Below, in pieces: positions 1 through 64,000 of a DNA stretch of 64,000 bases. Under the pieces are notes generated by a model that was not told where the DNA came from, did not search any database, and worked only from the letters and a program-made list of their open reading frames with translations. Origin of the DNA: Podarcis liolepis (lineage: Eukaryota). The stretch lies in assembly GCA_965112155.1 (NCBI GenBank), contig OZ218100.1; one strand, written 5' to 3'. A program made the translations under genes and the position numbers. Positions within the stretch are counted from its first letter, which is position 1, and each line of letters begins with the position of its first letter.

Positions 1-2479
1 ACTGTGTATGACATGTTGAGCTCCTTGGATGAAAGGAGGGGGATAATTTTAATAATAAATAGATGCAATTAGGTATGCTAAATGTTTGTTTTCTTTTAAA
101 TTATTTTATATGTCTTGGCTCCGCCTTAATTAAATATATATATAATTTTTTTAAATCATTGCTGAAACTTGCATGCATCCCTGTATTCTGCTGTTCTTTT
201 CATCTTTCCATTAATCCTAACTAGGCAGGTTATTCAGCTGTGAGTGCACAAAATTCAGGGTAAACAATGCAGTGCTTAACTTAATCCTTTCTCTCCTTTT
301 CATACGGCTTTTATACCATAAATTTTGGTTAATGTATAGTCACTGTTCAACCTCTGAAGCAAACAGCTCAGTTTTTATCACGTTTACTTGGATTTGAGAC
401 CCATTATAATTATTTCTCTAACGTACTTAAATATATCAACATTTCAAACAGAATATTCCAGCACTCTCTCTTATTAAAATAATGTGATACACGTGCTGCA
501 GTTGTTAAAAATAGTAAGCCAGCTATCAGAAGATACAGCAGGAAACTGTTGAGATACTAAATGTATCTTAGCATAATCTCTTAATTGTAGTCTATGATAT
601 CAATTAGAGCCTGAATATATATTAATTTGTGGTTTGGAGGATGTTTTATATTATTGGTATTTAAGCCAAAAGAAAGCTGAACATGTACAGCTGCAATCCA
701 AGCATGTTTAGAATTATTACTTCCCATTATTGCCAGGATAGGCGCATTTTAGCCAATATATATTTCTTAAAGTGAGTCAATCAGCCCATTAAAATTCACT
801 GTCATGAACGCATGTTGCAATAAACTGAGCAATAAAGAAGCATCGTGCTAGAATGGGGATTTAGAAAGGATTGATTTCGTTTGTTTGAATGATGAATGGC
901 AAAATATATTAAGCCTGTAAGAACTTGACTGATTCCTGGTGGAAACAGTTTAGCCTTAGTAGGTGATTTGCTACCAGAAGAGCTCTGCTAAATAAGATGT
1001 TTATAAATACGATACAACATTGGCAGCTAAAAAATATTTGTTGCCATGTCAAAATGCCCTACACTCTGCTTCCGCTGCCCCAGCGATACTTCCTCGGCCA
1101 TTGTCCCCTTTGCTTGCTTGCCCTATCGCTTTTTATATTGAAGGTATATCTGTTCTGATGTCCAAGTAGGTCTGTGCTGGCAGAGGACCAATGTCCCCTC
1201 TGGCTGCCACTGCCTTTCTAACATTGCAGAGGCTCTGGAGGATCATTTTAGGCCTTAAAAACCTGAATTCTGCAACCCATCAACACCCTTCTGGAAATTC
1301 AACTTCTGCATGAATGTGCCAGTATGTTAATAGTCTTTCAAATTAGATGCAAAACATGCTGGGGGGGGGAGATAGATGACACTTCTGGGATAACAGTGGC
1401 TGACGTTTGGTCTGGGATAGCTTCTGTAGCTGGCTAATAACCAAACTTGTCTGATGATAGGGAATGTTCATAAACTGTCAAAACTTGTGAGGTTAAGTAG
1501 GCAGGAAGTTCTGGGAACAGTGAGAAACTAGGGGACCACAGCTCATACAGACTGTAAAGACAACAGGATGAATAGGGTGGTGGTCTCAACAAGGGAACAT
1601 GTGACAAAAGGTAGGCTAGGAAGAACTGAGAGGTGAGGGGGATATGAATATTAATTTGACACAATCAGTCAAATCCTTGGTATAAAACTCTTACGGGTAT
1701 TTACATGTGATCTAAACTGCTACTGGTTGGTTTCAATCAGCAATCAATTGTATTTCAGCCACTCTTCGTTTGACTTCAGCAGGCTCAAGACATCCTTGGG
1801 GACAGAAGCAGGCACTTCTATTTTAAACAGACACACACCAAAAGCTTTTTGCTATGAACAGATTAAGCCATGCACAGCTAAATACTTAATGAGACTTGTG
1901 AGGGCTGCATTAAACTTGATCTCCCGGCCCTTATGACCCCAACAGATGGTGGTTCTGGTAGACCAATGGAAAGTTGCAGAGCTTCATACACCCACCAGCA
2001 TAAACATACAGATGTTTATTTGATGCAATACTCTTGATAAAAATACACTTGACTCCTGGAAGACAAACCTGATCAGACTTAAGTGTACACTTGCCAGCGT
2101 TTCTTCAAAGTCCTGAAACAATACAGATTCTCACCGGTATCTTTCAATGTTGATTCTTTTCTGTGTTTGTGTTATGTTTAATGTTGTGGTACCTGAATAG
2201 AGAGATGTGAAAATTGCATATAAACACAGATATACATAAATTTTCACAAACCACTCTATCTGTCTCTTATCTATCTTCATTCGGGTACCACAACAGTAAA
2301 CATAACATTGACCCAATAGCCTAGTCCAGAAATAACCTTTTTTTAACCTCTGTCCCTGGTGGTTGAACAATGCCCTGTATCGAGTTACTTCTAGGGAAAG
2401 AGGTAGGATTAGGTTTCGGTGTTGATCCTCGGCTCAGGTTAAACCCTATATATACACCTGAGCAACAACACTTCGGTAG

Positions 2480-3340
2480 CTTAAGCAGCACGCGGCGGCG
2501 GAGGCGGGAGCTGTTTTTCCTTTTAGAACTAACTATTCGCGGAGTGTTAAAGAAAAGCGACTACTTTTCCCAGCAAGCTCTGCGGAAGAAAGTCCCGGCC
2601 TGGGCTGCTAACCGAGGCTATATAAGCCCTTCGGGCGGCGCGGGTTTCAGACATTTGCCGGTGGCTGTCGTGGTTGCGAAGCCGGCGGTGGCTCTTTTCC
2701 TGACGCTGCAGCGCGCCCTTGTTGTTCCCGTTTATTCTCCCTTAGAACGAGCTCCTTTCCGATGAGGCCGAACGAGGCGTCCGAGGCGCCCGCTTTGGCG
2801 GCGCGCCTGGAGGAGCTGAAGCGTCGGGCGGCCGAGTGCATCGAGGCGTCGTCGGAGCGGCTGGCCGAGCTGAGCCGCGAGATCTGGAGCCGGCCGGAGC
2901 TGGCTTACGAGGAGCGCCAGGCTCACGACGCCCTTGCCCGCTTCTTCGCCGGCCTGGCCTCGGGGTCCTCGCCGGCCGGCGCTTGGCTGGTGCAGCGCAG
3001 CTACAAGCTGGAGACGGCCTTGCGGGCGGACTGGCAGTGGGGCGGCGAGGGAGACGCCGCGGGGGCTGCTCCTGCCGCCGCCGCCGCCGTCGAGGACGGG
3101 CAGAAGGCGCCCCTCCGGCTGGGCTTCTTGTGCGAGTACGACGCCCTGCCGGGCATCGGCCACGCCTGCGGTCACAACCTCATCGCCGAAGTGGGCGCCG
3201 CCGCCGCGCTGGGCCTGAAGAGCGCCCTGGAGAGCCTCTGCCCGAGCGGAGCCGCCGACGGACTGTCCCGCCACGTCCCCGCCGTCAAGGTGCAGGGTGG
3301 GTGGGAGAGGGAGAGAAGCTGCGCCCCGCATATCCTGCCT
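2480..3340. promoter_or_regulatory. CpG island / PM20D2 promoter and first exon
   Basis: Abrupt GC- and CpG-rich segment in AT-rich DNA, spanning the ATG at 2762. TATA-like TATATAA near 2619-2625. ZNF143/SBS-like motif GACTACTTTTCCCAGCAAGC at 2559-2578. Confidence 0.85.
2762..3289 (+). CDS. PM20D2: PM20D2 (peptidase M20 domain-containing 2, beta-alanyl-lysine/Xaa-Arg dipeptidase) coding exon 1 of 7
   Basis: MRPNE...IWSRPELAYEE...LGFLCEYDALPGIGHACGHNLIAEVG...PAVK, containing the M20D HACGH metal-binding motif. Phase-0 donor AAG|GTGCAG. Confidence 0.93.
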
Positions 3341-3613
3341 TCAGCCCACAACCTTTCCGAGCCCCCTCTTTTTCTTTGCTTTTTTTGGGGGGGTGGGCTG
3401 GCTGGGACGCTGCTGTAGTTCTCACCATGCCCCTTCTTTGCGTCTTGTTTTCGCAAAGTGCCCTAGAAAGATCTCTGGAGGTGTATATGCAACTTGTAAA
3501 CTTATGGGTAAAGAAAGAAAGACCCTCCCGTAAAGAGAGTGCCACATCCCGCATCCCGGGATGCTTTGGTTTTTGCTGCCACTTCCTGACCCACATGTCA
3601 CCTTTGCTTTCAG

Positions 3614-3762
3614 GTCACCGTGTTGGGCACCCCTGCTGAAGAAGATGGAGGAGGCAAAATCGACTTGATCAAAGCCGGAGCTTTCGATGGTCTGGACGTT
3701 GTTTTCATGGCCCACCCATCCCAAGAAGATGCAGCGTATTTGCCCGACGTAGCAGAACATGA
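3614..3762 (+). CDS. PM20D2: PM20D2 coding exon 2
   Basis: tttcag| [49 protein letters not shown] |gtgagt; 149 nt; catalytic EE motif. Confidence 0.96.
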
Positions 3763-5262
3763 GTGAGTAAACTGGAATGGGAGGCATTGTTTACTTGGCC
3801 ATTGTAACAAGCCTTTCACTTTTCATCCACTTTTGAGTTACTCGTTTGGCTTTCCAAAGGGCACTTGGAACAATTTATGTAACATTCTGCTGCTGTTTCT
3901 AATAAACCGCTAATGAGCACGTGGTGCTTGTGTGGTGCTGCCAAGTGAAACAAGTTTCTACTTCAATTAACTTGTATTACGTGAGGTTTGAGTTTTTATA
4001 CCATAACTGTTAATTCATTATCCTAAAGGGCCCCAGTAAGAAAGGAAGGCTGGGTAGCATTATGAAACAGCTGCCAAGGCCTCTTGTGCCAAGGGTCCCA
4101 TTCTTTCTCACTATGCTGTCCAGAAAAAGCTCACCCACAATTCTCCTACGTACTTTCCCTCTTAGCTGTTCACTGGGGAAAGTTGGGGTGATGCGTGAGG
4201 AAGACATGAGGACCTCCAAAGCCAACCTGCTCCCAGTAACCAGTCCTTCGGTATGGGTGATGGAGTCCATGCACAGAACACAGGTCCATTGGTCTAGCTA
4301 GCTCGTCTTGCACTACCTGAAGATGCAGGGGATTGAACCTGCAACTTCCTGAATGCAAAGCAGATGCTGTGCCACTGAGTTACTTCCCATCCTCCTTAAG
4401 CTATTTCCTACCCAGTGATCTGCCAGCAAGTTTTAGTTCCAGAACTGCTACTCTCTACATGTTTTTTACTCCCCTGGTTGCTGGGAGGAGCGGGCAGATA
4501 GAGCCTCTATCTAGATTTGGTCCTAAGATCTTCAGTTATTGACCTTATTCTGTATATTTACAATTATATGCACATTCCGAGTAAAGTACTGCCTGCAAAA
4601 TTATGTCACTTTGTAGTGAATTACAGCAGGGCTTCATTTTCAGGGACTTTTACTTATTTGAAACATATCTTCTTTATTCAACATCATCTTATTCAAGTTG
4701 CCTAATGAGCTTCTGTTTTGTTTTGTTTTTAAATCAGTTGGACCGGTAGCTAGGTAACCCTAACAATGATTTTTTAATTTAGTTCAAGGTATAAATTTCA
4801 TTTCCTGATATGTGATAGCGTTCATGAAACTGCCAACTTTATTGGAATAGGAGATGCTGCAGTTTAACAAACACCCTTCCACCCACAATTTGTTTTATTG
4901 TTTATACACATTTGTTAATATATTTGGACAGAACCATTATTCGGACTAGAGAGGGTGCTGGGTGTTTTTGAAGTCATTCTGTTTAGTTGGAAGCAATTCT
5001 GGTTATACAGTCTTGCTTCATGTGATTATTAAAGGAGTTTGTTTCAGCTGATCTCATTACCGAACATCTCCAGAAATTAGATCTGGTGTTTGCCTGCAAT
5101 GTAGACCTAAATGTCTTGTGACTCAAAGCTGTACAGTTGAGTGTTAAAAACTTTTATATTTCCTTTCACATTTCTGCAAAGATGACCACACATAGGCATA
5201 TTAAGAACAAGTAGAACTGATGTTCGGCTGTATACAATTTAGATTGTATATAGATTTGAATA

Positions 5263-5497
5263 CAGTGGTACATCTGGTTATGAACTTAATTCTTTCCGGA
5301 GGTCCGCTCTCAACTTGAAACTGTTCTTAACCTGAGGTGCGCTTTCACTAATGGGGCCTCCTGCGCGCCTCTGGAGCGTGATTTCTGCTCACATCCCGGG
5401 GCAAGGTTTGCAACCAGGAGCACCTACTTCCAAGATAGCAGAGCTTGTAACCCAAAGCATTCGCAAGGAGGACGGTTTGTAACCAGAGGTGTTACTG
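5263..5497. mobile_element. Tc1/mariner (Tigger/pogo-like) MITE
   Basis: TA flanks; imperfect TIRs CAGTGGTACATCTGGTTA / TAACCAGAGGTGTTACTG. Confidence 0.8.
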
Positions 5498-8404
5498 TAC
5501 ATTGTACTTTTCTTAAAAGTTTCTGGCAGTTAACACACCAACCCAGAAATGCAGAGTGCCCCATTCCTCTTGGTATTCTGTTTTTTGACTGCCTTTCTGC
5601 CATAGTGAAGTTCACACCCAGGGTATATGATGGCTATGTTGACATCTCAGTAGCCTTCCGTATCAGGAAAGCAGTTGCAGATATTGCAATGACAAACAAG
5701 TTATATTTGTAAAAAAAAAAAATCCTTTGCAAAAGTCGTTTCACCCCAAATTGGGTTTTTTTTTAATAGAAAGGCTCATCTTAAGCCACTCAGGGCACCT
5801 TTTGTGACTGAAGAGCAGGATAAAAATGCTTTAAATAAATAAAAGGTGTGGCTTCATTTCACCACCTAGCTCTCATTGGTTCAGTAGTAAATATTAGAAG
5901 CTTCAAGTGCCTTTCCTCATCATTGTTAGAGATGGCTTTCCATTTTTGAAGCGAGCTGACCAGCACAGATGATTTCTTGTGACTAGAGGCAGAAGAACAC
6001 TTCCTCACTTCTTTTGAAAACCACACAACATCTTTATAGAGACTATAAGATGAGATTCCTTCCCCCCTCGACCCCAAATATGTGTGGTAGGGATGTTATC
6101 CCTTCATAGAAATTTAGTACAGTTTCTTCAGTTTTGTCTTGACTTAATCTTCCTTTGTTCTTCATATTGAACAGAATGGGCACAAAATCTAATGCCAGAA
6201 GCTATGAACTTTATAATTAATCGTGGTCTCATGTAACAGATTACTTTAGATCAGTACTAATTCTAATGTTTTCACGTCTTCTTCTGCAGGTGATTCATCA
6301 AGTAAAAACACAGCCCTTTGAATTGTCTCCATTTGCAGAACATAATCTTTTTTTCCCTCCCTTGATACAGTACACCTGATGCTTGATCCTCTACTCCTGC
6401 ACAGTAATAGCAGGATTAGCGGGAAGGGAGGTGGTGGACAACAGTATATGAAAACTAACTGAAAACAGAGCTCTGTTTGAAAATGTGTACTTTCAGATGC
6501 TTTTTGTATTCTTAGCTTCCATATCCCTCCACATACCAAAACAACTAGTAGGAAAGTTTTACGCATTTACTTCTCAAAATTGCCTTGTAGTAATATTTTT
6601 GATACATGGGGCAGTATTGAACTTACAGTACAGTACTGAATTCTTGCTTAGAAGTTCAGAGCTCATTTGAGATTTACAAGAGAGAACTGTACAGAGCAAG
6701 TTTTTGAATGCTACTCACTTTAGGAATTTATACCCCACCTTTCGCATCCATCTCAAAGTGGCTAACACAATTTTTAAAACGTAGCAGCAAATAAAATTGA
6801 GTCAGAAAATAACACTTAAAGCAGTGATCCAATTAAAAGGGTGGTGTGTATCATAACAGGCCACCAAATGCCATTAGCATTCCAAGCAGACAGAAGAGAT
6901 TTGCCTAAATTGTAATGATGAAGGAACAGTTGAGAGTTACAGCACTGAAAAGGCACTTCTCCCACTAGTCACTCACCTAACTTCAGGACGCAGAGAGAGA
7001 AGCCTTTGACAAATGGATTCTAAAACTAAGAACTAGGATGGATTCTATCCTAGTTCTTGAGCCAGGCCACCTTAAGTATTTTTACCCAGTTTTCTGTTGA
7101 AAAGGCTTCCAGAGCAGATGACATAAGATCAGTAACAAGATGACCTGCTCACAGGGATGCAGTCTGAAAGACAGTGATATTCAGTGATATAATATGCTGT
7201 AGACCCACTGGCAGCAATGGATTTTAGCCCGTTTTAATGGGTCTGGTTTAAGTATGGTTTAGTTGGATATCACTCACAGCACAGAAGGGAAAAGAGGAGG
7301 CATAGGGAGGGAAGAGGAAAACAAGCAAACTCTGCTACCAATTTTTGCCAGTACATCATACCTCGGTGAGAGGAGCTGTAGGATTTCATGATTAGCATTT
7401 CTATGTTCAACAGCAGTGTTAAATCAACATTTCCAGCAGCTCTCAGTAGACTGATAGTATAGACCTTTTAACTATATATATGCACAGGGATGGAAGAGCA
7501 CTGGCATTCTGAGCTTAACAACAGTATTCCCTATGATTCAGTTGGGACAGAAGTATGATTCTCTTGTTTCTCTTATTTATAGCATTTATGCTGCTTCTCT
7601 ATCCTACTTTATATAACTTATGCTGCTGAACTCCATAGCCTGGCATGACCCTAAAAGGCTGGGCTGTCTTCGGATATAGCTTTATAGGTTGCACCTAGCA
7701 TGTATTGCTGGGGTTATGTTTGGGTCAAGTTGGAAGTGGATAGTGCTGATACACAGCATATCCACATTTATTTAACAATGTTTTTATAACACTTGATTCT
7801 AGGAAAACCTCGGCAACAAGTATTCTGCACTCTGGAAAACTGTTTGCTGAATTCTTCATAGTTTTTGGTTGGGAAATGTGTCAAGTTTGTCTTCACACAA
7901 GACATTGCAAACTGCTGTCTTTACCTTTGGCTTTTGTGTTTGTCCTAACCTTTTCGTTATAATTTCTGTCAAGTTTTATTTAAACACGTATCACTGTATT
8001 TTTGAACAAAGTCTGCACAGTCTCCAAACTTGGCTGCAGCCAAAGAAGAATAGGTTTGCAACAGAATCACACACACACTCTAGATGATAAATCACGCTTT
8101 GAAAATGAAGCCATGTAAGCAAAAGCCTATGCAAGGGTCCTGTGTAATGCGGGACGTTTGGGATTGTTTGCTCACAGTTCATAGTGTGCTTAATACCTAT
8201 TTCTAATTAATGATTTTTATTACTAAGCCTCAGGTAGTCATCTTAGCTAAGTGTAACTCAAGTTTCCCAAGGTCAGAATAAAGTCATCAGATGTATATAT
8301 TTAGACTCTTGAGTAGTTGCAATTTGTTGCAGCTGGTTTCATATCTTTATAGATCTCTTAAGATCTTAGGAAGAATATGATATATGCCAGAATATGATAG
8401 ATAA

Positions 8405-8586
8405 CCAGTGTGGTATTGTGGTTAGAGTGCCAAATCTTCACTTGGCTGTGAAGCTCACCAACTCAGCATAACCTATCACTCAGGGTTGTTGTGAGGGTCA
8501 TCTGGAGAGAGAAACGCCTACATCCCTTTGAGCTCATTGGAGGACAGGTGGGATATAAATGTGGTAAATACATACATAAATAAATA
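8405..8586 (+). mobile_element. Old MIR/Squam3A-like SINE, internally deleted
   Basis: CCAGTGTGGTATTGTGGTTAGAGTG head, CAGGGTTGTTGTGAGG core, (TAAA)n tail. Confidence 0.65.
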
Positions 8587-8890
8587 CAAGAGGACACTTA
8601 CTAATCTTTTGATCCCAGCAGGTTTTATAGGCCAAAGTTATAACGGTGCTAGTTACTTGAACTCTAAATTTTTCATGCTAATTTTTTAACATTGCTTTTC
8701 AAAATTCAGATCTTACATAGTTGTGATTAAATTTTAATTTAGGATTATGTTGATTTGAAGACAGTTCTTTTTCATGAAAATAAACAAGGCAAGGTTTTTA
8801 AATGTGTCAGGGATACTGCAATCTGTATAATGCAGTTCAGTGGCAGAGCTGGCCATCATCTGATCTTTTTAAATTTAGAAAATGCAGTGG

Positions 8891-8928
8891 TGTTTGTTTG
8901 TTTGTTTGTTTGTTTGTTTGTTTGTTTG
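8891..8928. repeat. (TTTG)n microsatellite
   Basis: Direct read, about 9 units. Confidence 0.97.
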
Positions 8929-9690
8929 CTTTAAAGGTAGAAAATACTGCAGCAGTTATTCAATATTATTGCTAATAGTAAAGCATCTGTTGTGTTCTGT
9001 AAATTCTTTCATCCTGACAAACCAAATGGTTCTGGCTAAGGCAGCTCAGAATGCATGGAGCTCCTCCATTGAGAATGGTTCCCCCCATTCAGTGGATGAA
9101 CCATGTATAAACATTTATGTGTACTTCCTTCTCATGAAATGCTTGAATTGTTCTCCATTTGGAAAGGATCTCTGGATGAGGACAACTGTGTTGGGTATTG
9201 TAATTGAGGGGAGGTGGTGAACTGAGTTGTCAGGAAATCTCACACCAGTTGATTGTAGTTTGTTATTTGCTCCACGCCTTTTGAAAATGTCTGTTTTCTT
9301 AGTTGATTTGTTAAGATATTTCTCTACCAGACACAATTTATTTCTGTCTAATATACTAATATTCTTTATTTCCACAGAAATTAGTTCTTGTCTTGTATGT
9401 ACCTATTTCAGTACAAGTGGTCCATATAAATGTCAGACTTGGTTTTGTGATGACAAAGATCAGTTTTGAGTATCAAAGCTCTGTATTGAATACCTCCTAC
9501 TCTCAAAACATGTTGGTCTGTTTTTCCAGCAATTATCTTTATAGAGGATTGAGGTTTTTAAAAAAATCAAACCCCTATATTATAGCATAGACCTTTATCT
9601 CATTAGAACTTAAGCTCGTTGAATGAATCCAAAGGGATATTTTTCCTTTCAAAAAGTGTTTAAAAACCAGTGATGGCTTTTATTTCCTAG

Positions 9691-9833
9691 TGTGACTGTG
9701 AAATACTATGGAAAAGCTTCTCATGCTGCTGCTTACCCTTGGGAAGGAGTAAATGCATTAGATGCTGCTGTTCTTGCATACAACAATCTGTCAGTTTTAA
9801 GACAGCAAATGAAACCAACATGGAGAGTTCATG
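9691..9833 (+). CDS. PM20D2: PM20D2 coding exon 3
   Basis: tcctag| [47 protein letters not shown] |gtgaga; 143 nt; phases match neighbouring exons. Confidence 0.96.
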
Positions 9834-12800
9834 GTGAGATGTTCATTAAATCTTATGTCCAGCAAGTAATACTTCAGGCACTGTTTTATAATGTATCTGG
9901 CATGTTAACATTAAAATGAAAATGGCTGTTCATGTGTTTAGTTTTCTGATAAATGTTCAATCTGTTGGCAAAGTTGAAAGTTCTTTAAGAGCTATACAAC
10001 TTTGGTACGGATATGTTCACTTAATAGACTTTGGTCATGTTTTCCCAAAACAATATGTCAGGGTTGTTTGCTTAAGAAACCATATTGTGTGAGCTGCATG
10101 CTGGTGTATGCAGCCCATAGGTAATTGAACCCATATAGCAAGATGTCTGAAGTTTGGATTGTGATTTGTTTCACCCTAACAAGCTATGTTTACTTAGTTT
10201 GTTGTTGGCAAATTCTCGCTTGTTAGGGAGAACAAACCATGAACCCAAGTTTGGATGTTGTTCTACGCTGATTTTATCTGCTCATACCAGGGGTGGTGAG
10301 AGCAGTCAGGATCCATGTATGGTTTAATTAGCCAAGGTTAATGAACGTTTATCAGATGGTGATTGGTGTTAAGGTTGAGTATTATGATGGCTAACACCTG
10401 CAATAATGTGTATTGTAACAGCGAGTCTTCACACATTTGTTTCCCCCCAAATGTGGGTTATCATACCCTGGCAGTTGGTGCAGCTCTCTATTTCCTTCCA
10501 TCTTTTTTATGCTTTGGGGATGCTTATAGGATCTGCCCCTCACCCTTAGTCAGAGGTTAGAACACATGCTGTGCTAGGCTTGTGTCATCCAGATGTGTAA
10601 AGCATACGAGTTACGTACTCATAAGTGTCTGTAACACAAGCTCTGCAGTTCATGCAACTGATACATTTATTAGTGGAGTCCTGGAAGAGGTGATGGTTAT
10701 ATAATTGAATTCTCAAATAGTGTTCTAGTTTAGCTTTTCTATTAAGTGCTAGTTAACGATATATAGGGATTATTGTGAGGACAAGGCACAGTTTTGTAAG
10801 CTGCAAGGCTGAAGTGCTATGGTCCACACTTGAGTTTTAGCATGTAGTCTACTGTTTGTCTATACCTGACCATAATAATATGGGTCTAACTGTAGAAGGA
10901 TTTCTAGTTTATACAACGTCGTTTAAAGATATGTGGCAACTAATCTAGACAGCTAACCAAAGGGATCAAATTAGCCATAAACACTTGCAATTCATTAACT
11001 TGACTGAAGTTAGTTAATAGTGAAAAGGTTTGGTTTGCATCTGCATGGTAAAGTAACTATTGTTCTAAAAGCCCAATAGGCCCATCAGGCAGTTTTGACC
11101 AATCCACAGCTACCTATCCTACACCTCTGGTCCTACCCATGAGGTCAGGTGTGAGGCAGGTAAAGTTGCACCTGGGCCACAGAGGAGATTGGAGGCACTG
11201 CTGATGTGTGTTGGGCTGACACTTTGAAACCCTGACTGTCATCTGATTATCAGGCCTTCAAAGCATAGCCCCAACAATCAGCTTTGATCAGCTTCTCTCA
11301 GGAGTTCCCCATTGGATACCTCTCCACCCTATTGGATAAGCTCTCATCCAGAAGCACCCATATGATTTATGTTGCTGTTTGATTTCCAAAGCAATGGCGT
11401 TAATACCTTCCAGATAGAATTGTGGGTCACTGTTGTAGTACTTCTGAATACTGCATAAAAAAATATTCTCAGTGGAAGATTCCCCCTCACCTCATATAAA
11501 CTAAAATGTAACAGGTTTTGAGCAACTTGTCATACATAATACTTTCAATTTAAAGTAACATGGTCTTTCTGACTTGTTACTTTTTCTCGTCTTTGTTTCC
11601 TCCCATCAAATTTCTGCCCTTGTTAATGTTTATCTGTACTAGAGCTATCAAATAAGAATAGCAAATTGAAAAGAGTGAGGCAAAGTTCATCTCTTAGTGA
11701 TGATAAGAAAGGAATGGTATGTCTTGCATTCCCGATTTGTTTTTGTTTTTTTGTGATGTTCCCTTCATAGCACATAGTTGCTGGTTAAACTGGTTGGAGT
11801 AGCTCTACTGCTTTTTAACTTTTCCCCCCCATAGGCAAGGTTACCTTGCTGGTCAACATTTATTTTTTTATGTGGTCATGAAAGCTAATAGTAATTAGTT
11901 TTCTTTGCACAAAACCATTAAATTATTTAAAGCATTTGTGGCCCAGGCCGCACGGCAAGTGATTTGCTGCTTTTCAAGTGACAATTTTCCATTAAAATAC
12001 TCTTAGCATGTGCATGGTTTAAATCTTACACATTTTTGTATGATGGGCTTCTTGCTCTTGTGAGCATTGGTACCTTATTGAAGCCAAATTGGATTATACC
12101 ACCAGTATCAGAAAAACACTGCACTGCCCTGTCTACATCTTCCTAGCTAGTTTGTGCAGAAACACATGAGAATGGGATTATACCAGCAGTGTACCACTTT
12201 GTTTTTCTATAGCCTGTTTATCAACCATATATAAAGATAGCATCTCAAAAGTCTTGTACATATTGAAGCTTAGTCAAAGTGTGCATATTGATGCCACAGC
12301 ATGGTGCAAGCATGGGCTTGCTCTTTAGAATAATACTTAGAATAATACATTTTGGGATAACCTGTGCTTGTAGGAACTTTGTTGAATCTTAGTGGAAGCA
12401 AAGACAACAAGTAGTTTTGCTATACATGGATGGCATTCTCAGGAGCTCTCTTGAGTATTGCCTCTCACCTGTGAGCCAGCCAGTTTTTGCTTAAAGTTAA
12501 ACCTTTCTGTTTCTGTACACTCACTTTGATTTGCTTCATATAGCTGTTGCATAATGTAAAAGTGATTCTTGGAGCAGGGAGGCTTGCCAGTTTTATGTAC
12601 ATGGCCTAATAAAATTTAGATGGTTAATAAATATTAGATGCAGCTTTCAGTTTTGCTGCCGATGTTCAGTTACTGTAGTGTAGCAGATGGATTCTGGCAA
12701 GTTTTTTGAATAGCCCAAGACAACTAAAGAACTATTCAGGTAAGCAACTATTCCAGGTATATTGAAGAAACCTAAAAACAACTTACTGCCTAAAAATTGC

Positions 12801-14100
12801 CATAGATTGCAAGCGCATTAGGTCTGGGCACCACCGAGTTATAACAATATTGTAGCAATTCAAACTGTCTTAAAACAAAGAGCCTGTTCTTGCTGGAGTC
12901 ATTCAGAACTCAGTCAAACAAGATTCTATTCATGCAAGACTTTTAAGATGGAAATGTATCATACCCCTTTATTCTTGTTTGAAATTCCCAATTGACAGTA
13001 GATTCATTTGGCTGGGCAAAATTTCATACATGCATATATATCAGATCAAGAGTTACTTTATTCAAAGTGGTTTCAACTGGAACTTTACTTGAGCTGTTGA
13101 GTGATAATTATTATACTTGGAGTAGACTGATTGAAATCAATGGATTTCAATGGGTCTATTGAGTATGATGAATGTCAGCCTATTGTGTGTTAGATCTGGG
13201 CCAACAGGAAAGCAAACAAATGACACACTTGCTTTTGATACAGAACCTTCTCTTCTCTGATCTAAAACCTGTTTCTACCATTTGATGACGCTGCACCTTG
13301 ATAGCGCTCTAGTCGCTTTGTAACAAAATTTGAAGAAGGAAAGTGCATATATGGGCAGACAAAGGGTGACACTGTTTATATTATCCAGGGTGGAAAAGAT
13401 GGTGTTCTGGAATTTTGTCCCCCTTACCTATTTCAAATGCTTGCACAAAAAAAGCTCCTTAAAATGGATACTGTTTAAGAGTTTGAAATATTTTCATTTT
13501 TTATTCCTTTCTCTTGGTCAGCTCATGGGCAGCTGGTGATGTATAACCCACTACTTAAGTATTCTTCCACCATGCACTATGTGGAAGAAAAAAGGCAGAA
13601 AAAAGATGTTAGGAGGTATACTGTTCAAAACTGATGCCTAACTTGGTTAAGCAAAGTTGAATTATGCCACAAAAACATGTTAAATTGTTCAGCTTTAATT
13701 TATACTTTAGTCTTTTCTCCAGAGGTTAGAATATGAAAGGGATGTTTTTATGCCTTGACTTCTGGTCTAGTAAATATATTCAGCCTCTATGTTACTGCTC
13801 CCTTAATCCCCCTTGTTCCAATGCCATCTAGTTTTATTTCATCCTGAAAGACAACAGATGAATAACTGAGAAGAACGTGAATGCAAATCTTTGTGGGTTT
13901 TTTATTGAAATCAAATAAAATTTCAAGACAAAAGGTTTTTTCCCCTTAAAGAAAGCAAGAAAATCTGTTTTTGTTCCCACATCTGCTGGAGAGTTGGCTC
14001 AGGTGCAGAAACTAGTGTGGCTTTCCTGTTTTAGCCAGAAGCCTCAGAAACCTACTATTCAAAGTTCTGATTTCAGTAACACAGTTCTTCCTTCTTTTAG

Positions 14101-14255
14101 GTATAATAAAGAATGGAGGTGTGAAACCTAATATCATCCCTTCTTATGCTGAATTAGAATTTTACTTGCGTGCTCCTTCGTTAAAAGAACTCTCCATCCT
14201 GACAGAAAAAGCAGAGAACTGCTTTAAATCTGCAGCCCTGGCCACAGGGTGTGAA
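14101..14255 (+). CDS. PM20D2: PM20D2 coding exon 4
   Basis: ttttag| [52 protein letters not shown] |gtaagg; 155 nt. Confidence 0.96.
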
Positions 14256-15553
14256 GTAAGGTTCATAAAGATTTATTTTGCTTTTAAGTGACAATGTGAG
14301 CTGACTAATAATGATAATATTATTATTTGTTCCCCACCTGTCTGACTGTTGCCTCAGCCACTCTGGATGACTTCTTGGCCAAACCACCCAGGACCTGTTG
14401 AGTGATTTTAGTTGAAAGAAGCATAACATCTACATGTCAGCCTACCCTCTGACAGTTTCCCCCTATAGTTGTGGCTCCAAGCAGGCTAGATTGGGGTGAT
14501 TAGGCCTGTCAAGATGTTTGAAATGGTCTGGTCACCTCTGTCTTTCTCTCATTACAGTGCTTGGAGAAAAAGTTTCAGCTTAGTGCTGCAATGGGAATGA
14601 ATGTGTTTCCATATGTATGTATGTGTTTGTATGTAAGTGGTGGTCTGTGTGTGGTGAGAGCAGGGTGTGCTTGGCCATGACCACAACTGGCATGTGGCCC
14701 TCAGAGGATTGGCCTCAACCCTCAGGCTGAAAAGGTTTATCCATCTCTGAACTAAAACCCAGATCCCATTGAACTAACATCTCAGCATAGCTGATATTTT
14801 GGACTCAACTTTGTCAAGTCTTGGTTCTCAAAAGTGCAAACATACCCAAGTAAGAGCGACCTTTCACATGCTTTTAAATACACAAGGACTCAGCATTGGG
14901 CTGTTTTTCTTTTCTTTCTTTTTTAAAAAAAGCTTCCTTTCTCACTGAACAATTTCTAAGTACTTTTCCTTCTTTGGTATTTTCTTTAAATCATAAAAGT
15001 AGTGAGGAGCCAGAGGGGATTAACCCTGCTTCTAAAGGTTCTACTTCAAAGTAATTTCCAACTGGAGCTCACTTCCATATTCAGTTGGAACTCCCTTCCA
15101 AGAATTTACACAATCTTGGCTCTGTTTTTTTCCATTTGGCATCTTTGGAGCTGACATTCCACATTTCTAATTTATCCTGTTTTGCAAGAAGCTTGCAGTT
15201 GTCTAAGGGCAGGAAGCAGAAAATTGCTTGCTTGTTCTAGGAGATAATGCCACATTCATGCTTCGTATAAATAGGATGTGAAATGCCGAAGAAAGCTAAT
15301 TAGTTCCTAAAAGTGTAATCCTTTGCATGTTTACTTTGAAGTCAGTCACACTGTGAATTGCAGCTTGTTCTCAGGTAAGTATGTTTCAGATTTCAGCCTA
15401 ACACTAAGTCCTATGCATTTTTGAGAGTAAGCCCCTTTGAGTTCAGTGGGGCTGACCTCTGAGTAAGACAAATAGGATTGAGTTGGAGGCCCTTTGGTTT
15501 AGACTTTATCTGGTATTTTTGTATCAAAGCAAATGAATATTTTTCTTCTCTAG

Positions 15554-15686
15554 ATGGAATTAAAAGGTGGTGCAAATGATTACTACAACGTACTCCCTAA
15601 CAAGAGCCTGGAAAAAGCTTACATTGAGAATGGGAAGAAACTTGGCATGGAGTTCATCCCAGAAGATAACTTGACTGGGCTGTCAG
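15554..15686 (+). CDS. PM20D2: PM20D2 coding exon 5
   Basis: ctctag| MELKGGANDYYNVLPNKSLEKAYIENGKKLGMEFIPEDNLTGLS |gtaata; 133 nt. Confidence 0.95.
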
Positions 15687-16252
15687 GTAATAAATAATAA
15701 AACATCCACGTGTTTACATTCATCAGGTTGGCTTTTACTCCTTTTCTATGCATTTCTGGTTGGTTGGTTAGTTTCACTAGAAAATACATTTATAAATCTT
15801 TTAAGAATTTCCCAACAATTGGGAAGTCTGATCAGTTTTTATATTTTAGAGTATCGGAACATGTATCGCTAGGTGAATGCAGAAACAAATTTGAAGGGAA
15901 TTTGAATTTGGTAAGGGAAAATGTAATGGGGCTGTTCTGAAACTTCAATCACACACTTAAATTCATCTTCTTTAAAGCATGGTAACCACATGTTCAGAAG
16001 AACCTGCTAAAAATGTCTACCTTTTTACCATATACTTATTTTCTTGTAATACTCTTAGCATTTTGTTCAACTTCTATGAAGTAAGGACACGTTGAGTTAA
16101 ATGGGCAGTAAACAGTGCTGCTGTGGTTTTGCCATTCCATGGTATCTGTTTTTCATCATAAACCAACATAGGATGTAGAATTGAAAGGCAGTGGATACCC
16201 TACTGTCCATCAACATGCAAGGGATAGGATTGGTAGTCTCTAAGTTAAACTA

Positions 16253-16432
16253 CCGTAGATGGGCAGCTGCAATTTGGCGATTTGTCTTATAAGCCCAGTC
16301 GCCTAATACGTTGGGCAGCAACAGGGGGCGGGCTCAGCTCCGCGCCGCCCATACCCGGTGTATAAGGCGACCCCCGACTTTGGAGAAGATTTTCTGGGGT
16401 TCAAAAGCTGCCTTGTACGCCGGAATCTATGG
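16253..16432. mobile_element. Tc1/mariner-type MITE, partially deleted
   Basis: TA|CCGTAGAT...ATCTATGG|TA termini; internal CCGGTGTATAAGGCGAC / GCCTTGTACGCCGG inverted repeat; CpG-rich. Confidence 0.65.
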
Positions 16433-17194
16433 TATTATTTCAGGACTGCTTGATCTTGATACTGCAGAAAGGAAAAACCCAGTTTATGTGCATGCTATTT
16501 ACGTATATCACTTTTTCTCCAGAACTGTCTTTCCCCCCTCCTTTAAGAGTGATGCCTTTTTCCATTTATGTGAGGAATTGTTGAACTGTTATTTAAGAAA
16601 ACTAAATTCTCTCAACCAAAACCTCCACTCTGCTGTTGGAATCATTTCTGCATTCTGTTTATTTTACCTTGGCAAAGTGAAACATTTATGTTTGGGAGCT
16701 ACCTAATGTACTTGAAAAATGCATTGTGAAATTGGCCTGATTCTGCATCTTATCATTTATCAACTTTCATTGCTAATCCCAAAATATTTATTTTACACCT
16801 AAAAAACCCCCACAACCTGTTGCCTTTGTCTGTGTTATGTGCTCTTTTCTCTGCCATACTTTCTCATGCCGTGGGACAGGAGCTGAGTCTCCTGCACAGA
16901 TTTTTTTCATTTCACTGCGTTTCCAGTGCCTCTGGTTACCTCCATATCACTGTCTTTGTCCAATTCTACAGTTTTGCAGTCAATAAATAAATAACTTTGT
17001 GATCCTGACATTTGGAACAGTATAATAATGCAAAGTGAACAAATGTGCCTAGTTGCACTGTTCCAATTGTAAGCGGCTTTCTTTGTATGAGATCTGAATT
17101 ATTATATTGCTGCAGAGCATGCAGAGCTGAGCAGTACTTACATATATTCCTTTTGGTAGCCTGATCTGATACATTTAAAACTACCTTTTCCTAG

Positions 17195-17302
17195 GTTCTA
17201 CTGATTTTGGGAATGTTACCTTTGTGGTTCCTGGGATTCATCCTTATTTTTATATTGGGTCTGATGCACTAAACCATACCGAGCAGTACACAACAGCTGC
17301 AG
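17195..17302 (+). CDS. PM20D2: PM20D2 coding exon 6
   Basis: tcctag| [36 protein letters not shown] |gttagt; 108 nt; GSTD motif and final His ligand. Confidence 0.96.
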
Positions 17303-17615
17303 GTTAGTGAGTTTTATTTGTGTGTGTGTGTATTCCTCCTGCCCCCCCCCCACCAAAAAATATACAAGAACACTAAGATGGAAATTACATTGAGTTAAAG
17401 GTTTTTCCCAGCTGGCCTATGCTTAGTGCAGCTGAATGGAACATTAAATTGTTCTGGACTGGAATTAATGTGTCTTACCTATGTTTCTGTGGTTATTCTT
17501 ACTAGGTCTTGGACATCCATGTACTGTGTTCCTAGGAATAGTCAGTAATAAATATTTGCTTATTTGCAAAAATTCTAAGTTGTCCTTTACCATATGGTCC
17601 CTGAGTGGGTTATAA

Positions 17616-17705
17616 TAATATAATATAATATAATATAATATAATATAATATAATATAATATAATATAATATAATATAATATAATATAATATAATATAATA
17701 TAATA
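17616..17705. repeat. (TAATA)18 microsatellite
   Basis: Direct read, perfect pentamer array. Confidence 0.98.
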
Positions 17706-18636
17706 AGATAAAATTGCAATGACAAATAAAACTGTTCTAGCCAGCACTTCAGTGGTTAAAATCAGTCAAATTTTCAGAGGTTGTTTGCTCACACTTCTCT
17801 TGAAGTCTGTGCTACACTATTCCAAAAGTCTTGGCTTTTTTTATTGCAGCTGAAGCAACTGGAAATCTTGATGCCTTGCTAGCTGACTAACACTAGCAAG
17901 AGCAAGCACAGGTCTCTCAATGTGCTGCTGACTTAAATCAATCTTTATAGGGTTTTTGTTGTTGTTGTTTTTTAATAAGCTAACCTAAACTCCTGGTGGT
18001 CAGGTGCGGATAACGTTGAAATCTCTTATGCAGATATGCATCTTAAGATCCAGTGATACTCCTACTATGAGAAGTATGTTTGTGGCAGAAATTATGAGAG
18101 GGTAGTGAAGAAACTCTATAAATGTCCACATTTGGGACTTTGATTTATTCACAAGAAGCAATAACTTCAGGCTTACAATGAGCCTGAATTCCTTCTATGA
18201 AACACATATATATGCTAGATGCACTGAAATTGAAAGATGTGCATTTTAATGCAGGAAAAGAAAACATAAAGCTACTTAGGAGAAGACAGTATCTTTTTAT
18301 TCCCAGGGTAATTCAAATTGAATTGTTTTGGAAGGGGAAATGGCCTTTACAAATCCCTTCAGTTATGGTATAGCTATACAGTAAATCCCTTCAGTCTTGA
18401 ATGTGCTGCCTAGCTCTTGGTAAGACCTGCTCCTGTGGCCCTTTCTGAAGGCAGCAGACCAGCTTAAGTTAACTTCAAAAATGGTGGGTTGTTTCTCTTT
18501 GATCCAGCAGGCGCTTCTGTTCAGAATGAGGAGGGAATTGGTTTTGCCAGTCCCTCCCTCCCAATGCAGCCCCCTACCACCACCTCTTTCTTTATTGATC
18601 CCTTATTTTCTCATTTGTGGATTTAATTCTTCCTAG

Positions 18637-18842
18637 GGTCGGAAGAAGCTCAGTTCTATGCCTTGCGAACGGCGAAAGCTTTGGCAATGACTGCTTTGGA
18701 TGTTATTTTCAAGCCAGATCTGCTGGAAAAAGTCAGGGAAGACTTCAGACTGGTGAAACTCAAAGAGGAAGGTTACTTGAATATCCCTGAAAATGGAAAG
18801 GTCTCTGGTCTTGGTATCGGAGCAGCATGTGCATCACGTTGA
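18637..18842 (+). CDS. PM20D2: PM20D2 coding exon 7 (terminal, stop TGA 18840-18842)
   Basis: tcctag| [37 protein letters not shown]...GAACASR*. Spliced CDS totals 1422 nt (473 aa). Confidence 0.94.
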
Positions 18843-20512
18843 AATAGTACAGCATATTACAAATCTAAACACGAAAGAACGTCAAGATTTTTTTCCCTTG
18901 GAATTCTAGGAAATGTTTAATAGCTGGAAAGATGCTTGATATTTTAAGTGGTGCAACTAAGCGACCTCAGAGTACTTTTAAAATATTGCTATTGTCTGAT
19001 ATCATGTAGTGGTCTTAATTTGGCAGACAAAATGAGTGATTTCTCTGCAGTGATTGAAAATGTGCTGAATATTGCAGCTTTGCATACTTTTGGAAAAACT
19101 TTTTAAATGCTATTTACTCTGGTTGGAAAGGAATGTTGGGTTGTCTTCATAGCAGCTGTTCTCTTGCCAAGGAATAGTGAGAGGTGTTGCATGTTTAGCT
19201 TATTGTATGCAGAACCAAATGCAATCCACCAGGACAGGCTTAATATGCTTCATAAATCTATATGTATTTGAACTGAAGATACCAAAGGTTAGGTGGTGGT
19301 TGTTCAAGATGTGCCTAGACTTTCACATTAGAATGGTTTTTCACTCAGTATCTCACGGTCTTTGGTATCTCAACACTTGAACATACCACACTTTCCTCTT
19401 TTGGCCATCTAAATTTTTCTAGAAGGACTATCCTTGTAATCACTTGATGTTTATAGGTGGGCTCCTGACCTCTTGTTCTGCACAATTTCCAAACGCTGTG
19501 TATCCTTTAGTAGTTTTGTGCATAGTATAGAATTATACAGCATACAGATACACCAGAAGAAAATAACTTGTATGAAAATGAGTGTCCAGGAATAAGTTTT
19601 AAAATGAAACCCAAAACTGAGTTTCTTGTGAAAAGTCTTTCTATTTGACACAAATTAAGCAATCACATTGAAGGAGAAGTTAAAACAGTAGGTAGGCGGT
19701 TGGTTTGTTTTTAAGGGTACTGTACAGAATCAAAGAAATACTTGTGCAAACCTGGTACATGAACCCTGCTTTACTGTTTTATTTATGCATAGTGCATTTT
19801 GAAAATGAATGGCTCCAGTCCATTAATGTAGCTGCTGAACAAAGTAGATTGGTAGAACTTGTTATGTTTCACATTCATTTTCCTTTCTGAAATAGAATTG
19901 TCTATAATTTTGTCAGTTTCGCCACCAGTTACTCCCCAGGACCCAAGATGTGTATATTGATGACAGAGATGAGTTGAGGAAAGGGGTGATGAATCCTATG
20001 GATGTTCAAGTTGATACCCAAGTATTTTGGGTGAGCCTCAAATGCATTTGCAAAGGCTAAATGTTGCCATTGTGAGTTGCGTCAGCAGTAGTGGACTATT
20101 TGGGGGCTCAAATTGTTGTATTTCGAGGCAGAGAAAATAGATGGGCTTTTTTCTTCTGCGGAACAAGCAAAAGATGGTGAGAATGTGAATTCTTGGGGCC
20201 TTTGGCAGGTAAAAGGTACTTCTCCTGTAGGGGAGGAATGTGATTCTGTATGGGTTGTCTCTGCCCCTCTCTCCACTGGCAGGAAGTAAAACTTTTTTAG
20301 AGAATATACCTGGGGCAGGGACAATCTCCTATCTCCATTTCCTGCCAACTCCACTGCAGATCATCAGTCAGCTGCCCAAGGTATGGCAAAAGAGAAGTGG
20401 CAGGAACTCTTGGAAGGGATTTTCCATTGTTCTTTGTTCTACTCCTACTCCTACTGGAGTAGCTGGACCTGACAAATTCAGAGGCATTTTAGACAACTCA
20501 TAAGTACTAACT

Positions 20513-20756
20513 TGTGTGGTGTAGTGGTTAAGAGCAGTAGACTCATAATCTGGTGAACCGGGTTCGTGTCTTCGCTCCTCCACATGCAGCTGCTGAGTGA
20601 CCTTGGGCCAGTCACACTTCTCTGAAGTCTCTCAGCCCCACTCACCTCACAGAGTGTTTGTTGTGGGGGAGGAAGGGAAAGGAGAATGTTAGCCGCTTTG
20701 AGTCTCCTTCGGGTAGTGATAAAGCGAGATATCAAATCCAAACTCCTCCTCTTCTT
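20513..20756 (+). mobile_element. tRNA-derived SINE, Squam3(B)-like
   Basis: A-box TGGTGTAGTGG, B-box GGTTCGTGTC, MIR-like core, (CTT)n tail, possible CTAACT duplication on both sides. Highly similar to the copy at 42897. Confidence 0.85.
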
Positions 20757-22901
20757 CTAACTAGGCTGTCTAGATTATTCTTTGCCTATGCTAAGATCAG
20801 CTGTCTTCTAATCAAGCTGGTCTTTGTATTTGGCATATATTAATCTACACACCAAAATTGACTTGAAGTACAATCCTTTGCATGTCTATGCAGAAGTGAC
20901 TCCCATTCAGTTTAATGGGGTTTACTCCCAGGAAAATGCTGCAGGATTGTAACCATAATTATGTAACACACCACTGCCTAAGCTGCATTAGTGGTATCAT
21001 AGCGCACCACTGCCTGTTACTTAAACTAATAGTAGATAAACATATCTTATGCTGAAAGAAAACACTAATTTCCTGTCCTCTTAAGCATAATGTGAAATTT
21101 CCTTTGTAAGTGTTGTAGGGAGCAAACTCTGCACAGAATTTTGTATTCTAGAACAATATAAATGCTGTCTTTATGCCCGCTTGTTTGCCTAAACAATATT
21201 CTGTTTGAGGGTCAAATACTTCCATTATTATGTTATTATTTATTCTTTTTGTCTTGCCTTTCTTCTCAATTTTTACCTGTCAGTTGGTTCAGTAAAAAAG
21301 GCTATTCACATTTTGCTGAGTCAGTTACAAAAGCTCTACTGGTTTAAATGAATATATGACATTATTTTTATTCATAAACAGAAAGAATTGCAGCAAGTTT
21401 AGCAGAGCTTAAGGTATATGCATTTCTGACTGAAGCGCACACATGCTCAAATGCACAAATCTAGGGAGAAACAGAGATGTATATTTTGTACATCACCTGT
21501 AGAAACTGTTCTGAAGACAATTTTTTGAGCTGCACATTTGAATGTTGGAATGTTTTGCAGCAAATTAACATCCATTAGCAAGCACTGGAAGACCATGTTA
21601 GGAAATTATTAACCACAGCACTTATTTTTCCCCACCACCACCAGTGCTGTAAGAAGAGAAGCGGTTTTCTTTTTACCAGCATACAGCTGTTTCCCCAAAT
21701 GTTGCACTGTCCTAACTTGCTAGGGAACAGAAATCATACACAGCTGAATCATGGGCTAGTTAGTAGGCATAGCAAATTTTAATATGCATAACTGTATCAA
21801 ACTTATGCTTCAATACTTTGATCCTGTTAAGAGTTCGGTCAACATCAGAAGAAAATTTTAATCTTACCATGCTGTATTTAGTATTTCAGCTTCTTTCATC
21901 CAGTTAAACACAGTTTTTGCAATAACTCTTCACCTTTTCAGAAGAGGGAGAGAGGCTCTGGAAGGTTGTTTTTCCCTCTAGTAAGCAAGGGCAAGTCGTC
22001 CTCAGTGGGATTTGGAACTGATCAGTACTTGCACTAAAAGGATCAGTGTCTCTTAAGATTCTTGTTATGTCTCCTCATTCAACTGTGTAAGCTTTGCTTC
22101 TGAAAACATTAGTACCAAAGGTGAACTCGATATTTTATTGAGCTCAGGGTTATTTCTGCTCCAACCATATAGCTGTGCAAGTTGCTGCCTAAGCAGGATG
22201 TGAGCAAGATACATTGACTGGAGAATGCTGCATATTTCTGATAGTCTTTTAAAAACCTGGCAAAGACTCCTGTTATAGCTTCACAACTTGCTAAAATTGC
22301 AAACTCAAAAAGGTTGGATCCAGGCGTGCCACTTGACATGAACAGACTGGAACTAACCCAAAGGTTGCAAGACAGCATGGTTAATGTTGTTATGGACCCA
22401 TTGGTCTTGGATTGTTGCTCTGAGTGTGTTCTGTAATGAAAACTTGCTTAGGTGGCAACCGCTAAACAGTGTCATGGGCATTATTTCAATATTTTGCTTA
22501 CTATTCCAAACTTGATTCCTTAGCAGAGGCCTACTTTGCAAGGAGATTTTGGCTGAGACTTTTAGTGGTAGAAGCCATCCCAACCATACTGTATTCCTTA
22601 TCTGAACATGAAAGAAAAGAGGGAAATTGATTTATTGTGAATTCCTGTGTTTCTTGCATGGTTTTTAATATCACAGTTTTAATTTGTTATTTTTTTAAAT
22701 ATATGCATAAATGTTATTTGACAGATCAAACAGCTGGAATCTTACTACTATCATGGGAGAGTACAATTTACCTTTTTTCTGTTTACAAAGCACAATCCAG
22801 TGAGAAAAAACAATCAAGCTGTAGACCACATGGATTGCGCAGCAGTTGCTTTAAAGCTCAAGTGTCAGGAAAAGATCTAGTCTAAGCATAAGGCTACCTG
22901 G

Positions 22902-23065
22902 GTTTCCGGCCAGGCCCATGATCATTGACAGTTGTTCTTCATAGCCCTCCGGGGGCTGCGAGGAAGTTCAGGCAGGGGAAGGAGAAGATTTATGCAATTG
23001 TATTAAATTATAGTATTTGGTTTGATTTGTAATAATCTGGAAAATAATAACAATAATAAAATAAA
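22902..23065 (+). mobile_element. Unclassified short retroposed insertion with A-rich tail
   Basis: Perfect 15-bp TSD CATAAGGCTACCTGG (22887-22901, 23066-23080); tail AAAATAATAACAATAATAAAATAAA. Confidence 0.85.
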
Positions 23066-24246
23066 CATAAGGCTACCTGGAACCATTTATGCAGCCGCAC
23101 ACTCATATTAAAAGGGTCTTCTTGAATGTGAGGCTATCCATGCACAGCATTAGCATGCCATGCCATGCCAGCAACCAATGATCAGAGAGGAAGTGCTTTG
23201 CATAGGCCTCTTGCACGGATCATTGCTGCATGGAGCACCTGTAGGGATACACGATTTCCATGTGACCATGTGGCATGTTGAAATTGTGGGTTAGAGACTG
23301 TATCTGAGATGGTTGAACTTTATGTCTTTTCTTTGTAAGATCAGACGGGTTGGTGTTTGATTTCTTTTGTGTGCGGGTGAGTTGCTAAGGCAGTAAGTCC
23401 CATTGGTTTATAATTTCAGAACGCCTTGTCCAGTAACGTTAGTTTTGTTAGTACGCCATTGCTTATTTCTGTTAATAACGCTGAGGCTTTCTTTACAGTT
23501 CTGATTCTTGTCTAGCAGTTATGCAGTGATTCTGTATGCCAGGTTGGACAGACTTTTTGCCAAGTAAGCCATAAGTAAAGTCTGAAGTGTGAGTGCCATT
23601 TTTGTATATTCCACAGGACGTATATGGCTCCCCCTTACTAGGAGGTGGCTTTTCGTCTAATGTACCAAACTAGATAGTGTGCGCTTCATCACTAGTGCCA
23701 TTTGTGGCCTCTTACACAATGCACTGCTAAATCCTAGGGTTTTGCACTTTCGCTGTAACCTGAATTAACAAGAAAAAGCAACTTTTTCACTGCTTCCTTA
23801 AATAGAATGCAACTTTACAGTAGACAACAGTTATTCTTGGATCTTAAGTAGGACAAGGACACCAGACAAAGGTTTTAGTCAACATTACTTTTAGGCTGCA
23901 AGCTGTTGTAAAGGCATATTTGCTTTTTAGTGTCTTGGCTATTGCTGCTGCACCAAATCTTGTATGCTGTTGAATCTATATACTCAGTTTTGAAGAATGA
24001 AGAGCCTGCAACAGCAGGTTGGTAAAAATGTATATGTAGCTTGGATGGTGAATTTACTTGAACAAATGTAACAGCAAACATACACAAGTATATTTCAAGA
24101 GTTGGTGGTTTTCCTTTTTTTTATACCTTCTAAGGGTTATCTTTGCAAGTGTAATGTTTTGCAGTGAATTCAGGTATTTGAGGAAAAGATACATTCAGGG
24201 GCTGAAGCAGCTTCCTGTGCCATCTGTACACAGAATGTTTTGTTTG

Positions 24247-24456
24247 AATAAAAACTTGAGCTACACTATAAACTTATTGCTATAAAAGTACTTTTGCTAA
24301 ATGTGTTTTATGATTTTCTAGTGAGCCACTGTTGATGCTATCACTTGGTTTTGTACATTCAGCTTTCTTGGTATGCTGTCTGTAAGTACATTCTGGATTG
24401 TAAGAATAAAATTGACTTGCACATTATATTGTGTTTCTCAGGTATATCTTAATAAA
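24247..24456 (+). terminator. Candidate distal PM20D2 polyadenylation region
   Basis: AATAAA at 24247, 24405 and 24451, upstream TGTA elements, and GU-rich TTGTGTTTCTC after the 24405 signal. Confidence 0.4.
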
Positions 24457-27400
24457 CAAATACACTACTTAAACATAGGAAGAGTCTGGTTAAAGTTGAC
24501 GAAGACTGCTCATTGTGATAGTTTGGCTGAAGCTGAGAAATTGAGTCCCAGAGAATGCAAAACTACAGGAACTTTAAGGGACAAAACGGAAAAAGTAAGA
24601 TAAAATAACACTCTTTGGGGATTATGCCTGTGATGTTGGTTTGAGAGCATCATTTAATCAGGCAGGGCAGCTTGCCAAAGAAAGGAATTTGCAATAATTT
24701 ATTAAATACTCAGCAGCATTCCACATTGTCAAAGGTTACCTGCTGTCAGCTGAATAACCCATAAAGGCAAGAAGATTTATGCAGCTGTATCTTTTTAAAA
24801 TGTTGAATATTTATCCCCTCTTAATAATTGCTAGAGGCCACTTACAAGGGAACTTATAAAACAGACCATCAGAATAGCGATTGTCAACAAAACTAACAGT
24901 AAATGTCTATCTACGAAGTAGCACCACGTGATGATTTAGATGTCACATCAGATAAGGCTCCCAGCGGTTTACAGAAACTTGCAAAAAGAGGACTTCCAGA
25001 GCTTTCTAAATCTCTGTTGAGGAAGCACATTATGCCTTACATTAAGGCTATTCCATTCATTTATTTGTCATTTAACTTCTCTGGGTGAAAGTTTAAAATA
25101 ATTTAAAAGCATAAATGGTATGCTCTATTATGAAACAGGCTGGAAACTGCCAAATAACTGCGTATAAATCTCTAGAAATGCAGCAACACACCCCTACTTG
25201 GCTGATCATCCTTCACTAAATCCTGTAAGGCCTACAGTACAAATTTTTCAACTGAGCAGCTCAACATACTCAGTGTTTTTTTGTAGCCAGAATGCGCAAG
25301 AGGGCAGTTCTGGCACCTCTCAGGTGGGTGCCATTGTGTGCTGCCTGCTTCTTGCCTTTACCCACTTCTGAGAAGTGCAAAACAAACATTTCAGGTTAAA
25401 ATGGAAGCTGGCCAGCATGTGTGAGTCTACACTTTTTTTAGATCCGTGCACGTAGCTCAGCCGCAATTGGTCAAGCTTACGGGGCAGGGTCAATTCATAT
25501 TTCTTCAATCCATCCTTTGTGTAGCTGCAGGAGCAGGCTTTAAGCTTTCCAGCCAGGCCTCTACTGTTGCACACACAGACGTTTGTGCGAGGGCCCTTCT
25601 GAGCTGCCCTAGCCACCCACCTGAATCTGAAAGACCGAGGGAGGTGGGAGCGCATTTATTTGACGTGCACCAGAATCAGGTGACCCACAAACCAGGTAGG
25701 GTGACAGCTTGCCTGAAACCCTTCTAATTCCTGGATCCAGCATGGATTCAACCTTCCTGGTGATGTTATGGCCTTCTACGTATGGGCCATCAAAGTAACA
25801 AAGGAAGTAGCTCTGTGCCAGATAACAAATGGGTACTTAGAAAGGCAAAAGACAGGGTTCAACGTTGAGTGTGTACAAGCTGGAAGTTAGGCTAAAGGGC
25901 CGCTGGCAAAGTTTGCTTCATGCACCCTCCCGGTTCCACCCTTAGCAAAGTGAGCCAACCACAGGGGATAGTGGTATGCCTGAAGGAGCTGAGGCGGCAG
26001 CAGAGATGCCGCTGGTCCCACTGCTGTTGCTGCAATCGCCACTGCCACCCTCTGCTTGGGCTTCTTCTGCAACTACGGTGCATTCATTTTCCAAGGGCAA
26101 TGATGTATGTGATGATGATGATGATGCTAGCAATTATGTGTTTCCATTAATTTAGCTCAGTGAAGCTTTCTGGGTATGTTGCTAAACTAATAAATGCATG
26201 CTTCTTTTTCAACCTTTAAATGTAACAGAGAAATTCTGGTGCTTCTTAGTTGCCTAGATGAGCTTGAAGAAGTTAAGCTTTCCTCTTGTGTAGTGATGCC
26301 TTCAAGCTTATCTGCCTTAGTCATTTTGACAGATGAAGTTTAAAGGTCAAACTGAAAATCTTACCTGCTCAGTCCTGAGTTCTGCAATGTATTGACCACT
26401 TGAGATGTGTCGCCAACCATTTTCAATCTTGCCTTGTGCTTTTATAGTGAGATGTTCATTCCAGCAAAAACCACCAAGAGCTTGTAATGTATTAAAATCA
26501 TTTTCAGTCTTGAACACACGACTCGGTTTGTTTATAACAGTGGACCTCTTGAGCACCTGAGATGTGCAGAAACACTGTACTATGTTCTCTTAACATAGTT
26601 TTTATAAAAATTGTATAAAGGTGCCTAGATAACCCTTTCTTGGAGACACAGTAAAGTTTTCTAACATTTCTGAACTAAAATCTGTTAGACTATATACTTA
26701 AACTGGAAGAATTCCATAGGCCAGGGAAATTTTAAAAAGACCTCTGTGATCCTGCTTGTTAAGCTGTGATGCTGCATATGATCTCTCTTAGCAGACTAAT
26801 TTCGATTGCTTAATAGAGTATCATCAAATGTTACTTTTTAAACACAATGGTTTAAATTGCATTCCTGCTTTAGAAATTGTTTTCCATGTCAATATACCTC
26901 AATATGAGAGAGGCACAGGCAACATCCCTGGTAGCTCTCTGTGAAAATTCCTGTGGAACCTCTTGTAGGGCATGATATCCAATGGCAGTCATACTCTGAG
27001 TAGACCGATTGAAACCAACAGCTTTAATTTAGTTAATCCATTGGTTTCACTGCATCTAATCAGATTAACCTTGGGTCTCACCCAGGATATTCAGCTTGGG
27101 TAAATGTTCAGTAAGTGAGTGAGTTTAATCAATGTTACTCCTAATATAACCAACATTGGGCATCCTGATAAGGAAAATGGTATAAGAACCTTGTAGGTCC
27201 CTGACTTTCCTTAGAGGGTGACATCAACAAGTGACTGATTAGCAATAACACATACACATGCCTGTAAGCCAAAAAAGTAGATGTTTTACTTGAGAGGAGT
27301 CTTGGTGGTAAAAGTGTACAGTACACTGTTTAGATTTGCAATTTACACTTAAATAGATAATTTTACAATATTGTATATATTTACAAACTGAAACAAAAAT

Positions 27401-27800
27401 ATTAACATGGTCCATCGTTTCTGTAATTGGAACGCAGATGTGCTCTGAAATTCCTCTTCCCATCATAGCGACACTGTTAGAATATTCTGTACTTTAAAAA
27501 TGCCTATCACATATTGTCTTTTGAAATAAAAGCATTTGTCGCTTTGCAAATTTTCATTCCTCCCTCTCCCCACTTTTTATTGTTTTGATTGACCATGATG
27601 GCCATTTTGAGGCCTGGTGAAACTGGCAGTTCAGCAGAGATTTCCACTTAGGTCTCAGTATAATAAATTGGAGAGTACATTGTGTGAATTTCATGTAATG
27701 GGAGTATCAAACAGTCTCTATTGTCACATTTTCTTGATGGACATTAATTTCATACAGTTAACACATGTCCCACCCACATGGAAACTGGCTAAAGAAATAA

Positions 27801-28091
27801 CTATGAAAAAATGGACCAGTATATCAGATTAAATAAAATGTATGCGCCTGGAAATATTATTCTGGAATACTTGTCAATGGCGTGTGTATCAATCCTCATG
27901 CTGCTGTATCTCTGGTTTTTCCTCCTGCTTGAATTCCTTTCTGAGCCAAGTGCCAGCTGAACCATCATTCGGTCTTGTTTATCTCCATTTTCAGACACAT
28001 ACTGTCCCAGTTCATTCACCTCCCCGTCACTATAGCTGCCATCCATCCCCATCAGTTGCCTTGACTGAGGTAGTGTACAAGTGCAAGGAAG
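27801..28091 (-). CDS. GABRR1: GABRR1 coding exon 10 (intracellular loop, TM4, stop TAG)
   Basis: ctacag| LPCTCTLPQ...IDTHAIDKYSRIIFPGAYILFNLIYWSIFS*; 291 nt. Spliced CDS totals 1440 nt (479 aa). Confidence 0.96.
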   Translation of the reverse strand, partial: LPCTCTLPQSRQLMGMDGSYSDGEVNELGQYVSENGDKQDRMMVQLALGSERNSSRRKNQRYSSMRIDTHAIDKYSRIIFPGAYILFNLIYWSIFS

Positions 28092-28417
28092 CTGTAGAGG
28101 AAAGAAGGAAGATAGTTGTACTCAGGAATAATCTTGATGCCTGGCTGCATAGGGTAGAAGGTCTGAAGAAGGGGAAAAACTGGCAGTTGACATATTGGAG
28201 TGTAGCAATAATGCAGGCTTAAGCTCTTTCTTCTGTCACAGATCCATAGGCGAGGACTCATCTCATCTAAGCACAGTTTCTCTTATCTGGCTATGATTTC
28301 CTGCATTATCAGCCAGGATAGCTGATATAAAGGTAAATTTGTGAAAATACACAATACAGGAGTTTGAGTTGCTCTTCCAAATGGTGAGCAGATATATGCT
28401 CGCAGAATAGGACCCTC

Positions 28418-28439
28418 TGTTGTTGTTGTTGTTGTTGTT
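28418..28439. repeat. (GTT)n microsatellite
   Basis: Direct read, about 7 units. Confidence 0.9.
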
Positions 28440-28729
28440 ATAATAATTTATATACCACCCTATACTCTAATGCAGCCGAGAAAAGGGTGGAAAGTGGAGC
28501 ACCTCCCCACTTTTGCAAGTGCTTTTCTGTTAATAGAGGGCACCAAGCCACATTCAGGCTCATTTTGTCCAATATGAGATAGTCGGTGTGCTTGTGTAGG
28601 CTGTATAGCATGAGCATTAAAATTCATGTGAAGAAACTGATGGTTTTTCCAGACCATCCTTCCTATAGTGAGTGCAGTGTTCCATCGCTGTGCCAAGACA
28701 GCTGTGAAAAATGTGATTTCCATGCTAGG

Positions 28730-28985
28730 AAATGAATTGAAAACTAGTGGGAGCCCACCAAATTGAATGAGTTTTAAAAAAGATTAGACAAATTCTATAA
28801 ACAGCTACCAGCCACGATGGCTATGTTCCACCTCCACTGTCAGAGGCAACATGCCTCTGAATGCCAGCTGCTGGTAATCACTAGTGGGAGAGTGCTGTTG
28901 CAGTCAGGCTCTGTTTTGGGGCTTTCCATAGGCATCTCAGCTGCTGTGATAACAGGATGCTGGCTATTAACTTGATCTAGCAGGG
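28730..28985 (+). mobile_element. CR1 LINE 3' fragment in GABRR1 intron 9
   Basis: Similar to 59700-60080 (TTAAAAAAGATTAGACAAATTC, GCCTCTGAATGCCAG, CCATAGGCATCT). Confidence 0.65.
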
Positions 28986-29147
28986 GGTACTCAAGGGTAC
29001 ACAGTACAGACACCTCTTTTTTGTTGTTAAAAAGTGTGGCACTTACTGTGATAACTTCATGGTGAGTACCAGCACCTATTTTTCTAGGGAAAAAAGCACC
29101 GTACACAACCATTTTATCTGCACGGCACCAAATGACGTTACATTTAC

Positions 29148-29344
29148 CTTGTCTCGCAGCTTCCGTTCCTTTCGCTCTTGCACTGTGGTCAAGTAGTTTA
29201 CTGCTGCGTACTCTAACACCGAAAGAAAGACGAATACAAAACTGACCCAGAGGTAAATGTCCACAGCTTTGATGTAGGAAACCCGAGGCATGGAGGCATT
29301 GACGCCCGTGATGATGGTAGACATGGTCAGCACCGTCGTGATCC
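29148..29344 (-). CDS. GABRR1: GABRR1 coding exon 9 (TM2-TM3)
   Basis: ctccag| [66 protein letters not shown] |gtaaat; 197 nt. Confidence 0.97.
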
Positions 29345-30926
29345 CTGGAGACATACAATAATCCGTTTGGAGATGTCATTTTGGTGACAAGTTGGCTTTG
29401 TTTACCCTAAACAGAGGGCCAAGTGTTTCATTAAGAAATGAAATGCTAGCTTGAGGTGGGCTGCTCTACCTTCTTTGAATAGTGTGCTATCATCTTCCAT
29501 TGTGTCACCTTTCTCTGGTTGTGGCCTGGTGCAAATTGTGTGCTGGATTGCATGAGCTGATGCATGGATGACCTGTGGGCTGGTGTTATAGCCCTTGGAC
29601 ACAGATTTAGACCAAGGCTGCAGTCCTAAACATATTCACTAGGGAGTAAGCTGTACTGAAAACACTGAGGTTTACTTCTGGGTTGGATTGCAGTGCAAAC
29701 CAGGAATCCAAAGCACAATTACCTAGAGGCCTCATTCAACTTAGACTCAGTTCTCTGCAGATTGTGCTGTAAACTATTCAGTCTCTCAAGGAAGGATGGA
29801 TAAATCTGACTGTTTCCAGTTTGTTTCACACATTTTAAATCTAAGCTATGATTACGTTCTGTGCCACTTCCACATTCCATTTGAAAAGTATAAATAATTA
29901 TCTAAAGGACAGGACATTCCTACATATTTAAGTTACGGATCGAAATAGCAATGATGCACAACAAGAAGGTAAATAGGCAGATGACCACAAAATGTGACAA
30001 TCTGAAGTCACAGTAGTGCATAATTACCCCTTAGCAAGGGGCCACAACCCTGTATTCGTTACCAATCAATTAATATTGGTCAGAACCAAATAGGTTTGCA
30101 TATGCAGTTTAATCACTGCTGAAAGTGTGAGCGCAGTGACCACTTTATATCCTATCCCTGTGAGTGAAGACTTTTCTCTCATCATTTACATCAGCAAAAA
30201 AAGATTTCCCTGCTTGGGCTTTGACAGAATCCTGCTTTGCACTGGCCCTATGCCGTTGACTAAAGACTTGTGAGAGAAAGAGCAAAAGGTTCAGGAGCTG
30301 ATACCGTCTCCTTTGAAGTCTATGATGTCACATGCAGTGCTGCAAATATACACTACTCAAACTCTCTCAAGATACTACACCATAAACCCCTGCCTATTTC
30401 CTAACAGGCATGAATTCATTGGACTCTGCATAGGCTAGAGAAGAGTACAACTGTAACATCAGAAGCAATGAATTGGGAAGGGAAGAGAGAACTAGGAGAT
30501 CCAAATACAAATTTAATAAATAATAATCCAGAGAAGATAATCACAGCTATGCCTACTGATGGAACCACTGAAATGTTAAAATATAATTTCCTACTTGATG
30601 CTTCATACTCTGCAAAATGTATTACTAATATTATTTCTCTATTTTATGTTGCTTTCTGAGTATTTAGCTCAGAAAAGTGACTAATAAATAAGCAACGCTT
30701 AGCCTATTTCTACAGTGCCATCCCTGAATGTGGATGCATCCAGGCCTCCACCTGCCACAGACCCCCCCCCCCCCAATGGCCAGCTAATACTCCCCCAACA
30801 AATAGGAGAAGGGAGTGAGAAAAAGTCTCAGACATTGCAACGTCACCTGCTGTTCAGACAGACCCTCCTGGATTGGCAATGCTATAAAAAGAGCAGGTCA
30901 GACACAGCAAGGTTTGGTTTGTTTAC

Positions 30927-31079
30927 CTAAGGGAACTCTTGCAGGCACAGCTCTGCGGTCTATCCAAAAGGACACCCAGGACAGCATGACCATCAGAGTG
31001 GCAGGGAAATAGGTCTGGAGTAAGAAGAAGAAGATATGCCGGCGTAAAGTGAAGTTGATGTAGAGGCGGTTGTACCAGC
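30927..31079 (-). CDS. GABRR1: GABRR1 coding exon 8 (TM1, start of TM2)
   Basis: ctgtag| GWYNRLYINFTLRRHIFFFLLQTYFPATLMVMLSWVSFWIDRRAVPARVPL |gtaaac; 153 nt. TM2 2' proline is typical of rho1 (rho2 has Ser). Confidence 0.97.
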
Positions 31080-31692
31080 CTACAGGAGACAAAGAAGGTA
31101 GAAGTCAATCACAAAAGCCCACATCCACACCAAACATTTAAAGTGATCCTGTACCACTTTAACAGTCATTGCATTCTCCCAAAAAATCCTGGGAACTGTA
31201 GTTTATGAAGGGTGCTGACCTCATATAACTACAACTATCCAAACGTTTTGCACACCTTAGATGTACTCCTGAATAATAGAGACTTCAAAACAGCAGTCCC
31301 CAAAGATGACTACCATGTTGTTTGCATGGTGGTGGTCATAGAACTTTGAAGTTTTTACTGCATAGCAACTCCTTTCTAAATAGCCTTTTCAAAACGCAGT
31401 TGCTACAGGATGAGATTATCACCCTGTTAATAATAAGCTCTCTGAATGAACCCAGTACCAAACATACTGGGTTACAGCATTGTGCACAAACCCAAATTTG
31501 GGGTTCAGGAGCACAATCTGGCATCGGCTGCTGAGCCCTTTGAAGCCCTTTGAAGACAAAGTGTGACATGATGCCACAGCAGCCTCTCTGGCAAGTCCAA
31601 AGACAGTTTCTCCAAGTAGAGATCAAACCTATTTCCATAAAAATCGACAATAATTGAGCCTTGTCCAGCCTTTATTGTCAAAATTCACTCGC

Positions 31693-31833
31693 CTGTGCTG
31701 CTATAAAAGGCAAGTTTGGTGGTAGTGTGAAACTCTTGTATGAGGAACTGGGATAGCGATATCCTCTCATCTGTTTTCAGGGAGTCGTTGCCATTCTTCC
31801 AGTACAGCATGAGATCATCTTCAGTGTAAGCAT
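31693..31833 (-). CDS. GABRR1: GABRR1 coding exon 7 (GC donor)
   Basis: ttctag| YAYTEDDLMLYWKNGNDSLKTDERISLSQFLIQEFHTTTKLAFYSST |gcgagt; 141 nt. Only the GC donor keeps frame with exon 8. Confidence 0.94.
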
Positions 31834-32782
31834 CTAGAAAGGGAGGAAATATTAACTCATTTATTGTAATGAAGCCAGTTGGCACTGTGGCCTAAGTCGC
31901 GTACCGAATGCTATCTTACTGTCAACAGATATACACCATATAGTCCAGTGACAGGATTTTATTTTCTATTTAATATGAGCTCTTATTTACTTTTCTCTCA
32001 TTTAAGTGAATAGCTGCTGTTGACATATATGAGAATAAGGAAAGGACCTGAGAGCAGAGTCTTCAACATCAATGTTGGGGGGTGGAGGACATGTATTGCC
32101 TCTGCTTCTTCGCAATTCCCAGTTTCACCTCTGAAAATATCATCCATTTCTTTTTTAATCAAGTGGAAGCAAAAGGTGGGCAGCTGTTAATTTATAAATT
32201 TTTACATTAATAATTTTACTTACTCCTTTTTTTTGCACAATGCTTTATGATCCCAGTAATTAGCCACAACAAGAGATAAGAAAACAAGGGGCACTGTACT
32301 GTCTGTAGATTGTTTGCTGGAGTATAAGCTGTAGGCTATTCCGCAACATTTATTTTTTTAAAAAACCACATAATTATTATTTTAGGCTCCTCGTCATCCA
32401 ATCTAGTCACAGACCTGCAAGGGCCATGACTTGCAGGGGCAGTAGAGGAGGGAGTTTGTACTCGGTCGCCTTTTGCAAGAGGGCTTTAACTGAAATTAAA
32501 GTAGCCACAGAGAAGAAGCAGGGTGTTTGTTCCTATATCTTTGTGAGAAAAAAAGAAAACAAGAATTGTGGGACAATTCATTGTGAGCTGTGCTCACTCT
32601 TCTTAGGGCAGCAGTACCAATTATGTGCGCACAGCACTCATGCTGAGGTGGCATAATTTCTCCAGCACACAGCTATGGAAAGCACAGGAACACCCTTCCA
32701 GAATAAAAGCACACAACCCCTATTTTGAAACAAAATGTGAGGCATCAGCATTGGGCCTTCTTCAGAGATCCCGTTTACTTAC

Positions 32783-32865
32783 AGCTTTCAATTTCCAGTG
32801 AACACGTTTGCGTGTCAAGGGGAAAGCGACTAAAATCCATGTTACACATAGCTGTTACAGTAACC
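32783..32865 (-). CDS. GABRR1: GABRR1 coding exon 6 (Cys-loop)
   Basis: ttctag| [28 protein letters not shown] |gtaagt; 83 nt; Cys-loop C-x13-C. Confidence 0.97.
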
Positions 32866-33087
32866 CTAGAAACAGAATAAGCATATTTAAAATGTCTTCC
32901 TTAAAAAGCGACATATTTTAAAAAGAAAACACAAAGCAGGAATAATGCACGTTGGATGCATGCCTAGTTTGTAACACTTTCACATGTTTCAAGGCAGTAC
33001 AATTCTTTATATATGGAGAAGTAATTCCTTTGCATTCAACTAGGCTCACTCCCTAAGGCTGTAGTCCTCTGCACACATACCTAGGAG

Positions 33088-33267
33088 CAGGGGCGCCGGC
33101 TCCTTGGGACCAAGGCACTATGGGGACCCCTATCTTTTTTTTAAGAGGGTGGGGGCCCCTCAATATTCAAAGGGCCCTATGCACGACGTCAGGACATTGT
33201 ACGATGTGTGTGACATCAAGACGTTGCGTCGGGCCCCCTCAATCATCTGGAGAAGCTGGTGCTTCTG
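33088..33267. mobile_element. hAT-like MITE nested in a ~90-bp palindromic element
   Basis: Imperfect TIR CAGGGGCGCCGGCT / AGCTGGTGCTTCTG; degenerate TSD CCTAGGAG/CCTAGATG. Confidence 0.65.
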
Positions 33268-34063
33268 CCTAGATGTCCCAATGATCCAATGGAAGTACGT
33301 CTCATTCAACATGCACAGGGTAGGCTGTGTTGACTGCACTGATTAGGGAAGAAATCACTCATGGGGGTCTTACTTCTGAATTAACAGCTCTGGCTTGCGC
33401 TGAAAAGAAGTGAACCAGATTTGTGGTGGGAGGTACCATGCTGACTTAGGAGCAAAAAAGGGTTGTCTTATACAAACCAAACTTGGCACACGTGAATCCC
33501 CAAAGCAGGACAACACTGTCAGGAGACCTTTGCCATTCTTGACTTTTGTTACAAGTTGTGAAATTGACTGATAACAAATATTATGCTTACTTATCTCTAG
33601 TGAATCTAACCCCTGACATTCCAGCATAAGGTCCACTGCTGAGCTCTGGAGCACCCTTGCCCAGCTTCTCCTTGCTGTTGCTATTGCTAAGTCTGCAAAC
33701 AGTGACAAATGCAAAAGAGAAGGAACAGCAGCACCTCATTCTGGGCAGTGTGAAGAGTGGGCCCACAGAGAGACCCAAGGGAATGAGCAGTGATGGCTAT
33801 GGCAAAGGAGAGGGTCCACTGAGAGCATCGTTCTCAAGGGCCCCTCCAAATCTGAAGCTGACAATGGCTCCGTCCACCAGATGACTCTCCATATAGACTA
33901 AGTCATCTGTTATTCTGAACTTGGATAATGTTAGTGGCACAAACTTGTGATACGTCTTGATCTGGGTTACACCCACTGAGAATTCATGCACACAGCCATA
34001 CAAGAGATGAGGTCGGCATGCTTCCAGAAGCTCAACCAAGCATTTTTGTGGATTTCTCCTTAC

Positions 34064-34287
34064 CTCAAGCTGTAAAGCACCTTCCCATCTGGCTGGACCC
34101 GGAGCATGACGTTATCTGTGGTGGTGTCGTGGATAAAGGATCGTTTGGAATGCACAAAGAACATATCCGGCACCCAGATCTTTTTCACTAGTCTGCCATC
34201 AAAGGTCATGCTTTGGTTGTTGGTACTTGGAAACGATAGCCTTTCATCTTTCCAGTAGTGTCTAAGGTAAAGTGTCATGGTGAAGTC
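34064..34287 (-). CDS. GABRR1: GABRR1 coding exon 5
   Basis: tgctag| DFTMTLYLRHYWKDERLSFP...IWVPDMFFVHSKRSFIHDTTTDNVMLRVQPDGKVLYSL |gtaagg; 224 nt. Confidence 0.97.
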
Positions 34288-34333
34288 CTAGCATAAGCCA
34301 GAAATTGAGACAGGGAAAAATTAATTCACATTA

Positions 34334-34579
34334 AAAAGGTAAACGAAAAGGACACCTGACAGTTAGGTCCAGTCGTGGATGACTCTGGGGTTGCGGCGCT
34401 CATCTCGCTTTACTGTCCGAGGGAGCCGGCGTATAGCTTCCGGGGCATGTGGCCAGCATGACAAAGCTGCTTCTGGCAAACCAGGGCAGTGCACGGAAAC
34501 GCCATTTACCTTCCCACCGAAGTGGTACCTATTTATCTACTTGCACTTTGATGTGCTTTCAAACTGCTAGGTTGGCAGG
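34334..34579 (-). mobile_element. Sauria SINE (Squam1), 5'-truncated
   Basis: Recognised body (TGTGGCCAGCATGAC, GTACCTATTTATCTACTTGCAC), ACCTTT-type tail on -, perfect 14-bp TSD ATTAATTCACATTA (34320-34333, 34580-34593). Confidence 0.88.
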
Positions 34580-34802
34580 ATTAATTCACATTACTATTTT
34601 TTAATCCATAAATATTTCTTAGACCAATGTAATAAAGGAAATAAGTTTTACACTGCAATTGTAAGATTCAGGTAGAATGGCAAAGACATCCTACAAGTGT
34701 TCGGCTGCCCCCGTTCCATAGTTAAAGATGTGCTGTAATAAATACAGCATTTTGCCATTAGAATATTGGACTGGATTTGAAACTAATGACAAATCCATGT
34801 CT

Positions 34803-34982
34803 TAGGCCACACCCAAACCATACATTTAAAACATTCTTAAACCAATCTAATAGACATGGTGCTCCCTCGCCCAAGAATCATGGGAACTATAGTTCGTTAA
34901 GTGTGCTGGGAATTGTAGGTCAGTTACCAGGATTCTTTGGAGGAAACAATGTGGTTAAAGTGTGTGGTGTGAATGCAGCCTA
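34803..34982. mobile_element. Palindromic MITE (Harbinger-like); related copies at ~31120-31270 and ~46110-46290
   Basis: TAGGCCACACCCAAACCA ... TGGTGTGAATGCAGCCTA termini; shared AAGAATCMTGGGAACTRTAGTT motif. Confidence 0.55.
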
Positions 34983-35106
34983 CGTGTTTTCCACTCAGTA
35001 ATCTCTTTTCCTACTCCTAACATGATGTCTGTTTTTCAGAGCAGCCCATTCCATAAAACCTCTTGTTCAGAAAGAACAACCATCCAAACATGGGCATGAC
35101 ACTTAC

Positions 35107-35174
35107 CATGTCAACCTCTGAAATACTGTCCAGGCTTTCAACTTGTACATCTACTCCGACAGGAATGGCAGGGC
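35107..35174 (-). CDS. GABRR1: GABRR1 coding exon 4
   Basis: ttatag| GPAIPVGVDVQVESLDSISEVDM |gtaagt; 68 nt. Confidence 0.96.
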
Positions 35175-35910
35175 CTATAAAAAACACAGCATGCAACGCA
35201 TCAGAATTGTTTATATGTTTTTAAAAGAGAACATATGAAGAAGTATTTTGCAGTAGGGCTCTCACAAAGAAGGGAAGCATGCAAAATGGTTTGCTGGCTG
35301 CCATGTCTAAGGACACAGGCAGTTACCGCACAGCAAAGGACTCCAAATCATACCTGGGTTATTTGTCATTAGCTGCCAAGAATTAACTTAGGGGTGAGCT
35401 GAACCTTCTAACAACGAAACATTAACATTAAAGAGAAGCACACAGTTGCCAGGTGAGATCACAGGCCATTTGCACCTCTGGGCTGGTTCCCAGGCAAACT
35501 AGAGGCCTTCACAGACCAGAGGACTTCAGATGTTTTAGACTACACTGCAATGCTGGCTGGTGCTGATGGGATACATAGTCAAAAACATCGGAAGAGTACC
35601 AGGTTGGCAAAGGCTGGTTTAATATGGAGCAGGTAAACCATGCATTGTGTTTTCCCTTAACTAATTACAGAGATCCTGATGCTCGCAGTGAAAGCAACAC
35701 ACAGGAGGCTTATCATTTACTCCTCCAGCAAGAGAGGATGAAGATTGAATGTGCCACCCCTACTCACAAAGTAAGAAGCACGGGGGGTCCCTTTGGGCAA
35801 ACCAATATCTAAAAAGCCAGGACATCAAAAATGAAAATGATATTGATATATACGCAAAACACTTATGGCCGATTCACACATGCAGGTTCATTACTTAGCT
35901 CTCAATTAGG

Positions 35911-36101
35911 AACATAGGAAGCTGCCTTATACCAAGTCAGACCGATGGTCCATCTAGCTTAGTATTGTCTACATAGCTATGGCTCTCCAGGATGTTAGAC
36001 AAAAAAATATCTCCCAGCTCTACCTGGAGATGGCGGAGATTGCACATGGAACCTTCTGCATCCTAAGCAGATGCTCTACCATTGAGCTACAGTCCTTCCC
36101 C
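35911..36101 (-). mobile_element. tRNA-headed SINE with CR1-like tail (Squam2-like); related copies at ~4270-4390 and ~40481-40650
   Basis: Shared motifs CATAGGAAGCTGCC...GGTCCATCTAGCT...GGAGATG...AGCAGATGCTCTACCA across three copies. Confidence 0.65.
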
Positions 36102-36774
36102 AAGTGCTATAACCACCTGTCTGCCTCCATCAATAAGTTCCATGTTCAAGGAGAAGCAAGGAGAATACGAAAACATGGTTTGAGACATTTGACACTTTGT
36201 ACAGTCATGATGTTGCAGACACACTTGTTTGAACTCAGCCAAATAGGTGTACCACTTTCCACTTTTTATACTTAGGAGATAAATATTATAATTTCTATTT
36301 CAGCAAAGATTAACTTAGTAAAATGCATACACAAATTCTACACAAGTTAATAATGCAATTACAGAACATGAGATTTGCTAAAAGCATAAAGGTCCATGAA
36401 CAGTGCTGGACAAAAAAAACAACAACAAAAAACCCTCAACCTTTTACAACTAATTGAACTTGTATTGTGCATATTGCGCATGTAGTAACAATAAGCTTCC
36501 CTCATCAAGGGGTAAAATAGTACCGGTAGTTTGGATTTGAATGACCATCTGTCAGCCAGGAAAGGGTAGATAAATTACAACATTCTTTAATCTGGTGGGG
36601 CATAAGAAAGCATGTTTTCCTAATCCTCTGTCCTAAAAGCTTGGATTTTGTATAGCACGCAACCACAATGCTGGAAGTAAAACATTAACCTGGAGCAATC
36701 TAAAATATTCTTTCTGTAGTGAAAATGCTAGGTCAGCAAAATGGTGCATTAGTTGATGACATATTATATATATT

Positions 36775-37133
36775 AGGACTGGGGAACCATTTTCAATTTG
36801 ATGGTTTTATTCCCTTCTAGGCAGCATTCAAGGGGCCACATGGTGGTGGTGAGCAGACAGGGCTGGAGACAAAAGTGGGTGGAGCAAGAAATGTAAATTT
36901 TACTCTTCTACAGTAGGCTAGTTTCTGCAAACACCCACATGTCCCTCTGAGTTCTCCATCCGGGCAGCTAAGAGGCATTATCAGTCTTCAAAGGCACATT
37001 CCAGCCAGGCAAAAACCGGGCTGGTGAGAGGTGGGGCCTGAGGAGGGAGTGGGGCCTCAGGCAACTCCCAAAGGCCAGATAGGTAAGGCTTACAGGGCTG
37101 CACTTGGCCCCAAGGCCTGAGGTTCCTCACCTC
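36775..37133. mobile_element. Degenerate hAT (Charlie-like) non-autonomous element
   Basis: Termini AGGACTGGGGAACC ... GGTTCCTCACCTCT; subterminal GGGCC motifs. Confidence 0.5.
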
Positions 37134-38998
37134 TAAAATAAACGAATGTGCACGTACACACACAGTCGCTGTGAAATAAAGCCTTGGGATTTCACTGCCA
37201 TCTGCAGAGAAATATGACCCAGCCAGGCAGTAAGATTCAGCTTAATGCCATGAAATTTATTTTTAATCAAAGGCATGTCCATTTTTAGAACAGGCATGCC
37301 TAATTTTTTGTATTCTCAGGATTCTGTTTTTGTATACTCAATATACTCTGCTCTATTCCTCAAACACTCCTCCAGTCAAAGTGTATTTTGCCAGTCACGT
37401 TTCTGGTCTTCATTTCAAATAAATGCTTATCCTGCAGCTTCCTGGTGTTCGTGTAACAAATGTTATTGTGGGGTAGAGGGTTGTCCTGTTTCTGCTGCAC
37501 TGTGGCTCTTTCAGACAGCGATAATATAATAGCATTGGGGAAAGAAAGCACAAAGAAAGTGGATTTAATCCAACATGTGCCACAGAATAAATCCACAATA
37601 AAATTCCAGTCTGGAGGGGTTCTAAGGCTTCCATTTATAATTTAAGTTTATGAGGGAACTGTACTTATCTGCACATAACATTGTACTTAAAAAAATATTC
37701 TCTGGCAATTCAGATAGGCCAATAAGCTTGCAAGAGATACGCTGCAGAAACAAACAAAAGCTCATTGTTCCTAAGCTTTTCAAAAAGGCAGCTGCCCATC
37801 AGTTAAGAGAGACGAACTAGCAAGCAAAGCCAAACAAACGTCACATTTAAACCACCATCCGTAATAACCCTCAAGCAAAGGGCAGTTCTTATGTTCTTAT
37901 ATGAGGAATATGATAGAGCCAAACTGAAGGCACTTTAGCACAACAGGAGCGTTTACTGAGCTAAATAAGGTCACAGACATATTTGTGTCTTAATTTCAGT
38001 CAGGCATCTGAACCCGTTTTAAAAACCAGAGCTGAGCCCTTCAATACGGAAATAAGAAAAAGTGCCACAGAAAATACTCTTCCCTATTGCCCTCAAAATA
38101 CCCTTTTCCTCCCACATCTGGGGTTAGCGGGGGAGGGCACTGATTCACTCTCCTAAAAAAATATATTACTTGAGTTTTATCAAAATATAACCACTTCACT
38201 CAAGCAAACAAGCCACATCAGCTGCTTGTCACATTCCCCCCCCCCCCAGCCTCTGCGACCACCTGGTTTCATCCTTAACACAAGGGGGAGGAGCCTGTGG
38301 TACTCCAGGTGCTATTGGACTCCAATTCCCGTCATCCCCAACTAGTATGGTCAATGAAGCAGGGAGTGATGGGAACTGTAACCTGACAACATATGGACAG
38401 CCACAGGTTCTCCACCCCGGCTTTAACAGCTTAATGGCAGGCAGGAATTCAATGTACACAGCTCTTCTCAGCATCAGGATGCAGCAATAGAGGAAGCTGC
38501 ACTTATTACCGTATATTTCCGCCTGCCCTGGCGTTAACTAAATGCACAGTGATTCTGTGAGGGTAGTCAGGGCCGACCTACTCATGAGGTTGGCTGAGGC
38601 AGCACCTCAGGTGGCAGAATGCCCATCCTGCTTTCTCCACCGCTGGCAGAGAAGAGGCAGGGGCACTGGCTTCCAGGGAGATCTCACAAGATCCTGTGCA
38701 CTCCATGTGATCTTGCCAGAACCCGCCATCACTGCTGTTGCCACATGACCCAGGTAAGGGAGGCTTTGGTGATGCGGAATGACACCTTCCTGTTTTGCCT
38801 CAGGCGGCAAAGTAGGACGAGCCACTCCTGAGGGGAGTGCATGAAAGCTAAACCTCAGGGTTAAAGCAAGGGAATACCTTTACCTGTAGATATTGACTAT
38901 TCCTATAGACTTCTTTTATTTAAGAAAATCACTAAGATGTGTTTTTAAGAAAACACAGAGAGGAAAAGAGATTATCAACAGAAGTTTACATGTCATAC

Positions 38999-39105
38999 CT
39001 CCAAAACCTGGCCGCATGCTGAAGTCATGGTCATCTATTCTCAGAAGTTGCTCTGACTTTGTAAGTGGTGATTTGGTGATATCAGGACTTCGTTTCAATA
39101 TTGGA
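38999..39105 (-). CDS. GABRR1: GABRR1 coding exon 3
   Basis: acatag| SPILKRSPDITKSPLTKSEQLLRIDDHDFSMRPGFG |gtatga; 107 nt. Confidence 0.96.
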
Positions 39106-40988
39106 CTATGTGGAAAAAGAGAAAAGCACAATTACACAACTGTACTACTGCACTATTCCTTAATGTGGGTTCTCCAGGGGGCTCACAGAACACTAATCTG
39201 GTGTGTGGAGACACAAATCAAGTAATTGTATTGGTTAAATGCCTAAAAAATAGTCCAGCCCCAATATTTCCTAGAGTGGTGGATAACCTCGCCGAGTTCA
39301 TTGGCCGTTCAATCCTATGCCTGTTTTCTCAGAAGTAAGTTCTGTGGTGTTCAGTGGAACCTCCTCTCAGAAAAGAGCATATAAGATTATAGACTGAGGA
39401 GATGAAATGACATTTGACATGTCACTGACTTCATCTCCTCCAGCTCTGCTAAAGTAACTGGACCCACCAACAACCACGGACTAGTAGGGGAGCTATGCAA
39501 AACCTTTGAAAAACAACCCCATATGATCTGGTGTATTTTTAGACAGCTAGTGTGATAGGAGTGCTAAAGCACGTTTCAGTTTCTTCAGTCCCTATTGAAC
39601 AAACACAACATTGTGCAGCGTGTAGCACGCTATCTAATGTATCTTTACCGTAATTGCTAAGTAAACAGGAATAGGGGCAGGGCCAGGAAGCACTGAGAAG
39701 TGAATTGTAAGCAAGTCTAAGATAGTTTTGTGACAGGCATTAAAGAAACAATGCTGAAAAGCCAACTGGCTGCAGCCCAAGTGCAAATGTGGCAAGTTGG
39801 GAACCCAGCCAGGCCGGACGCACGTTTGCAGAGAAAAGGCTTCTTCCATACCTGCTCCAGGTATCTTAGGAAAAGCAAAGAGAGCCTTAAAGAGGGGAGG
39901 GCGAAAACACAGAAGCAGTTACTTCAGAACAGTCACCTCAGCTTAGGCCCACCTCCACACACACACCCCAGAAGCCAAATGTAGCCCATCAGCATTGTAG
40001 GGAAGCTCACTGGAGATGCGGCAAAGCAGTTCTTCCTGTCTGTCTGGGCTTGTCAAATCGGGAAGCTGCCATGCATGCGACAGGCCTCATACAGGGCTGA
40101 TGTGCAGGCTGCATTTAGCTGGATGAGTATAAAGTTGTGCTAGTTCTGCTTGGGAAGCAAATTTGGTTGCACAGTCTAGGCGGTCTGAGCTGGATGTGTG
40201 CCTGGTTTATCTCGAAAGCAGGGCTGAGGTAATTTGCTGCTCAGGCCCACAGCTTCGATTTCAAGTTTGCAACACGCTGGTTACTTGATATGTTGACAGT
40301 GACTTGGTAGTGGTACTCGAGCCTAAATACTTTTGCTCCACTGTAACCATTGCAAATAGACTTGAGACCAAGAGCTCTGCTAGCCGGCTGCTTGTTTTCA
40401 CCATTACCAGTATCACCCAGCAGAATGGGAGGGAGAGGTAGCATCTTCCGTTGCCTTTCATACCCCTGGATTTAATTTTGTATAGGAAGCTGCTTTGTAC
40501 TGAATCAGATCACTGGTCCACCTAACTTAATATCTTCTAACTGGCAGCAGCTCTCCAGTTTCAGACAGGGCTCCATGCCAGCCCTTTCTGAAGATGCTAG
40601 GAACTTCGTGCGTGCAAAGCAGGTGCTCTACCACCTGCTATTGGTCCCAGACAACAATCATGCCTCCTGAAAACAGCTCAAAGTGACAGGCTTCTGGCAT
40701 GACTTCCTGCCCAAAGGAGAAGTCTCTCTCTCCCTGCCTCCCCTGTGTGTATGTGTGTTGGCTGATGTAAAGCTAGCAGCATCCAGCAGCTTTGTGTGAA
40801 TCTCTCCCCTTTTTGAGTCTCTTGTGCCATGTTTACTACAACCTCCTAAGCCCAGGTTATTATACTTAGTTATTAGTAGTGCATAGTTTATGATGCACCA
40901 GCATCTTCTAACTTCATGTATATAGTGTGAATAATTGTCTTGTGACTTGAGGCTCTAAAACACTTCACGTTGAACTGTGTGGCAAAGA

Positions 40989-41126
40989 CTGTGTGGTATC
41001 TGAAGAAGTGTGCATGCACACGAAAGCTCATACCAAGAACTAACTTAGTTGGTCTTTAAGGTGCTACTGGAAGGAATTTTTTTATTTTGACTATGGCAGA
41101 CCAACACGGCTACCTATCTGTAACTC
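40989..41126 (+). mobile_element. Penelope-like retroelement pseudo-LTR fragment
   Basis: Recognised reptile PLE terminal sequence (GAAAGCTCATACC...TTAGTTGGTCTTTAAGGTGCTACTGG...ACCAACACGGCTACC). Flanked by direct repeat TGTGGCAAAGA (40978-40988, 41127-41137). Confidence 0.75.
40994..41035 (+). ncRNA. Minimal type I hammerhead ribozyme motif (Penelope-like element-associated)
   Basis: UGGUAU-CUGAAGA-A-GUGUG-CAUG-CACAC-GAAA-GC-UC-AUACCA. Stem I is UGGUAU/AUACCA and stem II is GUGUG/CACAC. CUGANGA and GAAA core intact; stem III reduced to palindromic AGCU; predicted cleavage after C41029. Confidence 0.8.
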
Positions 41127-41342
41127 TGTGGCAAAGAGTTTTCCTCACTGTCAAGTCTGAAATAGCTGACAATAGAAAAGAACCAAGATCTTGAAGCTCT
41201 GCTGTGTTACTCTTCTAGTTACACTGGCATGGGTGTGATCTGAAAACTTTATCAGTACTGACTTCTGCTGAGGGTAGGGGTGGTTACAAAGGAGAGAAGG
41301 CATAGGAAAGGACATTGGCCTGTTCCGTTTTTAGTAGCATAC

Positions 41343-41396
41343 CTGCCTTGCTTGTGTGATTCTCCATGTGTTTCTCTTCTCTGTCTTTGAGGCCGA
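41343..41396 (-). CDS. GABRR1: GABRR1 coding exon 2
   Basis: tcatag| SRPQRQRRETHGESHKQG |gtatgc; 54 nt, phase 2-2. Confidence 0.92.
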
Positions 41397-41529
41397 CTAT
41401 GAACAAAAAAAAAAATAAATGATAGGTTGCGTATGTTCACAATCTTCTAGAAAGTTACATTGATATCTTCTTAGTGCAAATCACATATTTCATCCTTGAC
41501 ACACTATATTGACACTTGAGATTAACTTT

Positions 41530-42450
41530 TCCTTTTTTCCTTTTTATGAATATAAATTTTATTATCATAAGCACTAAAGACAAAAATCCATTATTAAATT
41601 AATTTGTCTACAAATACGGAAATGTTATATAAATATTGGATACATACTGTACAAAGACATTCAACATTTTTCAATATAAGACAACCCAATGTTTTATTTT
41701 AATTTATAAAATAATCATAGTTCTAAAATGAGATTACTTTAACCAGCCATATTTAATGTGCAACTAGACTTCAAATATATTTAAATCTATGTCTGCTTCA
41801 ATAAACTATATGCATTTGTTTCCTCCTGCATCCTTACATTCCAATACAGTATGATATAAACAAGCCTCACATTTCAATGAATCATCTTGCTGTCGGCCTT
41901 CCCTAATCCTTATTATATTTGTAAGTTTGAGCACTTGAACCATATCTCAGAACTTGGTTAGCCAATTTTCTTTTTCTGGAGGATCTTATTCTTGCCCCAC
42001 TCCACATGCTTGACATATAGGCATTATCCACACCTTACATTTAATGCACATCCCACAGCACATAACTTCGCCCAAAGAAACATAGAAACTGCAATTTGTT
42101 AAGGATTCTGGGGATTGTACTCCTGTGAGATGGGGGAAAATCATGTGCTTTAAAGCCAGGGTGACATAAGAAGGTGAAGGATAATTTATTCATCTTCCTG
42201 TAATGCAACTTCCTTGATGTATCCAAACAATATTACTATATTAGAGATCTTGATGCAGTTCATATTCCACAGTTTCACTTATTTCCATTAATATTTGGTG
42301 CCAATATGATCTGCTCTATGAAGATGACCAGAGAATATGGAAAATTTGATTAAACTGACACCTCCAGCATAAGCTACTAACATTGGGGTATGTTCTATTT
42401 AATCTTTTTTGAGGGGGAATCTCACTCCAAAAAAAGTTTTTAATTTGCAG
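41530..42450 (-). mobile_element. L1 LINE 3' remnant
   Basis: T-rich end near 41530 (poly-A on -). Decayed ORF2 C-terminal zinc knuckle LCWRC...FHILW in ORF 42316-42549. Confidence 0.65.
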
Positions 42451-42896
42451 TGTGAAACTTAGATGATTGGTCTGCAGAAGCGGGAGAGTGAAGTAGAGGC
42501 AGGAGGTTGTAAAATTACACAGAACCCCTGGGTAATGCTCATGGGACAAAGGATAAACATCTGCTGTATAGAGTCAAGTTCTCATAGCCTTTACTCAATC
42601 CTGCGGGGAAAGGAGAACAGGTGAAGCTATCGTTTTCTAATTCCCTCCACCCCAGTCACTCTTTTTAGAAGGCTACAGGAGCATTTTTTTTCTGGCTAAA
42701 ATGGATGGATTTTAATAAGGGTCTTAAATAAAGGGTCTTATTAAGAGCCCCCTGCCTTTCTCCCCATAATTTGAGCTCTGCAGAACATGAGACAATAACA
42801 TTGTGAGTGAACTGATATTAACACTTTAGTAGCAACAACAACAGCAGTGCACAAAATAATTGTTCAGACATTTTAAGCCACATTTTAAAACAATTT

Positions 42897-43155
42897 GAGC
42901 CAGTGTGGTGTAGTGGTTAAGAGCGGTAGTCACGTAATCTGGGAAACCGGGTTCGTGTCTCCGCTCCTCCACATGCAGCTGCTGGGTGACCTTGGGCCAG
43001 TCACACTTCTTTGAAGTCTCTCAGCCCCACTCACCTCACAGAGTGTTTGTTGTGGGGGAGGAAGGGAAAGGAGAATGTTAGCCGCTTTGAGACTCCTGAA
43101 GGGGAGTGAAAGGCGGGATATCAAATCCAAACTCTTCTTCTTCTTCTTCATCTTC
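42897..43155 (+). mobile_element. tRNA-derived SINE, Squam3(B)-like
   Basis: Near-identical to 20513-20756; A/B boxes; (CTT)n tail. Confidence 0.85.
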
Positions 43156-43730
43156 CAGGTAGACTAGAACACCAAGTGGCTCAGGTTTTTCTCAGGTTAA
43201 TCTCCATGGTTCAGGTGCGGACTAACAATGTCATAAGACCCTGCCCAATAGGAGGTGTTCTCTGTTTCCACACAAGCAAATGCATTTCAGAATGTGTCAC
43301 AAAATGCAATACAGCTTTTAACTGTTCTACTGAAAGGCACTTTCAAAACACCCAAAGAACAATGTACCAACAATATGAAGATGACGGTGTGGGTGCACTG
43401 ACCAAAAAAATGTGTCTGCAGAAGACAATGAATGCACTTTATGGCTGTGTGTGTCTACACACTCGGAGTTGTTGAAAGTGGCGTATTCAGAGTGGTGCAA
43501 CATCCCATCCAGGCTCAGAATACATTACCCTGACAACACTAAACCAACCTATTTGTGCCACAGTGGCTGAGGTAGGCTCTGTCGAGCCAGGTGCTGCCAT
43601 CAAAATCTAGTGAATTCAAGGGACTCCCTGGAGTCAAAGATGCACAGTGCATTCTGGGGAAATATATGACCCAGAGAGAGACTTCAGGTCACTTGATGTA
43701 CTCTGACAGTTGCCGACTTCTTTCAGGTTG

Positions 43731-43878
43731 CAGTGGCGTAGCGTGGGTTGTCAGCACCCGGGGCAAGGCAAGTAATTTGCGCCCCCTAACCCGTGGATTT
43801 GCGCCCCCTAACCCTAACCCCCAGATGTTGCGCCCGGTGCGGCCCGCCCCCCCCTGCACCCCCCACGCTACGCCACTG
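43731..43878. mobile_element. hAT MITE (148 bp)
   Basis: Perfect 17-bp TIR CAGTGGCGTAGCGTGGG; perfect 8-bp TSD TCAGGTTG. Confidence 0.92.
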
Positions 43879-44619
43879 TCAGGTTGGGCCCCTACTAAAA
43901 GAGGATCTTCTAAATTAGCACACTTGTGAGGGGCAAAGCAAGCAAAGTAAGCTTTTAAACATGTAAAATCCAGGCTTAATGAATGAAAAATGATGCATCA
44001 TGTTAGCAGACTCATTTGATAATCTCTCCTCTTGTCTCTGTCAATTCAGGTGCACTTTGCATTGTCTTATGTAAGCACACATACACACTAACAAAGGAAA
44101 TTCATTATCAAAATAGCTTTTGGTAATAACAGAAAGCAACTAAAAGCATTGGAAAATGTAGGAGAAGGCTAGTCTATATTCTTTTCTTAGGGAATTTGAT
44201 GAGCTAATGCGTGAAATTTGGCTAGCAAAATGGACTCAGAAAGCAGACAGGTGTTGGGACATGAACTTTTAACATCCATCCCCCCCCCCGAATTAACTGT
44301 GCAGAATGTTATAATAACCACAAAACAAGATTTTTAAAATGTTAAAGTCACTTTGTTATGGAAACTAACGAAGCATTATTATCCCTCATCAAGAAACACA
44401 TACTGAAACATGCTTACAACATGCTATTTCTGCAACTTATGAGAATTGTTTTACTATTTCTGCTTTAAGTTCTGTGACATGTTTTTATATCATCTCATTT
44501 TTGTAAACCATCCCATGACTATTTTTGGTGGAGGGTGATATAGAAATCTCTTAATAAAAAATTCACACATACACACAAACTATGTCTGCACACATCTCTC
44601 TACGCTGTAGAGCCTATAG

Positions 44620-44755
44620 CAGTGGTGGCCAAATTTGGTCCTTCAGCTGTTTTTGAACTACAACTCCCATCATCCCTAGCTAACAGGACCAGTGGTCAAG
44701 GTTGATGGGAATTGTAGTCCCAAAACAGCTAGAGGGCCAAGTTTGGCCGCCACTG
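44620..44755. mobile_element. Palindromic hAT MITE (136 bp)
   Basis: TIR CAGTGGYGGCCAAA; perfect 8-bp TSD GCCTATAG; whole element is a long inverted repeat. Confidence 0.9.
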
Positions 44756-47700
44756 GCCTATAGGATTGTAAGGCTCTGAAAGCCAAGCATCATTCAATGC
44801 CGATTCCTTTACTGAACCAGGCTCTTCATTGCCAAACATTTGTAACTGTTCAACCCATCTAATCCAGATTAATAGTGTACCATAAAAAGAAAGCAAAAAG
44901 GTTCAAAGTGTAATGTGCCAACCGATGCCTTGGAGGTGAAGGGAGGTCAGTAGAACAAATATAGATGACTCAAGCAAGTGAACTAAGCTGCAGGGGAACT
45001 GAAAACCTTCCAAATGCAGCAGTAAGATAAACCAAAACAAGCATTGCCTCTTGACTCCTGATACCCTTGGACAGGGTACCCACTTGGACAGCCCACTGGC
45101 AGCAAAAAATGTCCTGGACAGCATGCAACAACAAGCTGTCTTTTAAATTCCCCACAATGCCCAGGAGCAAATGCTACATTGGTTGCTTTTGGGCATTGTG
45201 GGACATTTAAAACCTTGACTCACAGTTGACTGCCATTGCCACCAGCAGGTCAGCTTGTGGCTGGAGGAGGTGGGGGACCCATGTAGGAGGGGTTTCATAG
45301 AAAGCACTTTCCTAAGAGTTCCCAAACCTGGAACTGATCCTGGATTGTCCATATTGATACCATAATTGGGTGGGATTCAATCACAGATCGGCAAACTTAG
45401 GTTGCACTCTTGTGCAACAACCTGCCCCTCAGCAGATATTTTTTGCAATAAGGAAAGTGACAGGAAAATGTGCTGGAAAGTGTGGTAGAACAGTTGCTTC
45501 ATGCAAACAAATCGGAATGAATGCTCAATACACAGGCAACATCTAATCTCTCTGAAAAGTTGTGGGAACAAATCATGATAAATGGTCAAACAACAGATCC
45601 CCTGGAACAAAACCCTGAGTGCAAATGTAGCAACTGAGTGCAAATGTAGCAACTCAGAGCAGACAAGCAAAGCTATGCACCTAGTGAGCTGTCATAGTAT
45701 CTAAATACTCTGTTCTTACATTTGTAGAGGAATTAAAAATTTTACTACGTGGTTGTTTACAATGTGAGGGGAAGGGACCAGTGCAGTCATGTTAAAATGT
45801 AACTCTAAACTGCTTCCTCATACGTTTTCCCTTCATTTAGCTCTCCCTGCTATTCTCTGCACTAGAAAGAAACTGAATTCTTTGATCATTCTACATTTCT
45901 TAGATCATAAAATGTAATCAGACAATTCCCAGGAACAAAACTGAAGGAGAAAACAAAAACACAAAGACAATGCCTCAATGGTCAGAAGTCTGTGTGCAAG
46001 ATGTTTCACTTCAGATTGGAGATGGAGGCTTACATACTTAACACTTCTCCAGATAAACAAATTAAAATAAAATTGTCATTGCACACAGAAATCCTGCGCC
46101 TCGATGTGACACCTGCACTATCCATTTAAAGCAGTATCATGCCACATTAAATATGGAAGTCACTGCTTCCCCCAAAGAATCCTGGGGTGTGTAGTTTGTT
46201 AAGGGTGTTGAGAGTTGATAGGAGACCCTCACAGAGCTACAAGAGTTCCCTGGAAATAGGATTGGATTGTTAGTCCACCCAGGGAATTTGTTACAAAGTG
46301 AAGAAGTTCCTAGTTTTCATCAGGGTTGTAGTGCACAGAGAGGGGAGTTGTAACCAGTTCCTACGAAGCTATGATCCTGTTTAGAATTCCTCCCCCTGCC
46401 CCAGCCCCAGTGTGCAGGAGGTTGGGCGGCCAATTAGCTTTAGAAAAAGTGTCAAAGAGGGGCTTAGCAGCAGCTTAACACCTGCCAATGGTGCCTGTAG
46501 AACCTGTGACCAAGCTGAATGCAATTCTGCAGTCAGATTTTGGCCTGCCAGGTGCCTTAAAAACTACCTTTCACGGGCTTCCCCTCCCCTCCCCTGCACA
46601 TCCCAGTATCCCTGCTATTATAATAGCTCTGCACCCGCCATGTCTGAGTGGTGTTGGAGGGTTAGTGCTCCCATCTCTTATCCGAGTCTATTCCCACTCC
46701 TCACTCATCCTGACTAGCAAATTAAATTTGTGTCTGTTTTCCACTCAGCCACTAATATAAATTATTCCCAGAAAAGGAAATCTGGATCAGAGTCTGGGTG
46801 TCCAAAGAAACAGGTGGTCAGGAGTTCCAGCCATGAAACTCCCATGTCCTATCTAATATAGCTTTCATACTCGTTCTTCGGGAGGCACAATAGTGTGCTC
46901 TGCAGAAAGCAGTAGCATAAAAACCCTCCCTGAGTTTCTTAGACATTGTAAGCCTTGCTCTGTTATGCCTGAAAGGGGAATGCAAACACAAGTATGGGGC
47001 ATGGCAGGGGGGGTGCACATACTAGCCCTGTCCCCAACATGCTTCCCCCATGCATGTTGCGTGTAAAGGTATGAAGGGTATTTTTCATGCGTGTTCACGT
47101 GAACATGCTTTGAAGTCTCTGTGTAGTTAGGACCCCTGTTCAATATGGGAAGGTCAGGGGTGGGGGAGCAGACAGGAACATTGGGGGCAGGGGCTACTTG
47201 TGTTTATATGCACAGTTCAGGCATAGAGTATGACATAATGTTGTGAGCTAGCTTTTTAGTTATTATGGGGTTTGCATCTTGTATTTTGCTCATCTGACAA
47301 GAGGGTAGATTGTGACTTATTTAAACAAAGACTGACCATGTGAACTCATCAAGGATTAGTGGAGCCTAGAGAAGGGATGTACTGAAAGAAGCATTTCTTA
47401 ACTGTTCTTGATTTCTCCTCACATAACAGTAAAATCAGGTTGCACAGTTAAGAAATTGGACTCTCTCTTTTTGTAAGGAAAGTGACAGGAGGGTGCACTG
47501 GAGACTGTAGGATAACAATTCATTGATGTGACATCATATAATAGCGTCTTTGCAAATTAATCAGAATGAATGCTGAATGAATTCATTCCAGAATGAATGT
47601 TGGTGTGTATAACATCCCTGCAAACTTTGTGCAAAGTAATCAAGATGAATGCTTAATGAACAAGTTGCCTGGAAGCAGCCAAAGAAAGTGAATAGAAGTA

Positions 47701-48233
47701 AATAGGATACTAGTTTAGCATCTCAAGTCTAGGGATCAACTTAAGTTGTAGTGATGCAGTACTTGTGCCCAATGGCTGCGAGGCCAGGTCTATCTGGTAA
47801 GATGTGCGGGAGCATTAGACCTGGTGTCTGGGAGAAGTAAGGCCAGATCTATCCATTAATCTTGAGCTATTGCAGATGACATGGAAAAGGTTGACATGCC
47901 AGAAGCAAAAGGCAAACCAGATTTGTACAATGTACCGTATTTGCATGTACAGCTATCCCACCAAGTACTGAGGGGTCAGTTGCTGTGCCCAGCCTTTGGT
48001 TTGTTCTCTAGAGCCATTATGAAGCAACAGTCTGCCCCCATGCACTTGGCAGAACACCACTATGTTGAGCAGTTGCTCAATACATTGCTTATGAAACAGG
48101 ACCATTGCAATATTGAAACAAGTGGCATCATATTGCATGTTCCAACATGGGGAACCTGAGGGGACTTCTAGATGGGGCAAGGTTACTATTGTAAAAGGAT
48201 AGTTCTGCTATTGCAAACTGCTAGTTGGTAACA

Positions 48234-48235
48234 TT

Positions 48236-48285
<50 letters not shown>
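48234..48285. repeat. (TTTC)13 microsatellite
   Basis: Direct read. Confidence 0.97.
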
Positions 48286-48288
<3 letters not shown>

Positions 48289-48443
48289 AGTTTTGGGGTT
48301 TTCCTGGAGTGGGCAAATCTGATAAGGGTTGGGGGGGGAGAGATATGGGAGCCATTTTGATGCCAGAAACGTCATGTAGATGCTGTAAAAAAATATATGC
48401 ATGTGCGAGGTGTGCCTACCCCACAATAAACACCCATCTGGGA

Positions 48444-49030
48444 CATAGCTGTCAAGTGTCCCTTATTTGAAGGGACAGTCCCTTATTCCAGTGCCATGTC
48501 CCGCTGCTGTCCCTTATTGATGGATGTCCCTTAAATGTCCCTTAAATGATGTCCCTTAAATTTCAAAGGAAGCAGCTCCTCTCTCTCCCTCCCTGCTGGC
48601 CAGGGAGGAGGGAGGCTCCAGCTGTGTCGCTTGGCCGTGTTGCTCACCCAATAAGAAGTCTAAGAACGACTGGGGGGTGGAGCTTGCATGCCTTGTGTGT
48701 GGCTAGTTAATGCAAGCTGAGGGGGTTTTTGAATGCTGGATGCCATTTTGTTGCATGTGCTGCTGCAAACTTTGCAGTGCAAAGCCAGGCCGGGGAGCCA
48801 TCTTAAGTTGAGGCTGCATAGGCCTTGTGGTGCATGTGATTCAGATTCTATTCAGTTGAACCTCTGGTTACAAAGTTGGTTGGACAGTGTTCTCGAAGCT
48901 ACCCAGCATGAGTTTGACCAGACTGCAGGAGGACAGGAAGACTGGAGTGCCTGGAACAAGTTAGGCTGCAGGTCCCTTATTTTCAAGGCTGCTGGTCCCT
49001 TATTTTCAAATCTGTAAGTTGACAGCTATG
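48444..49030. mobile_element. Non-autonomous hAT transposon (587 bp)
   Basis: 12-bp TIR CATAGCTGTCAA; 8-bp TSD ATCTGGGA/ATCTGGAA; repeated subterminal GTCCCTTA motifs. Confidence 0.88.
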
Positions 49031-50224
49031 ATCTGGAAGCACCCTCAATCGTAGGTATTTCAACCAATCAAAGAAAAACTTGGGTTTTTGTTCATGGTCC
49101 AGTTGCAGGAAAGGTAAAGGGGATCAGGTGTTTTTTTGTTGGTTTTTTTTTACAAGTGAATAGACAGCTTTACTGCTGGGCTTTGTTCATACATGTGGGG
49201 GAAAAACACTTCCACATTAGGTTATCCTCCCCAAAACCCAACCCACCAAAAACTGTTGGATTCCCTCTCCCCAAATTTCATTTGCGTTCTGCCCAATGCT
49301 GGGCATGGGCATAACCAAGTAAATAAAATAAAGTAAATAAAAATACTTAAATAACTGACCAGTCGCATTGTGGACAGCTTAGTTGTGCCCTCCTCCCAAC
49401 ATAAGGCTTGTCCCCCTGTAACATAAACCCTGGCCTCAGGGCGCATTCGACTTTGAGAATTTTTGGTTTTAAGCACTGGCAATACTAGGACTGAAAAGGT
49501 CTAAAGAGGTGATGAGAAGGAAAAGAAATGTCCACAACTCCAGGATTCTGTGTTACAAGTGATAGTTACTTAATAAAGTGGAAGTTACAAGCACTTTAAG
49601 AAACAATCGTTCTTAAATCCTGGTGCAATCATCACTTCCCTATCAGGGAGAACATATTTTTTCAGTCTTCCGAAAGTGTAACTATGGTACAAATAGAACG
49701 TGAAGGTATTATTTTACTTTAATTAAATCACTACCTTAAAAGAAGTTATTGAATAATTTTCCCACTGTTAATCAGAAATAATATTTGGGTTGCTCTTGAG
49801 GCCTTTTCTGAATTAGCAAAGGATAGCTGCACATGAAAAGGGAACTGAAATTCTGAGGTGTGCTTCAATTTTGCACAAGGAACTGCACAATCTCTTGCAA
49901 GTTCTTTACAGTGACTCCAGTACTGCTGCCAAGCTTCTTTCTTCTGGATCCTATCCTGTGAGCCTAACTTTCAGTTTTGCACACCACAATGAAAGGGTGT
50001 TGCAAAAGGTGCTTGATGAGCGAATAACTTCAAATAGCTCAGTCAAGCATTGCAAGATGTACAGCAGAGGAAGGCAAAAAGTAAGCCAAATCATATAATC
50101 TTATCGATTTCATTTTTTCATAATCTCTGGAAGCAACACAATATTGACAACTATCTTTCTGAATGACATAAAACTTTCCTCCCCCACCCATCCCAGTTCT
50201 GATAAAAGTTGATAAAAAAATCCA

Positions 50225-50227
<3 letters not shown>

Positions 50228-50264
<37 letters not shown>
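50228..50264. repeat. (AG)n microsatellite
   Basis: Direct read, about 18 units. Confidence 0.97.
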
Positions 50265-50268
<4 letters not shown>

Positions 50269-50939
50269 ATGTTGGCGGGAGGAAAGACAGATGGACAGGT
50301 CCTCTCAGTAGAGATGGAGAGATGCATTAGGGTGAATTCAAGAAGCGGGAAGATGGTGACAGTGGAAAGATGCTTAGGTTGTGCAAGTGGTAGAAAGAAT
50401 AAATTATCATCAGCATCTTTGATTTCTCAGGGCAGTTTACATAGATGATAGTTAAAAACACAAAACAGGTACATTTAGAAAAAGACTGAAACCCTAACAA
50501 GAGGACACTCATGGTAAAGACCCACTTGTCCAGCTGTGAAAGCCTGTTGGAACAAAAATGTCTTCACTTGTTTACAGAAAGTGCAGGAAGTGGGTGGTGG
50601 TAGCTTGTTGTATCTCAGCAGGAATGTCACCAAGTAGAAAATGTGGTACATAGGCTAGAGCAAGGATGGCAAAGCTGTGCCCTTCAGTTGTTATTGGGCT
50701 GCAGCTTCCATCATTCCTAACCATTTGCCATTCTGAGTGGGGCTGGTGGGAGTTCAAGTCCAACAATAATGTGTTGAAGGCTGCAGGTTTCCTTTTCTGG
50801 GCTGGAGGAACAAGTAGTTTACCAAGTGCCATCACAGAGAAAAAATCACAAGGGGAAGAAGGAGTTAATAATAAACTCAACCTACAAAAAGTAAAAGGAA
50901 ATGGGTATCACTTCTCCAGTCTTTCGTAGTGTATTTTTC

Positions 50940-51135
50940 TATTATCTTCTTGGCACCTGTTGAAGACCTTCCTTTCCCAACAATACTTTTAAGTGAAGAT
51001 CACTTAAAATAAAAAATAAAAATCCCAGTCTGTATCTGTGTTAGACTTGAAATTCTTTTTTACTGTTTTTTACATATTTTTACTGTTGAATTGCTTTGGG
51101 GTAATTCTATGAGAACCAACTCATAAGGGAAATAA
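50940..51135 (+). mobile_element. LINE (L2-like) 3' end remnant
   Basis: TTGAAGACCTTCCTTTCCCAACAA...TTTTAA followed by a T-rich UTR, resembling L2 termini. Confidence 0.4.
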
Positions 51136-54100
51136 TAACTATCAGCAGTAGAGCAAAGAGCTAAGGACAGGGAAGATTAGTAGGTGTGACTGCTGTTAGA
51201 AATGATGCAGTAGGAAAATGCAGAGCAGAAAAAAGGAAGACGATAAAACAAGAGAGGTAAAAATAGATTAAATCTGGGTCACAGTGGGATTCTAGTGGCA
51301 GCACAGGAACGAAGTGGGGCTGCTCTGTGGCAGTGGGAGTCCCCCCTCCCCCCCACTTCACCTTCCTCCCCTTTGGCAGTCTTTCCAGCCTGTGCATGTA
51401 AAAGAATTCATTTCAGAACCCTTCTAGTCCTTCTTTAAGGCAAATCCCCATCCTTATCCCTGTCCTAGCTTGAGCCAAGATTGTACACAGGAAGTTGCAA
51501 TGGTGGAAAATTTTCATGATCACTGCAAAGCAGGCTCTGTTCCAGTTACACCTTAGTTGTCACCCATTAACTGTTCTGCCTCACCCAGTCATTTATATAA
51601 GATGTCCACTTGTGGGTGCAGTAAAAGAAGAAAACTCAGTCAAAAGGAGACTCTGCTCCTTTTTGGAAATTAAGGAAGCTCTATTAGAAAAATAACTGGG
51701 TTGCCTCCGGACCATCAGTACTTTTTGCAATTCAAATTGCAAAAAGGAGGAATTCAACTGTATACCACAAGGTTAGATTTGAGCAAATAAAGTGGATCAG
51801 AGTGTTCTGGCACATCAAATCCACCTTTATTTAAAGGACTTTTTGCAGTTAAGCAAGTGACAAGGAAATGCAAAGTGTGGGATAGAAGACTGATCAACAG
51901 GGAGCCATATAACCATAGTGGCAAGAAAATCAGAACGAATGCTCATTGGCATATAGCCTCCCCACAAATCAGAACAAATGCTCGATAAAGACTGTACATG
52001 GTATAACTTCCATGTAAGCTTTGTGCAAGCAGATCAGGCTATGCAAGCTCAATAAACATGTCATCTGGAGGAACTAAGGATCAGGGAAAAAATTGATCTC
52101 TCATTGGCTGTGATGTCTGGGGTTGGTGGGTATTGGAGTCCAACAAGAACTGGAAGGGTAGAGGTTCCCCCCTCCTGAGACAGACAGTGGTGTGTGGGAC
52201 ACGATTTACAGAGCAGAAGAGGTGTTTGGGCAGAGGGTGCTGAACCACTTTGTGCCCCAACACAACCTGTCTTCTGATGTCACTTTTCCATCAGCCAGGC
52301 ATGGATAATGATACTGAACCTACTTGAGAGACAATACTGCGATTTAAGTGAGGGGGGGGGTTTACTTAAGCCAAGGGTCATTAGCCTTTGTAGTAACATT
52401 GTTTAGTTATTTCACCACATCTGTACCATTCGTACCAACGTTATCCAAGGCCAAAAAAATCTTATACCTAGGAGTATGTCCCATTGAACTTGGGGGAAGG
52501 GGGAATTGCTTCTGAGAAGGCAGTGCACACACAAGGAAAATAAGATATTTAAGGCCCTAGAAATATGTATTGCCTTATTTCTCAGTGCTGGGAACATACA
52601 AACTCCAACAAAACTGGGACAGGGCAGATTAGATTCCCATAGGAGCACAGGCAGAAGGATCAACTTCAAGACTGAGCCCACAGTGGAGTCTGGAAGAAGC
52701 AGGTCTAGCAGTAATCCTGAGCAAGTATCAAGAGCAAGAGACTGACAAGCAAAGGCAGTGTAATTCAAAAGGTCAATAATAGTAATCAGGAAGTAATGGT
52801 GACCAGAGATATATATATTTCAGGACCCTGGACAGGACCCTGAGATAAGACAACTCCAACATGTGCTGTGTAGGAACTGAGCTGTTCTATTGGCCCTGAC
52901 TACCTTTCCCAGGACTCCTACAGGTTCAGCCCTCTGTCCTGGAGTCTGATACACTGCCGTCTCTCCATTCCTTTTAATTGAGCACACTACCTTTTGTGGT
53001 GAACATTCTCAGTGGCATTTGAGGCCCTTAAAGGCAATGGTTCTGGCTTCATGATGGGGTCCAGCTTGGAAGCTGCAGTGACTGGTGGTCCTAGCTCAGG
53101 GGTCTCCAGTCCAAGCATGTCTGATTCTGAAGGTCTCTGCTTACTGGACTTGGTCTAGCACCTGTGGGTTGTGCTACTGCCTCTTCTGACCCTCCTGATT
53201 TATCCCCCCTCAAAATCAGTGTCCACGTTGGTGCTGGCCATCTAGATGATGATGGCAGGCACCTCTGCGCACTCAGGAACCTTGCCTTTGCATGTTTCCT
53301 TACTGCACGGTGAGCTTCCTACTCATTTACACTTGTAGGCATACACTTGTTTCAGATGTTGAAACAAATAGCCATAAGTCAGAGACAGCCTGTTGCTGAG
53401 GTGCTTCCCTACCCCTACTTAAAGGCCAACCTTATCCCACTGATGGCTTTATATTGGTTTTAGTTGTTATCTCTATGCTGGATTTTCCATGTTGTTGTTT
53501 TTTGCTGGAATGGGCTGAAACATCTAGAGGGTACCAGGTTGGCAAAAGCTGTAAATAATAGTTGAATAGTTTTGGCGTCTTCTCATGGGAACACTAGCTG
53601 GAATGGGACAATTTAAGTACATCAAATTAGAATTAACTGAAGAAAAGCATCCTTATGGTGGGGCCATCCATGGAACTCATGGTTTTTCTAGAAACCAGAG
53701 ACAAAGTTGAAAACAGCTGCAAAATAAAAATCTTTCAGGGCAAAATTGTGTTGGGTGGTGATGTTTTTTAATATGTCACTATCAGGAAAGAAAAAGGCAA
53801 GGCCACAGTCATGATACATTGTTGTCAGTATAATTTGTTTCAAACTCAATATTGAAAGGAAACCAAAAGCAAAATTAGGAAGTATTGTACAGGCAGCTCC
53901 CATTTTGTGCACGTTCAATGTATCTACAATTGTGCATGTGCGCACAGTGTTTGGCACCAGAAAAGGGGAAGGGCGGGACAGGCTTGCGCCAACAACACTT
54001 GGAGGGCCACAGGTTTCCCATCCCTGCCCTAAGAAAATAAAAGTAGCTTTATTATATTAGGAATTGGAAAGTAGGTACCCTGTCTCCACCCATTACCTGA

Positions 54101-55499
54101 TCCAGTGTGAACAATCCCTTTTCCAGGGTCTGCGAGAACTTTCCAAAAGCAATGTCCTGATTTCAATACATCAGTATCAGCACCACATTGGGTCTTGCCC
54201 ACCCCCCGCCCACTCCAACAAAACATTCCCATTTCATGAAGGAATGCTTCTTCTTATCAGTAAAAACAGCCTCCCCGCTGGAAGCCAAATCCTGATCTAC
54301 CCTTAGTCTTCATGCATCATATTACGATGTACATATTTGGTTGATGATTTACAAATGTAAGCTTCCTAATTTTCTTTTGACGGGCCAGGCATATTTAGCA
54401 AGTCCCATACATGAGGTATGGGTGTGGGTGTGAAACAAGTCTGCTAGAATTGTTTTAACCAGTACTTTATTCTGTGGAATATATAAGATTCTCATCTCTC
54501 TGTTTTTATTTGTTTTCTTGCTCTGGACTGTTACTAGACAACCTATCTGTAATTTTTGATGTGCTCTTAGGTCCAGTTTGCCCAGCCTCCTGCAGAGCAT
54601 GGGAGAAAGTACAAGCTGTCCCCTCCTGTGTCTAGTTTCTCTGCCCAGACTATATCAGGTGCATGTCATTCCAATATGCAACCAGTTAATAGAATCTTTC
54701 AGAACTCCTGGAATAAACACAGGGCACCTGATGAGTCCTTTATGTCTTGCCAATTGGCTGTTGGGCCAACAATTACTGCTTTCTTTCACAGACTTCTGTA
54801 GCTTTCCATTTCTTTTCTGTGCTCCCACATGCCATGGAAAACAATTTGAAATGGAAATTAGCGTGATTGAGATCGATGTCAGCTGAAGCATACACAAAAG
54901 TATGATTATTGGAAAGCATGAACCGGATCAGGCAATTTAAGCATCAATATATCTTCCAACATTTCAGAAGAGAACATAAGGACAGCGATTTATGTCCTTG
55001 AAGGCCTGTCCTAGGCCAGGTGGTTGTGGTGTATGTGTTTGAAAAGCAAATATTAAGCAAATAATCACTAAATTATAATACACACCCTTTTGACATCATA
55101 GATCACTGCCTGACAGTGCAATATTAAACCTGCCTACCCAGAAGTAAGTCCTGTTGAATTCAATGAGGCTACTTCCAGGTAAGCAGCATTAGAACTGCAC
55201 CCTAAGTGTCTTTGCCACACACGTTTCTGAAGGCTTTGCTCCACTCGCTTACACTGTATTAATCTATTTGGCAGTAAAAATTAGCAAATGTCACTTTTCT
55301 TTAGTATCTGTGGCAATTTATCAATTTAATCATTCAGCTGCGAATGGTATCTCCTTTACCTATTTAGATACCAGCCCTGAAAGCATTTCATAGGCTTGGA
55401 TCTGAATATAATTTATGGGAGTTAATAGAAGAAAAGTTATTCCGCTGTGTAGGCCCCTGAAAAGCCTCTTCGGAGTGTCAGGGGTCCTTCCACTGCGAG

Positions 55500-55693
55500 A
55501 TGATGGCTATGGCCTGTCCCCAAAGCCAGAGGTGTTACTGCTTCTGAATACCAGTTGCTAGAAGCCACAGGAGGTGAGAATGCTCTCCTGCTCAGACCTT
55601 GCTTGCCAGTTTTCCACAGGCATCTGGCTGGCCATTGTGACAACAGGATGCTGGACTAGATGGCCCATTGGCCTGAAACAGCAGGCTCTTCTT
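55500..55693 (+). mobile_element. CR1 3' UTR fragment
   Basis: CTTCTGAATACCAGTTGC...CAGGATGCTGGACTAGATGGCCC...GCAGGCTCTTCTT, shared with the other CR1 copies. Confidence 0.65.
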
Positions 55694-56973
55694 GTGTGAT
55701 CACATGTTCAAGAGGTTGCTACGGGAGGGGGCTATTGACCCTGACATCAGGCAGAGTTCTTCATATAGGTCAATTCCCTCTACCACAAAACCCTCTAGCC
55801 CACCCCACACTGTTCAGGTTGTGCCCCCCTGGCCTTCTGGAGAGGCTTTCCATGGGATGCAGAGGGGACTTTCCTTCCACAAACTTCCTTAAATTAACTT
55901 ATCTTAGGATATAAACTATTAACACAAATACTGATACTGCAGTAATAGTTTTGAAACTGAACCTCTTGGCCTTCCTAAATCAGTGGGGTTACATTGCTTT
56001 AAAAATGTTAGATTCTCCCCACCAACAACACGCTCAACTCTATTAATTACAATCATTTTCACAGCTTATGCTGAAATAATATGTAAAACTGGTTTTTAAA
56101 ATTAAGAGACTTATGGCTATCTTACTTAGCATATGTCTTAGATAACAGTTTTTGTAATGAAAACTACAATGTCACAGTCTCTGATCTAATCTGCACAAGC
56201 ACTTACCCTGCTCGCCCACAGTAAAATGTTGAACTGGGCAACTGGCAGTTAATATTAGAAATACTGAACAGATAAAAATATATGGACCATCAGTATCCCT
56301 TCCGATTTCCAACAATTGTATGTTTTCTACTTATTATATCAGCCCAAGAAAAATAACGCATCTTCATTGTAGAAATAAGCAGATCAGGAATCTAGAGGGA
56401 ATTTTATAACTTTCCCTATTTTTCCACAACAGTTTGCCATCTGATTTGACTGATTTCCCCTTCAAAACACTAATACAATATAAGTAAATATTAATAATTA
56501 TAATGGGCATATACATATAAAGTTGAATGCATGACACTCAAAGAAGATTATCATGGCAGTTTTAAACAACATACCTCTTTATGTGTTGGGTATGTATTCA
56601 AAATTTGAAACTGAAAAACATTAGAATCTGTCTGTAATATCTTGTAAAATATCTATATATCTAGTCACAGTCCTTCAGTAGCATCAATACGTTGATTAAA
56701 ATATTGATTAATAAATGCCAGTTAAACTCCTCCTGCTTCTCCTCCATAAAGCTAGAAAGCCATAGTAAATTGAATTTTCATTTGTTCATCTGGTATGTTG
56801 AGTTGTAAAAATGCACAACACTAAATGAAAAGGGAGCAACACAAAGCATTAAAAGCAAAGAACAGAAGATCTCTTGTACAAATGTGAGGCAGCTAGTTTG
56901 ACCCATTAAGGCCGCTTTGTTCATCTGAAATACTGCATCATCTCTCACCCTGAAGATTGACAATTCAACTCAC

Positions 56974-57095
56974 CTGCCTTTCTTGTAGACTTCATGAATT
57001 TCTTTCCCTTGCCAGTGAGCTCTGCATTCTGTGGACAAAACCCATGCCCAAAACAGCAAGAAAATGCTAAACTGCATTTTATGAACAGTCAACAT
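56974..57095 (-). CDS. GABRR1: GABRR1 (GABA-A receptor subunit rho1) coding exon 1 of 10, signal peptide
   Basis: MLTVHKMQFSIFLLFWAWVLSTECRAHWQGKEIHEVYKKG, similar to the rho1 N-terminus. Donor AG|gtgagt; 122 nt. Confidence 0.93.
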
Positions 57096-58650
57096 GATAT
57101 CCTCTGGTCTTATGTCCGGAAATAGTCCACAAAAGAAGAAAACCAAAATGAAGATCCTTTTTCTCTTTTTAAGACATTATCAGTCTGTTCATTATTGAAA
57201 GGATGTTTACTCATACGAAAAATCATCCCACAGTATTTAATCTGGACAGTGGGGAAAGCAATTTCCACTAAACCTATAAATCCCTCTACGTCAGATGGCA
57301 GGGATTTTCAAACAGTGTAGAATTCATGGATCTGCACAGAACAATTATTCTTTTTCGCTTGAAACAGGCTATTGTACAAATTGGTTTAAAGTGAAGCATT
57401 TCAGGTATTTTAGAAAATGATATTTGTCATTCCCCTCTTGGAAAGCCAGGATTGTCCGGCTGTTCAGAGGCTGTCTAGCATAGCAGTTTAAACAGAAGGG
57501 AGGGTAACAGGAGCACCTGTTGAGATGTCTTTGTGTACTGATTTTAACTAGCAGCCATTCTGGGGTGCATCATATACCAGCACTTCATTTTCGCTGCTTT
57601 ACTGTATGCATGAAATATACTATTTTGCTCTGGTAGCACTCCGTCCTTGTTGTGTATGGAGATGCCATTATTGATGTGCTTCAAGGAACGTGCAGGGCTT
57701 GTGGCTTATGCGTTATTGCTGACTGTGTGCCAGGGTGCCTGGATATAGGAAGCATCCAATTATAAGGTGATAAAAGGTCTGCACAGAGTGAATTTCAAAT
57801 CATCTCCAGAGCTGGATATTTATAAGCTAATCGTAGCTTATTATTCTCATCTCAACAAAGTAGGAAATCTAATAGGAAAAGAAAGTGATAAAGAGTTTTC
57901 ACAGGCTCGGGTAGTATTGTTGCCAGTATTTGGCAGTTCATGAAAAGGGTATGGATGCTAACAAAGGATTTAGAAAACTCAGCACTATTTGGGTGGGGAT
58001 TCCCTCCCTGCTGTCAGTGCTGCCCATTCACTTGCCCCTCTCCATTTGAGCCCAGTTCATGCACTGTCCAGAGGAAACAGGCATGGCAAGAAGATGGTGC
58101 TGCTGCATTTCCTTGTTCCTGCTGCTGCTCACTTTGTTAAAGGGGACAGGTGAACAGACAATAACAGTAAGGAGGAGCATCAGCAGAGGCAGTGGGATCC
58201 AGGGGTTGGGAATGGGCCTCCTCCTGGGGTGTGAACCTTGGCCCATGCCCAACAATGCTGACCTCTGATGCTAACCCCAAGATAGCTGAACCCGTTGTTC
58301 CCTTCCCAATAAGTCACAGAAAATTCCAAACCCCGGAGATGGAATACGCAGTGGAGCGGAGATCAGCATCCCAAACCTTACTGGTTGCATTTGCCATGGT
58401 GGAAAAGGGTGTTTGCAGCAACTCCAGACTGTCGCAGTTGAAGGGCCCAGGTCAGTAGCAGCTTGCCTTCAAGGTGCCAGATTTTGGAAAGACTTTAAAG
58501 GGCCAACAATATCATATTAGTATTGCAAAGGCTGACACATTGTGTTATTAGAGAAACTGAGCCTCAAACATCACAGTTTGCATGGTCTTACAAATACAAA
58601 CAACTATGCAGCAATGTAATTTGACTTCATTACACACCTTCCCCCCTCTT

Positions 58651-58842
58651 TTGTTGTTGTTGCTTGCATTTATATCCTACCCTTTCCTCCAAGAAACCCA
58701 AGGTGCCATACACGATTATTCCTTCTTCATTTAATCCCCACAACAACCTGGAAGGTAGGTTCAGCTGAGAGCCAGTGACTGGCCCAAGGTTACCTAATGA
58801 GCTTCATAGTTGAGTGGGGATTTGAACCCTGGTCTTCCAGAT
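58651..58842 (-). mobile_element. MIR/Squam3A-like SINE
   Basis: Reverse-strand core CCCACAACAACC, GGCCCAAGGTTACC and B-box GGATTTGAACCC. Confidence 0.7.
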
Positions 58843-59164
58843 CAGATTGTTAAGAAGAACAATTGCATTGCACCTCGACACAATATAATAAGATATGGAG
58901 TGTTTAGCCCTACCATCAGATAACAGGTGGCAGTTACCCTAGAGGAAGACGACGTTTCATCTATTTATTTCTGATATTTATTATTATTATTTTTTAAATC
59001 TATGTATTTGTGCAACAGTTCAGTGGATCAGTCATCCATTTTCATGGTGGTTTCTGAATGAACACAACCATCTGATTACTGATATCACTGCCAGTCTTTC
59101 ACCTTGGCTTTGGTACCATAGTTTCAATTGGTGATATTGAATTTCCAGGTACTGCTGCTGCATC

Positions 59165-59425
59165 TGATGATTGTTGCACCAATATGCAGATGACACCCAA
59201 CTCTCTCTCTGTTCCATCTGGACCAGGAGAGGCAATTGAGGTGATAGGCTGGTACCCAGAGGCACTGATGGACTGGATGTGGGACAATAAATTGAAGCTG
59301 AATCCTGAAAAGACAGAGGTGTCATGGGTCCCAAGTTATTGAGTCCAAGAAGTGAGGAAATGTCCTGCCCTGGGTGGGCTTGCACTTCCCTGTAAGGAGC
59401 AGGTCCACAGCCCCGGGGATGCTCA
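59165..59425 (+). mobile_element. L2/CR1-group LINE reverse transcriptase fragment (decayed)
   Basis: Translates CHQYADDTQL (RT YADD motif) and, after frameshift, DWMWDNKLKLNPEKTEV. Confidence 0.8.
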
Positions 59426-59569
59426 AGTGTTCAACCTTAACTGGAGCCTTGTGTGTGTGTATATATGTGCATGTGATGTTTCAAATGGCTCGTGGAAAGT
59501 GATTCATAAATGAAATTTAAAAAAAAATGACAGAAATGAATAAGATTATACATGATGTAGGTAAAGAGA

Positions 59570-60100
59570 AAGAGAGATTTTCTCCCACTCTTGACATAAT
59601 ACTAAAACTTATGGACATATGGTGAAGCTGAATGGGAGATTCAGTACAGATAAAAGAAAACACTTTTTCACAAAGTTCATATTTAAACAATCGAATTTGC
59701 TCCAAAAAGAAATAATGGGACTTGAATGGTTTTTAAAGGGACTTATACAAATTCATGAAGGGAAAGACTGCTAGTTATGATGACATTGTTCTATCTCATG
59801 TTATAAAGTGTGTAGCCTGCAATTCTCACATGAACTCTGGAGTGCTTCCAGGTTTCATGCCGAGTGTCAGGTTAGCCTGTGAGAATTGCAGGCTTGTGTG
59901 CAAACTGCACACTTCTTAACACTCCACTGTTGGAGGCAGTATACCTCTGAATACCAGTCTCTGTGAATTACAGATGGAGAGAGTGCTGTTGTGCTCAGGT
60001 CCTGTTTGCAGGCTTCCCATAGGCATCTGGTTGACCAATGGGATGCTGGACTAGATGGGCCTATGGTCTGATCCAGCAGGGCTCTTCTTATGTTCTCATG
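59570..60100 (+). mobile_element. CR1 LINE 3' fragment (interrupted by a palindromic insert)
   Basis: Degenerate ORF2 end GH..KL..RFSTDKRKHFFT, 3' UTR GGATGCTGGACTAGATGGGCC, TTCTTATGTTCTCATG tail. Same UTR at 28730-28985 and 55500-55693. Confidence 0.75.
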
Positions 60101-60104
60101 ACAA

Positions 60105-60239
60105 GCTGACTCACTCAGCAGAGCATGAGACTCAGGGTCGTGGGCTCGATCCCCACGTTGTGCAAAAAGATTCCCATATTGCAGGGGATTGGAAGAAAGG
60201 ACCCTCATGGTCCCTTCCAACTCGACAATTCTATGAGTC
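60105..60239 (+). mobile_element. Short tRNA-derived SINE with CR1 3' tail
   Basis: tRNA(Lys)-like head GAGCATGAGACTCAGGGTCGTGGGCTCGATCCCCACGTTG, followed by CR1 tail GGTCCCTTCCAACTC...ATTCTATGA. Confidence 0.7.
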
Positions 60240-61188
60240 ACTCCCTTGTTTTCTTTCTTGCATAGATTGTTAATTCCCTCCGGTTCTTTAGACATGTACT
60301 ATATTGCTCTGTCCCCCACATGTTAGCAATTTGAAGAGCAGTTTAGTTATAAAAGAACTACCGTAATTAAGGTCTCGAGACAGACCTCATGCAGGCAGGA
60401 AGAGAGAGGGGTATTCTGTGGGCATTGGCAGATGTGCAGTTGAACCCCATTGGGGCCTGGATTTACTGAAAAGCAGCCTTCTGAACAAGCTGCAAGTGAG
60501 AGAGAAGCCCAGTAGTAAGCCCTCCTACGAGGGAATTACAGTACATTGAGTCTCGTAATCTTAAAGGCATGCATGGCTGATGTGTACTTGGCATGAAATA
60601 TTCCTCTCCCCTCCTGCCTTTATTTTATACATAAAGGCAAGAACTTCCATACAGACAAGCCATAACAGAAGAGGAAGGAAATCCAATGTCAAGTACTTCT
60701 TATACCATAAGAATCACAACCAGATTGTTATAAATTTCACAATGAAAATGCTTCTACTACCTGAACATCTATTTCAGCCCCACAGTATTAAGTCCCCAAG
60801 CTGGGTACCTCCTGGGAAAACCCCCCTCATAAGGCTCTATCTCCTTTCCCTGAAATGGACAATATATTTTAACATGTCACTGTTGAAATAGTCCACATTT
60901 TACATAAGTTACTATTCTTCCATTTCTAGGCTCCAGGAAAATTTAATTGGAATCAGCAGTCTCTAGATTCATTCTATTTGTGCCTTACTACCTATGTCAG
61001 GGATGGGGAATCTCCTACACTTCACAGGTTGCTTTTGGACACCTGTTTGCATCATCCCTGATGCACTGGCCATGCTAGCTGGGGTGGATGGAAGCTGGAG
61101 TCCAACAACCTCCAGAGGGCCACAGATTCCCCACCTCTGTGCTAGGACTTCCATATATCCCTGTAATAATACTGTACAGTAGTGCAGC

Positions 61189-61235
61189 TTGTTTGTTTGT
61201 TTGTTTGTTTGTTTGTTTGTTTGTTTGTTTGTTTG
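61189..61235. repeat. (TTTG)n microsatellite
   Basis: Direct read, about 11-12 units. Confidence 0.97.
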
Positions 61236-61676
61236 ATACAGTAGTACAGTGATAAAACTCTTTCCTGTTATATTTCACATCACTTCAGCTACCTGGTTCT
61301 AATTAATCTAAGTTGCTGAAGGAGAAAAACGGCATTATTGGCTCCACATCTTGAGTGAAATGCCATGGGATGCTCAGGTGAAAAGCGATACATATTTTAT
61401 AGCCCTAGAAATAAATAAATTCAGTAAAACAACCAGCAGATGGCATTTTTGTAGAAAGAAAATGGCTGAGAGTCTTAACCTAGGATAAGAATATGATGCA
61501 AGCTATCATTTTGAAAATGCTGTGGTATTGTCTCGTTCTGTACTCAACCTTAGCTCCCAGCCCTGGACAGAATAATATTATAGGGACAAAAGCTTACAAG
61601 GTCAGGAACAATCAAAGCGCTTGAAATGAGGGATGCTATAACAGAGCTGATTCATTTGTTGTCCCACATGGAAATA

Positions 61677-61718
61677 CAGTGGTGCCCTGCAAGAAGAATG
61701 TCTTGCGAGGCACCACTG
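61677..61718. mobile_element. Minimal TIR-only Tc1/mariner MITE (42 bp)
   Basis: TA|CAGTGGTGCCCTGCAAGA-AGAATG-TCTTGCGAGGCACCACTG|TA. Confidence 0.75.
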
Positions 61719-63207
61719 TACCTTCCACATCCCCAGCCTGTCTGATACAGTTTTACCAGATTTGTGTGGTCATGATTTTGGTTTGTTTGTTTTTTTACTG
61801 CTGACACCTGTATCCTGACCTTCATTTAAAGCCCCCCCCCCCCCGTTATTGGGTGAGGGATGCCATAATGGTATCTGCACAGCTGCAAGCAGATTCAAAA
61901 CCATTGTTGGGTGTTTGAGGGTCTTTCCAATGGTAAATGGGGATAGTCAGAGGCTACATTAAAATAGAGTGAAACCAGGGGAATCTCTCAATATATGAGT
62001 GGTTGGAGCAGTTTATCTTCTCTTATAATTCTCCTAGCAGTTATTATAGGAGAAAATAAAATGCCACAACACTCATGACCCCAGGTCTCCTGAAACCAGA
62101 GCAAAAATAAAAACACAGGCAGAATATAGTTCATGTGCATCTAAGCCTGTGTAAATCCCTAAATGGATTGTATACTGTATAAAGAAAGGGGAATAAGCAA
62201 GGCAGAATGCAGTCAAGAAGCAGAAATCTCAAATGCTGCTCCTGAAAATTGGCCACATGCCAACATGAGCTAATGCGGCCGGATGTTTCTCAGATCTGCT
62301 CTGTTTAAAAGAACAACAGAATTCAAACCAAGATACGTACTTCATTTACATCTCCACACAAAACACCGACAACATTGCCCTTGCACTGCAGCTGTTGCCC
62401 ATCTTGCTTTTGTCACTGTAACCTTCTGCACCCTCACAAATATTTAGCTGGCTTTATTTGCACCCTCACAAACAACAGCAGGCCCTCTGTTTTCTCCCTT
62501 ATGTTCCTCCCTCACACTCCCCTCCCTTCCTCCTTTCCCTCTCAATTTCACTTTTGTCTCTCAACTCCCACAGACCCTGTTCTGCACCTCAATACCCAAA
62601 CTCCCTTTTCTCTTCAGCCCTGTTTCATTCATGCTCTCCCGCCAGTAAGGACCACCCCTTCCAGAATGCCCCATCTCCCCCTTAAGATGCTGTCTCTATC
62701 ATGCTGCATTCCTTCTGTCTCTTACCAGCTCTCTCATTCTCACTCCCTTTCTAAATCTCTCAGCTCCAGGCTGCTCTTTCTCACCAGCAGCTTTCCTTTT
62801 CATGCCATCTGTCAGTTCTTCAGTTTCTCCGTCTTCTATCAGACTGTGCTAGGAACTCTCCACTTGGGCAATAGAGTCCAGGAATTACTCTCTGAAGGAA
62901 CCTGGCAAGTGAATGTACGGTAACCGTACTGGCTAATACAAGTCCTTGCTGTGTTGGGAGATGTGTTCAAGGTATTATATGTGATACCTAAGGCTGGCAT
63001 CAAGAGTGCCGTCAAATCTGAGCGTTTGGAAGTCCCCCACCCCGCTTTTGAGTTCTTCTCTGAATAAATTTTCCTTCATGAGTCTAAGTTCTCAACTTCA
63101 GCCTCAGAAAGTGCTTCCTCTGATCATTCACGCGGGAGAATGGTAAATTTAAGATTAAGATTTAAGATAACAGGCCAGTGATACAATATGGTACTTTTAA
63201 TAAATTT

Positions 63208-63443
63208 GGGCTTATCCACACTTGCCTATTGTCTGCTCTTTCCATGCAGAGGTCCATGCTTAAATGTTCTGTGTCCAATCTAAAGCTGAATTGGAGCAAA
63301 CATTAATTCAAGTTTTCTGCAGATTGTCATTAAAGTGCAAATTTTCATGGGGAAAGCTCCAGAGCAAAAAGAGAAGGACACATAACTTTAAATCGCAGGA
63401 TATGCTTGGAAAGAGCAGAGGAAAGTTAAGTGTGGGTATGCCC
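63208..63443. mobile_element. Palindromic MITE (Harbinger-like)
   Basis: TIR GGGCTTATCCACACTT / AAGTGTGGGTATGCCC; internal TCTGCTCTTTTCC / GGAAAGAGCAGA; TTT on both flanks. Confidence 0.65.
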
Positions 63444-63493
63444 TTTACTGCAAAGTTAAAGTCATAGTCACTGAATACTGACAGTACTGTTTC

Positions 63494-63757
63494 TGTTATG
63501 TACTGAAATTTTCACCCTGGGCCAGCAGGGGGATACTGTAGATAGTTTTCACACAGGTCCACATATGCAAATAAGGGATTGAAAGTGACGTTCAGTGATT
63601 GGATAGTTACAGAAAATGGTTACTGTTGCATTGTAGTGGAGCTCTATATAAGCAGGCTAGCTGAACCCTTCAGTTCAGTTCTGTTCTGGCCTGTGAATAA
63701 ACAAGAGCTGTTTGAAGAATCGCTGTGTCGTCTGATATGTTCACCCACAACTTAACG
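63494..63757 (+). mobile_element. Solo LTR (264 bp)
   Basis: TGTTA...TAACG termini (CA>CG), 5-bp TSD GTTTC (63489-63493, 63758-63762), TATATAA 63645, AATAAA 63696. Confidence 0.85.
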
Positions 63758-64000
63758 GTTTCTGTGTGGAAAGCGGACAGGGTAATTAAACGCTATGCAA
63801 TAGAACAAAATATTATTATATTCACCTCCCTCTCTCTCTCCCTCCCTTCCTCTCTCTCTCCCCTCTCACTTTCCCCCCATTTGCACAATGTCTATGACAA
63901 TAGTGTCTCATACCAAATGTAAACAAACTGTAAGACTCTATGAATTGAAAGTGGAGACACTATATGTACTTTTCCTTGTTTATTTGTTTGTTTTGTTGTT

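Follow-up and report, generated by a model that had tools for sequence, protein, structure and literature searches.

The insert in an intron of the GABA rho-1 gene, found in a 64-kb window (the whole stretch of DNA that was analysed), is very probably a promoter-less 130-bp stub of a Penelope-like element (PLE), for which reverse transcription likely started at a tail site near the start of the element's ORF and continued to the 5' terminus of an RNA that had not been cut. The minimal hammerhead carried by the stub is then likely an inert passenger. The window locus is ordinary: the motif has been described before and is present here in about 10,000 copies.

Position and boundaries of the insert

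The host gene is encoded on the minus strand, and 74 of the 75 residues of one exon agree with human GABA receptor rho-1, rho-2 and rho-3 being absent from the matches listed. Pfam ligand-gated channel domains were recognised in two host exons, and a third exon, which is short, matched no family. The insert lies between a short coding exon at about 41346-41396 (minus strand, about 210 bp from the insert) and the next coding exon at about 38999-39105 (minus strand). From the structure of the human gene, we take these to be exons 2 and 3, which makes the intervening sequence "intron 2". The predicted placement of the insert, antisense within an intron of the GABA rho-1 gene, was therefore borne out, with the intron number taken from the human structure. 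Because the hammerhead is antisense, it is not in cutting orientation in the GABRR1 pre-mRNA, as had also been anticipated.

The insert is flanked by the direct repeat that the original prediction described. The left target-site duplication (40973-40988) and the right one (41122-41137) match over 16 bp with one mismatch, including 11 bp that are exact (40978-40988/41127-41137), and positions 41122-41125 are common to the right duplication and the 3' end of the element. Behind the left duplication is a 7-bp junction filler (40989-40995, plus strand), which is absent from the parent element and to which stem I of the hammerhead owes its two outer pairs. Target bases 40975-40982 are repeated by 40989-40996.

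The filler is followed by the 130-bp stub (40996-41125, plus strand), corresponding to parent positions +4 to +133. Over 124 nt, the window copy and the pLTR of the parent differ only by a single T within a run. The copy closes with codons 1-11 of the element ORF (41092-41125, plus strand), which constitute the optional "tail" between the two classes of 3' ends described below. It lacks the TATA-like, promoter-like region of the parent, and is solo, with no inverted partner. The identity to the pLTR and the ending inside the ORF start identify the insert as a stub of an autonomous PLE.

The hammerhead motif

The minimal type I hammerhead motif occupies 40994-41035 (plus strand), of which 40996-41033 is derived from the element, and its predicted cut lies between 41029 and 41030. 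Every letter of the motif was found where it had been predicted. The motif comprises the 5' arm of stem I (40994-40999), the core (41000-41006) followed by an extra A (41007), stem II (41008-41012/41017-41021) enclosing a 4-nt loop, the GAAA (41022-41025), and the 3' arm of stem I (41030-41035). A hammerhead descriptor scan of both strands of the window returned this single match, and 0 of 100 block-shuffled windows matched. An Rfam scan of 39500-42500, taken to E values of 10, returned no hammerhead family, which we did not count against the assignment because the motif is without helix III. In the minimum-energy fold, stems I and II are predicted to form, together with a 1-bp stem III. The fold of the 160-nt stretch as a whole is no better than that of shuffles (z 0.26), and is uninformative.

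The motif shows the features of the minimal hammerheads of PLE pLTRs: CUGANGA, GAAA and UH in type I order; an extra base between 9 and 10.1 (A41007) and a G10.1-C11.1 pair (G41008-C41021); a short helix I and a palindromic vestigial helix III (AGCU); and location in a PLE pLTR. Six pairs of stem I are present in the window copy, as claimed; the two outer ones are junction filler, however, and helix I of the parent has 4 bp. The junction thereby lengthens stem I, with calculated energies of -12.5 versus -7.8 kcal/mol for the window copy and the parent.

Stem II and its loop (41008-41021, plus strand) do form a 14-nt palindrome, as predicted, which is absent from a second hammerhead family of this genome (L262, L269, L278, L279, L285-L288, L291). 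The latter family has a 5-nt non-palindromic loop II, and the palindrome is thus not a conserved feature. The second family also has C at core position 7, and four of its loci have upstream sequence in common that includes an AT-rich box located about 15 nt upstream of stem I.

Older, diverged copies with a different stem II are also present (L265, L267, L280, L284, L290). The main family is nearly uniform, with one double change genome-wide, which is not compensatory. Among 30 longer-stem matches, stem II is retained in an older family despite changes in its pairs, in an informal comparison of few loci (L267, L280, L290), and several old loci have lost stem I. At one locus, L267, a stem I pair is changed on both sides, so that both stems are kept by compensatory changes.

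It had been proposed that the hammerhead might cleave an antisense RNA by dimerising in trans with other copies. Cutting of an antisense intronic RNA in this way, with an effect on the host gene, would be compatible with the intact core and the lengthened stem I; co-folding predicts that two copies pair through the palindromic stem II, and RNA reads of a related organism contain copies in both orientations. However, a copy as young as this, among about 10,000, would be expected to be intact, and the predicted dimer leaves stem III unextended. In the available part of one account, monomers were inactive and dimers weak (PMC4209133), and in that of another the anole hammerhead was cleaved only with the assistance of the element's protein, with no reads ending at its cut (PMC11167929). 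Cleavage in trans is accordingly unsupported, and we regard a local role of this kind as extremely improbable. Nothing suggests any function at the window locus, where the stub is single, without a promoter-like region, and antisense to the host gene.

The parent element and its copies

Seven intact ORFs of 910 aa, in a unit of 3008 bp, were found in 5 of the 20 regions fetched around ORF-start matches, and the intact copies stand in 3008-bp tandems. The single ORF of the parent contains Pfam RVT_1 and C-terminal GIY-YIG domains above cut-off, as expected of an EN+ PLE. A cysteine cluster was recognised by eye in the linker before the EN domain, as in Neptune/Nematis. Partial tandems forming pLTRs, inverted truncated partners and an optional tail of 30-40 bp, all characteristic of EN+ PLEs, are also present. 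The identity of the window copy to the pLTR of the intact copies confirms the proposed origin of the hammerhead in a PLE pLTR. The element is young and abundant. Full-length units repeated in tandem and in inverted orientation over several kilobases occur at three loci (L081, L082, L083), and their identity of 99-100% points to very recent activity.

Positions in the parent were numbered from the A of an Inr-like site (+1), which lies 30 nt after a TATA-like box. In this numbering, the 4-bp stem I begins at +4, and the predicted cut is at +37/+38.

Exact word counts in the genome gave 9,879 occurrences of the 38-nt hammerhead core, 15,750 of a 27-mer downstream of the hammerhead, and 63 of a 38-mer at the start of the ORF. 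A search for copies of the unit, as the original prediction had proposed, returned near-identical copies, many with a head-to-head inverted partial copy. The first DNA search favoured copies sharing the junction letters of the window copy, and the end statistics were taken from a downstream anchor instead. An inverted partner was present in 70 of the 103 copies anchored in this way, and direct repeats of 9-14 bp surround all 9 short copies without an inverted partner. Loop variants are common to short (43/45) and long (33/34) copies, which also have the same main tail variant.

These data bear on the suggestion that the short, ORF-less unit is a retrozyme-like element, mobilised independently. 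Such a non-autonomous unit would be transcribed, cut, circularised and reinserted by the protein of the element. This would suit the thousands of units of the same length; short tandems of hammerhead-bearing units do exist (a 336-bp trimer at L084, about 2961-3764, and a dimer at L094, 657-1081), and animal retrozymes are argued, in the accessible part of a preprint, to derive from PLE pLTRs (bioRxiv 10.64898/2026.07.22.740005). Against this, the window copy is solo and identical to the autonomous pLTR, includes the start of the ORF, and lacks the TATA-like region or other promoter-like sequence. The tandems are joined at +1 to +5, away from the cut site, and their junctions vary from locus to locus. 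Tandem units each with a hammerhead are represented by a single copy in the window and by rare short tandems in the family, and the variants common to short and long copies, compared without a tree, argue against a separate lineage. Independent mobilisation of the unit thus appears very unlikely, and derivation of the stub from the autonomous element is preferred.

Ends of the copies

To map the ends of the family, copies carrying an exact downstream anchor word were collected from the first 4.7 Mb of contig C1, so that one contig end was sampled. The resulting 103 copies lie at least 300 bases from locus ends, with both arms of inverted pairs counted, and each was extended along a real tandem copy as the reference. 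The 5' ends of 45 copies fall at -4 to +7, that is, within 11 nt at the 5' arm of the hammerhead. A further 34 are spread from -12 to -880, and 18 lie at +8 to +35, many of these being joins through the stem II palindrome. A single copy begins at +36 to +40, around the cut, and 5 begin beyond.

Starts were also counted genome-wide with a pattern that requires two non-native letters before the start. This gave 2,455 starts at +4, which is the start base of the window copy, and 1,863 at +2, with 72 at the cut site (+38) versus 25 at a control base (+45). At the cut site, 25 of 30 loci are templated joins, mostly palindromic or fold-back. Templated joins also account for 14 of 30 loci at +2 and 14 of 30 at +4, and exact ends are thereby blurred.

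A G precedes +4 at 19 of 30 loci, and in 64 of the first 100 rows of +4 matches, scored by eye. We considered whether this letter could serve as proof of the RNA start, as a G derived from a cap. The evidence is ambiguous, because templating by a joined partner, which accounts for the G at 10 of the 19 loci, or fold-back on stem I gives the same letter.

Judging from the sequence, the common start of the stubs likely marks the start of the element RNA. Since thousands of copies extend across the cut site and terminate 34 nt beyond it, the templates of the stubs are taken to have been uncut.

The main rival explanation for the 5' cluster is fold-back, which demonstrably occurs: 6 of the 30 cut-site loci (L211, L215, L216, L219, L228, L229) consist of an inverted copy that ends at +4 and continues along its own stem I complement. 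The same stub would result, but the cluster would be produced by pairing of the 3' end of the cDNA with a copy of the 3' arm of stem I, the cDNA leaving its template whatever lies upstream. The largest class does end at +4, where the pairing of stem I ends, and fold-back would account for the G and TG found before +4. The pairing, however, amounts to 4 bp only, many ends lie at +2, +1 and -1, the position of the cluster agrees with that of a TATA-like box at -30 and of an Inr-like site, and 34 of the 103 copies pass through unhindered. We therefore consider fold-back unlikely as the source of the cluster, and favour an RNA start.

A pyrimidine-rich stretch ending in AG at +2 might alternatively be the end of an intron, the stubs being copies of spliced RNA. 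The parent does read like an acceptor just before stem I, and the available text of one study places the end of the Penelope intron of Drosophila virilis at the 5' end of helix I (PMC4209133). No constant exon lies upstream of the boundary, however, where a target duplication, an inverted partner or varied pieces of the ORF are found, and the ends scatter over -1 to +7 and do not fall on one base. Splicing is thus a highly improbable origin of the cluster, and a start of the element RNA at the 5' arm remains the preferred reading.

The 3' ends of the 103 copies form two classes, with 52 at +86 to +102 and 50 at +123 to +138, and 1 end elsewhere; the value of +126 reflects a tail variant in the reference. 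An 8-bp inverted repeat (41048-41055/41098-41105) is present downstream of the hammerhead in the window copy. It could form a hairpin between the two classes of 3' ends, and is possibly part of the initiation signal. At about 9512 in the window, one 8-letter word of the PLE recurs, which may be chance or an older fragment.

Longer copies were tallied by hand at 30 distinct places, taken from 40 locus records that form part of the 63 ORF-start matches. At 8 of these places, a pLTR starting at -1 to +5 continues into the ORF, and at 10, a second unit restarts at -2 to +4 directly behind a piece of the ORF. Breaks at +332 to +338 occur at 6 places (L084, L094, L071, L078, L097, L098), most of which then restart at the 5' arm of the hammerhead. 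Landing may be favoured at this position, or a short transcript may have its 3' end there, and the tandems that contain the break might give rise to retrozyme-like tandems. The 5 loci with an intact ORF all extend upstream beyond the TATA-like box and none starts at +1 to +5, which implies that a different template or an efficient jump is required for long copies.

RNA reads from a related organism showed loose ends at +2, +4 and +5 in all four runs (4/4), from 2 studies. No pile of molecule starts was seen in the four runs at +1 to +5 or at the cut. Copies were read on both strands, with near-zero depth inside the ORF, and the reads therefore come mostly from passenger copies.

A proposed origin of the stub

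We hypothesize that the parent is transcribed from the TATA/Inr-like promoter, with its RNA starting 0-3 nt before stem I. The enzyme would nick the target, prime there, and initiate inside the RNA at about +95 or +130, by analogy with the anole element in vitro. On arrival at the 5' end of the RNA, the cDNA would be joined to the target, giving a solo stub as in the window copy. Alternatively, it would be joined to an oppositely primed cDNA, giving an inverted pair, or would fold back on its own stem I complement or jump to another template. The transcript of the parent would hold two complete hammerheads, one per pLTR, and cleavage as a dimer would be allowed.

The scarcity of ends at the cut is compatible with cleavage followed by ligation into circles, which leave no ends there, a model put forward in the part of PMC4209133 available to us. 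Such circles could explain the full-length copies that extend past the promoter.

Tentatively, and with slightly more doubt than conviction, we propose that the stubs record a step resembling strong stop. The RNA would start at the 5' arm, initiation would take place about 95 or 130 nt inside, and the capped 5' end would be reached on uncut RNA, after which a template jump would be required. Failed jumps would give the stubs, the inverted pairs and the tandems with ORF pieces, with +332 to +338 as a favoured place of landing. A different, continuous template, such as a circle made by the hammerhead, would give rise to the full-length copies, in which the promoter is regenerated.

The family is useful because it is young, contains intact elements, and has sharply defined ends. 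The literature, in the portions available, leaves open how PLEs rebuild their upstream promoter and what the hammerhead does. The end map provides exact positions that can be tested (start at +1 to +4, cut at +37/+38, initiation at about +95 and +130, landing at +336), and is the only part of the present analysis worth following. Within the part of the literature covered, no published description of such a cluster of 5' ends was found; Fig. S2 of PMC11167929, which maps the ends of genomic copies, may bear on this point.

Comparison with known systems

According to the part of PMC4209133 that was available, minimal hammerheads in PLE pLTRs occur mostly as single truncated copies, with thousands per genome, in reptiles (turtle, snakes) among others. 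The window copy resembles them in its core, the extra base, the G10.1-C11.1 pair, a helix I of 4-5 bp and the palindromic vestigial helix III, and the family resembles them in consisting mostly of single copies, derived from truncated PLEs and present in thousands per genome (PMC4209133). Helix II, however, has 5 bp here and 7-8 bp in the Schistosoma example, and the present family is nearly invariant. The ends of copies are mapped here, whereas no such map was met in the same portion of that account.

The TATA and Inr-like sites of the parent have counterparts in rotifer elements, for which such sites in the pLTR are noted in the text available (PMC3846280). Transcription of the Drosophila element is likewise described, in the portion seen, as starting within its pLTR (PMC2377424).

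The closest functional comparison is with PAc, the Poseidon element of Anolis carolinensis (Frangieh et al. 2024), for which the available part of the report describes uncut RNA as the dominant template in vitro, with no reads ending at the cut (PMC11167929). The family studied here, like PAc, has a hammerhead in its pLTR, and its two classes of 3' ends resemble the two internal initiation sites that define the tail of PAc. In PAc, however, the start codon lies inside the hammerhead, whereas here it lies 62 nt after the cut. The ORF described here has the linker cysteine motif of Neptune/Nematis, unlike that of PAc, and a genomic cluster of 5' ends was found here, none having been met in the portion of the PAc account covered (PMC11167929).

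With EN+ PLEs of the Neptune clade (Craig et al. 2021), as described in the accessible part of PMC8557442, the family has in common a single RT and GIY-YIG ORF, partial tandems, an inverted 5'-truncated partner, an optional tail of 30-40 bp and heavy truncation. Inverted partners and tails are standard in PLEs by the same source. The window copy differs in being solo, without an inverted partner, and its parent is a candidate member of the clade.

Animal non-LTR retrozymes, as presented in the parts of bioRxiv 10.64898/2026.07.22.740005 and PMC7229834 that were available, are also short, carry a type I hammerhead and are related to PLEs. They are, however, tandem repeats with a hammerhead in each unit (bioRxiv 10.64898/2026.07.22.740005), whereas the window copy is solo and identical to the pLTR of an autonomous element.
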